Shown here: positions 1 to 51,045 of the stretch, one piece after another
How positions within the stretch are numbered: position 1 is the first letter of the stretch
How the letters are laid out: the number at the start of each line of letters is the position of its first letter
Assembly: GCA_036667875.1 (NCBI GenBank)
Contig: JAVWTD010000006.1
Span: 1 to 51,045 of the forward strand
DNA length: 51,045 bases
From: Bacilli bacterium
GTDB lineage: Bacteria > Bacillota_I > Bacilli_A > RF39 > UBA660
Direction of reading: 5' to 3'
Program-made: the position numbers and the translations under genes
Notes under the pieces: model-generated
What the model was told of the DNA's origin: nothing
The model's input: only the letters and a program-made list of their open reading frames with translations
Database searches by the model: none

Positions 1-300
1 AACAATCATTAAAATTATTAATATCAAATCAATGTTCCACGTGAAACATAAAGAACAATCATTAAAATTATTAATATCAAATCAATGTTCCACGTGAAAC
101 ATAAAGAATAATAATTAAAACTATTAGTGTTAAAACAATGTTCCACGTGAAACATAAAGAACAATAATTAAAACTATTAGTGCTAAAACAATGTTCCACG
201 TGAAACATAATCAAATCAAATCATATTAAATAATAATTTCTCAGGAAATAGAATTTAAAAAATATAATTAATTTAAATCAATGTTCCACGTGAAACATAA
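1..300. repeat. parS: Tandem repeat array carrying five parS sites (TGTTCCACGTGAAACA at 33-48, 86-101, 139-154, 192-207, 282-297)
   Basis: Five identical 22-bp cores CAATGTTCCACGTGAAACATAA match the Spo0J/ParB consensus TGTTNCACGTGAAACA. Start-to-start spacing is 53, 53, 53 and 90 bp, and the linkers are homologous. parA/parB are at 20056-21727. Confidence 0.95.
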
Positions 301-337
301 AAAAATAATAATTAAAAACGTTAGTATACAATAATAT

Positions 338-366
338 TTGCATAAAAATAATTATTGTTGTATATT
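338..366 (+). promoter_or_regulatory. sigma-A-type promoter for SRP RNA
   Basis: TTGCAT (338-343), 17 bp, TATATT (361-366), just before the RNA stem at 373. Confidence 0.65.
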
Positions 367-372
367 TAATAT

Positions 373-443
373 GCACAACATTTATGGTTGAATCAGGTCA
401 GAGTTGGAAGACAGCAGCCTTAAAACCCACTAAATGTGTGTGC
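373..443 (+). ncRNA. ffs: Small SRP RNA (4.5S type)
   Basis: CAGGTCAGAGTTGGAAGACAGCAGCC matches SRP domain IV (GGAA tetraloop, CAG/AGCAG internal loop). Closing stem GCACA-ACATTTA / TAAATGTGTGTGC is followed by a T tract. Located next to tadA/dnaX as in Firmicutes. Confidence 0.9.
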
Positions 444-480
444 TTTTTTATATCTAGGAGTGATACAAATTAATGATTTT

Positions 481-909
481 ATGAATGAAGCAATTAAAGA
501 AGCAAAAAAAGCTTTGAAACATAATGATATTCCTGTCGGAGCAGTTATAGTTAAAAATAATAAGATAATAGCAAAAGCTCATAATAAAAAGGAATTAAAA
601 AAATGTTCGACAAAACATGCTGAAATAATAGCAATTGAAATTGCGTGTAAAAAACTAAAAACTTGGCATTTAGATGACTGCGATCTTTATGTAACACTTG
701 AACCTTGTTTAATGTGTTGCGGTGCTATAATACAAAGTAGATTAAAAAATATATACTATGGAACTACTTCCAATAAATTTGGATATGTAAAAAGCATAGA
801 TAATGTTTTTGAAAATAAGAACAATTATAAACCTGAACATATAGAAAATTTAAATGTTATAGGTTGTTCTAAGTTATTAGTTGATTTTTTTAAAGATAAA
901 AGGAAATAG
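481..909 (+). CDS. tadA: tRNA adenosine(34) deaminase (start uncertain: ATG 481 or ATT 469)
   Basis: PVGAVIV, HAE and TLEPCLMC zinc-deaminase motifs; adjacent to ffs and dnaX. Confidence 0.9.
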   Translation: MNEAIKEAKKALKHNDIPVGAVIVKNNKIIAKAHNKKELKKCSTKHAEIIAIEIACKKLKTWHLDDCDLYVTLEPCLMCCGAIIQSRLKNIYYGTTSNKFGYVKSIDNVFENKNNYKPEHIENLNVIGCSKLLVDFFKDKRK

Positions 910-929
910 TAAAGTCTATTCCTTTTTTT
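901..929 (+). terminator. Probable intrinsic terminator after tadA
   Basis: AGGAAATAG / CTATTCCT stem plus T run. Confidence 0.5.
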
Positions 930-972
930 AAAAATATAATTATGTTATAATTTAATATAAAGAGGTGATAAA

Positions 973-2763
973 ATGTACCAAGCATTATATAGAAAATATA
1001 GACCTTCAACGTTTGAAAATGTTGTTGGACAAGATGTTATTATAAAAACTTTAAAAAACGCTATAAAAAATAATCAATTATCTCATGCATACATCTTTAG
1101 TGGTCCAAGAGGAACGGGAAAAACATCCGTTGCAAAAATATTAGGTAAGGCTGTTAATTGTTTATCAGATGATGAACTGATTTGTAACAAGTGTCGTTCG
1201 TGTTTACAAATCATTGATAAACAAAGTACAGATATTATAGAAATAGATGCTGCATCTAATAATGGAATAGATGAAATAAGAGAAATAAGAAACAAAGTAA
1301 ATTACGTTCCAACAAATGGAAAATATAAAATTTATATAATTGATGAAGTCCATATGCTTACAACTGGAGCCTTTAATGCTTTATTAAAGACCTTAGAAGA
1401 ACCTCCAGCACATGTAATATTTATATTAGCAACCACTGAACCTCATAAAATACCTTCAACAATTCTATCTAGATGTCAAAAATTTGATTTTAAAAAAATA
1501 AATAATACTAGTATGATTAATAGAATCAAAAAAATTGCTAACGAAGAAAACATAAATGTAACAGATGACGCAATAAAAGAAATAGTAAGATTAGCAGATG
1601 GTGGTATGAGAGACTGTATAAGCCTTCTAGACCAAGTTAACTCATATAGTGATGACCAAATAACACTTGAAGATATTCACGAAATAAACGGTTCTATAGA
1701 CAAAATGAGCGTATTAGAAATTATTAGAGATTTGTTTAATAAAGATATAAGCAATTTATTAAAAAAGATAAATAAATTCTATGATGATGGGAAAAATATA
1801 GTTAAAATAGCTGAAGAAGTATTATTAAATTTGAAAAATATATTACTATTAAATATTGATATTAGTTTAGTTGAAAATAATGAAATTTATACACCATTTA
1901 AGGTTATTGAAAAAAAAGAAATAATGAAAGTTATTGATGTGTTAAATAAAGGAATAAATGATATTAAAATTAGTAACGATCCAAAATTAGCACTAGAATT
2001 AATTTTTATTAAATTTTGTTCAGAATTAAATCAGGATATTAAAATTATATTTGAAGATAAAATTATAGATAATATAGATTTTGAAAAAGAAGAAAACAAA
2101 ATAAATGAAAAAGAAAGAGTTGTGCAAGAAAGTAATGCATTAAAATCGGAAGAAGAATATAATATTGTCAAAAACAAAGAAAAATTTAATGAATCTAACA
2201 GTAATAATCATGATGATGAAGAAGAGATTACAAAAAGTATTGCTTTAGATGAAAATAATTGCAATATAAAAGATTGTGATTCTTTCGAAAATATAATGGA
2301 TAAACTAAAAGAAATAAGAGTAAATAATGCACTCTCTAATTTTTCGAAGCAAACATTAATTAATTATAGAAATAATGTTAATAAATTTAAAAATTATTCT
2401 TTTGATAATGAATTTTCCTATGCTGCTGATATTATTTTGGATGGAGAATTAAAAATTGCCTCTAATGAATATTTAGTATTTGTCTATGACACGGCATTAT
2501 CAGTATTATCATTTAATAAAAATATAAAAGCTATTGAAAAATTAATAAACAAAGTTTTCGAAAAAGAATTTAAGGTAACAGCCATAGTGTTGGAAGAATG
2601 GGAAATAATAAAAGAAAAATTTAACGAATCACTAAAAAATGGTGTTAATCTATATGATTATATAGAAGAAGACAATGGCGTATTTAATAGTTTGATAAAA
2701 AAAATAGAAGAAGAAAATAACGATTTAGATTCAATATATGGATCATTAATCGAATATGAATAG
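973..2763 (+). CDS. dnaX: DNA polymerase III subunit gamma/tau
   Basis: MYQALYRKYRP start, Walker A GPRGTGKT, Cys zinc motif, IIDEVHML, SRC. Confidence 0.97.
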   Translation: MYQALYRKYRPSTFENVVGQDVIIKTLKNAIKNNQLSHAYIFSGPRGTGKTSVAKILGKAVNCLSDDELICNKCRSCLQIIDKQSTDIIEIDAASNNGIDEIREIRNKVNYVPTNGKYKIYIIDEVHMLTTGAFNALLKTLEEPPAHVIFILATTEPHKIPSTILSRCQKFDFKKINNTSMINRIKKIANEENINVTDDAIKEIVRLADGGMRDCISLLDQVNSYSDDQITLEDIHEINGSIDKMSVLEIIRDLFNKDISNLLKKINKFYDDGKNIVKIAEEVLLNLKNILLLNIDISLVENNEIYTPFKVIEKKEIMKVIDVLNKGINDIKISNDPKLALELIFIKFCSELNQDIKIIFEDKIIDNIDFEKEENKINEKERVVQESNALKSEEEYNIVKNKEKFNESNSNNHDDEEEITKSIALDENNCNIKDCDSFENIMDKLKEIRVNNALSNFSKQTLINYRNNVNKFKNYSFDNEFSYAADIILDGELKIASNEYLVFVYDTALSVLSFNKNIKAIEKLINKVFEKEFKVTAIVLEEWEIIKEKFNESLKNGVNLYDYIEEDNGVFNSLIKKIEEENNDLDSIYGSLIEYE

Positions 2764-2772
2764 GAGAAAAAT

Positions 2773-3069
2773 ATGAATATACAAGCTTTAATGAAACAAG
2801 CACAAAAAATGCAAAAGGATATGATGCAGTCTAAAGAAGAAATAGATAAAATGGAATTTTCAAGTGAAACATCATTTGTAAAAATAACTGCTACAGGAGA
2901 TAAAAAGATAAACTCAGTAAAAATCGATAAAGACATGCTAGACTCAGATGATATTGAAATTCTTGAAGATTTATTGCAAGTTACTATGAATGATGTTCTA
3001 TGTAAAATAGAAAAAGTAACTGAGGAAAAAATGGGTAAATATGCTCAAGGAATGCCAGGTTTATTTTAA
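2773..3069 (+). CDS. ybaB: YbaB/EbfC nucleoid-associated protein
   Basis: MKQAQKMQ motif, LEDL, GMPGLF end; between dnaX and recR. Confidence 0.93.
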   Translation: MNIQALMKQAQKMQKDMMQSKEEIDKMEFSSETSFVKITATGDKKINSVKIDKDMLDSDDIEILEDLLQVTMNDVLCKIEKVTEEKMGKYAQGMPGLF

Positions 3070-3674
3070 TGAACTATCCAGAACCTATAATAAATTTAAT
3101 TAATTGCTTTAAGAGATTACCTGGAATAGGTGAAAAGACAGCAGAAAGAATGGCATTAGCTACTATTAAATTAGATAATAAAACAGTTGATACATTTTCT
3201 AAAAGCATAATTCAAGCTAAATATGAAATTAAAAGATGTAAAAAATGTAATAATTATAGTACTGATGATATTTGTAGTATTTGTAATAATAAAAGTAGAG
3301 AAAATAAAACAATATGTGTAGTAGAAGAACCAAAAAACATTAATCTATTCGAAAAAACTGGTTCGTTTAATGGACTATACCATGTTCTAGATGGACTTAT
3401 ATCTCCTTTAGACGGGATTAATCCAGAAGATATTAATCTAAAATCCTTATTTAAAAGAATAAAGGATGAGGATATTGAGGAAGTTATTATTGCCGTTAAA
3501 ACGAGTATTGAAGGTGAAACAACATCACTTTATATCTTAAAAATGTTAGAAGATACAAAAACTACAGTATCAAAAATAGCACATGGCGTTCCTATGGGAG
3601 CGGATATAGATTATCTAGACACTTTTACTTTAGAAATGGCTCTAGAAGATAGAAAAAAAATATCTAAAATATAG
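3069..3674 (+). CDS. recR: Recombination mediator RecR
   Basis: LPGIGEKTAERMA HhH, C4 zinc finger, Toprim domain. Confidence 0.97.
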   Translation: MNYPEPIINLINCFKRLPGIGEKTAERMALATIKLDNKTVDTFSKSIIQAKYEIKRCKKCNNYSTDDICSICNNKSRENKTICVVEEPKNINLFEKTGSFNGLYHVLDGLISPLDGINPEDINLKSLFKRIKDEDIEEVIIAVKTSIEGETTSLYILKMLEDTKTTVSKIAHGVPMGADIDYLDTFTLEMALEDRKKISKI

Positions 3675-3715
3675 AATATTATGCTTTTATTACCATAGTT
3701 TATAATGGTGATATA

Positions 3716-3901
3716 ATGAAAAATTTTATTAATATATTAAAAAGATTTATTTATAGTTTTTTATTGATTTATGGATACAATATGATTATGTATCCTTTAA
3801 ATTTATTAATACCTATTAATATTTATACTCTATTTCTTGTTTATTTATTTAAACTTTATGGATTTATATTTTTAATTCTAATGTTAATAATAATTTTCTA
3901 G
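3716..3901 (+). CDS. bofA: BofA-family small membrane protein (pro-sigmaK processing inhibitor-like)
   Basis: 61 aa, hydrophobic, LLIYGYN..IPINIYT pattern; downstream of recR as in B. subtilis. Confidence 0.6.
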   Translation: MKNFINILKRFIYSFLLIYGYNMIMYPLNLLIPINIYTLFLVYLFKLYGFIFLILMLIIIF

Positions 3902-3912
3902 AAGAGGTGCAG

Positions 3913-4812
3913 ATGTTAGAAAAATATTGTAATGATCAGAAAATTGCTTATAAAATTTTATCTAATGCGATAAAAAAAGATTTAATATCTCATGCTTATA
4001 TTATTGAAACAAAAAAGTATGAGAAATCTTTTGATTTTGCATTAGCTTTTGCAGCAGACATATTTTCACAAAAAAAAGATATTTACAATCTATTACTAGA
4101 AAATAGTTATCCTGATTTTAGAATTGTATCTACAGAAAATTTACAGTACAAAAAGGAAGATATAATAAATCTTCAAAACGAGTTTAAAACAAAACCAATT
4201 TGTGGGAAATACAAAATATATATAATAAAAGAATGCGAAAAACTAAATAAAGTAACATCAAATGCAATTTTAAAATTTTTAGAAGAACCAGAAGAAGGTA
4301 TAATTGCAATCTTGTTAGTTGAGAATAGATTTCAATTAATGAAAACTATTATTTCTAGATGTCAAATAATTGATCTAAAAAATGATGTTAGAAGTGAAAA
4401 AACATTAGAAAAAATTTATAAAAATTTAGATGGGACAGAATCAATAGAAAATATTACTGCAAAAATCGAGAATTTAATAAAATTTATATTATGTATAGAA
4501 AAATATAAAAAAGGTGCTTTATTATTTGAAAACAAATATTTTTTAAACCAATTTAAAACTAAAGAACAAATTTATATAGCAACAGAATTACTTATTTTAT
4601 TTTATAAAGAAATAATTAATTATAAAAATGGATTAAGTATCGAGTATTTCATTGAGTATAGTGATATAATAAAAAAAATAACTGAAAAAACAGACAATGA
4701 TGTTTTATTATCTAAAATTAATGTTATAATAAGAAATCAAAAAAAACTTTTTTTTAATGTTAATAACAATCTATTTTTAGATAAACTTATAATTGAACTT
4801 GGAGGAATTTAA
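3913..4812 (+). CDS. holB: DNA polymerase III delta-prime subunit (degenerate; start 3907 or 3913)
   Basis: SHAYI, YPDF, NAILKFLEEP, TIISRCQ; precedes ricT. Confidence 0.88.
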   Translation: MLEKYCNDQKIAYKILSNAIKKDLISHAYIIETKKYEKSFDFALAFAADIFSQKKDIYNLLLENSYPDFRIVSTENLQYKKEDIINLQNEFKTKPICGKYKIYIIKECEKLNKVTSNAILKFLEEPEEGIIAILLVENRFQLMKTIISRCQIIDLKNDVRSEKTLEKIYKNLDGTESIENITAKIENLIKFILCIEKYKKGALLFENKYFLNQFKTKEQIYIATELLILFYKEIINYKNGLSIEYFIEYSDIIKKITEKTDNDVLLSKINVIIRNQKKLFFNVNNNLFLDKLIIELGGI

Positions 4813-5598
4813 ATGAAAGAAATGATTAAAGTATCTTTTAAAGAAAAAGGAAAAAGTTATTATTTCAATACAAATGATATAGAACTTAAAAAAGATTTAA
4901 CAGTAATTGTAAAAACTGAAAAAGGGCTTCAATTTGGGAAAACAACAAGCAATCCGGAAAAATTTAATGAGAATATATTAAAATCAGAATTGAAACCAGT
5001 CATTAGAATTGCAACAAAATCTGACTATGATGAAAACAAAAAAAACAACAGCGATGCTTTAATTGCTTTGAAAAAATGTAAAGAATTAGTAGTGAAAAAC
5101 GAATTAAAAATGCAAATTGTAGATTGTATGTACACATTTGATAGAGACCAACTTATTTTTAGATTTTTAGCTGATAGTAGAATTGATTTTAGAAACTTAG
5201 CTAAAGAGTTAGCATCTATTTATAAGACTAGAATTGAATTAAGACAAATTGGAGTTAGAGATAAAGCAAAGGAAATAGGAGGAATAGGTCCTTGTGGAAG
5301 ATGCTTTTGTTGTAATAAATTTTTAACAGATTTTGATTCTGTTTCAATTAGTATGGCAAAAGATCAAAATTTGGCTTTAAACCCAAGTAAAATAAATGGT
5401 GTTTGCGGAAGATTATTATGTTGTTTAAAATATGAAGATGAAAATTATAAAGAATGTAGAAAATGTCTACCAGCCCTAGGAAGCAAGATTGTTATTTCAG
5501 AAGGAGAAGGAAAAGTAGTAAGTATAAATATTTTAGAAAAAAAATATACTGTGTTTATTCCTAATGTCGGCGAAATAGAAAAGAAATGTAATGAGTAA
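4813..5598 (+). CDS. ricT: PSP1/RicT (YaaT) Fe-S regulatory protein
   Basis: RIDFRNL, RIELRQIGVRD, GPCGR..CC, GVCGRLLCCLKYE. Confidence 0.93.
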   Translation: MKEMIKVSFKEKGKSYYFNTNDIELKKDLTVIVKTEKGLQFGKTTSNPEKFNENILKSELKPVIRIATKSDYDENKKNNSDALIALKKCKELVVKNELKMQIVDCMYTFDRDQLIFRFLADSRIDFRNLAKELASIYKTRIELRQIGVRDKAKEIGGIGPCGRCFCCNKFLTDFDSVSISMAKDQNLALNPSKINGVCGRLLCCLKYEDENYKECRKCLPALGSKIVISEGEGKVVSINILEKKYTVFIPNVGEIEKKCNE

Positions 5599-6319
5599 AA
5601 TTAAAAACTATTTATTAGGGTATAATAATTTATATATAATGCAGGATGAAAATATGTTTAATTTTTCTCTTGATTCAGTGCTTTTACCAAATTTTGTTAC
5701 AATAAATAAAAGAGTAACAAAAATTATGGATATAGGTTGTGGAAATGCACCTATACCATTAATATTATCAACATTTTCAAATGCTAAAATATATGGTGTT
5801 GAAATACAAAAAGAAGTAGCTGATTTAGCGAAAGAATCAGTAAAAATTAATAATTTAGAAAACAGAATTGAAATAATAAATAAAGATATAAATGAATACT
5901 ATAAAGAATTAGAATCTGATCAATTTGACATAATAACATGTAATCCTCCATATTTTAAATATAATGAAAATTCAAAATTAAATATTAGTGACTATAAAAA
6001 AATTGCGCGACACGAAATAATGTTAGATTTAAATAAATTGTTTATAATTAGTAAAAAATTATTAAAAAACAATGGAAAAATAGCTATTGTTCATAGACCT
6101 GAAAGATTAAGTGATATAATATTAGAAATGAAAGCTAATAATATTGAACCCAAAAAAATAAGATTTGTTCATCCAAGAGAAGACGAAGACGCCAACATTT
6201 TACTTATTGAAGGTACAAAAAATGGAAAACCAGGTATAAAAATTCTTCCCCCCATCTATTCTCATGAAAAAGATGGAAACTATACAAAACAAATTTCTAA
6301 ATATTTTGAAAAAAGGTGA
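5591..6319 (+). CDS. tRNA1(Val) A37 N6-methyltransferase (YabB/TrmN6 family)
   Basis: FSLDSVLL, DIGCGN, NPPYF, ARHE motifs. Confidence 0.88.
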   Translation: MSKIKNYLLGYNNLYIMQDENMFNFSLDSVLLPNFVTINKRVTKIMDIGCGNAPIPLILSTFSNAKIYGVEIQKEVADLAKESVKINNLENRIEIINKDINEYYKELESDQFDIITCNPPYFKYNENSKLNISDYKKIARHEIMLDLNKLFIISKKLLKNNGKIAIVHRPERLSDIILEMKANNIEPKKIRFVHPREDEDANILLIEGTKNGKPGIKILPPIYSHEKDGNYTKQISKYFEKR

Positions 6320-6323
6320 TAAA

Positions 6324-7160
6324 ATGTCTCAAAAAAGTTATAATAATTCTGCTACATTGTATCTAATTCCAACTCCAATTGGAAATATGGAAGATATGAC
6401 CTATAGAGCAGTGAAAATACTAAATGAAGTGGAAATTGTTTTATCTGAAGATACAAGAGTTACAGGAATTCTTTTAAAACATTACAATATAAAAAAAAGA
6501 CTGATTGCAAATCATGAACATAATGAAATTAAAAATAAAGAAATGGTAATTAATCTGTTAGAAGATGGAAAAAGCATAGGATTAGTTAGTGACAGAGGAA
6601 CTCCTGTTATTAGTGACCCGGGTTTTGAAATTGCTAAATATGCAATTGAAAAAGGTTACAATGTTGTAGCTCTACCAGGAGCTACTGCCTTAATTCCAGC
6701 ACTTATATGTTCAGGACTTAATCCAATGCCATTTACTTTTTATGGTTTTTTAAACAGTAAAGAATCGAAAAGAAAAACAGAACTTGAAACATTAAAAAAC
6801 ATTAAAAACACTATAATTTTTTATGAAGCCCCTCATAGAATAACCAAAACACTAGAAAATGTTCTTGATATTTTAGGTAATCGTAAAATGTGTGTAGCAA
6901 GAGAAATAAGTAAAAAATTTGAAGAAATTTATCGTGGTACAGTTAAAGAAGTGATAGAAGAAACTAAAGATATAAAAGGTGAAATTGTTTTCCTTATAGA
7001 GGGAAATAATGAAGTTAACGATTTTAATGATATAACAATAAATGAGCAAATTAATATGTTTATAGAGGAAGGATTTTCTCAAATGGAAGCAATAAAAAAG
7101 GTTTCTAAATTAAGAAATATTCCTAAGAGTGAAATATATAATAAATATCATAATAAGTAG
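6324..7160 (+). CDS. rsmI: 16S rRNA C1402 2'-O-methyltransferase
   Basis: LYLIPTPIGN, EDTR, SDRGTPVISDPG, FYEAPHR; SD AGGTGA before ATG 6324. Confidence 0.95.
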   Translation: MSQKSYNNSATLYLIPTPIGNMEDMTYRAVKILNEVEIVLSEDTRVTGILLKHYNIKKRLIANHEHNEIKNKEMVINLLEDGKSIGLVSDRGTPVISDPGFEIAKYAIEKGYNVVALPGATALIPALICSGLNPMPFTFYGFLNSKESKRKTELETLKNIKNTIIFYEAPHRITKTLENVLDILGNRKMCVAREISKKFEEIYRGTVKEVIEETKDIKGEIVFLIEGNNEVNDFNDITINEQINMFIEEGFSQMEAIKKVSKLRNIPKSEIYNKYHNK

Positions 7161-7167
7161 GTGAAAA

Positions 7168-7719
7168 ATGAAATTAATTGTAGGATTAGGAAATCCTGGA
7201 AAAGAATATTCTAATACAAGACATAATGTTGGGTTTATGGTTATTGATAAGTATGTACAGGAAAAAGGATTAAATCAAAAGGAAAAAATGAATGGAATCT
7301 TTTCTGAAGAAATCAAAAATGGAGAAAAATTTATTTATTTAAAACCACAAACATATATAAATCTTTCTGGACAAGTTATAAGTCAATTTATGAATTTTTA
7401 TAAAATTGATGTAGAAGATATTTTAATAATACATGATGATTTAGATACATCGATAGGAAAAATGAAAATAAGATTGTCTGGAGGAAGTGCTGGTCATAAT
7501 GGTTTAAAAAATATTGAATCTTGTATAGGAACTAAAAATTATAAAAGAATAAAAATAGGAATTTCAAATAATAAAAATATTGATACAAAAAACTATGTTT
7601 TAGGTAAATTTAGCAAAGATGAGACTATTCTAATAAATGATGATTTGGATAAGGCTTATAATATTTTAAATGATTTTGGAAGCATAACTCCTGAAAATTT
7701 AATGAACAAGTATAATTAA
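7168..7719 (+). CDS. pth: Peptidyl-tRNA hydrolase
   Basis: LIVGLGNPG, TRHNVGF, HDDLD, GHNGLK. Confidence 0.97.
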   Translation: MKLIVGLGNPGKEYSNTRHNVGFMVIDKYVQEKGLNQKEKMNGIFSEEIKNGEKFIYLKPQTYINLSGQVISQFMNFYKIDVEDILIIHDDLDTSIGKMKIRLSGGSAGHNGLKNIESCIGTKNYKRIKIGISNNKNIDTKNYVLGKFSKDETILINDDLDKAYNILNDFGSITPENLMNKYN

Positions 7720-7741
7720 TGATATGAAAATATCATTTTTG
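7718..7741 (+). terminator. Possible intrinsic terminator after pth
   Basis: AATGATAT-GAAA-ATATCATT followed by Ts. Confidence 0.5.
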
Positions 7742-7762
7742 TTGTAAGAAAGGAAAAGTAAA

Positions 7763-10700
7763 ATGTTTAATAATTTATTCAATGATATTGATGAAAAAAG
7801 CATAAGTGGACTGACTCCAGAACTTAAAGCTCTCTATGTAAGCAAATATTATAAAAAGAACAAAAAGAATGTAATTTTAATCACAAATACATTATATGAA
7901 GCTAATAACTTTTATCAAAACATTTGTAATTTTGAAGACAATGTTTTACTTTTTCCAATGGATGATTTTTTGACAAGCGAAGCACTTGCTATTTCACCAG
8001 AATTAAAAACTACAAGACTAGACACTATATTTAATTCTATAGATAATAGTCCTAAAATTATCGTAACAAACCTAATGGGATATTTAAGGTTTTTACCTTC
8101 AAAAACTATTTTTTTAGATAATATTATTACTATTTCTAAAAATGATGAGTTATCAAAAAAAGATTTAATAGAAAAATTATACAAAATAGGTTATTCAAGA
8201 AGTGTAATAATAAACGGAACAGGAGAGATATCTACTAGAGGTTTTGTAATAGATATATTTCCCATAAACTATCCCGACCCAATTAGAATTGAATTTTGGG
8301 GAGATACAATTGAAAGTATAAAGATTTTTAATATTGATACACAAAGAACAACAAAAAATATAGAAAAAATTATTATTAAACCAAATACTGAGTTTTTGAT
8401 TGAAAAAGATATTGATACGTTCGGATTAAAGCAAAGCGAATTAAATAAATATACAATTCCTTTAAATATCTCAACAATAGAAAAGTCAATTTGCTTTTTT
8501 AACAATTATGAACAAATTGAAAATAGTTATAAAAATTTATGTGAAGAGATTTTTAATTATAATATAAGCAATAACATGCCATCCGATCATGTTTATATGA
8601 ATGATTTTTATAAAATTACAAACTTCGAAGAAAATTATTTTAATGATTTTGATAATAAAATTAAAAAAGAAAATAAATCTATATACGATTCAAAAGAATT
8701 AGAACCTTTTATAGGTAGTATAGATTTAATTAACAAAAGATTAAATAAATATTTAGAAAAAAATAAAGTTATTATTTGTGCAAAAGATAGATTTAAAATA
8801 AATAAGATAATTGAAATGTTAAATAACAAAAAATTTATATTTACAAATGAAAATGATATTTATGAGAATCGAATAAATTTAATTATAAAAAAAATAAATA
8901 CTAGTTTTATAATAAAAGATTATATAATTATAAGTGAGAATGATTTATTTAATAAGAAAAAAGAAGTAAAGTATAATAATAAATTTAAATTAGGAACTAA
9001 AATAAGGGATATTAACAAATTAAATATAGGAGATTTTATAGTTCATTCTGGTCACGGAATAGGAATTTATAAAGGAATAAAAACATTACTAAAAAATAAT
9101 TTAAAAAAAGATTATATAATGGTTGAATACAGAGACAACGATAAATTATATATTCCTGTAGAAAAAATAGAATTTATTAACAAATACTCTTCGAAAGAAG
9201 GAGTGCAACCTAAATTAAATAAATTAGGAAGTTTAGAATGGGAAAAAACAAAAATAAAAGCAAAAAAAAGAATAGAAAATATTGCTGGAGAACTTCTTAA
9301 ACTTTACGCAATAAGGGAATCAACAAAAGGATTTCCTTATCCAGAAGATGGTAAAGAACAAATAGAATTTGAAAAAGAATTTTCTTTTAATGAAACACCT
9401 GATCAGTTAAAAGTAATTGAAGAAATAAAAAAAGATATGGAAAAGTCTACTCCAATGGACCGTTTATTATGTGGAGATGTTGGTTACGGGAAAACTGAAG
9501 TAGCCTTTCGTGCAATTTTTAAAGCCATTTTAGGTGGAAAACAAGTAGCAATATTATGTCCAACAACTATATTGTCAAACCAACATTATAATAACGCAAT
9601 TGAGCGTTTTAAATCATTTCCCATAAATATAGAAATTCTTAATAGATTTGTTTCTCCTCAAAAAACAAACATAGTAATCGAAAAAATTAAAGAAGGAAAA
9701 ATTGATTTGTTAATCGGAACACATAGAATATTAAGTGATGATATTAGTTTTAAAGATTTAGGTTTATTAGTTATTGATGAAGAACAAAGATTTGGAGTAA
9801 AACATAAGGAAAAAATAAAACATTATAAAAATAATGTTGATGTATTAACTCTCTCAGCAACTCCAATACCTCGTACTTTACAAATGTCTATGGTTGGAAT
9901 TAGAAATTTATCATTAATTGAAACGCCACCTATGAACAGACATCCAGTTCAAACATATGTTTTATCTGAAAACAAGCAAATAATAAAAGATGCCATATAT
10001 AAAGAAATATCAAGAGAAGGTCAATGTTTTATTCTATTTAACAACGTTAGTGAATTAGAAAGTAAAAGAATAGAAATTGAACATCTTGTTCCAGATGCTA
10101 AAATTATATGTGCACATGGAAGAATGACTAAAAATGAACTAGAAAATATTATGGAAGATTTTACTAATAGAATATACAATGTATTACTTTGTACAACTAT
10201 TATTGAAACTGGAATTGATATACCTAATACAAATACACTGATAATTTATGATGCAGATAGATTTGGATTATCACAATTATATCAATTAAGAGGACGTGTT
10301 GGTCGTTCAAATAAAATAGCATATTGCTATTTAATGTATAATAAATCAAAAGTATTATCAGAAATTGCCATTAAAAGATTGCAAGCGATAAAAGAATTTA
10401 CAGAATTAGGGAGCGGATTTTCTATAGCAATGAGGGATTTATCTATAAGAGGTGCTGGAGATATTTTAGGAAGCGAGCAGGCAGGGTTTGTTGACACCAT
10501 TGGTATAGAAATGTTTATGCAAATGCTTGAAGAAGAAATAAAAAGATTAAAAGGTATTCCGGTAGAAGAAAGAAAAGATTACAACCCGCTAATAGAAGTG
10601 GAAACTTCAATATCAAATAGTTTTGTAACAGATGAAGAATTAAAAATTGAAATACATAAAAAAATTAATTCTATAAATTCTGATAACTCTTTAAATAATA

Positions 10701-11029
10701 TAAAAGAAGAATTAGAAGATCGATTTGGAACGTTAAATGACAACATTGTTATTTATATGCATGAAGAACTTTTTGAAAAAATGGCAAATGAATTAAAAAT
10801 AAATAAAGTAAAACAAATGAAGAATTTTATTGAAATAACTATTCCAAACGAAATAGTAGAGAAAATAAATATGCAAACACTTTTTATAGAAGTTTCAAAA
10901 TTAAGCAGAATGTTTAGATTTTCAATGAGATTAAAACAGCTAATTATAACTTTAGATACTGTAAAAATAGAAAAACACTTTATCTATTATTTAATAGATT
11001 TGTTAAAAGTAATCAAAAAAAATATTTAG
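7763..11029 (+). CDS. mfd: Transcription-repair coupling factor
   Basis: GDVGYGKTEVA, DEEQRFGV, QLRGRVGR, TRG motif; follows pth. Confidence 0.97.
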   Translation: MFNNLFNDIDEKSISGLTPELKALYVSKYYKKNKKNVILITNTLYEANNFYQNICNFEDNVLLFPMDDFLTSEALAISPELKTTRLDTIFNSIDNSPKIIVTNLMGYLRFLPSKTIFLDNIITISKNDELSKKDLIEKLYKIGYSRSVIINGTGEISTRGFVIDIFPINYPDPIRIEFWGDTIESIKIFNIDTQRTTKNIEKIIIKPNTEFLIEKDIDTFGLKQSELNKYTIPLNISTIEKSICFFNNYEQIENSYKNLCEEIFNYNISNNMPSDHVYMNDFYKITNFEENYFNDFDNKIKKENKSIYDSKELEPFIGSIDLINKRLNKYLEKNKVIICAKDRFKINKIIEMLNNKKFIFTNENDIYENRINLIIKKINTSFIIKDYIIISENDLFNKKKEVKYNNKFKLGTKIRDINKLNIGDFIVHSGHGIGIYKGIKTLLKNNLKKDYIMVEYRDNDKLYIPVEKIEFINKYSSKEGVQPKLNKLGSLEWEKTKIKAKKRIENIAGELLKLYAIRESTKGFPYPEDGKEQIEFEKEFSFNETPDQLKVIEEIKKDMEKSTPMDRLLCGDVGYGKTEVAFRAIFKAILGGKQVAILCPTTILSNQHYNNAIERFKSFPINIEILNRFVSPQKTNIVIEKIKEGKIDLLIGTHRILSDDISFKDLGLLVIDEEQRFGVKHKEKIKHYKNNVDVLTLSATPIPRTLQMSMVGIRNLSLIETPPMNRHPVQTYVLSENKQIIKDAIYKEISREGQCFILFNNVSELESKRIEIEHLVPDAKIICAHGRMTKNELENIMEDFTNRIYNVLLCTTIIETGIDIPNTNTLIIYDADRFGLSQLYQLRGRVGRSNKIAYCYLMYNKSKVLSEIAIKRLQAIKEFTELGSGFSIAMRDLSIRGAGDILGSEQAGFVDTIGIEMFMQMLEEEIKRLKGIPVEERKDYNPLIEVETSISNSFVTDEELKIEIHKKINSINSDNSLNNIKEELEDRFGTLNDNIVIYMHEELFEKMANELKINKVKQMKNFIEITIPNEIVEKINMQTLFIEVSKLSRMFRFSMRLKQLIITLDTVKIEKHFIYYLIDLLKVIKKNI

Positions 11030-11052
11030 AATTTTTCTAAATATTTTATTTT
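11015..11052. terminator. Bidirectional terminator between convergent mfd and ppaC
   Basis: 13-bp inverted repeat AAAATATTTAGAA / TTCTAAATATTTT with A and T flanks. Confidence 0.65.
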
Positions 11053-12662
11053 TCAAAACTATCCATAATGACTGGAATAACTTGTTTTTTTCTAGAAACA
11101 ATTCCTTCAAGATATTTACCTTGTTTTAACTCTAATCCAAAACAATTATCTAAAATGTCAAGTGAGGAATCATTGAAATATATAAATGAACCATTAGACA
11201 ATATATCTGTAACAAATAAAGCTAAAATATAATAATCATTATTTTTTGCAATAGAATTTATTAAACTAATATATTTTTCTTCTTTTTCAGTTATATCACT
11301 AACACTAACTGTAGAAATTTGACTGATTCCAATCTTTTTCCCTTCAACAGTAAAATTTTTAAAATCTGTATAAAATATTTCTTCTTCTGTTTTCCCTTTT
11401 AAAGAAGAACCAGCTTTAAACATTTCCATCCCATATTTATTATAGTCAACGTTTGCTAATTTAGAAAGTTTTTTTACAGTTGATTTGTCTATTTCAGTAG
11501 TAGTAGGACTTGCAAATAGTAATGTATCAGAAATAATTCCTGAAAGCATTAGACCAGCAATATTTTCTGGAATTGCAATACCATTTTCTTTAAATAACAT
11601 ATATACAATTGTATTACTACTTCCAACAGGCATATTTCTAAAATTTATCGGACTACTTGTACCTATACTTCCAATTTTATGATGATCAACAATTTCTACT
11701 ATTTCTGCTTCATCTAAACCATCAATACTTTGTTCATATTCATTGTGGTCGACTAATATAACTTTTTTCTTTTCTTTTTCAGATAAATCTGCTAATTTTA
11801 CAAGCCCAAGACATTTACCGTACTTATCAATTACTGGGAAATTACTGAATTTGGTTTTGTTTGCAATACTGATAAAATCTTGAACATCATCATTTTCATC
11901 AAAACAAATAATTTTTTCTGTTTGAATTATATTTTCAATATTTTTACTTAAATTAATTATTTTAGCAGTCTGAAAGGTATATTGTTCAGTCCTTATAATA
12001 TTAACTTTATTCTTTTTTGCTATTTTTAAATGTTCTTCTTTTATTTTACTATTACCTGTTAAGATAATCATTTTTGCACCATTATTTACTGCGTATTCAA
12101 TTATACTGTGTCTATCTCCTACAATTAAAATTGTATCATGATTAATATCAACATTTTCAATAAAAGTAGTACTTTTATAAGATGCAATAACAACTTCACC
12201 TTCAATGTAATCGTTAAATTTTAAAATTTCTTCCGCGTCAAGAGTTTTCACAATATTAATAAAATCAGCACTTAAATGAACTTGAGAACCTGATATTATA
12301 TCTTTAGCAATCTCTTTCATTGAAGCAGTTCCAAGATATGTAAAATCTGTATCAATAATAGGAATATTGCTTATCATATTTTGATTCATATAATTAAAAG
12401 TTTCTAACAAAGAGGCACTTTTACTAATAAAATTACTCTTATTATAATTTAAATCTTTTATTTGAAGTTTTACATCATTCAAATAATTTGGCGTTTCAGT
12501 TTTAAAATAATCAAGAACAAATTTTGTTTCATTATTTATATCTCCTAAAACAACAGGAACTGTATCCATTCCAAGTGCATTTTTTAAATAAGATAAACTA
12601 ATAGCGGCAGTCACACTATCAGTATCCGGCTTTTTATGGCCAAAAACAAAAGTTTTTTTCAT
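11046..12662 (-). CDS. ppaC: Mn-dependent inorganic pyrophosphatase (family II) with CBS and DRTGG insert
   Basis: GHKKPDTDS, VDHNE, DHH, SDTL, SRKKQ motifs; central insert with IVGDR (DRTGG-like) and CBS-like segments. Confidence 0.92.
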   Translation of the reverse strand: MKKTFVFGHKKPDTDSVTAAISLSYLKNALGMDTVPVVLGDINNETKFVLDYFKTETPNYLNDVKLQIKDLNYNKSNFISKSASLLETFNYMNQNMISNIPIIDTDFTYLGTASMKEIAKDIISGSQVHLSADFINIVKTLDAEEILKFNDYIEGEVVIASYKSTTFIENVDINHDTILIVGDRHSIIEYAVNNGAKMIILTGNSKIKEEHLKIAKKNKVNIIRTEQYTFQTAKIINLSKNIENIIQTEKIICFDENDDVQDFISIANKTKFSNFPVIDKYGKCLGLVKLADLSEKEKKKVILVDHNEYEQSIDGLDEAEIVEIVDHHKIGSIGTSSPINFRNMPVGSSNTIVYMLFKENGIAIPENIAGLMLSGIISDTLLFASPTTTEIDKSTVKKLSKLANVDYNKYGMEMFKAGSSLKGKTEEEIFYTDFKNFTVEGKKIGISQISTVSVSDITEKEEKYISLINSIAKNNDYYILALFVTDILSNGSFIYFNDSSLDILDNCFGLELKQGKYLEGIVSRKKQVIPVIMDSFEK

Positions 12663-12794
12663 AGTATTTCCTTCTTTCATGGGTTAAATAATTATATCAT
12701 ATAAATTTAATTATAGTAACCTATAAAATTTAAAAATTTCACAATTTTTTAAATTAATTATATATTTATAAGAAATTAATATTTGTAAAAAATA

Positions 12795-12823
12795 TTGAAG
12801 ATAATAAGTTTAAATGGTATAAT
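12795..12823 (+). promoter_or_regulatory. sigma-A promoter for dut
   Basis: TTGAAG, 17 bp, TATAAT with extended TG. Confidence 0.6.
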
Positions 12824-12844
12824 TTCATTATGCAGGAGGATGCT

Positions 12845-13315
12845 ATGAGAAAATTTGAAAAAATAAATATTATTCAATTTAAAAAAGATATTAAAAACAT
12901 GAACTATGAAAATTATAATTGTCCAAAAAGATCAACTTTAAATAGTGCAGGATATGATTTTGAAGCTCTAGAAGATTACATAATTAAACCAAATGAAATT
13001 AAAAAAATTCCTACAGGAATAAAAGTAGTAATGAATCGTGATGAGATGCTTATGTTAGTTGTAAGAAGCAGTATGGGGTTTAAATATAATGTTAGATTAT
13101 GTAATCAAGTAGGCATAATTGAAAGTGATTATTACAATAATCCTTCAAATGACGGACATATGTGGGTTGCTTTGCAAAATCAAGGTGAAAAAGATTACAT
13201 AATAAAAAAAGGAGATAAATTTGTACAAGGAATATTTGTTAAGTTTTTAACAGTGGATAACGAAGAGGAGATTCTAGAAAAAAGAGTTGGAGGATTCGGA
13301 AGTACATCTGTCTAA
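12845..13315 (+). CDS. dut: Trimeric dUTPase
   Basis: SAGYD, IPTG, RSS, GIIESDY, QGIF, RVGGFGST motifs; SD GGAGG. Confidence 0.9.
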   Translation: MRKFEKINIIQFKKDIKNMNYENYNCPKRSTLNSAGYDFEALEDYIIKPNEIKKIPTGIKVVMNRDEMLMLVVRSSMGFKYNVRLCNQVGIIESDYYNNPSNDGHMWVALQNQGEKDYIIKKGDKFVQGIFVKFLTVDNEEEILEKRVGGFGSTSV

Positions 13316-13423
13316 TCCTTTACAGTTTTATATTATCTTAAGAAAATATTACTTTTTTAATTCTATTATAAAGAAATATTGAACAATAATTAATCTTACA
13401 AATGTAAAGAAAGAAGGAAAATA

Positions 13424-13600
13424 ATGATTAAAGTAATTTTTGATTTATATAAAAAACTAGGAAAAATAATATTTATGTTTATTTTCCTTATTGGTCTAAC
13501 AGCTTGGAGAATTTTATACTATAAAAGCGTTATACATGTTTTATATTTTGTTATCATTGCATTTTATACAGTAAAATATGTTAGATTAAAATGTCAATAA
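13424..13600 (+). CDS. Small hypothetical membrane protein, 58 aa (not in ORF track)
   Basis: SD-like GAAGGA then ATG; MIKVIFDLYKKLGKIIFMFIFLIGLTAWRILYYKSVIHVLYFVIIAFYTVKYVRLKCQ with two hydrophobic segments; fills the dut-tatD gap. Confidence 0.55.
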   Translation: MIKVIFDLYKKLGKIIFMFIFLIGLTAWRILYYKSVIHVLYFVIIAFYTVKYVRLKCQ

Positions 13601-13623
13601 AGTTTAATAATGGAGGAAAATAT

Positions 13624-14376
13624 ATGTTTGACACACACTGTCATTTAGATGAAAACGATTATGAAAATATTGATTTAGTTATAAAAAAAATGAAAAATGA
13701 TTTTATTATTGCTAGCGGATACGATACCAAATCTAATAAAAACGTTATAAATTTAATCTCTAAATATCCTAATATTTATGGAACAATAGGTATTCATCCA
13801 AGTGAAATAAAAAATGTTAAAGAAGAAGATTTCTTATATCTAGAAGAAAATATAAATAATCCAAAAATTGTAGGAATAGGTGAAATAGGATTAGACTATC
13901 ATTGGGATAAAGATAATAAAGACGAACAAAAAGAAGTGTTTATTCGTCAAATTAAATTAGCACAAAAATACTCGAAACCAATAGTTATACATTCAAGAGA
14001 TGCAATTGAAGAAACTTATGAAATATTAGTTCAATATTTAAAAAACACTAAAGCATCTTTACATTGTTATAGTGGTTCGTACGATATGGCTTTAAAATTT
14101 AAAAAACTAGGAATCAAATTTGGAATTGGAGGAGTTTTAACATTTAAGAACTCACAAAAATTAAAAGAAATTGTTACAAAATTAGAACTTACTGATTTTC
14201 TAACTGAAACTGATAGCCCTTATTTAAGTCCAGAACCTTTCAGAGGAAAAACAAATGAACCATTTAATGTTCATATAGTAGCAAATAACATAGCAAAATT
14301 AAAAAATTGTAAAGTCGAGGAAGTCGAAAAAATCACTACTAAAAATGCTACTGAATTATTTAACATAAAACTTTAA
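13624..14376 (+). CDS. tatD: TatD family nuclease
   Basis: DTHCH, GIHP, GEIGLD, IHSR, ETDSPYL. Confidence 0.95.
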   Translation: MFDTHCHLDENDYENIDLVIKKMKNDFIIASGYDTKSNKNVINLISKYPNIYGTIGIHPSEIKNVKEEDFLYLEENINNPKIVGIGEIGLDYHWDKDNKDEQKEVFIRQIKLAQKYSKPIVIHSRDAIEETYEILVQYLKNTKASLHCYSGSYDMALKFKKLGIKFGIGGVLTFKNSQKLKEIVTKLELTDFLTETDSPYLSPEPFRGKTNEPFNVHIVANNIAKLKNCKVEEVEKITTKNATELFNIKL

Positions 14377-14403
14377 TTATATTTAAATGAGGTGATATAA
14401 AAT

Positions 14404-15102
14404 ATGCATACAGTTATAATAGATATTATTAAAAAAATAATTACTATAAGTACAATTTGCTTAGCTTCATTGTCCAGTGGATATAATATAAATGAAGAAA
14501 GAATAAATATAAGAAATATTGATAGTACTAAAATCAGTAAAATTACAAATCAAATTTCTGCTTTCGAAACTATTTATGAATATAATTATAAAATTCCTTA
14601 TGGACAAGAAAATATTCTAGTAAAGGGAAAAAATGGTGTTTCTTTTGTAAATTTTAAAAACAAGCAAATTATACTACAAGAAAAAACAAATCAAATAGTT
14701 CAAATAGGAATGGGTAAAATCGGATATTATAATGGTATTATTACTGGATATGGTCCAGACTGCGTAGGATGTGACGGACGAGGTTTAGTTTCATGTTCTT
14801 TAAAAGATGGTAGTTATCATAGTTTGAAACAAAATGGTATAAATTATACTGATTCTGAATTTGGTAATATTAGAATTTTAGCAGCTGATCAAAGAGAATT
14901 TCCATGTGGAACTATAATTGAATTGTCTAATAGTGAATTTAAAGAACCGGTATTTGGTGTTGTCCTTGATACGGGTTATTCAATGCGTAAAGCTTATGAA
15001 GAAGGAACAATTCATATTGATATGGCTTTTCAATCTGAAAGCGGACTATCCTCTATTACAAATAAAAATACTAATTTTACAGTTAAAAGATGGGGATGGT
15101 AA
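14404..15102 (+). CDS. Secreted G5 + 3D-domain protein (YabE-like)
   Basis: N-terminal hydrophobic segment, G5-like segment, TGY..LAAD..P.GT..DTG..HID 3D-like motifs; yabE position between tatD and ksgA. Confidence 0.65.
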   Translation: MHTVIIDIIKKIITISTICLASLSSGYNINEERINIRNIDSTKISKITNQISAFETIYEYNYKIPYGQENILVKGKNGVSFVNFKNKQIILQEKTNQIVQIGMGKIGYYNGIITGYGPDCVGCDGRGLVSCSLKDGSYHSLKQNGINYTDSEFGNIRILAADQREFPCGTIIELSNSEFKEPVFGVVLDTGYSMRKAYEEGTIHIDMAFQSESGLSSITNKNTNFTVKRWGW

Positions 15103-15147
15103 AAATACCCCTTTTTGTGTATAATATATTAAGAGCGAGGTGAAACT

Positions 15148-15975
15148 ATGAATTACTCTCCAAAAAAAATGCAAGAGAAAATGACAGAGAATGGTTTTTC
15201 TTTTAAAAAGAAATTTGGTCAAAATTTTATAATTGATGAAAATATAATAAATGGGATAATTTCAAGATCAGGAATAGACGAAAATACATTAGTAATTGAA
15301 ATAGGACCAGGAGCTGGTTCATTAACGAATGGTATAGCAGCAAAGGCTAAAAATGTCCTTTGTTATGAAATTGATGATACTCTTAAAACAATTCTAGATG
15401 AGAATTTGAAGGAGTATTCTAATGTTGACATTATTTATAATGATTTTTTAAAGTCAAATATTCAAGAAAATATAAAAAAATACGAATATAAAGAAATTTT
15501 TGTAGTAGCAAATTTGCCTTATTATATAACTACTCCTATAATAAGCAAGATTATTGATGACAAAATAGATGTAAGCAAAATAGTTATCATGGTTCAAAAA
15601 GAAGTAGGAGATAGATTTAAAGCTAAACCTGGAACAAAGGAATATGGCTCACTTTCTGTATATCTTAATTATTATTTTGAAATAAATAAAATAATGGATA
15701 TAAGTAGAAATGTTTTTATGCCAAAACCAAATGTTGATAGTATTGTTATTGAATTTAAAAAAAGAAAAAATAAAATTAAAGTTAATAACGAAGAACAGTT
15801 TTTTAAATTGATAAAAGATAGTTTTGTACAAAAAAGGAAAACGATTAGAAATAATCTTAGAAATTATGATTTAAATAAAATTGAATATATATTAAAACAA
15901 AATGGATTTGACTTATCAACAAGGGCTGAGCAAGTTTCAATAGAAATATTTGCTGAAATCTCAAATAATTTATGA
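15148..15975 (+). CDS. rsmA: 16S rRNA dimethyladenosine transferase KsgA
   Basis: KKFGQNF, EIGPGAG, ANLPYYIT, PKPNVDS. Confidence 0.97.
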   Translation: MNYSPKKMQEKMTENGFSFKKKFGQNFIIDENIINGIISRSGIDENTLVIEIGPGAGSLTNGIAAKAKNVLCYEIDDTLKTILDENLKEYSNVDIIYNDFLKSNIQENIKKYEYKEIFVVANLPYYITTPIISKIIDDKIDVSKIVIMVQKEVGDRFKAKPGTKEYGSLSVYLNYYFEINKIMDISRNVFMPKPNVDSIVIEFKKRKNKIKVNNEEQFFKLIKDSFVQKRKTIRNNLRNYDLNKIEYILKQNGFDLSTRAEQVSIEIFAEISNNL

Positions 15976-16622
15976 TAGGAAATGATTGGGATTCAATTTT
16001 AGAATTTGAATATAATAAGGATTATTTTAAAAAATTAATAAATTTAATAAGCGAAGAATATGATAAAAAAATTATATTTCCAAAAAAAGAAGAAATATTT
16101 AACTCATTAAAACATACAAAATTTGAAAATGTTAAGGTTGTTATATTGGGTCAAGATCCTTATCATGGAGAAGGGCAAGCAGAAGGTCTATCTTTTTCGG
16201 TTAAAAATGGTGTAAAAAGACCACCATCTCTAAACAATATATTTAAAGAATTAGAAAGTGATATTTCTATAAAAAGAAATGAAAATTCCTTAATAAACTG
16301 GGCTGATCAAGGAGTACTTCTGCTAAATTCTATATTAACTGTTGAAAAAGCAAAACCTCTTTCTCACAAGGATATTGGTTGGGAAATTTTCACAGATTAT
16401 ATTATAAAAAAATTAAATGATAAGCAATCTCCAATAGTATTTATTCTTTGGGGAAATTTTGCAAAATCAAAAAAACACTTAATTACAAATAATATTCATA
16501 AAATTATAGAAGGAACACATCCTTCTCCATTTTCAGCATATAGAGGATTTTTTGGTAGTAAACCATTTTCAAAAACAAATAACTTTTTAGAAGAAAACAA
16601 AATAGAAAGAATAAGGTGGTAA
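15972..16622 (+). CDS. ung: Uracil-DNA glycosylase
   Basis: GQDPYH, PPSL, QGVLLLN, HPSP. Confidence 0.97.
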   Translation: MIGNDWDSILEFEYNKDYFKKLINLISEEYDKKIIFPKKEEIFNSLKHTKFENVKVVILGQDPYHGEGQAEGLSFSVKNGVKRPPSLNNIFKELESDISIKRNENSLINWADQGVLLLNSILTVEKAKPLSHKDIGWEIFTDYIIKKLNDKQSPIVFILWGNFAKSKKHLITNNIHKIIEGTHPSPFSAYRGFFGSKPFSKTNNFLEENKIERIRW

Positions 16623-16624
16623 TA

Positions 16625-17953
16625 ATGGAAGAAGCTTTTCATTATTTAATGAATGATATTAATATTAAATATGGAGATTCTGTAGTTGTAGGAGTTTCAG
16701 GAGGACCTGACTCTATGGCTTTGTTACATTTAATGATAAGAGTAAAAAAAGCACTAGATATTGAAATTATTTGTGCTCATGTAAATCATAATACAGGAAG
16801 AAAAGGACAATACGAAGAACAAAAATTTGTTGAAAAATATTGTAAAACACATAATGTTGTTTTTGAAACGATGATAATAAATGATTATGGAGATGATAAT
16901 TTTCATAATGAAGCTCACGGGAAAAGATATAATTTTTTTGGAAACTTAGTAAAACAATATAATGCAAAATACTTATTTACAGCACATCACGGTGATGATT
17001 TAATGGAAACAATTATAATGAGAATAGTTAGAGGCTCGACTTTAAGAGGTTACAGTGGTTTTTCAAAAATTGTAGATAAGGGAAGTTATAAAATAGTCAG
17101 ACCATTAATTGAACTAACAAAAGAAGATATACTAGAATACAATAAGGAAAATAAAATTGAGTACGCTATAGATAGTTCAAATTTAAAAGATGACTATACT
17201 AGAAATAGATATAGAAAATATGTAATACCTCAAATAAAGAAAGAAGAAAAAAATGCTCATAAAAAATTTTATAAATTTAGTAAATCTTTATTAGAATATA
17301 ATGACTATATTGAAAAAATAGTTAAAGAAAAAACTAAAAAAGTTTATGTAAATGATGTACTTAATATTGAAGAATTTGTAAAAGAAGAGAAAATTATCCA
17401 AATGAAAATAATTTATTCTATTCTTGAACATATTTATCAAGATGATTTAATGATGGTTAGTGATAAACATGCTGAAATTTTATATGAAGCAATAAATTCA
17501 AAAAAAGCCAATCTAAAAGTTCATTTACCAAATAATGTGGAAGCAATAAAAAATTATGAAACATTAGTGCTTGCACAATTACATCAAAATCCTAAAACTT
17601 ATGATATTGAATTAAATAAATTTATAAATCTACCTAACGGTAAAAATATTGAATTAGTTGAAGAATTTGATTCAAATAGTAATTTTGTATGTCGATTAAA
17701 TAGTTCAGAAATAAAACTTCCTTTACATGTTAGAACTAGAAACGACGGAGATAAAATTAGTATTAAAGGTATGATTGGACACAAAAAAATTAACGATATC
17801 TTTATAAATGAAAAAATATCTATGAAAGAAAGAGAAGAATGGCCAATAGTAATAGATAGTATGGGTATTATTGTTTGGTTACCTGGATTGAAAAAAACTA
17901 AATTTGATAAAACAAAAGAAGAAAATTATGATATAATACTAAGGTACTACTAA
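16625..17953 (+). CDS. tilS: tRNA(Ile)-lysidine synthetase
   Basis: VSGGPDS PP-loop, TAHHGDD, RPL, RNRYR; precedes ftsH. Confidence 0.95.
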   Translation: MEEAFHYLMNDINIKYGDSVVVGVSGGPDSMALLHLMIRVKKALDIEIICAHVNHNTGRKGQYEEQKFVEKYCKTHNVVFETMIINDYGDDNFHNEAHGKRYNFFGNLVKQYNAKYLFTAHHGDDLMETIIMRIVRGSTLRGYSGFSKIVDKGSYKIVRPLIELTKEDILEYNKENKIEYAIDSSNLKDDYTRNRYRKYVIPQIKKEEKNAHKKFYKFSKSLLEYNDYIEKIVKEKTKKVYVNDVLNIEEFVKEEKIIQMKIIYSILEHIYQDDLMMVSDKHAEILYEAINSKKANLKVHLPNNVEAIKNYETLVLAQLHQNPKTYDIELNKFINLPNGKNIELVEEFDSNSNFVCRLNSSEIKLPLHVRTRNDGDKISIKGMIGHKKINDIFINEKISMKEREEWPIVIDSMGIIVWLPGLKKTKFDKTKEENYDIILRYY

Positions 17954-17965
17954 GGAGGAAAAATT

Positions 17966-19960
17966 ATGAACAAAAAGAATACAAAAAAAGGACTTATGTC
18001 ATATGCAGCATTAATTATTATTATGATTTCGATTCTCTTTTTTTCAGAGATGTTAAATCGTAAAGAAAATGTATTGACATATAACGAATTTATTAAAAAT
18101 ATAGAAAAAGGTAATGTAACTGAAGTTTTAATATCACCTCAAAATAGAGCTGGTGTTTACTTAATCAGAGGAAAGATGAAAAATTATGAAAGTAATGAAA
18201 TATATTCTTTAAAAATACCTTTATCTAATGAGTCAATTTCTGTTATATATAAAGCACAAAAAAAGTATAAATTTGAATTGACAACATCAAACGATCCAGA
18301 TTCTAGTCCATTAATGATGTTTTTAGTAAATGTTTTACCAATGATTTTATTACTAGGTGCAGCATTTTACTTTTTAACTAAACAAATGGGCGGTGCTAAT
18401 AAATCAATGGACTTTGGAAAAAGTAGAGCAAGACTTACAACAGGTCAAAACAAAGTCACATTTGATCAAGTAGCAGGATTAAACGAAGAAAAACAAGAAG
18501 TAAAAGAACTAATAGACTTTTTAAAGAATCCTAAAAAATTTCAAGATATGGGAGCAAGAATTCCTAAAGGAGTTTTATTAGTAGGTCCACCAGGAACAGG
18601 TAAAACATTATTAGCAAAATCTGTTGCTGGAGAAGCAAATGTTCCATTCTATTTTATAAGTGGTTCCGAATTTGTTGAATTATTTGTAGGAGTTGGAGCA
18701 TCTCGTGTAAGAGATATGTTTAAAGAAGCTAAACAAACAGCCCCATGTCTAATCTTTATTGATGAAATAGATGCAGTAGGAAGACAAAGAGGTGCAGGTG
18801 TTGGTGGCGGACACGATGAACGTGAACAAACTTTAAACCAATTACTAACAGAAATGGATGGTTTTGGTGCAAATGAAGGAATAATCATTTTAGCAGCTAC
18901 AAATAGACCAGACGTTTTAGACCCAGCTTTATTAAGACCAGGTAGATTTGATAGACAAGTAACTGTTAATCTTCCAGACATAAAAGGAAGAGAAGAAATT
19001 CTTGAAGTACATGCAAAAGGTAAAACTTTCTCTAAACAAGTTAGTTTTAAAAATGTTGCCAAAAGAACAGTTGGTTTAAGTGGAGCTGATTTAGAAAATT
19101 TATTAAATGAAGCAGCGCTATTAACTGTTAGAAGAAATAAAAAACAAATATCTATGTCTGAAATTGATGAAGCTCATGATAGAGTTCTTATGGGACCAGC
19201 TAAAATTAGCCATCAATATACAGAAAAAGAAAAAAAAGTTGTTGCTTATCACGAAGCAGGTCATGCCGTTTTAGGAATAAAATTAGATGGTGCTAATGAA
19301 GTTCAAAAAATTACGATAGTACCTCGTGGTAATGCGGGTGGATATAACCTTATGCTTCCAAAAGAAGAAACATATTTATCTACTAAAACAGAATTACTAG
19401 ATACGATTTGTGGACTGTTAGCCGGTAGAGCATCAGAAGAAATAACTTTCAATGAAGTAACTACAGGAGCGCATAATGATTTTGAAAAAGCTACAAAAAT
19501 AGCAAGAGCTATGGTAACTGAGTACGGAATGAGCGAACTAGGACCAGTTCAATTTGAACATCAAGAATCAAGTGTCTTTTTAGGAAGAGACTATAATAAA
19601 ACTAGAAATTTTTCAAGTCAAGTAGCATTTGAAATAGATCAAGAAATGAGAAAAATTATTGACGAGTGTTATAAAATTACAAGAAAAACTATAAAAGAAA
19701 ATAAAAAACTTCTTGATTTAATAGCAAATTCGTTACTAGAAAAAGAAACTTTAACAAAAGAACAAATTGAATATTTAGTTAAAAATGAATGTCTACCTCC
19801 TGAAGATAATGAAATTGAAAAAGATGAAAATTCAATAAACTTATCAGAATTATCATTCGATGAATTAAAAGATTTAGCGAGAGATAAAGGAATAAAAGGC
19901 GTATCAAAAATGACAAAAGAAGAAATTAAAGAAAAAATACAAGAGAAAGAAGCTGAATAA
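17966..19960 (+). CDS. ftsH: ATP-dependent zinc metalloprotease FtsH with C-terminal Rho-N-like domain
   Basis: Two TM segments, [21 protein letters not shown]; tail [29 protein letters not shown]. Confidence 0.97.
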
Positions 19961-19977
19961 TGCTTCTTTTTATTTTA
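19946..19977 (+). terminator. Intrinsic terminator after ftsH
   Basis: AAAGAAGC / GCTTCTTT stem plus T tract. Confidence 0.6.
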
Positions 19978-19992
19978 TATTATTAAAATTAA

Positions 19993-20021
19993 TAGCATTA
20001 CTTTTAAAATTGTGTTAAAAT
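19993..20021 (+). promoter_or_regulatory. Putative sigma-A promoter for parAB
   Basis: TAGCAT, 17 bp, TAAAAT with extended TG. Confidence 0.45.
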
Positions 20022-20055
20022 ATAAATGTATATTAAGTAGAAAATGGTGGGATAA

Positions 20056-20841
20056 ATGGGTAAAATTATAGCTTTAGTAAATCAAAAAGGTGGTGTTGGT
20101 AAGACAACTTCAAGCATAAACTTAGCAGCAGCACTTGGAGTATTAAAAAGAAAAGCACTCCTTGTAGACTTAGATCCTCAAGGAAATTGTACGACGGGGC
20201 TTGGAATATCCAAAGGTGACTGTAAAAATAGCGTTTATGAAATGATGTTAGATAGAAGCACTCTAGAAGAAACTATTATTAAAACAAAATTTAAAAATTT
20301 ATCTTTAATACCAGCTTCTATAAATCTAGCGGGAATAGATTTCGAATTAATGGAAAAAAGTAGAGAAACAGCAGTTTTTAATAAAGGTGGACAGTTAAAA
20401 AAATATTTAGACGAAGCAAAAAGTAATTTTGATTACATTATAATAGATTGTCCCCCAAGTCTTGGTATTTTAACGACAAATGCATTAACGGCAGCAGATT
20501 CAGTCCTTATTCCAGTTCAATGTGAATTTTTCGCACTCGAAGGAATTGCTCAACTAGTAAACACAATTTTATTAGCTCAAAAAAATATAAATCCAAAATT
20601 AGATATAGAGGGTGTTTTACTAACAATGCTTGATAGCAGAACTTGCTTAGGCCTTGAAGTTGTTGAAGATATAAGAGGTTATTTTAAAGAAAGAGTTTAC
20701 GATACAATAATACCAAGATTAGTTAAAATATCTGAAGCACCAAGTCATGGAAAACCTATAATATATTATGATTATAATCATAAGGGTACAACAGCATATT
20801 TAGCTTTAGCAAAGGAAGTGATTTCAAGAAATGGAAAATAA
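20056..20841 (+). CDS. parA: ParA/Soj ATPase
   Basis: KGGVGKTT deviant Walker A, DLDPQGN, IDCPPSLG, EAPSHG. Confidence 0.97.
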   Translation: MGKIIALVNQKGGVGKTTSSINLAAALGVLKRKALLVDLDPQGNCTTGLGISKGDCKNSVYEMMLDRSTLEETIIKTKFKNLSLIPASINLAGIDFELMEKSRETAVFNKGGQLKKYLDEAKSNFDYIIIDCPPSLGILTTNALTAADSVLIPVQCEFFALEGIAQLVNTILLAQKNINPKLDIEGVLLTMLDSRTCLGLEVVEDIRGYFKERVYDTIIPRLVKISEAPSHGKPIIYYDYNHKGTTAYLALAKEVISRNGK

Positions 20842-21727
20842 AGTAATAGATAATAGAAAAAGAGCATTAGGTAGAGGTCTTGAACAATTATTTAATACTG
20901 AAAATTTAGATATTGACAGTATCGAAAAACAAATATATGAAACATCGAGTAATGAAGAAATTATAAATATTAGACTTGACGAATTAAGACCTAATCCCTA
21001 TCAACCAAGAAAAAAATTTAATGAGGAAGCTTTATCTGATTTAGCTGAATCAATTAAACTACATGGTGTTTTCCAACCAATAATAATTAAAAGAAGCATT
21101 AAAGGATACGAAATAATTGCAGGAGAAAGAAGATGCAGAGCATCAAAATTAGCTGGAAAAGAAACTATACCCGCAATTATCAGAAATTTTACAGATGAAC
21201 AAATGATGGAGATTGCATTATTAGAAAATTTGCAAAGAGAAAATTTAAGTGCTATCGAAGAGGCAATTGCTTATAGAACAATGATTGAAAGACTAAATTT
21301 AACTCAAGATGACTTATCAAAAAAAGTTGGTAAAAGTAGAAGCCATATTACAAATATTTTAGGTTTATTAAGATTACCAAATGAAATTCAACAAATGATA
21401 AGTAAAAATGAATTAACCATGGGACATGCAAGAGTTATAAGTAAATTAGAATCTGAAGAAGAAATGATAAATCTTGCTAAGCAAATAGTTGAAGGAAAAC
21501 TTCCAGTAAGAGAAACAGAAAGAATTTCTAACGATAACCAACTTAACAAAAAAGTTGTTCAAATAAGAAAACACAAAGAAAACTTAAATGAATATAAATA
21601 TGTAGAAGATTTACTAAGAGAAAAACTAGATACTAAAATTAAAATAAAAGAAAAAAAACTTGAAATAAGTTTTAGTAATATTAATGATTTAAATAGAATT
21701 TTAGAAATATTAAATATAAAGGAGTAA
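20831..21727 (+). CDS. parB: ParB/Spo0J partition protein
   Basis: ALGRGL, PNPYQPR, GERR.RA CTP-binding motif, ENLQRE, HTH. Confidence 0.97.
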   Translation: MENKVIDNRKRALGRGLEQLFNTENLDIDSIEKQIYETSSNEEIINIRLDELRPNPYQPRKKFNEEALSDLAESIKLHGVFQPIIIKRSIKGYEIIAGERRCRASKLAGKETIPAIIRNFTDEQMMEIALLENLQRENLSAIEEAIAYRTMIERLNLTQDDLSKKVGKSRSHITNILGLLRLPNEIQQMISKNELTMGHARVISKLESEEEMINLAKQIVEGKLPVRETERISNDNQLNKKVVQIRKHKENLNEYKYVEDLLREKLDTKIKIKEKKLEISFSNINDLNRILEILNIKE

Positions 21728-21731
21728 TTTT

Positions 21732-22526
21732 ATGATAGAAAAGATTTTAATGAAAGATGTTATATCACCTTTGATAATAGTTTTAATAGGAATTATTGTA
21801 TATATAATTTCAAAAAGAATAATAAAAAATGTATTTAAATTTAAATTTATTGGAGCAGATGAAAAAAGACAAAAAACAATTATGCTCTTATTTACAAATA
21901 TTGTTAAGTTTTTTATTATAGCAATTGTTTTTGTTTCAATTTTAGAAGTATATGGATTTGATACAAAATCATTATTAGCTTCATTAGGTGTATTTGCAGC
22001 CGTTATTGCTCTTGCATTACAAGATCTTTTAAAAGACTTTGTAGCAGGAATATCAATAATGCTTGAAGGACAATTTAGAATTGGAGATACTGTTACTATA
22101 GGTGCTTTCAAAGGAGAAGTTATTGCTCTTACTTTGAAATCTACAAGAATAAAAGCATACACTGGAGAAATAAAAATATTTACAAATAGAAATATCACAG
22201 AAGTAGTAAATCATACATTGGATTACTCACTTGCAATTGTAGATATTAACATAGATTATAATGCTGATATTGAAAAAACAGAAAAAGTTTTAAATAAATT
22301 ATGTGATCGCTTATCAAATGAAATAAAATTCTTAACAGGTCCTGTTCAACTATTAGGAATTAATGAAATAACTAACTATTCGATAGTTTACAGAATTACT
22401 GCTGATACTGAATCAATGAAACAATTTGAAATTCAAAGAAAAATATTAAGAGAAGCAAAACTAGAATTAGATAAAAACAATATAATTATACCTTACTCAC
22501 AAATGGTGGTTTATAATGGAAAGTAA
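21732..22526 (+). CDS. mscS: Small-conductance mechanosensitive channel
   Basis: Three TM segments, ALQDLLKDFVAG, FRIGD, MscS C-terminal region. Confidence 0.88.
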   Translation: MIEKILMKDVISPLIIVLIGIIVYIISKRIIKNVFKFKFIGADEKRQKTIMLLFTNIVKFFIIAIVFVSILEVYGFDTKSLLASLGVFAAVIALALQDLLKDFVAGISIMLEGQFRIGDTVTIGAFKGEVIALTLKSTRIKAYTGEIKIFTNRNITEVVNHTLDYSLAIVDINIDYNADIEKTEKVLNKLCDRLSNEIKFLTGPVQLLGINEITNYSIVYRITADTESMKQFEIQRKILREAKLELDKNNIIIPYSQMVVYNGK

Positions 22527-22704
22527 AGATTATAAATTAGGTAGCATTGTATTGATGAAAAAAGAACATCCTTGCGGTTACAATGAATGGGAAATTGTCA
22601 GAGTTGGAGCCGATATTAAAATAAAATGTAATTCTTGTAAAAGATGCATAATGATGAGTAGAGTAGAATTTAATAAAAAAATTAAAAAAATATTAACATA
22701 TTAG
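22516..22704 (+). CDS. DUF951 (YyzM-like) protein
   Basis: MKKEHPCG..W..RVGADIKIKC..C motif; usual neighbour of ychF. Confidence 0.88.
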   Translation: MESKDYKLGSIVLMKKEHPCGYNEWEIVRVGADIKIKCNSCKRCIMMSRVEFNKKIKKILTY

Positions 22705-22713
22705 GAGGAACGT

Positions 22714-24231
22714 ATGAGAAAGAAAAACAAACCAAAAAAAATGCTCGGTCCTGTTATAACTATGATGTTATTAACAATTATTGTTATTCTATCAAGTTCT
22801 TTCTTTTCTTTATTAGAAATTGATGCAGAAAAAACTGAAATAGTTAGAGGGTCTTTAGAAACATCGTTAATAACTGTAAAAAATGTTTTAACAAAAGATG
22901 GAGTAAAATATATTTTTAATAATATAGTAACTAACTTACAAATTTTTGAGCCATTATTTTTATTAATTATATCTTTAACAGCAATAGGAATTGGAGAAGC
23001 TAGTGGTTTGTTCAAAGCTATATTTGAACCAATGAAAAAAATAAATAACAAATTTTTAACTTTTCTAACACTTCTTGTTGGGATAGTAAGTTCTTTTTTT
23101 GGAGACTATAGTTACGTCTTTTTACTTCCAATGGTTGCAATCTTATACCAATATCTTGGGAGAAAACCTTTATTAGGTATTCTTACAATATTTATTGGAA
23201 TTACAATGGGATACGGCACAGGTTTTATATATAACTATGATGAAATAATAATTAGTGGACTAACAGAAAAAGCAGCCTCACTTGATGTTGACAAAAATTT
23301 TGTTTATCTATTAAAATCAAATATATATATAATGTTTTTTAGCACACTTATTCTTTCAATAGTAGGAACTTCAATAATACATACATTTTTAGATAAAAAA
23401 GTTCCAAAAAGCAATATTGAAAACGATGATAAATTAATCGTTTCAAAAAAAGGCTTACGTTATAGTAATATAGCATTTATAATTATGTCATTAATTATTA
23501 TATTTATGATAATACCTGGACAAAAAAGTGCTGGATTTTTGCTAGGAGAAGGAAATTCTTATGTTGAAAAATTACTAGGTCCAACTTCACCATTTATATC
23601 AGGATTATCTTTTATTCTATTAATTATAATTATGGTATGTAGTTTTATATATGGTAAAATTTCGGGAAATATTAAAAACAGTAATGAATACAGCGTAGGT
23701 TTATCTAAAAACTTTGAAAATTTAGGATATGTGTTTGTATTATTATTTTTCATGTCATTACTTGTTTCAATATTTGAATGGACAAATCTTGGTCAAGTAA
23801 TATGCAGTAAAATAATAGAATTAATAACTATATTGCCTTTCTCAGGATTACCAGTATTAATTACTTTCTTTGTTGGAGTAATATTAATGACTATATTAAT
23901 ACCATCAGTAACGACAAAATGGGAATTAGCATCTCCTTTAATGGTACCATTATTAATGAAATCAAATATTACACCTAATTTTACACAATTTGTCTTCAGA
24001 ACTGCTGACGGAATAGGGAAATGTTTTACACCTTTATTTCCTTATTATATAATAACATTAGCATTTTTAGAAAAATATAATACAAAGGAAAACAATAAAA
24101 TTACAGTATTTGGAACTTTAAAAATGATTATGCCAACATTATTATTATTTACTGTTCTTTGGTTAGTAATAATATTATCATGGCATATGCTAGGTATTCC
24201 TTTAGGTCCTGAAACATATTCAATATCTTAA
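22714..24231 (+). CDS. AbgT-family transporter
   Basis: Multi-TM; GIGEASG, D-Y-V-L-P, KW..SP, R.AD..TP, W..LGIPLGP resemble AbgT/YdaH. Confidence 0.75.
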   Translation: MRKKNKPKKMLGPVITMMLLTIIVILSSSFFSLLEIDAEKTEIVRGSLETSLITVKNVLTKDGVKYIFNNIVTNLQIFEPLFLLIISLTAIGIGEASGLFKAIFEPMKKINNKFLTFLTLLVGIVSSFFGDYSYVFLLPMVAILYQYLGRKPLLGILTIFIGITMGYGTGFIYNYDEIIISGLTEKAASLDVDKNFVYLLKSNIYIMFFSTLILSIVGTSIIHTFLDKKVPKSNIENDDKLIVSKKGLRYSNIAFIIMSLIIIFMIIPGQKSAGFLLGEGNSYVEKLLGPTSPFISGLSFILLIIIMVCSFIYGKISGNIKNSNEYSVGLSKNFENLGYVFVLLFFMSLLVSIFEWTNLGQVICSKIIELITILPFSGLPVLITFFVGVILMTILIPSVTTKWELASPLMVPLLMKSNITPNFTQFVFRTADGIGKCFTPLFPYYIITLAFLEKYNTKENNKITVFGTLKMIMPTLLLFTVLWLVIILSWHMLGIPLGPETYSIS

Positions 24232-24252
24232 AAGATGAATTTCATCTTTTTC
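24230..24252 (+). terminator. Terminator after the abgT-like gene
   Basis: AAAAGATGA / TCATCTTTT stem plus Ts. Confidence 0.55.
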
Positions 24253-24253
24253 T

Positions 24254-24282
24254 TTGCTTTTTTATAGTATATTATGTATAAT
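24254..24282 (+). promoter_or_regulatory. sigma-A promoter for ychF
   Basis: TTGCTT, 17 bp, TATAAT. Confidence 0.6.
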
Positions 24283-24305
24283 AAAATCAATAAGGAGGAA
24301 TTATT

Positions 24306-25406
24306 ATGAGTTTAACAGCAGGAATAGTAGGGTTACCTAATGTTGGGAAATCAACATTATTTAATGCTATTACTAAAAAAAATATATTAGCCGCTAATTA
24401 TCCATTTGCAACAATAGATCCAAATGTTGGAATGGTTACTGTACCTGATAAGAGACTAGAATTTTTACAAGATTTATATCAAACACAAAGTGTTATTCCA
24501 ACTACTTATGAATTTACTGATATTGCAGGATTAGTAAAAGGTGCTTCAAATGGGGAAGGACTTGGAAATAAATTTTTATCACACATAAGAGAAGTAGATG
24601 CAATAGTAGAAGTAGTAAGATGCTTTGAAGATAAAAATATAATACATGTAGAAGATAGTGTCGACCCAATAAGAGATATAGAAATAATAAATATTGAGTT
24701 AATGCTTGCAGATTTAGAAGTAGTTGAAAACCGATTTAATAGGATTGGAAAAAAAGCAGCCTTATCGAAAGACAAAGAAGTTATTAAAGAGGTTAGAATT
24801 TTAAATATTCTAAAAAATAGTTTATTAAAAAATGAACCAATTAGAAAATTAATATTCGACGAAGAAGATGCAAAATATGTTAAAGCATTCAATTTTCTTA
24901 CCGGTAAACCCATTATATATATGGCGAATATTAGTGAAGAAGATTTATTAAATGACGGGAACTTATATGTTGAAAAAGTTAAAGAATATTCTACGAAAGA
25001 AAATTCTAAGACAATAACTGTATGTGCAAAAATAGAATCTGAATTAAGTGAATTAAATGAGGAAGATAAAAATAGTTTCTTAAATGAATTAGGTATTGAA
25101 AACAGTGGATTAGATAAATTAATACATGCCACCTATGACCTTTTAGGATTAGCAACATACTTTACAGCAGGTGTTCAAGAATGCCGAGCATGGACATTTA
25201 AAAAAGGAATGAAAGCCCCAGAATGTGCCGGAATAATTCATACCGATTTTCAAAAAGGATTCATAAGAGCAGAAGTAATGAGTTATGATGAATTAGAAAA
25301 ATGTGGAAACGAAAAAAACGTTAAAGAAGCAGGAAAAATGAGATTAGAAGGAAAAGAATATATAATGAAAGACGGAGACATTTGTCATTTTAGATTTAAT
25401 GTTTAA
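24306..25406 (+). CDS. ychF: Redox-regulated ATPase YchF
   Basis: GLPNVGKST, ANYPFATIDPN, DIAGLVKGAS, TGS end DGD..HFRFNV. Confidence 0.97.
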   Translation: MSLTAGIVGLPNVGKSTLFNAITKKNILAANYPFATIDPNVGMVTVPDKRLEFLQDLYQTQSVIPTTYEFTDIAGLVKGASNGEGLGNKFLSHIREVDAIVEVVRCFEDKNIIHVEDSVDPIRDIEIINIELMLADLEVVENRFNRIGKKAALSKDKEVIKEVRILNILKNSLLKNEPIRKLIFDEEDAKYVKAFNFLTGKPIIYMANISEEDLLNDGNLYVEKVKEYSTKENSKTITVCAKIESELSELNEEDKNSFLNELGIENSGLDKLIHATYDLLGLATYFTAGVQECRAWTFKKGMKAPECAGIIHTDFQKGFIRAEVMSYDELEKCGNEKNVKEAGKMRLEGKEYIMKDGDICHFRFNV

Positions 25407-25446
25407 TATTTTCAATTTAACTAATACTATTATTAGGTGATAATAT

Positions 25447-25953
25447 ATGTATTATTTAAATTGTTTTTTATTTTATTCTATATTTGGATATTTACTAGAA
25501 ACAATTCTAGCAGTTTTTTCAAACAATAATTTTCAAAGTGGTATAATGTATGGTCCATGGACACCTATATATGGTATTGGAGTTATTTCAATTTTATTAT
25601 TGTCAAATTACTTTTTTATAAACTTGCATATGAATGTGATAACTGAATCTATAATTATTTTCATTATTTCAACAATTTTCTTAAGTTGTTTAGAAGTTAT
25701 AGGTGGTATAGTTATTGAAAAAATGTTTGATAAAGTGTTTTGGTCTTATTCTGACTTAAAATACAATATAGGAAATTATATTTCTATAGAAATGTCATTA
25801 CTATGGGGTTTAGCAACAATTATTTTTATATATATATTAAACCCCATTTTCAAAAACTTTATAAAGAAAATACCTCATATTGTTTCATTTTTACTTTCAT
25901 TTGCAATTTTATTTGATTTGACTCTTACCATTATTACGAAATTTAAAAAATAA
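25447..25953 (+). CDS. Putative ABC transporter permease-like membrane protein (CmpB/TMEM229-like)
   Basis: FLFYSIFGYLLE, GPWTPIYGIG, FWSYS..YN..NYIS, LWG. Confidence 0.7.
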   Translation: MYYLNCFLFYSIFGYLLETILAVFSNNNFQSGIMYGPWTPIYGIGVISILLLSNYFFINLHMNVITESIIIFIISTIFLSCLEVIGGIVIEKMFDKVFWSYSDLKYNIGNYISIEMSLLWGLATIIFIYILNPIFKNFIKKIPHIVSFLLSFAILFDLTLTIITKFKK

Positions 25954-25955
25954 TG

Positions 25956-25984
25956 TTTACATTCCTAAATATGTTTGCTATAAT
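25956..25984 (+). promoter_or_regulatory. sigma-A promoter for rpsF-ssb-rpsR
   Basis: TTTACA, 17 bp, TATAAT with extended TG. Confidence 0.7.
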
Positions 25985-26002
25985 ACAATCGAGTATTAAT
26001 TT

Positions 26003-26042
26003 ACTCCTTGCCTGAAAAGGCCGAATAGACCACAAGGAGGTG
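26003..26042 (+). promoter_or_regulatory. S6:S18 ribosomal protein leader RNA
   Basis: CTCCTTG (26004-26010) pairs with CAAGGAG (26033-26039, the SD); inner GCCT-GAAA-AGGC hairpin and CCG motif; directly upstream of rpsF. Confidence 0.7.
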
Positions 26043-26048
26043 CAAAAA

Positions 26049-26339
26049 ATGAAAAAATATGAAATTATGTTTATTGTTAAACCAACATTATCAGAAGAAG
26101 AAATTAAAAAAGTTTCTAAAAACTTTGAAAATATTTTAACTTCTAACGGTGCTACAATGACTAACGTTAAAGAAATGGGTCAAAGAGAATTAGCTTATGA
26201 AATTAAGAAATTCAAAAATGGATACTATTTCGTATTTAACTTAGAATGTAGCGATGATAAATCTATTAATGAATTTGATCGTTTAGCTGGAATCAGTAAC
26301 GATATTATTCGTCATTTAATTACAAAACAAGAAAACTAA
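26049..26339 (+). CDS. rpsF: 30S ribosomal protein S6
   Basis: KYEIMFIVKP, G.RELAYEI, IIRHL. Confidence 0.96.
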   Translation: MKKYEIMFIVKPTLSEEEIKKVSKNFENILTSNGATMTNVKEMGQRELAYEIKKFKNGYYFVFNLECSDDKSINEFDRLAGISNDIIRHLITKQEN

Positions 26340-26349
26340 GAGGTGCATT

Positions 26350-26829
26350 ATGAATAGAGTATGTTTAATTGGAAGAATAACTGCAAAACCAGAACTAAGA
26401 AATACCAATAGTAATTTAGCGGTAACAAGATTTACGTTAGCTGTAAATCGTAACTTTAGTAATAGTCAAGGTGAAAGAGAAGCAGACTTTATTACAATAG
26501 TTGCATGGAGAAAACAAGCTGAAAATATTTGTCGTTACCTTGATAAAGGTAGTCAAATTTCAGTTGAAGGAAGAATTCAAACAGGAAGCTTCGATGGACA
26601 AGATGGACAAAAGAGATATACTACAGAAGTTATTGCTGACCAAGTCAACTTTTTAGAAAGTAAAAATGCTGGACAAAGTCGTTCGAATAACAATAATTAT
26701 TCTCAACCATCTCAACCAACATCATACGATTACCAAGATACTGTACCATCAAATAATGTTAGTGTGGAAAATGATCCATTCTCAAATTTTGGTGATAGTG
26801 TAACAATCGATGATAACTTCCTAGATTAA
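26350..26829 (+). CDS. ssb: Single-stranded DNA-binding protein
   Basis: [23 protein letters not shown], acidic tail. Confidence 0.97.
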
Positions 26830-26845
26830 TAAGGAGGAAAAAACA

Positions 26846-27064
26846 ATGGCTGAATTTTATAGAAAAAAGAAAAAAATATGTCAAATGTGTGCTGGTAAAT
26901 CTGTAGATTATAAAGATGCAGAAATAATCAAAAAATATATAAGCGCTGATAAAGGTAAAATATTACCAAGAAGAATTACTGGAGCTTGTTCAAAACACCA
27001 AAGACATATTGCTGGCGAAGTTAAAAAAGCACGTATTATGGCTTTAGTTCCATTCGTTAAATAA
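26846..27064 (+). CDS. rpsR: 30S ribosomal protein S18 (Zn-binding type)
   Basis: [23 protein letters not shown]. Confidence 0.97.
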
Positions 27065-27073
27065 ATAAATGTT

Positions 27074-27100
27074 AAGAATAGATTATCTATTCTTTTTTTT
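27074..27100 (+). terminator. Intrinsic terminator after rpsR
   Basis: AAGAATAG / CTATTCTT stem plus long T tract. Confidence 0.7.
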
Positions 27101-27165
27101 ATATAATTGACTTTTTAAAATAATAATGATAATATTAAATCATAGTAGAATACTAGGAGGTTATT

Positions 27166-29256
27166 ATGGAAAAAGAGCATTTATTACTATTGCTTAAAGA
27201 ATTAAAGAATCAATTAAGTTTTGATGATTTATCTAAATTTAATGAAGAAGAACGTACACAAGAAATAGATTCTTTATTTTTAGAGTTAGAAAGTTTAGAT
27301 AAAAAATTAGAAAAATTAAGAAGAAAATTAGAAGATGATTCTAATTATATTGACTTAGATACACAAAATACTAATAAACAAAATAGAAAAGAAATTGAAG
27401 TTCTAATAAGTAATGTAAATCTTGAAGAAAAAGCTAATAAAAACTATTTAGAAAAATATCAAAAAGAATTAGAATCTTTTAATTTTGAAATTGCAGAAAA
27501 AAACGATGAAATAGAAAACTTGAAATCGGAAAACTTGAAATTAGGAGAGACCCTACGATCATTAGACGAAAAAGAAATTATAAAGTTAAAGGAAATAAAT
27601 GAAAAACTAAAAATCAACAGAGAACGAGTTACAAAATTAAATTTAGAACTAGAACAAGACAATTTTAATCTTAAAAATGTAAATCAAAAATTAGAACAAT
27701 CAAAAAATAAAATTGATACAATAAAAAATGATATTGATAGTGCTAATAAACTGTTAGAAAAATTCGATGAAAATAATTCAAATGAAGTAATTGTTGATAA
27801 AGACAAAAAGGAAAAAGATAAAACAACATTGAAATACGGAGAAAATTTAAGAAAAGCTATTATTCAAAGAAAAGCGATATTGAAATATAATTTTAGTGAA
27901 GAACTAGATAAAATGATTAAAGGATTAGAAAATGATGAAATTGAACCAATAAAAATTGAACAAGAAATGGTTATATTTAGTAAAAGAATATTTGAAGATT
28001 TTCTAAATAGCGATTTTGAAAATAGACAAAATGAATTAGAAGAAAATTTAAGAGAACAAGAAACATCTGAAAGAGGTATAAAATATTTAAAAGAAAAGTT
28101 ATTAAATAAAGATAATTATTTATATTCTGCTTTTGTTTTAGAAAAAGAAAAAATCGAATCATCAAGATGGGATATTAAATTTAAAAACTGTGAATTAGAT
28201 TTAGAAAAAAATAAAGCACAAATTTTAGAAAACGAAAAAGATATCTTAGATAGAGAAAATAAATTAATGAGTTTAGAAAAAGAAATTTCTAATTATGAAA
28301 ATCAATTAGATGAATTAAATTCTAATTCTAATCCTAATTTAATTGTTTCAGTAGAAGATTGTATTAATGAAAATAAAACTAAAATAAGGTTTATTAATGA
28401 AGATTTAATAAATTTAAATATTGAAGCTAATAATAATTTAAAACAATCACAACATTTGAAGTCCATGAAGGAACGTTATGAAGCAGTAACAGAAAAAAGA
28501 AGAAACAATATTAAAAATAAAAACGGAATTGATAAATTTAGAATGTCAGTAGATGAAGAAGAACTTAGAAAAGAAGTTCAAACATTAAATATGTTAAAAA
28601 CACGTGAACAATTTCTAAAAACTTCTGTTTTAGAGGTATTGGATAAATTTAATAACCATTCTGACAATAAAAACATAGAGGAAAAAATTGAAAAAGATTC
28701 TAAACCTGAACAACTAGAAATAATATCTATAAAAAGACCATTAAAAGAAAGAATAAAAGAAAATATGAAAAAAATAGCAGCTACAGTCATATCTTCTCTT
28801 ATTATAGCTGCAATAGTACTTACTCCTTCAATTGATAAAGAAAAAGAAGAAGAAAATGTTACAAAAATAGTTTATGAACAACTAGACAAAGAAAACTTAG
28901 AAGAAGAAAACTTAGAAGAAGAGATACTAGAAATAAATGTTAATGATAAAATTATTGTAAATAATGATGCACCAATTTACAGTAATCAAATAGATGCTTC
29001 AACTAAAGAAAATCCATTAACACCTTATAATGATAAAGAACAAGAAAAGAATGTTATAGGAATAACATTAACTATGCCTGATGGAACATACAAATTTGCC
29101 CAAACAGAAAGTCAAATAAACTTTTTAAAGGAAAAAGGCGGAATAATATCTGCATACTTAACAGGTAATAATGATACGCCAGAAGGATACTGGAATTCAA
29201 AAGACGTAGTTAAAATTAATCAAAATGAAAAAGAAGATGGAGGTTTGAGTAGATGA
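27166..29256 (+). CDS. Hypothetical coiled-coil membrane protein with internal duplication and C-terminal globular domain
   Basis: SD AGGAGGT; about 500 aa E/K/N-rich heptad region; single TM at residues about 537-554; small C-terminal domain. Confidence 0.85.
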   Translation: MEKEHLLLLLKELKNQLSFDDLSKFNEEERTQEIDSLFLELESLDKKLEKLRRKLEDDSNYIDLDTQNTNKQNRKEIEVLISNVNLEEKANKNYLEKYQKELESFNFEIAEKNDEIENLKSENLKLGETLRSLDEKEIIKLKEINEKLKINRERVTKLNLELEQDNFNLKNVNQKLEQSKNKIDTIKNDIDSANKLLEKFDENNSNEVIVDKDKKEKDKTTLKYGENLRKAIIQRKAILKYNFSEELDKMIKGLENDEIEPIKIEQEMVIFSKRIFEDFLNSDFENRQNELEENLREQETSERGIKYLKEKLLNKDNYLYSAFVLEKEKIESSRWDIKFKNCELDLEKNKAQILENEKDILDRENKLMSLEKEISNYENQLDELNSNSNPNLIVSVEDCINENKTKIRFINEDLINLNIEANNNLKQSQHLKSMKERYEAVTEKRRNNIKNKNGIDKFRMSVDEEELRKEVQTLNMLKTREQFLKTSVLEVLDKFNNHSDNKNIEEKIEKDSKPEQLEIISIKRPLKERIKENMKKIAATVISSLIIAAIVLTPSIDKEKEEENVTKIVYEQLDKENLEEENLEEEILEINVNDKIIVNNDAPIYSNQIDASTKENPLTPYNDKEQEKNVIGITLTMPDGTYKFAQTESQINFLKEKGGIISAYLTGNNDTPEGYWNSKDVVKINQNEKEDGGLSR
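28891..28920 (+). repeat. Perfect 15-bp tandem duplication (ENLEE x2)
   Basis: GAAAACTTAGAAGAA twice, in frame, in the acidic linker after the TM. Confidence 0.85.
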
Positions 29257-29516
29257 ATTTTTTACAAAAACTAGATATAATTAATCTTTCAGATGGTAAT
29301 TCATATACTGTAGCAGAAATGACAAACGAAAAAAACATCGATTATTTGATGCTTGTTCAGAATGATGAAAATGGAAATTTAACTGAAAAGTATAAATTTG
29401 CAAAAATTATAGTAATGCCAACAAGAAAATACGGTATTGAAACAATAGAAAATAAAGAAGAGAAAAATAAACTAGCACAAACATTTCTTCCATTATTTAA
29501 AGAAGATTATCAATAA
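29253..29516 (+). CDS. Small hypothetical protein, DUF1292-like
   Basis: ATGA overlap with the upstream gene, SD GGAGGT; I.LSDG..Y.V..YLML..IE..EE..L..F pattern. Confidence 0.55.
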   Translation: MNFLQKLDIINLSDGNSYTVAEMTNEKNIDYLMLVQNDENGNLTEKYKFAKIIVMPTRKYGIETIENKEEKNKLAQTFLPLFKEDYQ

Positions 29517-29551
29517 AAAGATATATCCTATATTTTAGGATATATCTTTTA
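29515..29551. terminator. Bidirectional terminator
   Basis: Perfect 15-bp inverted repeat AAAAGATATATCCTA / TAGGATATATCTTTT between convergent genes. Confidence 0.8.
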
Positions 29552-30526
29552 TTCTTTTTTAATTAAAAATCTTTTAATTTCTTCAGGATTTTCCTGATTA
29601 AAAACTATATCATAAATTAAATCTATGATAGGTATATCAACTTTTTTATTTTTTATAAGTTTATGGATTGATTTTAATGTATATAAACCTTCAATAGTAG
29701 TTTCTTTTACAAATTTATCAATTTCCGCTTGTGATTTTTTTTCTCCTATAAGATGTCCGTATCTAAAGTTTCTGCTTTTAGTACTTGTACAAGTTAAAAG
29801 TAAATCACCGAACCCAGCAAAAGATAATATTGTTTTTCCATCTCCACCTAAGGCTTTAATTAAAACCTTTATATCATGAAGAGATTCAGTTATAAACATT
29901 GCTTGTGTTGATTCTGGCAAACCCATTCCATCTAAAATTCCTGAAGCAATTGCAATAACATTTTTTATAGAACCACAAATTTCGGTACCAATAATATCAT
30001 CTGTTTCTCTTAATTTTAAAGTTTTATTTTGTAAACCTTTTTTTACAAGTTTTATTGTCTTTTTACACTTACTTGCAATAGTCAAACCAATTGGAACATA
30101 TTTTGCTATATCAACTGCAAAAGAAGGTCCTGATATAACAGCCACTTTCTTGTTTTTAATATATTTTCGTACAACATCATCTACAAATAAACATGTATCC
30201 TGTTCAATACCTTTACTTGCAATGCAAATATGCTGTTCTTTCGTTATAAAATTTTTAAGTTTTACTGCCACTTCATCAACAAAACCTGCTGGAATAGCAA
30301 TTACAATGAGATCACTTCCCATCATGCTTTGTTCAAGATTACTAGTTATTTTTATATTTTCTGGAATTTTAACTCCAGGGAGTACTCTTTTATTTTCTCT
30401 TGTTTTTAATAATTCTTTTACTGTGTCATCAAATCTTTCCCATATTGTTATATCACATTTATTTTCGTTAAACATTAAAGATAATGCAATACCATACGCT
30501 CCAGACCCTAAAATGGTTACTTTCAT
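29549..30526 (-). CDS. gpsA: NAD(P)H-dependent glycerol-3-phosphate dehydrogenase
   Basis: GSGAYG, SKGIE, SGPSFA, KNVIAIASG, GDLLLTC..SRN. Confidence 0.95.
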   Translation of the reverse strand: MKVTILGSGAYGIALSLMFNENKCDITIWERFDDTVKELLKTRENKRVLPGVKIPENIKITSNLEQSMMGSDLIVIAIPAGFVDEVAVKLKNFITKEQHICIASKGIEQDTCLFVDDVVRKYIKNKKVAVISGPSFAVDIAKYVPIGLTIASKCKKTIKLVKKGLQNKTLKLRETDDIIGTEICGSIKNVIAIASGILDGMGLPESTQAMFITESLHDIKVLIKALGGDGKTILSFAGFGDLLLTCTSTKSRNFRYGHLIGEKKSQAEIDKFVKETTIEGLYTLKSIHKLIKNKKVDIPIIDLIYDIVFNQENPEEIKRFLIKKE

Positions 30527-30666
30527 ATAATCCTCTTTTCTAAATATTACATTATAATTTTACCACAAAAGAAATGAAAATAAAATATGCATATCTTCTT
30601 AAACTACGAACTCCCACAATTAATCAAATAAATTTTCGTTTTTTTTATTTAATTTTTAAAAAACTA

Positions 30667-30695
30667 TTGCATTTTAAAATGTTTTCTAGTATAAT
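30667..30695 (+). promoter_or_regulatory. sigma-A promoter of the S10 cluster
   Basis: TTGCAT, 17 bp, TATAAT. Confidence 0.75.
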
Positions 30696-30702
30696 TTTGT
30701 TT

Positions 30703-30828
30703 GTGTGGCATGCGTAGATGTGTAAGGTTGCCGAAACGCCAGGTTAAGTTGTACAAGAAACTAAATCTAAATTCGGGTTTTTACATGGAGCAAGTTTATA
30801 CTGGATATAAACGAAAGGAGGATATAAT
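30703..30828 (+). promoter_or_regulatory. rpsJ (S10) leader RNA, Firmicutes type
   Basis: GC-enriched UTR with AGGTTGCCGAAAC, CATGGAG and a GTTTATA/TATAAAC hairpin before the SD, resembling Firmicutes rpsJ leaders. Confidence 0.6.
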
Positions 30829-31137
30829 ATGTCTAAAACAAAAGTTCGCATCAAATTAAAAGCATTTGAACATAAAAGTTTAGATAATGCATGTGCAAAA
30901 ATTGTTGAAACAGTTAAAAGAACAGGTGGAGAAGTAAGCGGTCCTGTACCATTACCAACTGAAATTGAAAAAATTACTATTCTAAGAGCTGTTCATAAAT
31001 ACAAAGATTCACGTGAACAATTTGAAAAAAGAACACATAAAAGACTTATTGATATCACAAACCCAAGTAAGGAAACAATAGATGCTTTAACTCATCTAGA
31101 AATTCCAAGTGGTGTGGATATTCAAATCAAATACTAA
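30829..31137 (+). CDS. rpsJ: 30S ribosomal protein S10
   Basis: [30 protein letters not shown]. Confidence 0.98.
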
Positions 31138-31152
31138 TTAGGAGGAAATAAT

Positions 31153-31884
31153 ATGGTAAAAGGAATCTTAGGTCGTAAAATTGGAATGACTCAAGTTTTT
31201 ACTAAATCTGGAAAATTAGTTCCTGTTACTGTTGTTGAAGTTGGTACTAACGTTGTAACACAAGTTAAGACAATTGAAAATGATGGTTATGAAGCTATTC
31301 AATTAGGATTTAGTGACAAAAAAGAAAAAGCAGCTACTAAAGCTTCTATTGGACATACTAATAAAGCTAATACTGCACCTAAGCGCTTCTTTAAAGAAAT
31401 CAGAGGAGTAGACGTTTCTAGTTATTTACTAGGACAAGAAATACAAGCTGATATTTTCGAAGCCGGAGAAATGATTGATGTTACAGGAATTACTAAAGGT
31501 AAAGGATTCCAAGGTGTAATCAAACGTCATGGACAAAGTCGTGGACCTATGGGTCACGGATCACATTATCATAGACGCCCAGGTTCAATGGGAACTATGA
31601 GACCAATGCGTGTTTTTAAAGGGAAAAAGTTACCAGGTCATATGGGTACTTTAACTGTTACAATTCAAAACTTAGAAGTTGTAGCTACTGATTTAGAAAA
31701 TGGAATTATCTTAATAAAAGGTAATGTACCAGGACCTAAAAAATCATTAGTTATGATTAGAACAGCAGTAAAAAATTGTGGAAAAGTAAATGCAGTAGAA
31801 GAATTAATTTCTTATGAAACTGTTGTAGCTCCTATAGAAACACCAAAAGTTGAAACTACTGAAACAGTAGTAGAAAACAATTAA
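31153..31884 (+). CDS. rplC: 50S ribosomal protein L3 (C-terminal extension)
   Basis: [23 protein letters not shown]. Confidence 0.98.
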
Positions 31885-31898
31885 GGAGGATAACTTAA

Positions 31899-32522
31899 AT
31901 GAATAAATTATCTGTATTAAATTTAAAAGGTGAAAAAGTAGGAAATATTACTTTAAACGATACAGTTTGGGGAATTGAACCAAACGATGCTGTTTTATAT
32001 GATGCATTAACATTAGCACGCAATAATGTAAGACAAGGAACTTCAGACACTAAAACTCGTAGTGAAGTTAGTGGAGGGGGAAGAAAACCTTGGAAGCAAA
32101 AAGGAACTGGACGTGCACGTCAAGGAAGTACAAGATCACCACAATGGATTAAAGGTGGAATTGTATTTGGACCACATCCAAGAAGTTTTGCTAAAAAAAT
32201 GAATAGAAAAGAAAGAAGACTTGCTCTTAAATCTGCTCTATCATATAAAGTTATTGAAAGTGAAATGATTGTAATTGATAATTTCAATCTTGAAACTTCA
32301 AAAACAAAAGAAGCATTAAATGTTTTGAAAAACTTAAATGCTACTAAAAAAATATTAATAGTTGTAGAAGAATTAACTGATGAAGTTATTTTAGCTACAA
32401 GAAATATAAAAGAAGTTGTATTATTAGAAGCAAACGAAATCAATACTTATGATATAGTTGCAGCAGATAATATGATTATTACTGAAAAAGCTGTTAAAGC
32501 TATTGAGGAGGTGCTTGTTTAA
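31899..32522 (+). CDS. rplD: 50S ribosomal protein L4
   Basis: [23 protein letters not shown]. Confidence 0.98.
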
Positions 32523-32800
32523 TGGATAATTTTAGAGATGTTATAAAAGCACCAATCATTACTGAGAAAACTGCTGATTTAAAAGAAAAAAATAATACAG
32601 TAACTCTTAGTGTTGATGTGAAAGCTAACAAAACTCAAATCAAACAAGCTGTAGAAGCTATTTTCGATGTTAAAGTTGAAAATGTAAACACAATAAACGT
32701 AAAACCTAAGAAAAAAAGAGTTGGACGTTACGTTGGAAAAACAAAAAAAATAAAAAAAGCAATAGTTAAATTACAAGAAGGAAGTTCAATTGAACTATAA
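32522..32800 (+). CDS. rplW: 50S ribosomal protein L23
   Basis: [18 protein letters not shown]. Confidence 0.97.
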
Positions 32801-32821
32801 CAATTGTTAGGAGGATAAATC

Positions 32822-33652
32822 ATGGCAATAAAAATATATAAGCCAATGACTAATGGTCAACGTGGGATGTCTACTTTAGTTAATTCTGAAATTACTAAAA
32901 GTACTCCTGAAAAATCATTAGTTGTATCAATAAAAAAGAATGGTGGACGTAATAATCAAGGTAGAATTACTGTTAGACACCGTGGTGGTGGAGAAAAAAG
33001 AAAATATCGTATTATTGATTTCAAAAGAATCAGAGATGGTATTCCTGCTACAGTAACTGCTATTGAATATGATCCAAATAGAACTGCTAACATTGCTTTA
33101 ATTAATTATGTAGATGGTGTAAAAAATTACATTATCGCTCCAAAAGGTTTAAAAGTTGGAGATAAAATTGAAAGTGGAGAAAGCGCAGATATCAAAGTTG
33201 GTAACTGTCTACCATTAGCAAATATTCCTGAAGGTACAACAGTTCATAATATTGAATTAAAAGCTGGAAAAGGAGCTCAAATGGCTCGTTCAGCTGGATC
33301 TAGTGTTCAAATACTAGGACGTGAAGGAAGACATACTTTACTTCGTTTAGCAAGTGGAGAAGTAAGAAAAGTATTAAGTACTTGTAGAGCGACTATCGGA
33401 GAAGTAGGAAATGCTGATCACGAATTAGTTAAACTTGGAAAAGCTGGTCGTAAAAGACATATGGGTATTAGACCTACAGTTCGTGGTTCTGTTATGAACC
33501 CTAATGATCACCCACACGGTGGTGGTGAAGGTCGTGCTCCAATAGGACGCAAAGGACCTGTTACTCCATGGGGTAAACCTGCACTTGGTGCTAAAACTCG
33601 TAAAAAAAGTAATGCTTCAGACAAGTTAATTGTCCGTCGTCGTAAAAAATAG
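32822..33652 (+). CDS. rplB: 50S ribosomal protein L2
   Basis: [28 protein letters not shown]. Confidence 0.98.
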
Positions 33653-33671
33653 TTGAAAGGATGATATTCAA

Positions 33672-33944
33672 ATGGCAAGAAGTTTAAAAAAAGGACCTTT
33701 TATAGATGAACATTTAGCTGCAAAAGTAGAAAAAGTTGTTTCATCAACAAAAAAAGAAGTCATTAAAACATGGTCTCGTCGTTCAACAATTTATCCTAAC
33801 TTTATTGGACTTACATTTGCTGTTCATAACGGAAAAGATTTTATTCCAGTTTATGTAACAGAAGATATGGTTGGACATAAATTAGGTGAATTCGTTCCAA
33901 CTCGTAAATTCGGTGGACATGGCGATGACAAGAATAAAAAATAG
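33672..33944 (+). CDS. rpsS: 30S ribosomal protein S19
   Basis: [21 protein letters not shown]. Confidence 0.98.
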
Positions 33945-33969
33945 TTAGTTACCAGGGAGGAGGGCTAAA

Positions 33970-34305
33970 ATGGAAGCAAGAGCAATTGCAAAAACAGTTA
34001 GAATTTCGCCTCGTAAAGCACGTTTAGTAGCAGATTTAATCCGCAATAAAAGTGTAATCGAAGCAGATATAATATTAGCAAACCTAAACAAAGAAGCTGC
34101 TAGAATAACTAGCAAAGTGTTAACATCTGCAGTAGCTAACGCAGAAAACAATTTAGGTTTAGATAAAAACAACTTATTCGTAAAAGAAATTTACGTTAAT
34201 GAGGGAGCAACTATGAAACGTGCTAGAATGGGTTCTCGTGGACACGTAGATCCAATTAAAAAAAGAACTAGTCATGTTACAGTTGTAGTAAGCGAAAAAA
34301 ATTAA
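33970..34305 (+). CDS. rplV: 50S ribosomal protein L22
   Basis: [24 protein letters not shown]. Confidence 0.98.
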
Positions 34306-34322
34306 GCAAAGGAGGTAAACTG

Positions 34323-35003
34323 ATGGGTCAAAAAGTTAGTCCAGTAGGACTTAGAATCGGAATTAATAAAGATTGGGAATCTAAATGGTATGCAGGAAAC
34401 AAAGACTTTTCTAAATACTTAATTAACGATGTAAAGATTCGTAGATTTTTAGAAAAAAAATTAAAAGACGCAGCAGTTTCAAGTATTCTTATTGAAAGAA
34501 ACACTGAAAAAACAAACGTAATTATTAACACTGCTAAACCAGGTGTAGTTATGGGACACAGTGGAAGTGAAATTGACAAATTAACTAAAGAATTAGTAAA
34601 ACTAATAAAAGAAAATATTCAAATTTCTATAATGGAAGTTAAAAATCCTGATATCAATGCAGCACTTGTTGCAGAAAATATTGCTCATCAAATAGAAAAT
34701 CGTGTTTCATTTAGAATTGCTCAAAAAAGAGCAATCAGAAATGCTATGAAAGCTGGAGCAAAAGGTATCAAGACTGCAGTTTCAGGACGTTTAGGCGGAG
34801 CTGAAATGGCAAGAACTGAAGGGTATTCAGAAGGTAATACCCCATTACATACATTAAGAGCTGATATTGATTATTCTCATAAAGAAGCTAATACTTCTTA
34901 TGGTAAAATTGGTGTTAAAGTATGGATTTATAAAGGTGTAATTCTTCCTGAAAAGAAAAACAAGGGAGGTAATATCGATGGCAGTAATTCCAAAAAGAAC
35001 TAA
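34323..35003 (+). CDS. rpsC: 30S ribosomal protein S3
   Basis: [31 protein letters not shown]. Confidence 0.98.
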
Positions 35004-35406
35004 ATACCGTCGTCCACACCGTTTAGTTTATGATGGAGTTTCAAAAGGTAATACTGAATTACATTTTGGTACATACGGATTAATGGCTATGGAAGGTGCA
35101 TGGATTACTCAAAATCAAATAGAGTCTGCACGTGTTGCTATGACTCGTTATATGAAACGTGGTGGAAAAGTTTGGATTAATATTTTCCCACATTTATCAT
35201 TAACTAAAATTCCTTTAGAAACTCGTATGGGTAAAGGAAAAGGACAACCAGAAAAATGGGTTGCCGTAGTTAAAAAAGGCAAAATTATGTTTGAAATTGA
35301 TGGTGTTGATGAAGCAACTGCACGTGAGTCATTACGTTTAGCAATGCACAAATTACCAATCAAATGTAAATTTGTAAAAAAAGAAAGTGGTGAAGCTTGT
35401 GAATAA
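34978..35406 (+). CDS. rplP: 50S ribosomal protein L16
   Basis: PKRTKYR, QIESAR, RMGKGKG, KLP. Confidence 0.98.
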
Positions 35407-35593
35407 TAAAGAAATAAGAGATTTAACAAACGAAGAAATCACTAAAAAAATTGCAGAATACAAAGAAGAATTATTTAATTTACATTTTAGCCAAAAAACA
35501 GGAAATCTAGAGAATCCTGCTCGTATTAGAGAATTAAGAAAACTAGTTGCTCGTATGAAAACAATTTTACATGAAAGAGAATTAAATAACTAG
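35399..35593 (+). CDS. rpmC: 50S ribosomal protein L29 (probable GTG start)
   Basis: ELFNL, LENP.RI, ARMKT. Confidence 0.95.
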
Positions 35594-35603
35594 GAGGAAT
35601 AAT

Positions 35604-35858
35604 ATGGAAAGAAAACAAGAATTCGTAGGAAAAGTTGTAAGCTGTACTAATGATAAAACTATTACTGTTTTAGTTGAAACTCATAAAAAAGATAGCTTAT
35701 ATGGTAAACGTATTAAATATTCAAAAAAATATGCTGCTCATGATGAAAAGAACATCGCTAAAGTAGGAGATAAAGTGCGTATAGTTGAAACTAGACCATT
35801 ATCAAAATCAAAACATTTCCGTTTAGTAGAAGTTATAGAAGAAGCAATAATATTATAA
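35604..35858 (+). CDS. rpsQ: 30S ribosomal protein S17
   Basis: [24 protein letters not shown]. Confidence 0.97.
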
Positions 35859-35895
35859 TTGCAAGCTTAAAAAAGCTGATAAGGAGGATTAATAT

Positions 35896-36264
35896 ATGAT
35901 TCAACAAGAAAGCCGTTTAAAAGTAGCAGATAATTCAGGTGCTCGTGATCTTTTGGTTATAAGAGTACTTGGAGGAAGTAAAGTAAAAACTGGTAATATT
36001 GGTGATATAGTTGTTGGAACTATTAAGAAAGCAACTCCTAATGGTACTGTAGGTAAAGGAAAAGTTGTTAAAGCTGTAATAGTAAGAAGCAAATTTGGTC
36101 TAAGAAGAGAAGATGGATCTTATATTAAGTTTGATGATAATGCTTGCGTTATTATTAAAGATGATAAGAGTCCAGTTGGAACTCGTATATTTGGACCAAT
36201 CGCACGTGAATTACGTGAAAAAGATTTTATGAAAATTATATCACTTGCTAAAGAAGTGTTATAG
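35896..36264 (+). CDS. rplN: 50S ribosomal protein L14
   Basis: [23 protein letters not shown]. Confidence 0.98.
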
Positions 36265-36279
36265 TTGGGAGGTAAGTTT

Positions 36280-36588
36280 ATGAACTTTAAAACTGGAGAT
36301 AAAGTAGTTGTAATTTCTGGAAAGAACAAAGGTTCTGAAGGTAAAATTACTAAAATTCTTCATGACGAAAATAAAATTGTTATTGAAGGTATTAACGTTG
36401 TTAAAAAACACGTTAAAGGAAACGGACAAACTGCAGGAAGTATCACAGAAATGGAAGCCCCAATTAATGCTTCTAATGCTATGATAGTAGACCCAAAAAC
36501 AGGGAAACCTAGCAGAATTGGACACACAACAGATAAGAACGGTAAGAAAGTTAGAGTTTCAAAAAAATCTAACTCTACTATCGATTAA
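36280..36588 (+). CDS. rplX: 50S ribosomal protein L24
   Basis: [30 protein letters not shown]. Confidence 0.97.
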
Positions 36589-36605
36589 TTGGAAGGAGGG
36601 AAATT

Positions 36606-37145
36606 ATGAACCGCCTAAAAGAAAAATATAATAATGAAATAGTATCTAATTTAAGAACTAAATATAATTACGCAAGTGTTATGGAAGTGCCTAAACTAGA
36701 TAAAATAGTAATTAATATGGGTGTTGGTGATGCAACCACTAATAGTAAATTATTAGATGCTGCTATGAAAGATTTAGAAATTATTACAGGACAAAAACCA
36801 GTAGCAACTAAATCTAAAAAAGCTATTGCAGGCTTCAAAGTTAGAGAAGGACAAGCAATAGGTTGTAAGGTAACATTACGTGGTGAAAACATGTATAATT
36901 TCTTAGATAAATTAATTAGTATCACATTACCTCGTGTAAGAGACTTCCGCGGTATATCAAATAAAGCATTTGATGGTAGAGGAAACTATACATTAGGATT
37001 AACTGAACAATTAATTTTCTCAGAAATAGAATATGATAATGTTGTTAAAGTACGTGGTATGGATATCGTTATGGTAACAACTGCTAAAACAAATGAAGAA
37101 GCGTACGATCTTTTAAAAGGTTTTGGTATGCCATTTAAAAAATAA
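36606..37145 (+). CDS. rplE: 50S ribosomal protein L5
   Basis: [29 protein letters not shown]. Confidence 0.98.
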
Positions 37146-37176
37146 TATTTAGTAAATAATTATAGGAGGAAATATT

Positions 37177-37362
37177 ATGGCTAAAAAAAGTATGATAGCA
37201 AAAGCTAATCGTAAACCAAAGTTTAAAGTACGTGAATATACTCGTTGTCAAAGATGTGGTAGACCACATTCAGTACTTAAAAAATATGGAATTTGCCGTA
37301 TTTGTTTTAGAGAATTAGCTTATAAAGGACAAATACCAGGTGTTAGAAAATCTAGCTGGTAA
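37177..37362 (+). CDS. rpsN: 30S ribosomal protein S14, type Z (zinc ribbon)
   Basis: [16 protein letters not shown]. Confidence 0.98.
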
Positions 37363-37381
37363 TTGAAGGGAGGACAAATTT

Positions 37382-37780
37382 ATGGTAGTAACTGACCCAA
37401 TCGCAGATATGCTTACAAGAATTCGTAACGCTAATCAAATGCGATATAAAGAAGTTGAAGTGCCTGCTTCAAAAATGAAGTTAGAAATCGCTAAAATCCT
37501 TAAAGAAGAAGGATTTATAGTTGACTTCAAAATAAAGAAAAACAATGTTCAAGATTTTATCATCTTATTCTTAAAATATGGTGAAAAAAAAGAACGTGTT
37601 ATTACAGGTTTGAAAAGAATTTCAAAACCAGGTTTACGTGTTTATGCACAAGCTGAAGAAGTTCCAACTGTACTTAATGGATTAGGAATTGCGATTTTGT
37701 CAACATCAAAAGGTGTTATGACAGGAAAAGATGCAAAAAAACAATCGTTAGGTGGAGAAGTTCTTGCTTATGTATGGTAA
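37382..37780 (+). CDS. rpsH: 30S ribosomal protein S8
   Basis: [25 protein letters not shown]. Confidence 0.98.
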
Positions 37781-37807
37781 TAAGTAGAAGCATATAGGAG
37801 GATTAAT

Positions 37808-38341
37808 ATGAGTCGTATTGGAAATAGAACTATTACAATACCTGAAAATGTAACAGTATCAATTAATGGTAATGTTGTAAAAGTCAGTGGTCCTAAAGGT
37901 GAACTTTCTACTGAAATTAACAAGGACATCACTGTAAACATTAACGGAAATGAAATAACATTAGATCGTAAAGATGATTCTGTTAAAAATTTCCATGGTA
38001 CTGCTAATGCTAACATCAATAATATGATAGTTGGTGTTACAAAAGGTTATGAAAAAAGATTAGAATCAATTGGTGTAGGATACCGTTTTGCATTAAAAGA
38101 AGGAAAACTAGTTGTAACAGCTGGTTATTCTCATCCAGTAAATGTTGAAATACCTAACGAATTGAAATTAGAAGTTCCAAGCAACACAGAATTAGTTGTT
38201 AAAGGAATTGATAAATGTTTAGTAGGAGAATTTTCTGCTAACGTTAGAAAAATAAGAAAACCTGAACCTTACAAAGGTAAAGGAATCCGTTATAAAGATG
38301 AAGTAATCCGTCGTAAAGAAGGAAAGAAAGCATCTAAATAA
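37808..38341 (+). CDS. rplF: 50S ribosomal protein L6
   Basis: MSRIG, GPKGEL, PEPYKGKGI. Confidence 0.98.
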   Translation: MSRIGNRTITIPENVTVSINGNVVKVSGPKGELSTEINKDITVNINGNEITLDRKDDSVKNFHGTANANINNMIVGVTKGYEKRLESIGVGYRFALKEGKLVVTAGYSHPVNVEIPNELKLEVPSNTELVVKGIDKCLVGEFSANVRKIRKPEPYKGKGIRYKDEVIRRKEGKKASK

Positions 38342-38366
38342 TAAAGAGTAAAGGAGAGTAATACTT

Positions 38367-38729
38367 ATGATTAAAAAAGTAGCTCGTAACGATATGCGTA
38401 AAGCTAGACATGCTCGTATCAGAGAAAAAGTTACAGGTACTACAAGTGTACCAAGACTTAATGTGTTTAGATCAAACAATAATATTTTTGCTCAAATCAT
38501 TGATGATGAAAAAGCTGTTACATTAGTAAGTGCCTCTTCAATTGATAAAGAATTAAAGATTGAAAATGGTGGAAATGTTGAAGCTGCTACAAAAGTAGGA
38601 GAATTAATAGCTAACAGAGCTAAAAAAGCAAAAATAACAAATGTAACTTTCGATAGAGGTGGATACCTATATCATGGACGTGTTAAAGCTTTAGCTGAAG
38701 CTGCACGTGCAAATGGATTAGAATTCTAA
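38367..38729 (+). CDS. rplR: 50S ribosomal protein L18
   Basis: [21 protein letters not shown]. Confidence 0.98.
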
Positions 38730-38743
38730 GAGGAGGAATCTAG

Positions 38744-39256
38744 ATGGAAAAAGAAACTAGAAGAAGAGAACCAAGACCAAAAATGTTCGATACTGAAATT
38801 ATTAACATTGGTCGTGTTACAAAAGTAACAAAAGGTGGTCGTCATTTCCGTTTCTCTGCTACTGTTGCTGTTGGAGACAGAAAAGGTCAAGTAGGAATTG
38901 GAACTGGTAAAGCAAATGAAGTACCAGATGCAATTAAGAAAGCAGAACAATCTGCAACTAAAAGCGTAGTAAGAGTATCAGTAATTGATAATAGAACAAT
39001 CCCACATGAAGCAATTGGTGTAAGAGGAGCAAGTCGTGTAATGTTAAAACCTGCTTCTAAAGGTACAGGAGTTAAAGCTGGTGGTCCAGTTAGATCTGTA
39101 CTTGAATTAGCTGGAGTAAAAGACATTTTATCAAAATCACTTGGATCAAATACAAAAATTAATATGGCATTTGCTACTTTAGAAGCTTTAAAAGCTCAAA
39201 AGACAGTAGAACAAGTTGCAAAATTACGCGGTAAGAAAGTTGAGGACTTAATCTAA
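38744..39256 (+). CDS. rpsE: 30S ribosomal protein S5
   Basis: [26 protein letters not shown]. Confidence 0.98.
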
Positions 39257-39699
39257 TGAAATTACATACAATGCATCCTGCTGAAGGTGCTACTAAAACT
39301 CGTAAAAGAGTTGGACGTGGTGTTGGATCAGGTTTAGGAAAAACAAGTGGTAGAGGTCAAAACGGACAAAAATCAAGAAGTGGCTACAGTCACAAAGCTG
39401 GTTTTGAAGGTGGACAATTACCATTATTCAAAAGATTACCAAAAAGAGGTTTCTCTAACGCTAAATTTAAAACTGAATACGCTGTAATTAATTTAAGTGA
39501 TTTAAATAATTTTGATAACGATGCTGTAATTACGCCAGAATTACTAAAAGAAATGGGATTAGTTAAAAACCAATTAGATGGTGTTAAAGTACTAGGAAAT
39601 GGAAAACTAGAAAAAAAATTAATTGTTAAAGCACACAAATTCTCAAGTGTTGCTAAAGAACAAATAGAAAAATTAGGTGGAAAAGCAGAGGTGATTTAA
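39256..39699 (+). CDS. rplO: 50S ribosomal protein L15
   Basis: [23 protein letters not shown]. Confidence 0.98.
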
Positions 39700-39700
39700 A

Positions 39701-40984
39701 ATGTTTGCAACTTTTAAGCAAATATTCAATCGCAAAAATAAAGATTTACAAAAGAAAATTTTGTTTACTTTTGCTGCTTTGTTTATCTTTAAATTAGGAA
39801 CTGCGATTATTGTTCCAGGAATTGATAAAAATTCTTTAACTGGTAATTTAGGATTTTTTGAATTAATGAATGCTATGGGTGGAGGAGCAATGGAGAAATT
39901 CTCTATATTTGCTTTAGGTGTAATGCCTTACATCACAGCATCAATTATAATTCAATTACTTTCTATGGATATTATTCCTTATTTAACTGAATTATCGAAA
40001 CAAGGTATTTCAGGAAGAAATAAAATGAACCAAATTACTAGAATTGTAGGAATTATCTTTGCATTTGTTCAAGGATATATATATTCGTTTACATATGTAG
40101 GCGCAGCTGCCGGAAGTGTAAGCACAATGCAATATATTGAGTTCGCTGTAGTTCTTACAGCAGGTACTTCACTTTTATTGTGGTTAGGAGATCAAATAAC
40201 TGCTAAAGGGATAGGAAATGGAATATCATTAATAATAATGGCTGGTATAATTGCAAATTTACCAACAATGTTTATTAGTGCTTGGAACACTTTAATTGAC
40301 CTTCAAGCATCAACACAAGCAATATCATTTGGTGTTGTTATGTTTATATTATTTGTCTTAACATATGTAGCTATTATTTTAGGTATCATATATGAAGAGA
40401 CCGCAGAAAGAAGAATACCAATTCAATATGCAAATAAATCGTCAAATAGTTATGGTGGACAACAAAATTATATACCATTTAGATTAAATTCTGCTGGAGT
40501 TATCCCTGTAATATTTGCATCTGCAATTATATCAATTCCATCAATTATTGCTGCATTCTTAAAGAATGAAGTAATGACAAGTTTTATAAACAAATGGATA
40601 GTAATGACTACTCCAACTGGATTGATTTTATATGTATTATGTATATTTGGATTCGCATACTTTTATACATTTATACAATTAAAACCAGAAGAATTAGCAG
40701 ATAATTTGAATAAGAATGGTGGATTTGTTCCAGGAGTAAGACCTGGAGAAGATACAGTATCTTATATTTCAAAAATTATAAAAAGAATCACTTTTGTGGG
40801 AGCACTTGCTCTAGCAATTATTGCTGCTCTTCCTGTCGTATTTGGGATGTTCTCAAGTATGCCTAGTAGTGTAACAATAGGTGGTACTGGACTACTAATA
40901 GTTGTTGGTGTAGCTTTAGAAACATATAAACAAATTGAAAGTCAACTAATCAGTCGTACTTATACTAGGGGGCGAAAAAAATAA
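39701..40984 (+). CDS. secY: Preprotein translocase SecY
   Basis: SIFALGVMPYITASII, GIGNGISL, AGVIPVIFA, PGVRPG. Confidence 0.98.
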   Translation: MFATFKQIFNRKNKDLQKKILFTFAALFIFKLGTAIIVPGIDKNSLTGNLGFFELMNAMGGGAMEKFSIFALGVMPYITASIIIQLLSMDIIPYLTELSKQGISGRNKMNQITRIVGIIFAFVQGYIYSFTYVGAAAGSVSTMQYIEFAVVLTAGTSLLLWLGDQITAKGIGNGISLIIMAGIIANLPTMFISAWNTLIDLQASTQAISFGVVMFILFVLTYVAIILGIIYEETAERRIPIQYANKSSNSYGGQQNYIPFRLNSAGVIPVIFASAIISIPSIIAAFLKNEVMTSFINKWIVMTTPTGLILYVLCIFGFAYFYTFIQLKPEELADNLNKNGGFVPGVRPGEDTVSYISKIIKRITFVGALALAIIAALPVVFGMFSSMPSSVTIGGTGLLIVVGVALETYKQIESQLISRTYTRGRKK

Positions 40985-41643
40985 TGAAAAGTATTATATT
41001 TATTGCTCCTCCTGCGGCTGGTAAAGGAACTCAAGCAGTTATGCTAAGTTCTAAATTTAATATACCTCATATTTCTACTGGAGACATTTTAAGAAATGCT
41101 TCTTCTGAAGAAACAGAAAGAGGAAAATATATTAAAAACTTAATTTCTAATGGAAAATTTGTTGATGATAATATAATGTTAGAATTGATCAAAGAAAGAT
41201 TACAAAATTGTGATTGTGATAATGGATATATTTTAGATGGTTTTCCACGTAGTTTAGAACAAGCACAACAATATGAGGAGATTCTTAAAGAATTATCTAA
41301 AGAATTAGGTTTTGTCATTGTCTTAGACATTGATAAAGAGGTTGCTAAAAACCGTATTGTTGGAAGAATATCTTGCTCTAAATGTGGTAGTGTATTTAAC
41401 GAAAATATTAAAGAAGCAAATTCTAAAATAACTGGTATTTGTGACAAATGTGGAAGTAAATTGACTAAAAGATCTGATGATAATGAAGAAACTTTTGTAA
41501 AAAGATTTGATACTTATCTTGAGAAAACAAAACCACTAATAAATTATTATGAAAATAAGAATGTTCTATATCATGTTAATAGTGATTTAGGAAAAGAAAA
41601 TACTTTTAAACAAATAGAAAATATTATAGTTAGCTCACTATAA
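40984..41643 (+). CDS. adk: Adenylate kinase (zinc LID)
   Basis: PPAAGKGTQ, HISTGD, LDGFPR, CSKC..CDKC, RSDD. Confidence 0.97.
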   Translation: MKSIIFIAPPAAGKGTQAVMLSSKFNIPHISTGDILRNASSEETERGKYIKNLISNGKFVDDNIMLELIKERLQNCDCDNGYILDGFPRSLEQAQQYEEILKELSKELGFVIVLDIDKEVAKNRIVGRISCSKCGSVFNENIKEANSKITGICDKCGSKLTKRSDDNEETFVKRFDTYLEKTKPLINYYENKNVLYHVNSDLGKENTFKQIENIIVSSL

Positions 41644-41835
41644 TAGCATCAAAATCTAACAAATGTTAGTAATCTGTGATAAAATATTATTGTTTTATCA
41701 CAAGGCAAAGACTATTAAGTCAAAATGCAACTCCAATTTTAAGGTTATAATGAATTCCTGGTAGTAATTTACTAGGATTCAAATGACCAAAACTATAATT
41801 GGTGATATAATATCTATAGATATTGATGCACGCTA
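41640..41835 (+). pseudogene. map: Decayed remnant of methionine aminopeptidase
   Basis: Lies in the canonical map slot (adk-map-infA). Fragments LSQNATP (41715-41735), GYNEF (41743-41757), GS, and GDIISIDIDA (41801-41830) match Map motifs A.P.FKGY.GFPGS and GDIISIDIG in order, across frameshifts. Confidence 0.75.
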
Positions 41836-41927
41836 ATAATATTATTAAAATATTAATTGTGCAATTTGTAATATGCTGAAATTATAATCTAAAATAGGTT
41901 ATAAAATTTTAACAAAGAGGTGATTTT

Positions 41928-42143
41928 ATGGCTAAAACAGATACAATCGAAGTACAAGGAAAAGTTATTGAAGTAAAGCCTGGAGGTATTTTCAAGGTAG
42001 AATTAGAGAATAAACATACTGTAGAAGCTCACGTTTCTGGTAAAATCCGAATGAATTACATTCGCATCTTATCAGGTGATACAGTAACAGTTGAACTTTC
42101 ACCATATGATTTAACACGTGGGCGCATAACTTACCGAAAATAA
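41928..42143 (+). CDS. infA: Translation initiation factor IF-1
   Basis: [33 protein letters not shown]. Confidence 0.98.
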
Positions 42144-42160
42144 TAGTAGGAGGAATAGAT

Positions 42161-42274
42161 ATGAAAGTAAGAGCATCAGTTAAAAAAATATGCGACAAAT
42201 GTAAAATAGTAAGACGTAACGGAAGAATAGAAGTTAGATGTGTTAATACAAAACATAATCAAAGACAAGGTTAA
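42161..42274 (+). CDS. rpmJ: 50S ribosomal protein L36 (not in ORF track)
   Basis: [37 protein letters not shown]; SD AGGAGG. Confidence 0.97.
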
Positions 42275-42288
42275 TAGGAGGTGTTTGA

Positions 42289-42654
42289 ATGGCACGTATT
42301 AAAGGTGTAGATGTACCAAACAATAAAAGAGCTGAGATAGCTTTAACATATATCTTTGGGATTGGAAGAAATTTATCTCAAACAATTCTAAAAGATGCTA
42401 AAGTAGATTTCAATAAAAAAGCTGGAGATCTTGATAATGATGAATTAGCAAGAATCCGTGAAGAAGTTAGTAAATACATAACTGAAGGAGACTTACGTCG
42501 CGAAGTTAGTATGAATATTAAAACAAAAATGGAAATTAATTCTTATGAAGGTTCAAGACATAAAAAAGGACTTCCAGTAAGAGGACAAAGAACTAGTAGA
42601 AATGCTAGAACTCGTAAAGGTAAAGGAAAAACAGTTGCAAATAAGAAAAAATAA
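42289..42654 (+). CDS. rpsM: 30S ribosomal protein S13
   Basis: [24 protein letters not shown]. Confidence 0.98.
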
Positions 42655-42685
42655 TTGTAACTAAATAATAAGGAGGTTATATAAA

Positions 42686-43069
42686 ATGGCTTATAAACCA
42701 AGAAAACGTAAAGTTAAAAAGAATGTACCAGAAGGAAGAGCTTTTATTCATTCAACTTTCAATAATACTATCGTTACAATTAGTGATAGTGAAGGTAATG
42801 CTATAAGTTGGGCTTCTGCCGGTACTTTAGGATTTAAAGGAAGTAAAAAATCTACTCCTTTTGCTGCAGGAATGTCAGCAGAAGCTGCAGGAAAAGCTGC
42901 GGTAGACATGGGTATGAAAAAAGTTGAAGTATTTGTAAAAGGTTTAGGATCAGGTAGAGAAACAGCTATCCGTTCATTACAAACTGCAGGTTTAGAAATT
43001 GCTTCAATTTCTGATGTAACGCCTATCCCACATAACGGATGTCGTCCACCAAAACGTCCACGTGGATAA
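42686..43069 (+). CDS. rpsK: 30S ribosomal protein S11
   Basis: [34 protein letters not shown]. Confidence 0.98.
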
Positions 43070-43089
43070 AAGAAAAGGAGTGAAGAATA

Positions 43090-44046
43090 GTGTTAAACTT
43101 TGAAAAACCAGTATTTAAGATTACTGATTATGTTGAAAATAATAATTATGGAAAATTTGAATTAGAACCTTTGGAAAGAGGTTTTGGGACAACCATTGGT
43201 AACGCTCTTAGAAGAGTAATGTTATCTAATATGCCAGGTAGTGCTATCGTAGCAGTTAAAATTGATGGAGTAATGCATGAATTTCAAACAATCGATGGTG
43301 TTGTAGAAGATGTAACAACTATTGTTTTAAACTTAAAAAGTGTTGTAATTAAAAGAGATATTAATTCTGATGGAATTAAAACTATTCATTTACACGCTGA
43401 CAAAGAAGGAATTGTAACTGCAGGAAGCATAAAATGTGATTCTGACGTAGAAATTGCAAATCCTAATCAAGTAATCGCAACATTAGCAAAAGGTGGTAAA
43501 CTTGACATGGAAATGATCGTAGCCAGAGGTCGCGGTTATGTTCCAGCTAATGAAAATAAACGATTTGTTGAAAATGCAAAGATTGGTTTTATTCCAATAG
43601 ATGCTTTATATTCACCAATTGAAAGAATTAGTTATGAAGTAGAAACAGCACGTGTTGGACAAGATGCAAACTATGATAAATTAGTTATGAATGTTTATAC
43701 AAACGGATCAATTAAACCTGAAGAATCAATGTCTTTAGGCGCAAAAATCTTAATTGAACATTTAAAAATTGTATCTGATTTAAGCGAATTAGCTGATACT
43801 ACAGGAATAATGTCTGCTAAACAAGAAGATAGTAAACTTAAAAAACTAGAAACATCAATAGATGATTTAGATTTCTCAGTTAGAGCTTTTAATTGTTTAA
43901 AAAGAGCTAATATCAATACTTTAGGTGATTTAGTAGAAAAATCAGAACTTGAAATGATGAAAATCCGTAATTTAGGAAAAAAATCTTTAAAAGAAGTTAT
44001 TGACAAAATTAAAGATATGGGTCTTAAGTTTCGTGAAGAAGACTAG
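43090..44046 (+). CDS. rpoA: RNA polymerase alpha subunit
   Basis: EPLERGFGTTIGNALRR, SVRAFNCLKR, NLGKKS. Confidence 0.98.
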   Translation: MLNFEKPVFKITDYVENNNYGKFELEPLERGFGTTIGNALRRVMLSNMPGSAIVAVKIDGVMHEFQTIDGVVEDVTTIVLNLKSVVIKRDINSDGIKTIHLHADKEGIVTAGSIKCDSDVEIANPNQVIATLAKGGKLDMEMIVARGRGYVPANENKRFVENAKIGFIPIDALYSPIERISYEVETARVGQDANYDKLVMNVYTNGSIKPEESMSLGAKILIEHLKIVSDLSELADTTGIMSAKQEDSKLKKLETSIDDLDFSVRAFNCLKRANINTLGDLVEKSELEMMKIRNLGKKSLKEVIDKIKDMGLKFREED

Positions 44047-44065
44047 TAGTTAGGAGGAATATATT

Positions 44066-44422
44066 ATGGCTTATAGAAAATTAGGAGTAGACAATAAACA
44101 TAGAAGAAGTATGCTTGCTAATTTAACTAAAGATATGATCATGAATGAAAGAATAGAAACAACTGAAACAAGAGCTAAAGAAGCTCGTAAATTCGTTGAC
44201 AAAATGATTTCTTATGGTAAAGATGGATCTTTAGTAGCAAGAAGAAAAGCTTTAGCTTTCTTACAAAATGATAATGAAGCTGTTAAGAAAGTATTTAATG
44301 ACTTAGCAGTACGTTTTGCAAAAAGAGAAGGTGGCTATACTAGAATTTTAAAACTTACAGAACGTCGTGGTGATGACGCTCTTATGGTTATATTAGAGTT
44401 AGTTGAGGAAGATGCTAAATAA
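44066..44422 (+). CDS. rplQ: 50S ribosomal protein L17
   Basis: [22 protein letters not shown]. Confidence 0.98.
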
Positions 44423-44438
44423 GCATCTTTTTATTTTA
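44409..44438 (+). terminator. Terminator of the ribosomal cluster
   Basis: AAGATGCT / AGCATCTT stem plus T tract. Confidence 0.75.
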
Positions 44439-44487
44439 TTTTTTTCCTTAGATATGATATAATTATGGTATTAACGGGAGGTCTAGT

Positions 44488-45633
44488 ATGGAATTTAAAA
44501 AAATAGATTTTAAAAATTTAGATGATAAAACAAAAGGACTCTTAAAATTACTAGCAATAGTGATAGGAGCTTTTATTGCAATCATTATTTTCTTTGGATT
44601 ATATACATTATTTGTAGGACAAGTGTTATCATTTCCTAAAATAGAAAATGTAATGATTAGAGCTACAAAAGAATATGTTAGCGATCATAAAGAAATATTA
44701 GAAAAAGGCATTTACGGAACAATAGAAATAAAGACAAGTGACCTTGCGGCTGAAGGCTTAATGAAAGATTTAAGCAAGTATACAAGAAAAGGGGTTATGT
44801 GTACTGGTTCAGTTCTTGTTTTTAAAAATTTAGATGACTATAGTTACTCTCCAAAACTAGATTGTAAAAAAGATTATAAATATAAATTATTAGTTGATGA
44901 GATTTTAAAAGAAGAAAATATTGTAACAGGAGAATCAGGTATATATAAAATTGAATCAGAAGCACCATACTATGTTTATAGAGGAGAGAATGTTGACAAT
45001 TATGTAACATTTGCTGATGAAACATGGCGTATTCTTAGAATTGATAATGACAAAAATATAAGATTAATTCAAGAAAATTCAAAAAACAATACTCCATGGG
45101 ATGATCGATATAATGTAGAAAAACAATATAATTCAGGAATAAATGATTTTGAAGGAACGCAAGCAAGTAGATTAAAAGATAAAATTATGGAATTATATAA
45201 TGATAAGGAATATATAACAAAAGAAAATAAATCATTAATAGTTCCAAAAGAATATTGTATTGGAAAGAAAAAAGAAGACGATTTAGATAAAACAGGGACA
45301 ATAGAATGCTCTATTAAATCAGAAATAATGGGAGCAGGTTCTATTTATATTAGTGAATATTTAGAAGCCTCATTAGACCCAAATTGTTTTAGTATTAAAT
45401 CTAATTCATGTGCCAATTACAATTACTTAGCTAAACTTAATAATTATTGGACTTTAACTGCTAATGCTGACACAACTTATGAAGTATTCGCAGTATCAGA
45501 AACATCTTATTCTAAATTATCATCTTCATATTCTTATGTTAATTTAGTTCTTACAATAAATGGAAATATAAATTATATAAGTGGTGATGGAACTAAAATC
45601 AATCCATATGTTATAAAACCAATAATTAAATAA
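44488..45633 (+). CDS. Membrane-anchored extracellular Cys-containing protein (DUF6273-like C-terminal domain)
   Basis: N-terminal TM; YVYRG..NYV.F...WRILRI....IRLI, YWTL and ISGDGT..NPY motifs; six Cys. Confidence 0.6.
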   Translation: MEFKKIDFKNLDDKTKGLLKLLAIVIGAFIAIIIFFGLYTLFVGQVLSFPKIENVMIRATKEYVSDHKEILEKGIYGTIEIKTSDLAAEGLMKDLSKYTRKGVMCTGSVLVFKNLDDYSYSPKLDCKKDYKYKLLVDEILKEENIVTGESGIYKIESEAPYYVYRGENVDNYVTFADETWRILRIDNDKNIRLIQENSKNNTPWDDRYNVEKQYNSGINDFEGTQASRLKDKIMELYNDKEYITKENKSLIVPKEYCIGKKKEDDLDKTGTIECSIKSEIMGAGSIYISEYLEASLDPNCFSIKSNSCANYNYLAKLNNYWTLTANADTTYEVFAVSETSYSKLSSSYSYVNLVLTINGNINYISGDGTKINPYVIKPIIK

Positions 45634-45634
45634 C

Positions 45635-45659
45635 AAACCTAATTTGATTAGGTTTTTTT
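45635..45659 (+). terminator. Intrinsic terminator
   Basis: AAACCTAAT / ATTAGGTTT stem plus T tract. Confidence 0.7.
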
Positions 45660-45705
45660 ATTGTATTAATTTTATAATTATTATATAATTTATATAGGTG
45701 ATATA

Positions 45706-46458
45706 ATGAAAGCAATAATAACAGGGGCTAGTTCTGGTTTAGGGAAAGAATTTGCCAAACAACTTAGTGAACTTGGATATGATTTAGTATTAGTAGCAAG
45801 AAGAAAAGAAAAACTTAAAGAAATAAAGCTAGAACTCAATACATCAGTAGAAATTGTATGTTTAGACTTATCATTTCCTACTAACTGTATAAAACTATTT
45901 AAAAAATATAGAAAAGAAGAAATAGATTTATTGATTAATAACGCTGGATTTGGTGTATATGGAGAATTTGATAAAACTGCATTAGACAAAGAACTTGAGA
46001 TGATAGATATAAATATTATTGCTGTTCATACACTAACAAAACTATTTTTACAGAAATTTAAAGAAAATAATAATGGTTCCATATTAAATGTTGCATCATC
46101 AGCAGCATTTCAACCAGGTCCTTTAATGGCAAGTTATTATGCAACAAAATCGTATGTTTACAATTTGACATGTGCTGTATATGAAGAAATAAAAAAAAGC
46201 AAAAAAAACGTAAAAATAAGTGTACTTTGTCCTGGACCAGTCAATACAGAATTTAATGATGTAGCCGGAGTTAGTTTTGGTGTAAAATCTTTAAATAGTG
46301 ATTATGTTGTAAAATATGCACTAGAATCTTTAAAGAAAAACAAACTAATTATTATACCTGGTTTTTCAATGAAAATTATAAGATTTTTTGTACGCTTTAT
46401 TCCAACAAAAATAATTGTTAAAATTTCATATTGCATTCAAAAGAAAAAGGAGAAATAA
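45706..46458 (+). CDS. Short-chain dehydrogenase/reductase
   Basis: [17 protein letters not shown] catalytic motif, CPGP. Confidence 0.92.
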
Positions 46459-47024
46459 TGATTAATTATATAGATAAAAAAAACACATATATTGATTCCT
46501 CAGTAGTAATAGAGGATAATGTAACTATATATCCTAATGTTTTTATAAAAGGAAACTCAATTATAAAATCGGGAACTACCATTTTTCAAAATTCAACCAT
46601 ATTAAATTCATGCATTGGAGAAAATAATCAAATAGGACCAAATGCTTTTATTAGAGATAATACTAGAACAGATAAAAACTGCAAAATTGGTTTTTGTGTT
46701 GAAATAAAAAATTCTACTATTGGAGAAAAAACGAAAATACCTCATTTAAGTTATATAGGTGATGCCGTGATAGGATCAAATGTAAATTATGGAGCTGGTT
46801 CAATAACAGCAAACTATGATGGAATTAATAAAAACAAAACAGAAATTGGTGATGATGTTTTTGTAGGATCTAATTCAACACTTGTTGCACCAGTAAAAAT
46901 TATGAATAATTCATTAGTAGCAGCAGGCTCTGTTATAACAAAAACAGTTCCTAAAGAAACACTAGCTATTGCACGAGAAAGACAAATAAATAAAGAAAAC
47001 TATTATTCAAAGGATAGAGTTTAA
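46458..47024 (+). CDS. Stand-alone GlmU C-terminal acetyltransferase (left-handed beta helix)
   Basis: [50 protein letters not shown]; no N-terminal uridyltransferase domain. Confidence 0.85.
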
Positions 47025-47038
47025 TCATATCCTTTTTT
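47009..47038 (+). terminator. Probable terminator
   Basis: AAAGGATA / TATCCTTT stem plus Ts. Confidence 0.5.
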
Positions 47039-47039
47039 G

Positions 47040-47068
47040 TTGTAAAAAAAAGTTATTTATACTATAAT
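47040..47068 (+). promoter_or_regulatory. sigma-A promoter for the ecf operon
   Basis: TTGTAA, 17 bp, TATAAT. Confidence 0.55.
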
Positions 47069-47092
47069 AGTATGTGAAATGAAGGTGATTTA

Positions 47093-47902
47093 ATGGATTC
47101 AATAATAAGTTTAAAAAACATTAACTTTTATTATAAAGATAAAGAAATATTTAAAGATTTTAATTTAGAAATAGAAAAAGGATCATTTACAACAATAATA
47201 GGGACAAACGGAAGTGGCAAAAGCACATTGGTAAGAATAATTTTAGGACTATTAGTTTGTGAAGGAGAAATAGTAATAAATAATAATATATTAAATAATG
47301 AAAATTTAAAAAATATTATAAGTAAAATTGGAGTGGTTTTTGAGAATCCAGACGATCAATTTGTAGCAGAAACAGTAATGGATGATATTGCATTTTCATT
47401 AGAAAATATGAACATAGAAGCAAAAGAAATCAAGTCAAGAATTAATAAAATATCAAAGTTGATAGGTATAAATGATATTTTAGAAAGAGAACCTCATAGT
47501 TTAAGTGGTGGTGAGAAACAGTTAGTGGCACTAGCATCAGCTCTTGTTACAGACCCTGATATTTTAATTCTTGACGAAGCATTTACTATGATAGATACAA
47601 TCGATAGAGAAAAAATATATAAAATATTAGAAAAATTAAATAAAATTAGCAAAATAACAATAATTAATATAACTCATGATATGGACGAAATATTGTATGG
47701 TAAAAACCTAGTAGTAATAGATAAAGGCAATATTGTTTTAAACGGACCTAAAGAATATGTTTTTTTAGAAGAAAAGACCTTTAATAAACTAGGATTAAAA
47801 CTTCCATTTATGGTAGAATTAACAACAAAACTTGAATATTATGGATTGATTGATCATTTAGTTTTTGATATGGAAGAGTTGGTAGATTTATTATGGAAAT
47901 AA
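47093..47902 (+). CDS. ecfA1: ECF transporter ATPase A1
   Basis: GTNGSGKST, NPDDQFV, LSGGEKQ, ILDEA. Confidence 0.9.
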   Translation: MDSIISLKNINFYYKDKEIFKDFNLEIEKGSFTTIIGTNGSGKSTLVRIILGLLVCEGEIVINNNILNNENLKNIISKIGVVFENPDDQFVAETVMDDIAFSLENMNIEAKEIKSRINKISKLIGINDILEREPHSLSGGEKQLVALASALVTDPDILILDEAFTMIDTIDREKIYKILEKLNKISKITIINITHDMDEILYGKNLVVIDKGNIVLNGPKEYVFLEEKTFNKLGLKLPFMVELTTKLEYYGLIDHLVFDMEELVDLLWK

Positions 47903-48750
47903 AATTTGATGAAGTTTTTTTCAGTTACAATCCAAAATCAAAAATAGAAAAAGAAGTTTTAAAAAACATAAATATAGATATTAAACCATCTAAAATATCG
48001 TCTATTATAGGGAAAAGTGGAAGCGGAAAATCGACTCTTGTAGAAATGATAAATGCACTAAACTATCCCACAAAAGGAACACTAAAAATAAATGAATTTA
48101 TAATAGATAGTAACAGTAAAAGAAAAATAAAAAATATAAATAATTTAAGAATAAATGTAGGTTTAGTTTTTCAATTTCCAGAAGAACAATTTTTTAATAT
48201 GACAGTTTATGATGAAATAAAATTTGGTATGACTTATTTTAAGTATCAAACAAAGGACATGAAAAAAAGAGTTATAGATTCTCTAAAAATGGTTGGTATG
48301 GATAAAAGCTTTATGGATAGAAATCCTTTTGCCTTATCAAGTGGAGAAAAAAGAAAAATTGCTATTGCATCTATTTTAGCCTTTAATCCTAGCATAGTGA
48401 TTCTTGATGAACCAACAATAGGATTAGATAGCATAAGCAAAAAGAACCTAATACACCTTATAAGAACGCTTAAAACACGTTATAAAAAAACCATTATCAT
48501 AATAAGCCATGATATAGAATTAGTACATCAAATAAGCGACTATGTTTATGTCTTAAATGATGGAAAAATTGTTCTTGAAGGAGAAAAATTTGAATTATTT
48601 AAAAACGAAAAAAAACTAAAAGAATATGGAATAGACTGTCCTAAAGCCATTAAATTTTCTAATCTTGTTTATGAAAAAAAAGGTATTAAAATAGGATATA
48701 GAGACAATATAAATGACATAATAAAGGATGTGTATAGAAATGTTAGATAA
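47893..48750 (+). CDS. ecfA2: ECF transporter ATPase A2
   Basis: GKSGSGKST, VFQFPEEQ, NPF.LSSGEKR, LDEPT.GLD. Confidence 0.9.
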   Translation: MEIKFDEVFFSYNPKSKIEKEVLKNINIDIKPSKISSIIGKSGSGKSTLVEMINALNYPTKGTLKINEFIIDSNSKRKIKNINNLRINVGLVFQFPEEQFFNMTVYDEIKFGMTYFKYQTKDMKKRVIDSLKMVGMDKSFMDRNPFALSSGEKRKIAIASILAFNPSIVILDEPTIGLDSISKKNLIHLIRTLKTRYKKTIIIISHDIELVHQISDYVYVLNDGKIVLEGEKFELFKNEKKLKEYGIDCPKAIKFSNLVYEKKGIKIGYRDNINDIIKDVYRNVR

Positions 48751-49495
48751 CATAATATTTGGAAGTTATTATCCGATAGATTCTAAAGTTCATAAAATGA
48801 ATCCGATTTCTAAAATTATTTGTACATTGTTTTTTATAATTATTATATTTTCTACTAACGACCTTAAACTAATGATTTTAACATTTTCATTGTCTATTCT
48901 AATATGTGAAATTGCACACATTCCCAGAAGAATTTATATAAAAACTTTTAATAGTCTTAAAATACTAATTTTATTTATAATAATTACTTGCCTACTGAGT
49001 AACATAGAGTATCAAACTATAATTGTTTCAATTTTAAGAATAGTAGGTATAGTCTTATATACAACAGTTTTAACATTAACTACACCACCAACAGAAATAA
49101 CTTATGGATTGCAAAAAGTTATGTCTCCATTGAAACTTATTGGAATTCCAATAAATAAAATGGCCTTATCAATTTCATTAGCATTAAGGTTTATTCCAAC
49201 TATAATTGATCAAGGGAATAAAATATTAAAATCACAAGCAAGTAGGGGTGTTGATTATTATAATTCAAAATTATTTGGAAAATTTATAGCGCTAAAAGCA
49301 ATGCTAATACCAATGTTTATTATAACCGTTAGAAAAGCAGATACTTTAGCAGAATCAATGCAAGTAAGAATGTATAATATTAATTCAAAAAGAACGAATT
49401 ATAGATTAAATAAATGGGGAATATTTGATACATTTTTATTTCTTTTACATTTTATTATTTTATCTTTAATTATAGTTAGGAAAGTGGTAATATGA
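48740..49495 (+). CDS. ecfT: ECF transporter transmembrane subunit T
   Basis: S.VH.MNP..K, LTLTT.P, ALRFIPT, SRG. Confidence 0.9.
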   Translation: MLDNIIFGSYYPIDSKVHKMNPISKIICTLFFIIIIFSTNDLKLMILTFSLSILICEIAHIPRRIYIKTFNSLKILILFIIITCLLSNIEYQTIIVSILRIVGIVLYTTVLTLTTPPTEITYGLQKVMSPLKLIGIPINKMALSISLALRFIPTIIDQGNKILKSQASRGVDYYNSKLFGKFIALKAMLIPMFIITVRKADTLAESMQVRMYNINSKRTNYRLNKWGIFDTFLFLLHFIILSLIIVRKVVI

Positions 49496-50226
49496 AATAT
49501 TTAATAACTTTTTCATACGATGGTTCAAAGTTTTTTGGCTATCAAAAACAACTCAATTTTGCTTCAGTTCAAGAAAAAATAGAAAATGCTTTAACAAAAA
49601 TTAATTCTAATAAAAAAGTATTAATAAGTGCATCTGGCAGAACAGATGCCGGAGTGCATGCAATAAATCAAAAAGCTCATTTTATTATGGAAAACAAGAT
49701 AGAAAAAGAAAAACTTAAAAATTCACTTAATAAAATGGTCAAACCTCATATTTTTATTAAGAATATAGAAGAAGTAAACGACTTGTTTCACGCTAGATTT
49801 AATGTTGTTAAAAAGAAATATACTTACAAAATAAATGTAGGAGAATTTAATCCAATTGAATATGATTATATCTATCAATTAAATAAAAAATTAGATATTT
49901 GTTCAATGTTAGAAGGAATAAAGTACTTTGAAGGAGAACACGATTTTACATCATTTACGAAAAAAAATGATGAAGTAGAAAATTTTGTTAGAGAAATATA
50001 TAATACAAATATTGAACAGTATGATAATATTATTGAAATTTCTTTTGTAGGCAATGGATTCTTAAGATATATGGTAAGAAATATGGTAGGATCTTTAATA
50101 GAAATTGGTCTAGGAAAGAAAAATCCTAAAGAAATAATAGAAATAATAGAAAAAAAAGATAGAACTAAATCTGGAATAACAGCACCTAGTAATGGTTTAT
50201 ATTTAATGGATGTATATTATGAATAA
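49492..50226 (+). CDS. truA: tRNA pseudouridine(38-40) synthase
   Basis: YDGS.F.GYQ, GRTDAGVHA, FHARF, GFLRYMVR. Confidence 0.96.
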   Translation: MKYLITFSYDGSKFFGYQKQLNFASVQEKIENALTKINSNKKVLISASGRTDAGVHAINQKAHFIMENKIEKEKLKNSLNKMVKPHIFIKNIEEVNDLFHARFNVVKKKYTYKINVGEFNPIEYDYIYQLNKKLDICSMLEGIKYFEGEHDFTSFTKKNDEVENFVREIYNTNIEQYDNIIEISFVGNGFLRYMVRNMVGSLIEIGLGKKNPKEIIEIIEKKDRTKSGITAPSNGLYLMDVYYE

Positions 50227-50959
50227 AATAAAAATAATAATTTTGTCTATTACTTTATTAACTATTTATATTTTAGTATTTAACTATTATTTAGAAAAGC
50301 AAAATCCTAAAACATTAAATCCAATCATTAATAATATAGATACAATGAATAGTAAAAAAATAGAATCATTTATGTATGACAATCAAATAGAAAATTTTGA
50401 TTATTATAATTCTTTTTTTACAGATTCTACAAAGTTAAGTAATCAAATTAAACTTTCCGTTATCTATAGTTCACTTAAATCAACTGCTAATTTCAATATT
50501 GGAGTCAGTTCTAATAGATTTAATACTTTTGCTAAAATTATTTTTGGTGAGAAAGAAACAATTAAAAATGAAGATATTCTTTCAACTGATGAAAATAAAA
50601 AAATTATGGTTTTCTATGATAAAACTAATGATGTTTATATAAAAAGTAATGATTACTTAGAACAAAACGATAATATTAAGATTGTAAATCACCAACTAGA
50701 TTTTCAAATAATAAAAGATAAATATATATTAAAACAACATAAATCTTTTGTTTTAGAAAAAAATAATATATTTTATGTATATAACTCTTTAGGTGATTTA
50801 AAAAGTAATATAAATTTAATTTATCAATTTAAAAATGAAAATATTATTAAAGAAGTAAATGATAATTATAAAATAAATAGCCAAAAATATACCCCTTACA
50901 AGTATACATTTACTAAAGAAAATGGCAACATTATTCTTCTTAAATACGAAAAAGAGTAA
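50219..50959 (+). CDS. Hypothetical membrane-anchored protein
   Basis: Open frame with N-terminal TM (IIILSITLLTIYILVF), overlapping the truA stop. Confidence 0.7.
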   Translation: MNKIKIIILSITLLTIYILVFNYYLEKQNPKTLNPIINNIDTMNSKKIESFMYDNQIENFDYYNSFFTDSTKLSNQIKLSVIYSSLKSTANFNIGVSSNRFNTFAKIIFGEKETIKNEDILSTDENKKIMVFYDKTNDVYIKSNDYLEQNDNIKIVNHQLDFQIIKDKYILKQHKSFVLEKNNIFYVYNSLGDLKSNINLIYQFKNENIIKEVNDNYKINSQKYTPYKYTFTKENGNIILLKYEKE

Positions 50960-51045
50960 AAACACCATCTTTATAAAGAAAATAAGAGTTTTAATAATAT
51001 ATAATACATAGTGACCCCAGGGAAATACCTTGGTGGTAATTATGT

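Follow-up and report, generated by a model that had tools for sequence, protein, structure and literature searches.

The window analysed here, i.e., a whole stretch of 51,045 bp at the start of contig C6 in the assembly of a small, AT-rich bacterium (66 contigs, 1.26 Mb, 91% complete), opens within a tandem array of parS sites (Table 1). The 16-mer TGTTCCACGTGAAACA, located both by direct reading and by a motif search, has five copies at the left end of the window and none elsewhere in it. A search allowing up to three mismatches returned 10 matches, i.e., the same five sites each read on both strands, while the shuffled window gave a mean of 0.30 matches and a maximum of 2. Tandem Repeats Finder (TRF) described positions 1–210 as a repeat of period 53 with 4.0 copies and 94% matches. 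The original prediction of five identical ParB sites, four of them at a 53-bp period, was thus matched exactly at every position. TGTTCCACGTGAAACA agrees with the parS consensus of PMC10197239 and PMC7383237, the free fifth base excepted, which supports the identification of the sites as consensus parS.

Direct reading also bore out the finer structure that had been claimed. The parS units of the window share the 22-bp core CAATGTTCCACGTGAAACATAA, with a palindrome of 18 bp, and the linkers are homologous and of two variants: the partial first linker is the same as the second, and two bases distinguish the third from the fourth. The array consists of direct, head-to-tail repeats with one inverted-repeat site per unit, and each site is followed by AAAG, with no T runs.

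Table 1. Features of the array and its right-hand neighbourhood (positions in the window)
Feature	Position	Strand	Basis
53-bp tandem parS array, part within the window (partial linker, four units, start of a fifth)	1..210	+	TRF
parS TGTTCCACGTGAAACA, site 6 of at least 10 if the C1–C6 join is direct	33..48	+	Exact match
parS site	86..101	+	Exact match
parS site	139..154	+	Exact match
parS site, end of the 53-bp series	192..207	+	Exact match
Unique 74-bp linker, 9th to 10th site, without homology to the repeated linkers	208..281		Read
Noc-binding-site-like element ATTTCTCAGGAAAT	236..249		2 mismatches to ATTTCCCGGGAAAT
parS site, 90 bp beyond the preceding site	282..297	+	Exact match
Small SRP RNA (ffs/scr), right neighbour of the array	364..456	+	Rfam RF00169, 53.7 bits, E 5e-9
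tadA (tRNA adenosine deaminase), with dnaX the conserved right flank	481..909	+	Pfam MafB19-deam, dCMP_cyt_deam_1
parA (Soj-type ATPase)	20056..20841	+	Pfam AAA_31 1.7e-66, CbiA, ParA
parB, 298 aa, predicted binder of the array	20831..21727	+	Pfam ParB_N, HTH_ParB

To the right of the array lie the SRP RNA, tadA, dnaX, ybaB, recR, holB and further genes up to ftsH, followed by parA and parB. The SRP RNA that had been placed beside the array was recovered as an Rfam match, and Pfam confirmed the parAB pair, previously put at about 20 kb, at a distance of 19.8 kb. Promoter-like hexamers in positions 1–600 were at chance level (6 found, 5.5 expected).

The array is the sole centromere candidate of the genome

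The array had been suspected to continue to the left of the window, and the end of another contig, C1, adds five parS sites directly after the gyrA stop codon. The first, at C1:78021, is TGTTTCACGTGAAACA (a perfect palindrome), and TGTTCCACGTGAAACA follows at 78073, 78126, 78179 and 78232, in steps of 52 and 53 bp. The final 31 bases of C1 are identical to positions 1–31 of the window, and the join is supported by synteny, since gyrA, the parS cluster, tadA and dnaX are contiguous in relatives. With P for a site and A', A, B, C and U for the linker types, the order of units is P-A'-P-A-P-B-P-C-P-A(partial) on C1 and (partial A)-P-A-P-B-P-C-P-U-P on C6. The units are in register on the two contigs, which have the order A-B-C in common; the junctions C-P-A and A-P-A, however, cannot be merged. 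Because the two orders cannot be merged further, leftward extension raises the count to at least ten sites, provided that both contigs are correct. All of the inverted repeats fit the parS pattern TGTTNCACGTGAAACA, nine as exact copies of TGTTCCACGTGAAACA and one as TGTTTCACGTGAAACA.

When the whole assembly was searched, every parS site with no more than one mismatch fell within the array, i.e., within about 0.5 kb. The rest of the genome held only three matches, each with two mismatches (none with a reversed-motif control). We conclude that the array is real, with ten or more consensus parS sites in tandem, and that it is the only candidate for the centromere of this genome. That a short-read assembler broke or inflated the repeat, so that the true locus has fewer sites, seems to us very improbable. 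The break does fall exactly within the array, with a 31-bp overlap, in an assembly of 66 contigs, and relatives often break there too (e.g., G003, G018, G053, G180, G404). However, the shared unit order and the two unmergeable junctions exclude fewer than ten sites unless a contig is wrong, and collapse of repeats usually reduces rather than raises copy number. Moreover, similar arrays lie inside long contigs: G213 has 16 sites at 34 bp about 1.11 Mb along a contig, and a metagenome contig of 20.9 kb (L316), with flanks matching those of family f1 (discussed below), has 23 at 42 bp. When one 53-nt unit was used as an exact query against metagenome contigs, a set from which records of or near this genome may have been excluded, there was no match.

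The last 20 kb of C1 carry, on the minus strand, a Noc-like gene, gidB, gidA, trmE, jag, yidC and rnpA, and after rnpA, on the plus strand, dnaA, dnaN, a ComK-family gene, recF, gyrB and gyrA, followed by the array. GC skew flips at dnaA (about position 10,000 of L161). With up to one mismatch allowed, there were eight DnaA boxes upstream of dnaA and four between dnaA and dnaN, with none in positions 1–1000 of the window, which ruled out a reading of the array itself as a DnaA-box cluster. The array starts 7.5 kb from the dnaA–dnaN cluster and 9.4 kb from the upstream cluster. Taken with the skew switch, the box clusters therefore place the start of the array 7.5–9.4 kb to the right of oriC, so that the location of dnaA and oriC, which the original prediction had left to be found, makes the array origin-proximal.

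ParB, the Noc-like protein and the identity of the sites

The best solved relative of the ParB encoded in the window is Spo0J of B. subtilis (6SDK, E = 1.3e-60). The protein has ParB_N as its N-terminal CTP-binding domain, the GERRxRA motif, which reads GERRCRA, and the residues R, I, R and G at the four specificity positions of PMC7383237. As that paper reports R173 and G201 (Caulobacter numbering) to be invariant in ParB, this ParB carries the equivalents of both, and its specificity residues are of the parS type. Matches to the SMC hinge and to ScpA were above the Pfam cut-offs in the genome. By analogy with the family, we expect the array to be bound by ParB, which would spread from it as a CTP clamp and recruit both ParA and SMC. 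The 298-amino acid protein, encoded 20 kb downstream, would nucleate at each parS site and close into CTP clamps that slide outwards, and the ParB–parS complex would be moved by ParA and would load SMC–ScpAB. Having one compact site of loading may also keep SMC complexes from colliding (cf. the excerpt of PMC8357415).

The only other member of the ParB family found in the genome is a 718-amino acid protein encoded on C1, which is closest to Noc (7NG0, E = 2e-60). At the specificity positions it has Q, K, N and R, i.e., the Noc pattern; PMC7383237 links the Q/K/R residues to the Noc site, not to parS. The first stretch of Noc is missing, the alignment beginning near residue 27 of the Geobacillus chain, and the protein has about 500 additional residues at the C terminus. 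For ATTTCCCGGGAAAT, the closest matches in the genome are two with two mismatches, at positions 236–249 of the window and at C26:8731, when a reversed-motif control gave one. The former, ATTTCTCAGGAAAT, is retained in the homologous gap of both congeners examined below.

It is highly unlikely that the palindromes serve something other than ParB, whether as sites for the Noc-like protein, as gyrA terminators, as a control element of the SRP RNA, or as a CRISPR- or MITE-like repeat. Such a role could be suggested by the Noc-type protein encoded 16 kb to the left, and by the T run next to the first site after gyrA in both congeners, which gives it a terminator-like look. However, the palindromes match the parS consensus exactly, the residues of the Noc-like protein are those tied to the Noc site, the units in this genome precede AAAG rather than T runs, the spacers are homologous to one another, and the locus is fixed across family f1. 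A terminator was ruled out, as no terminator-like site was found in positions 1–600, and a CRISPR or MITE repeat was ruled out on the sequence itself.

In its parts, the system resembles that of B. subtilis: the 16-bp site is the same, ParB is closest to Spo0J, ParA, SMC and ScpA are present, and the site is origin-proximal in an origin synteny like that of B. subtilis. The arrangement differs. In B. subtilis, parS sites are spread over tens to hundreds of kb (at -68, -63, -49, -9 and -304 kb in the excerpt of PMC8357415), whereas here they lie head to tail in about 0.5 kb. In addition, parAB is at +20 kb here, apart from the Noc-type gene beside gidB.

A fixed locus with variable arrays in family f1

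We looked for parS in the relatives that make up family f1, whose genomes are 0.4–1.7 Mb in size. Exact sites were present in 220 of 251 sampled genomes, and where the sites were listed, those of any one genome either shared a single contig, in a stretch of no more than about 2.6 kb, or stood at the ends of two contigs. The gyrA–tadA gap housed the parS cluster in 59 of 59 loci fetched. GyrA was found at 47 of these loci, TadA at 51 and DnaX at 48; each locus had GyrA and/or TadA/DnaX, and those lacking one flanking gene are explained by contig ends. The original prediction had taken as its background the scattered parS sites of Firmicutes; this does not apply to f1, where one tight cluster at the same locus is the norm.

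What varies is the content of the locus. The number of parS sites per genome ranged from one to at least 18, some clusters being irregular and others perfectly regular, with spacings or periods from 28 to 156 bp (155/156 bp in G005) and linker sequences that are unrelated among genomes. The scan of the genome and its relatives thus showed that number, spacing and linker all differ at one fixed locus. Two congeners have one to two exact sites, and two sites each when one mismatch is allowed (the second site of one congener has a single mismatch); the spacing of the sites is 46 bp in one and 81 bp in the other. Since the congeners carry two sites each at the same place, the ten-site array represents a recent expansion in the lineage of this species, which arose by tandem duplication of the 53-bp unit, in line with the growth originally proposed. 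The idea of a compact centromere with a variable number of sites is likewise upheld by the one to two exact sites in congeners, as against at least ten here.

Across 13 regular arrays, 10 of 208 columns varied in the cores, whereas 100 of the 410 linker columns did (Fisher P = 9e-11). In this comparison the sites were recognised by their core, although the units were all consecutive at a constant period. The 16-bp cores are therefore kept identical, i.e., under constraint, while the linkers drift.

Clusters of parS in Myxococcus xanthus, Corynebacterium glutamicum, Caulobacter crescentus and Pseudomonas aeruginosa span kilobases, with non-repetitive DNA between the sites. In the array described here, by contrast, the DNA is a genuine tandem repeat and the sites are tens of bp apart. 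It has in common with those clusters, going by excerpts of the literature, that several origin-proximal parS sites make up one centromere region; M. xanthus has 22 clustered parS (excerpt of PMC3899335) and P. aeruginosa has four near oriC (excerpt of PMC4368675).

A closer likeness in arrangement is with plasmid centromeres such as sopC of plasmid F, which in the excerpt of PMC3177203 consists of 12 direct 43-bp repeats, in each of which SopB binds a 16-bp inverted repeat. Both are tandem repeats with a conserved core, a constant period and a varying copy number (3–17 in the sopC family), and both have a period near a whole number of turns, which was interpreted for sopC as placing dimers on one face (same excerpt). 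They differ in that sopC is plasmid-borne beside sopAB, whereas the array described here occupies the chromosomal gap from gyrA to tadA, with parAB 19.8 kb away, and in that the SopB site is TGGGACCACGGTCCCA and the site here is canonical parS. Furthermore, relatives of sopC, so far as that excerpt covers them, keep to 43–45 bp, whereas f1 has many periods and unrelated linkers. According to the same excerpt, chromosomal parS sites lack a tandem-repeat organisation. In the literature that we searched, which did not cover the Livny 2007 census, we found no description of a natural chromosomal tandem parS array; repeated parS sites appeared only as synthetic arrays, plasmid centromeres and kilobase-scale clusters. 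In single-molecule work in vitro, synthetic 7x and 39x parS bound ParB of B. subtilis and gave off sliding clamps (excerpt of PMC8299390); these arrays are man-made, and in that excerpt their spacing is not varied as a test of phase. The parts of the system, i.e., parS, ParB, ParA and SMC, are thus known; the census of tandem arrays and the phase quantisation in f1, described below, are new.

Helical phase and the 53-bp period

At 10.5 bp per turn, the 53-bp period corresponds to 5.05 turns, i.e., close to a whole number, and the original prediction had ParB loading on one face of the DNA. We surveyed 401 f1 genomes for three exact sites with both gaps within one of three period ranges, which together covered 26–118 bp. 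Matches were obtained in 42 of the 401 genomes at 26–56 bp, in 21 at 57–87 bp and in 30 at 88–118 bp, the last two counts including multiples of shorter periods. An array was considered regular if neighbouring spacings agreed within 1 bp; one value was used per genome, and same-genus duplicates were collapsed (G232 with G003, G404 with G255, and G290 with G095). Dropped because their spacings differed by more than 1 bp were G056, G065, G094, G155, G204, G235, G244, G257, G323, G336 and G365, together with G181, G160, G275, G410, G316 and most of the 88–118 bp matches. Multiples of a shorter period (G213, G186, G259, G237, G074, G053, G214, G285 and G042) were also dropped, as was G281, for which the match was not listed.

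The 26–56 bp range on its own showed no enrichment at whole turns (n = 29, mean cosine 0.05, P = 0.39); it contained a large class at 34–38 bp, and groups at 40–43 and 51.5–55 bp. From this range and a scan across bacteria, our interim view was that the phasing was a by-product, a view that we revised on the two later ranges. A cut at 40 bp was chosen post hoc, after the 26–56 bp range, but was written down before the 57–87 bp search. That search gave periods of 61, 62.3, 63, 63, 63, 63.3, 63.75, 70 and 74 bp (mean cosine 0.735, P = 5e-4), and five newly seen arrays, from five genera, were all at 63–63.75 bp (P = 2e-5 if independent). For the 88–118 bp range, we predicted beforehand that periods would peak at 94.5, 105 and 115.5 bp, and those found were 95, 100.5, 105, 105.8, 106.7 and 115 bp (P = 0.025; P = 0.003 with four looser arrays, and P = 0.064 without an array that was already known).

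Combining the ranges, the 29 regular arrays of 40 bp or more had a mean cosine of 0.607 at 10.5 bp (P about 5e-6 with both uniform and smoothed nulls), or 0.594 without the genome studied here. Their periods cluster at 42, 53, 63, 74, 95, 105 and 115 bp, i.e., at 4, 5, 6, 7, 9, 10 and 11 turns, and 20 of the 29 lay within 0.15 turn of an integer, where 30% would be expected. Statistically, therefore, regular f1 arrays of at least 40 bp prefer whole turns, with the 53-bp period in the five-turn class. With no cut, all 43 regular arrays of 26–118 bp gave a mean cosine of 0.25 (P = 0.0125). Among metagenome contigs with family-like flanks or low G+C, a small set picked in part by G+C after the fact, periods of 42, 62, about 84 and 85 bp fitted, and one of 82.5 bp (7.86 turns) was borderline.

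The preference has limits, and the claim of helical phasing stood only in part: quantisation at 10.5 bp holds for regular f1 arrays of at least 40 bp, but not for the 34–38 bp class, the irregular clusters or other phyla. Irregular neighbouring f1 spacings of 40–123 bp showed no phasing (n = 120 from 48 genomes, mean cosine 0.03, P = 0.31), so that any constraint would act on regular arrays only. Outside f1, contigs representing one genome per species yielded at least 122 stretches with close parS triplets, from many phyla. Among the triplets listed there was no preference for integer turns, 37–39 and 44–49 bp being favoured (mean cosine -0.25), and GC-rich metagenome arrays clustered near 58–62 and 66–72 bp. 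Because the pan-bacterial periodogram, for the matches listed, has no sharp peak, we draw no conclusion from it. We do not claim an anti-phase arrangement for these triplets, as the periodogram spans only three turns and linker clustering merged the AT-rich arrays into one cluster of 18. Within the present array, same-face placement of the ten sites depends on the helical repeat assumed, their phases being spread over 0.43 turn if it is 10.5 bp per turn and over 0.90 turn if it is 10.4. The nine tandem sites would be perfectly aligned at 10.6 bp per turn, with a spread of nearly half a turn at 10.4.

These limits bear on a neutral explanation that we consider rather unlikely, in which the centromere is the same but nothing depends on its 53-bp period: two sites that happened to be neighbours would have been multiplied through unequal recombination, the period would be constant because that of any tandem array is, and the clustering in f1 would reflect shared descent or chance. 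The absence of phasing in irregular clusters, in the 26–56 bp range taken alone and in the listed triplets of other phyla would all fit. So would the 14 of 43 regular f1 arrays with periods of 28–38.5 bp, which are off-phase (mean cosine -0.48), and the result obtained when each period class is counted once (11 classes, mean cosine 0.345, P = 0.077). In addition, one parS is reportedly enough for segregation in several species (excerpt of PMC7333895). Against the neutral explanation, the periodogram of the 29 arrays of at least 40 bp peaks sharply at 10.5 bp, and the predictions made before the 57–87 and 88–118 bp ranges held. Furthermore, the four classes with more than one member, at 41.6, 53.3, 62.8 and 105.8 bp (3.97, 5.08, 5.98 and 10.08 turns), are all within 0.08 turn of an integer, whereas the off-phase classes at 45.5, 48, 70 and 100.5 bp are each a single array.

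Descent is further argued against by the independence of the arrays. Consensus linkers of the same period had no similarity above that of shuffles (z up to 2.7), with the exception of one same-genus pair (z = 4.4) and one other pair (z = 3.2); the linker of the 53-bp array in G018, for example, is unrelated to that of the array studied here. On a quick tree of the GyrA C terminus, genomes with the same period were scattered, the 63-bp class requiring three changes for three rows and the 53-bp class three changes for four rows; the tree comprised 35 genomes, the other 12 of 47 having no fragment of at least 230 amino acids. The nearest neighbours of this genome on that tree have no array, and within the single genus g54 the periods are 42, about 64 and about 106 bp.

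The clustering at whole turns suggests that regular arrays arise or persist preferentially when successive ParB dimers lie on the same side. On this evidence ParB would load on one face of the DNA, and same-face placement would matter for the nucleation complex, either through in-phase addition of ParB-induced bends or through torsionally constrained contacts between neighbouring dimers. Effects of this kind have been proposed, in the excerpt of PMC3177203, for SopB on the 43-bp repeats of sopC. Overall, we think it probable that the array of at least ten sites is the sole centromere, with phasing of regular arrays as part of the explanation. More tentatively, the f1 centromere may be a fast-evolving satellite, in which arrays are reborn at one locus, expand to 10–23 copies and survive mainly at the whole-turn periods given above. 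If so, neighbouring ParB dimers would form an ordered, face-aligned nucleation complex rather than acting as independent loaders, and this complex would be a solenoid or a torsionally constrained lattice of dimer–dimer contacts.

Family f1 thus provides small genomes with plasmid-style tandem centromeres at one fixed chromosomal locus; the genomes searched have from one to at least 18 sites each, and a related metagenome contig has 23. Its natural series of spacings offers a direct test of whether neighbouring parS-bound ParB dimers cooperate, and also bears on assembly of the nucleation complex and on the evolution of centromere strength. In the genome studied here, TRF found only 10 repeats with a period of at least 26 bp and at least 2.8 copies, two of which are the parS array. 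Among the others, the period is divisible by three in at least six, which is suggestive of coding DNA.

A Noc-type protein and the gene order around the origin

The genome encodes a second ParB-family protein, of 718 aa, whose top similarity is to Noc (7NG0, E 2e-60) and whose specificity residues, Q, K, N and R, are of the Noc type. Compared with Noc it is missing approximately 25 residues at the N-terminus; its approximately 500 additional C-terminal residues gave no Pfam match at E ≤1e-5. The gene lies on contig C1, beside gidB, which is also the place of Noc in B. subtilis. In that species the gene order is noc-soj-spo0J, whereas here parA-parB is separate from the Noc-type gene: the latter remains to the left of the origin, adjoining gidB, and parA-parB is located 20 kb to the right (from window 20056), followed on its 3' side, up to window 25406, by mscS, an AbgT transporter gene and ychF.

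Features of the origin region and the parS array
Feature	Location	Strand	Match	Context
Noc-binding-site-like element, ATTTCTCAGGAAAT	window 236-249			unique linker between parS 9 and parS 10
Noc-like ParB-family gene, 718 aa	C1, L161:1477-3633	minus		outside the window, adjoins gidB
ComK-family gene	C1, L161:13547-14047		PF06338, E 1.8e-30	origin operon, between dnaN and recF

Noc-site-like elements among the parS sites

The element in the unique linker has two mismatches to the Noc-binding site and is, tied with C26:8731 on another contig of this genome, the closest match genome-wide; as a control for this whole-genome search, the reversed motif gave one match. The element is conserved in the homologous gap of both relatives from the same genus (one copy versus two copies). 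Among genomes of family f1, Noc-binding sites with 0-1 mismatch were found between or adjoining parS sites at eight loci, i.e., L220 (genome G023), L243 (G012), L227 (G111), L229 (G392), L242 (G265), L239 (G348), L224 (G369) and L247 (G188). At the loci of G012 and G023 the match occurs once per repeat unit, so that parS and Noc sites alternate.

The first parS after gyrA

In both same-genus relatives (loci L019 and L020), the gyrA stop codon lies directly 5' of the first parS, and 6-8 consecutive T come after this site, the whole resembling an intrinsic terminator. At the corresponding place in this genome (C1:77990-78015) we found ATATGTTGAAAAACATAT and then nine T, which looks like a shortened parS hairpin.

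parS arrays elsewhere

A single metagenome contig of 2,026 bp (L311/L312; G+C 0.39) is occupied over nearly all of its length by approximately 32 parS sites at steps of 43 bp, some doubled to 87 bp; the 43-bp period is that of sopC of plasmid F. On another metagenome contig (L277; G+C 0.54) the steps are just 22-23 bp, leaving 6-7 bp between the 16-bp sites. Triplets of parS at 39-bp steps occur at no fewer than 44 loci (L041 and at least 43 more), which form a single linker cluster; among the loci listed with a record title, the majority carry the name Collinsella.
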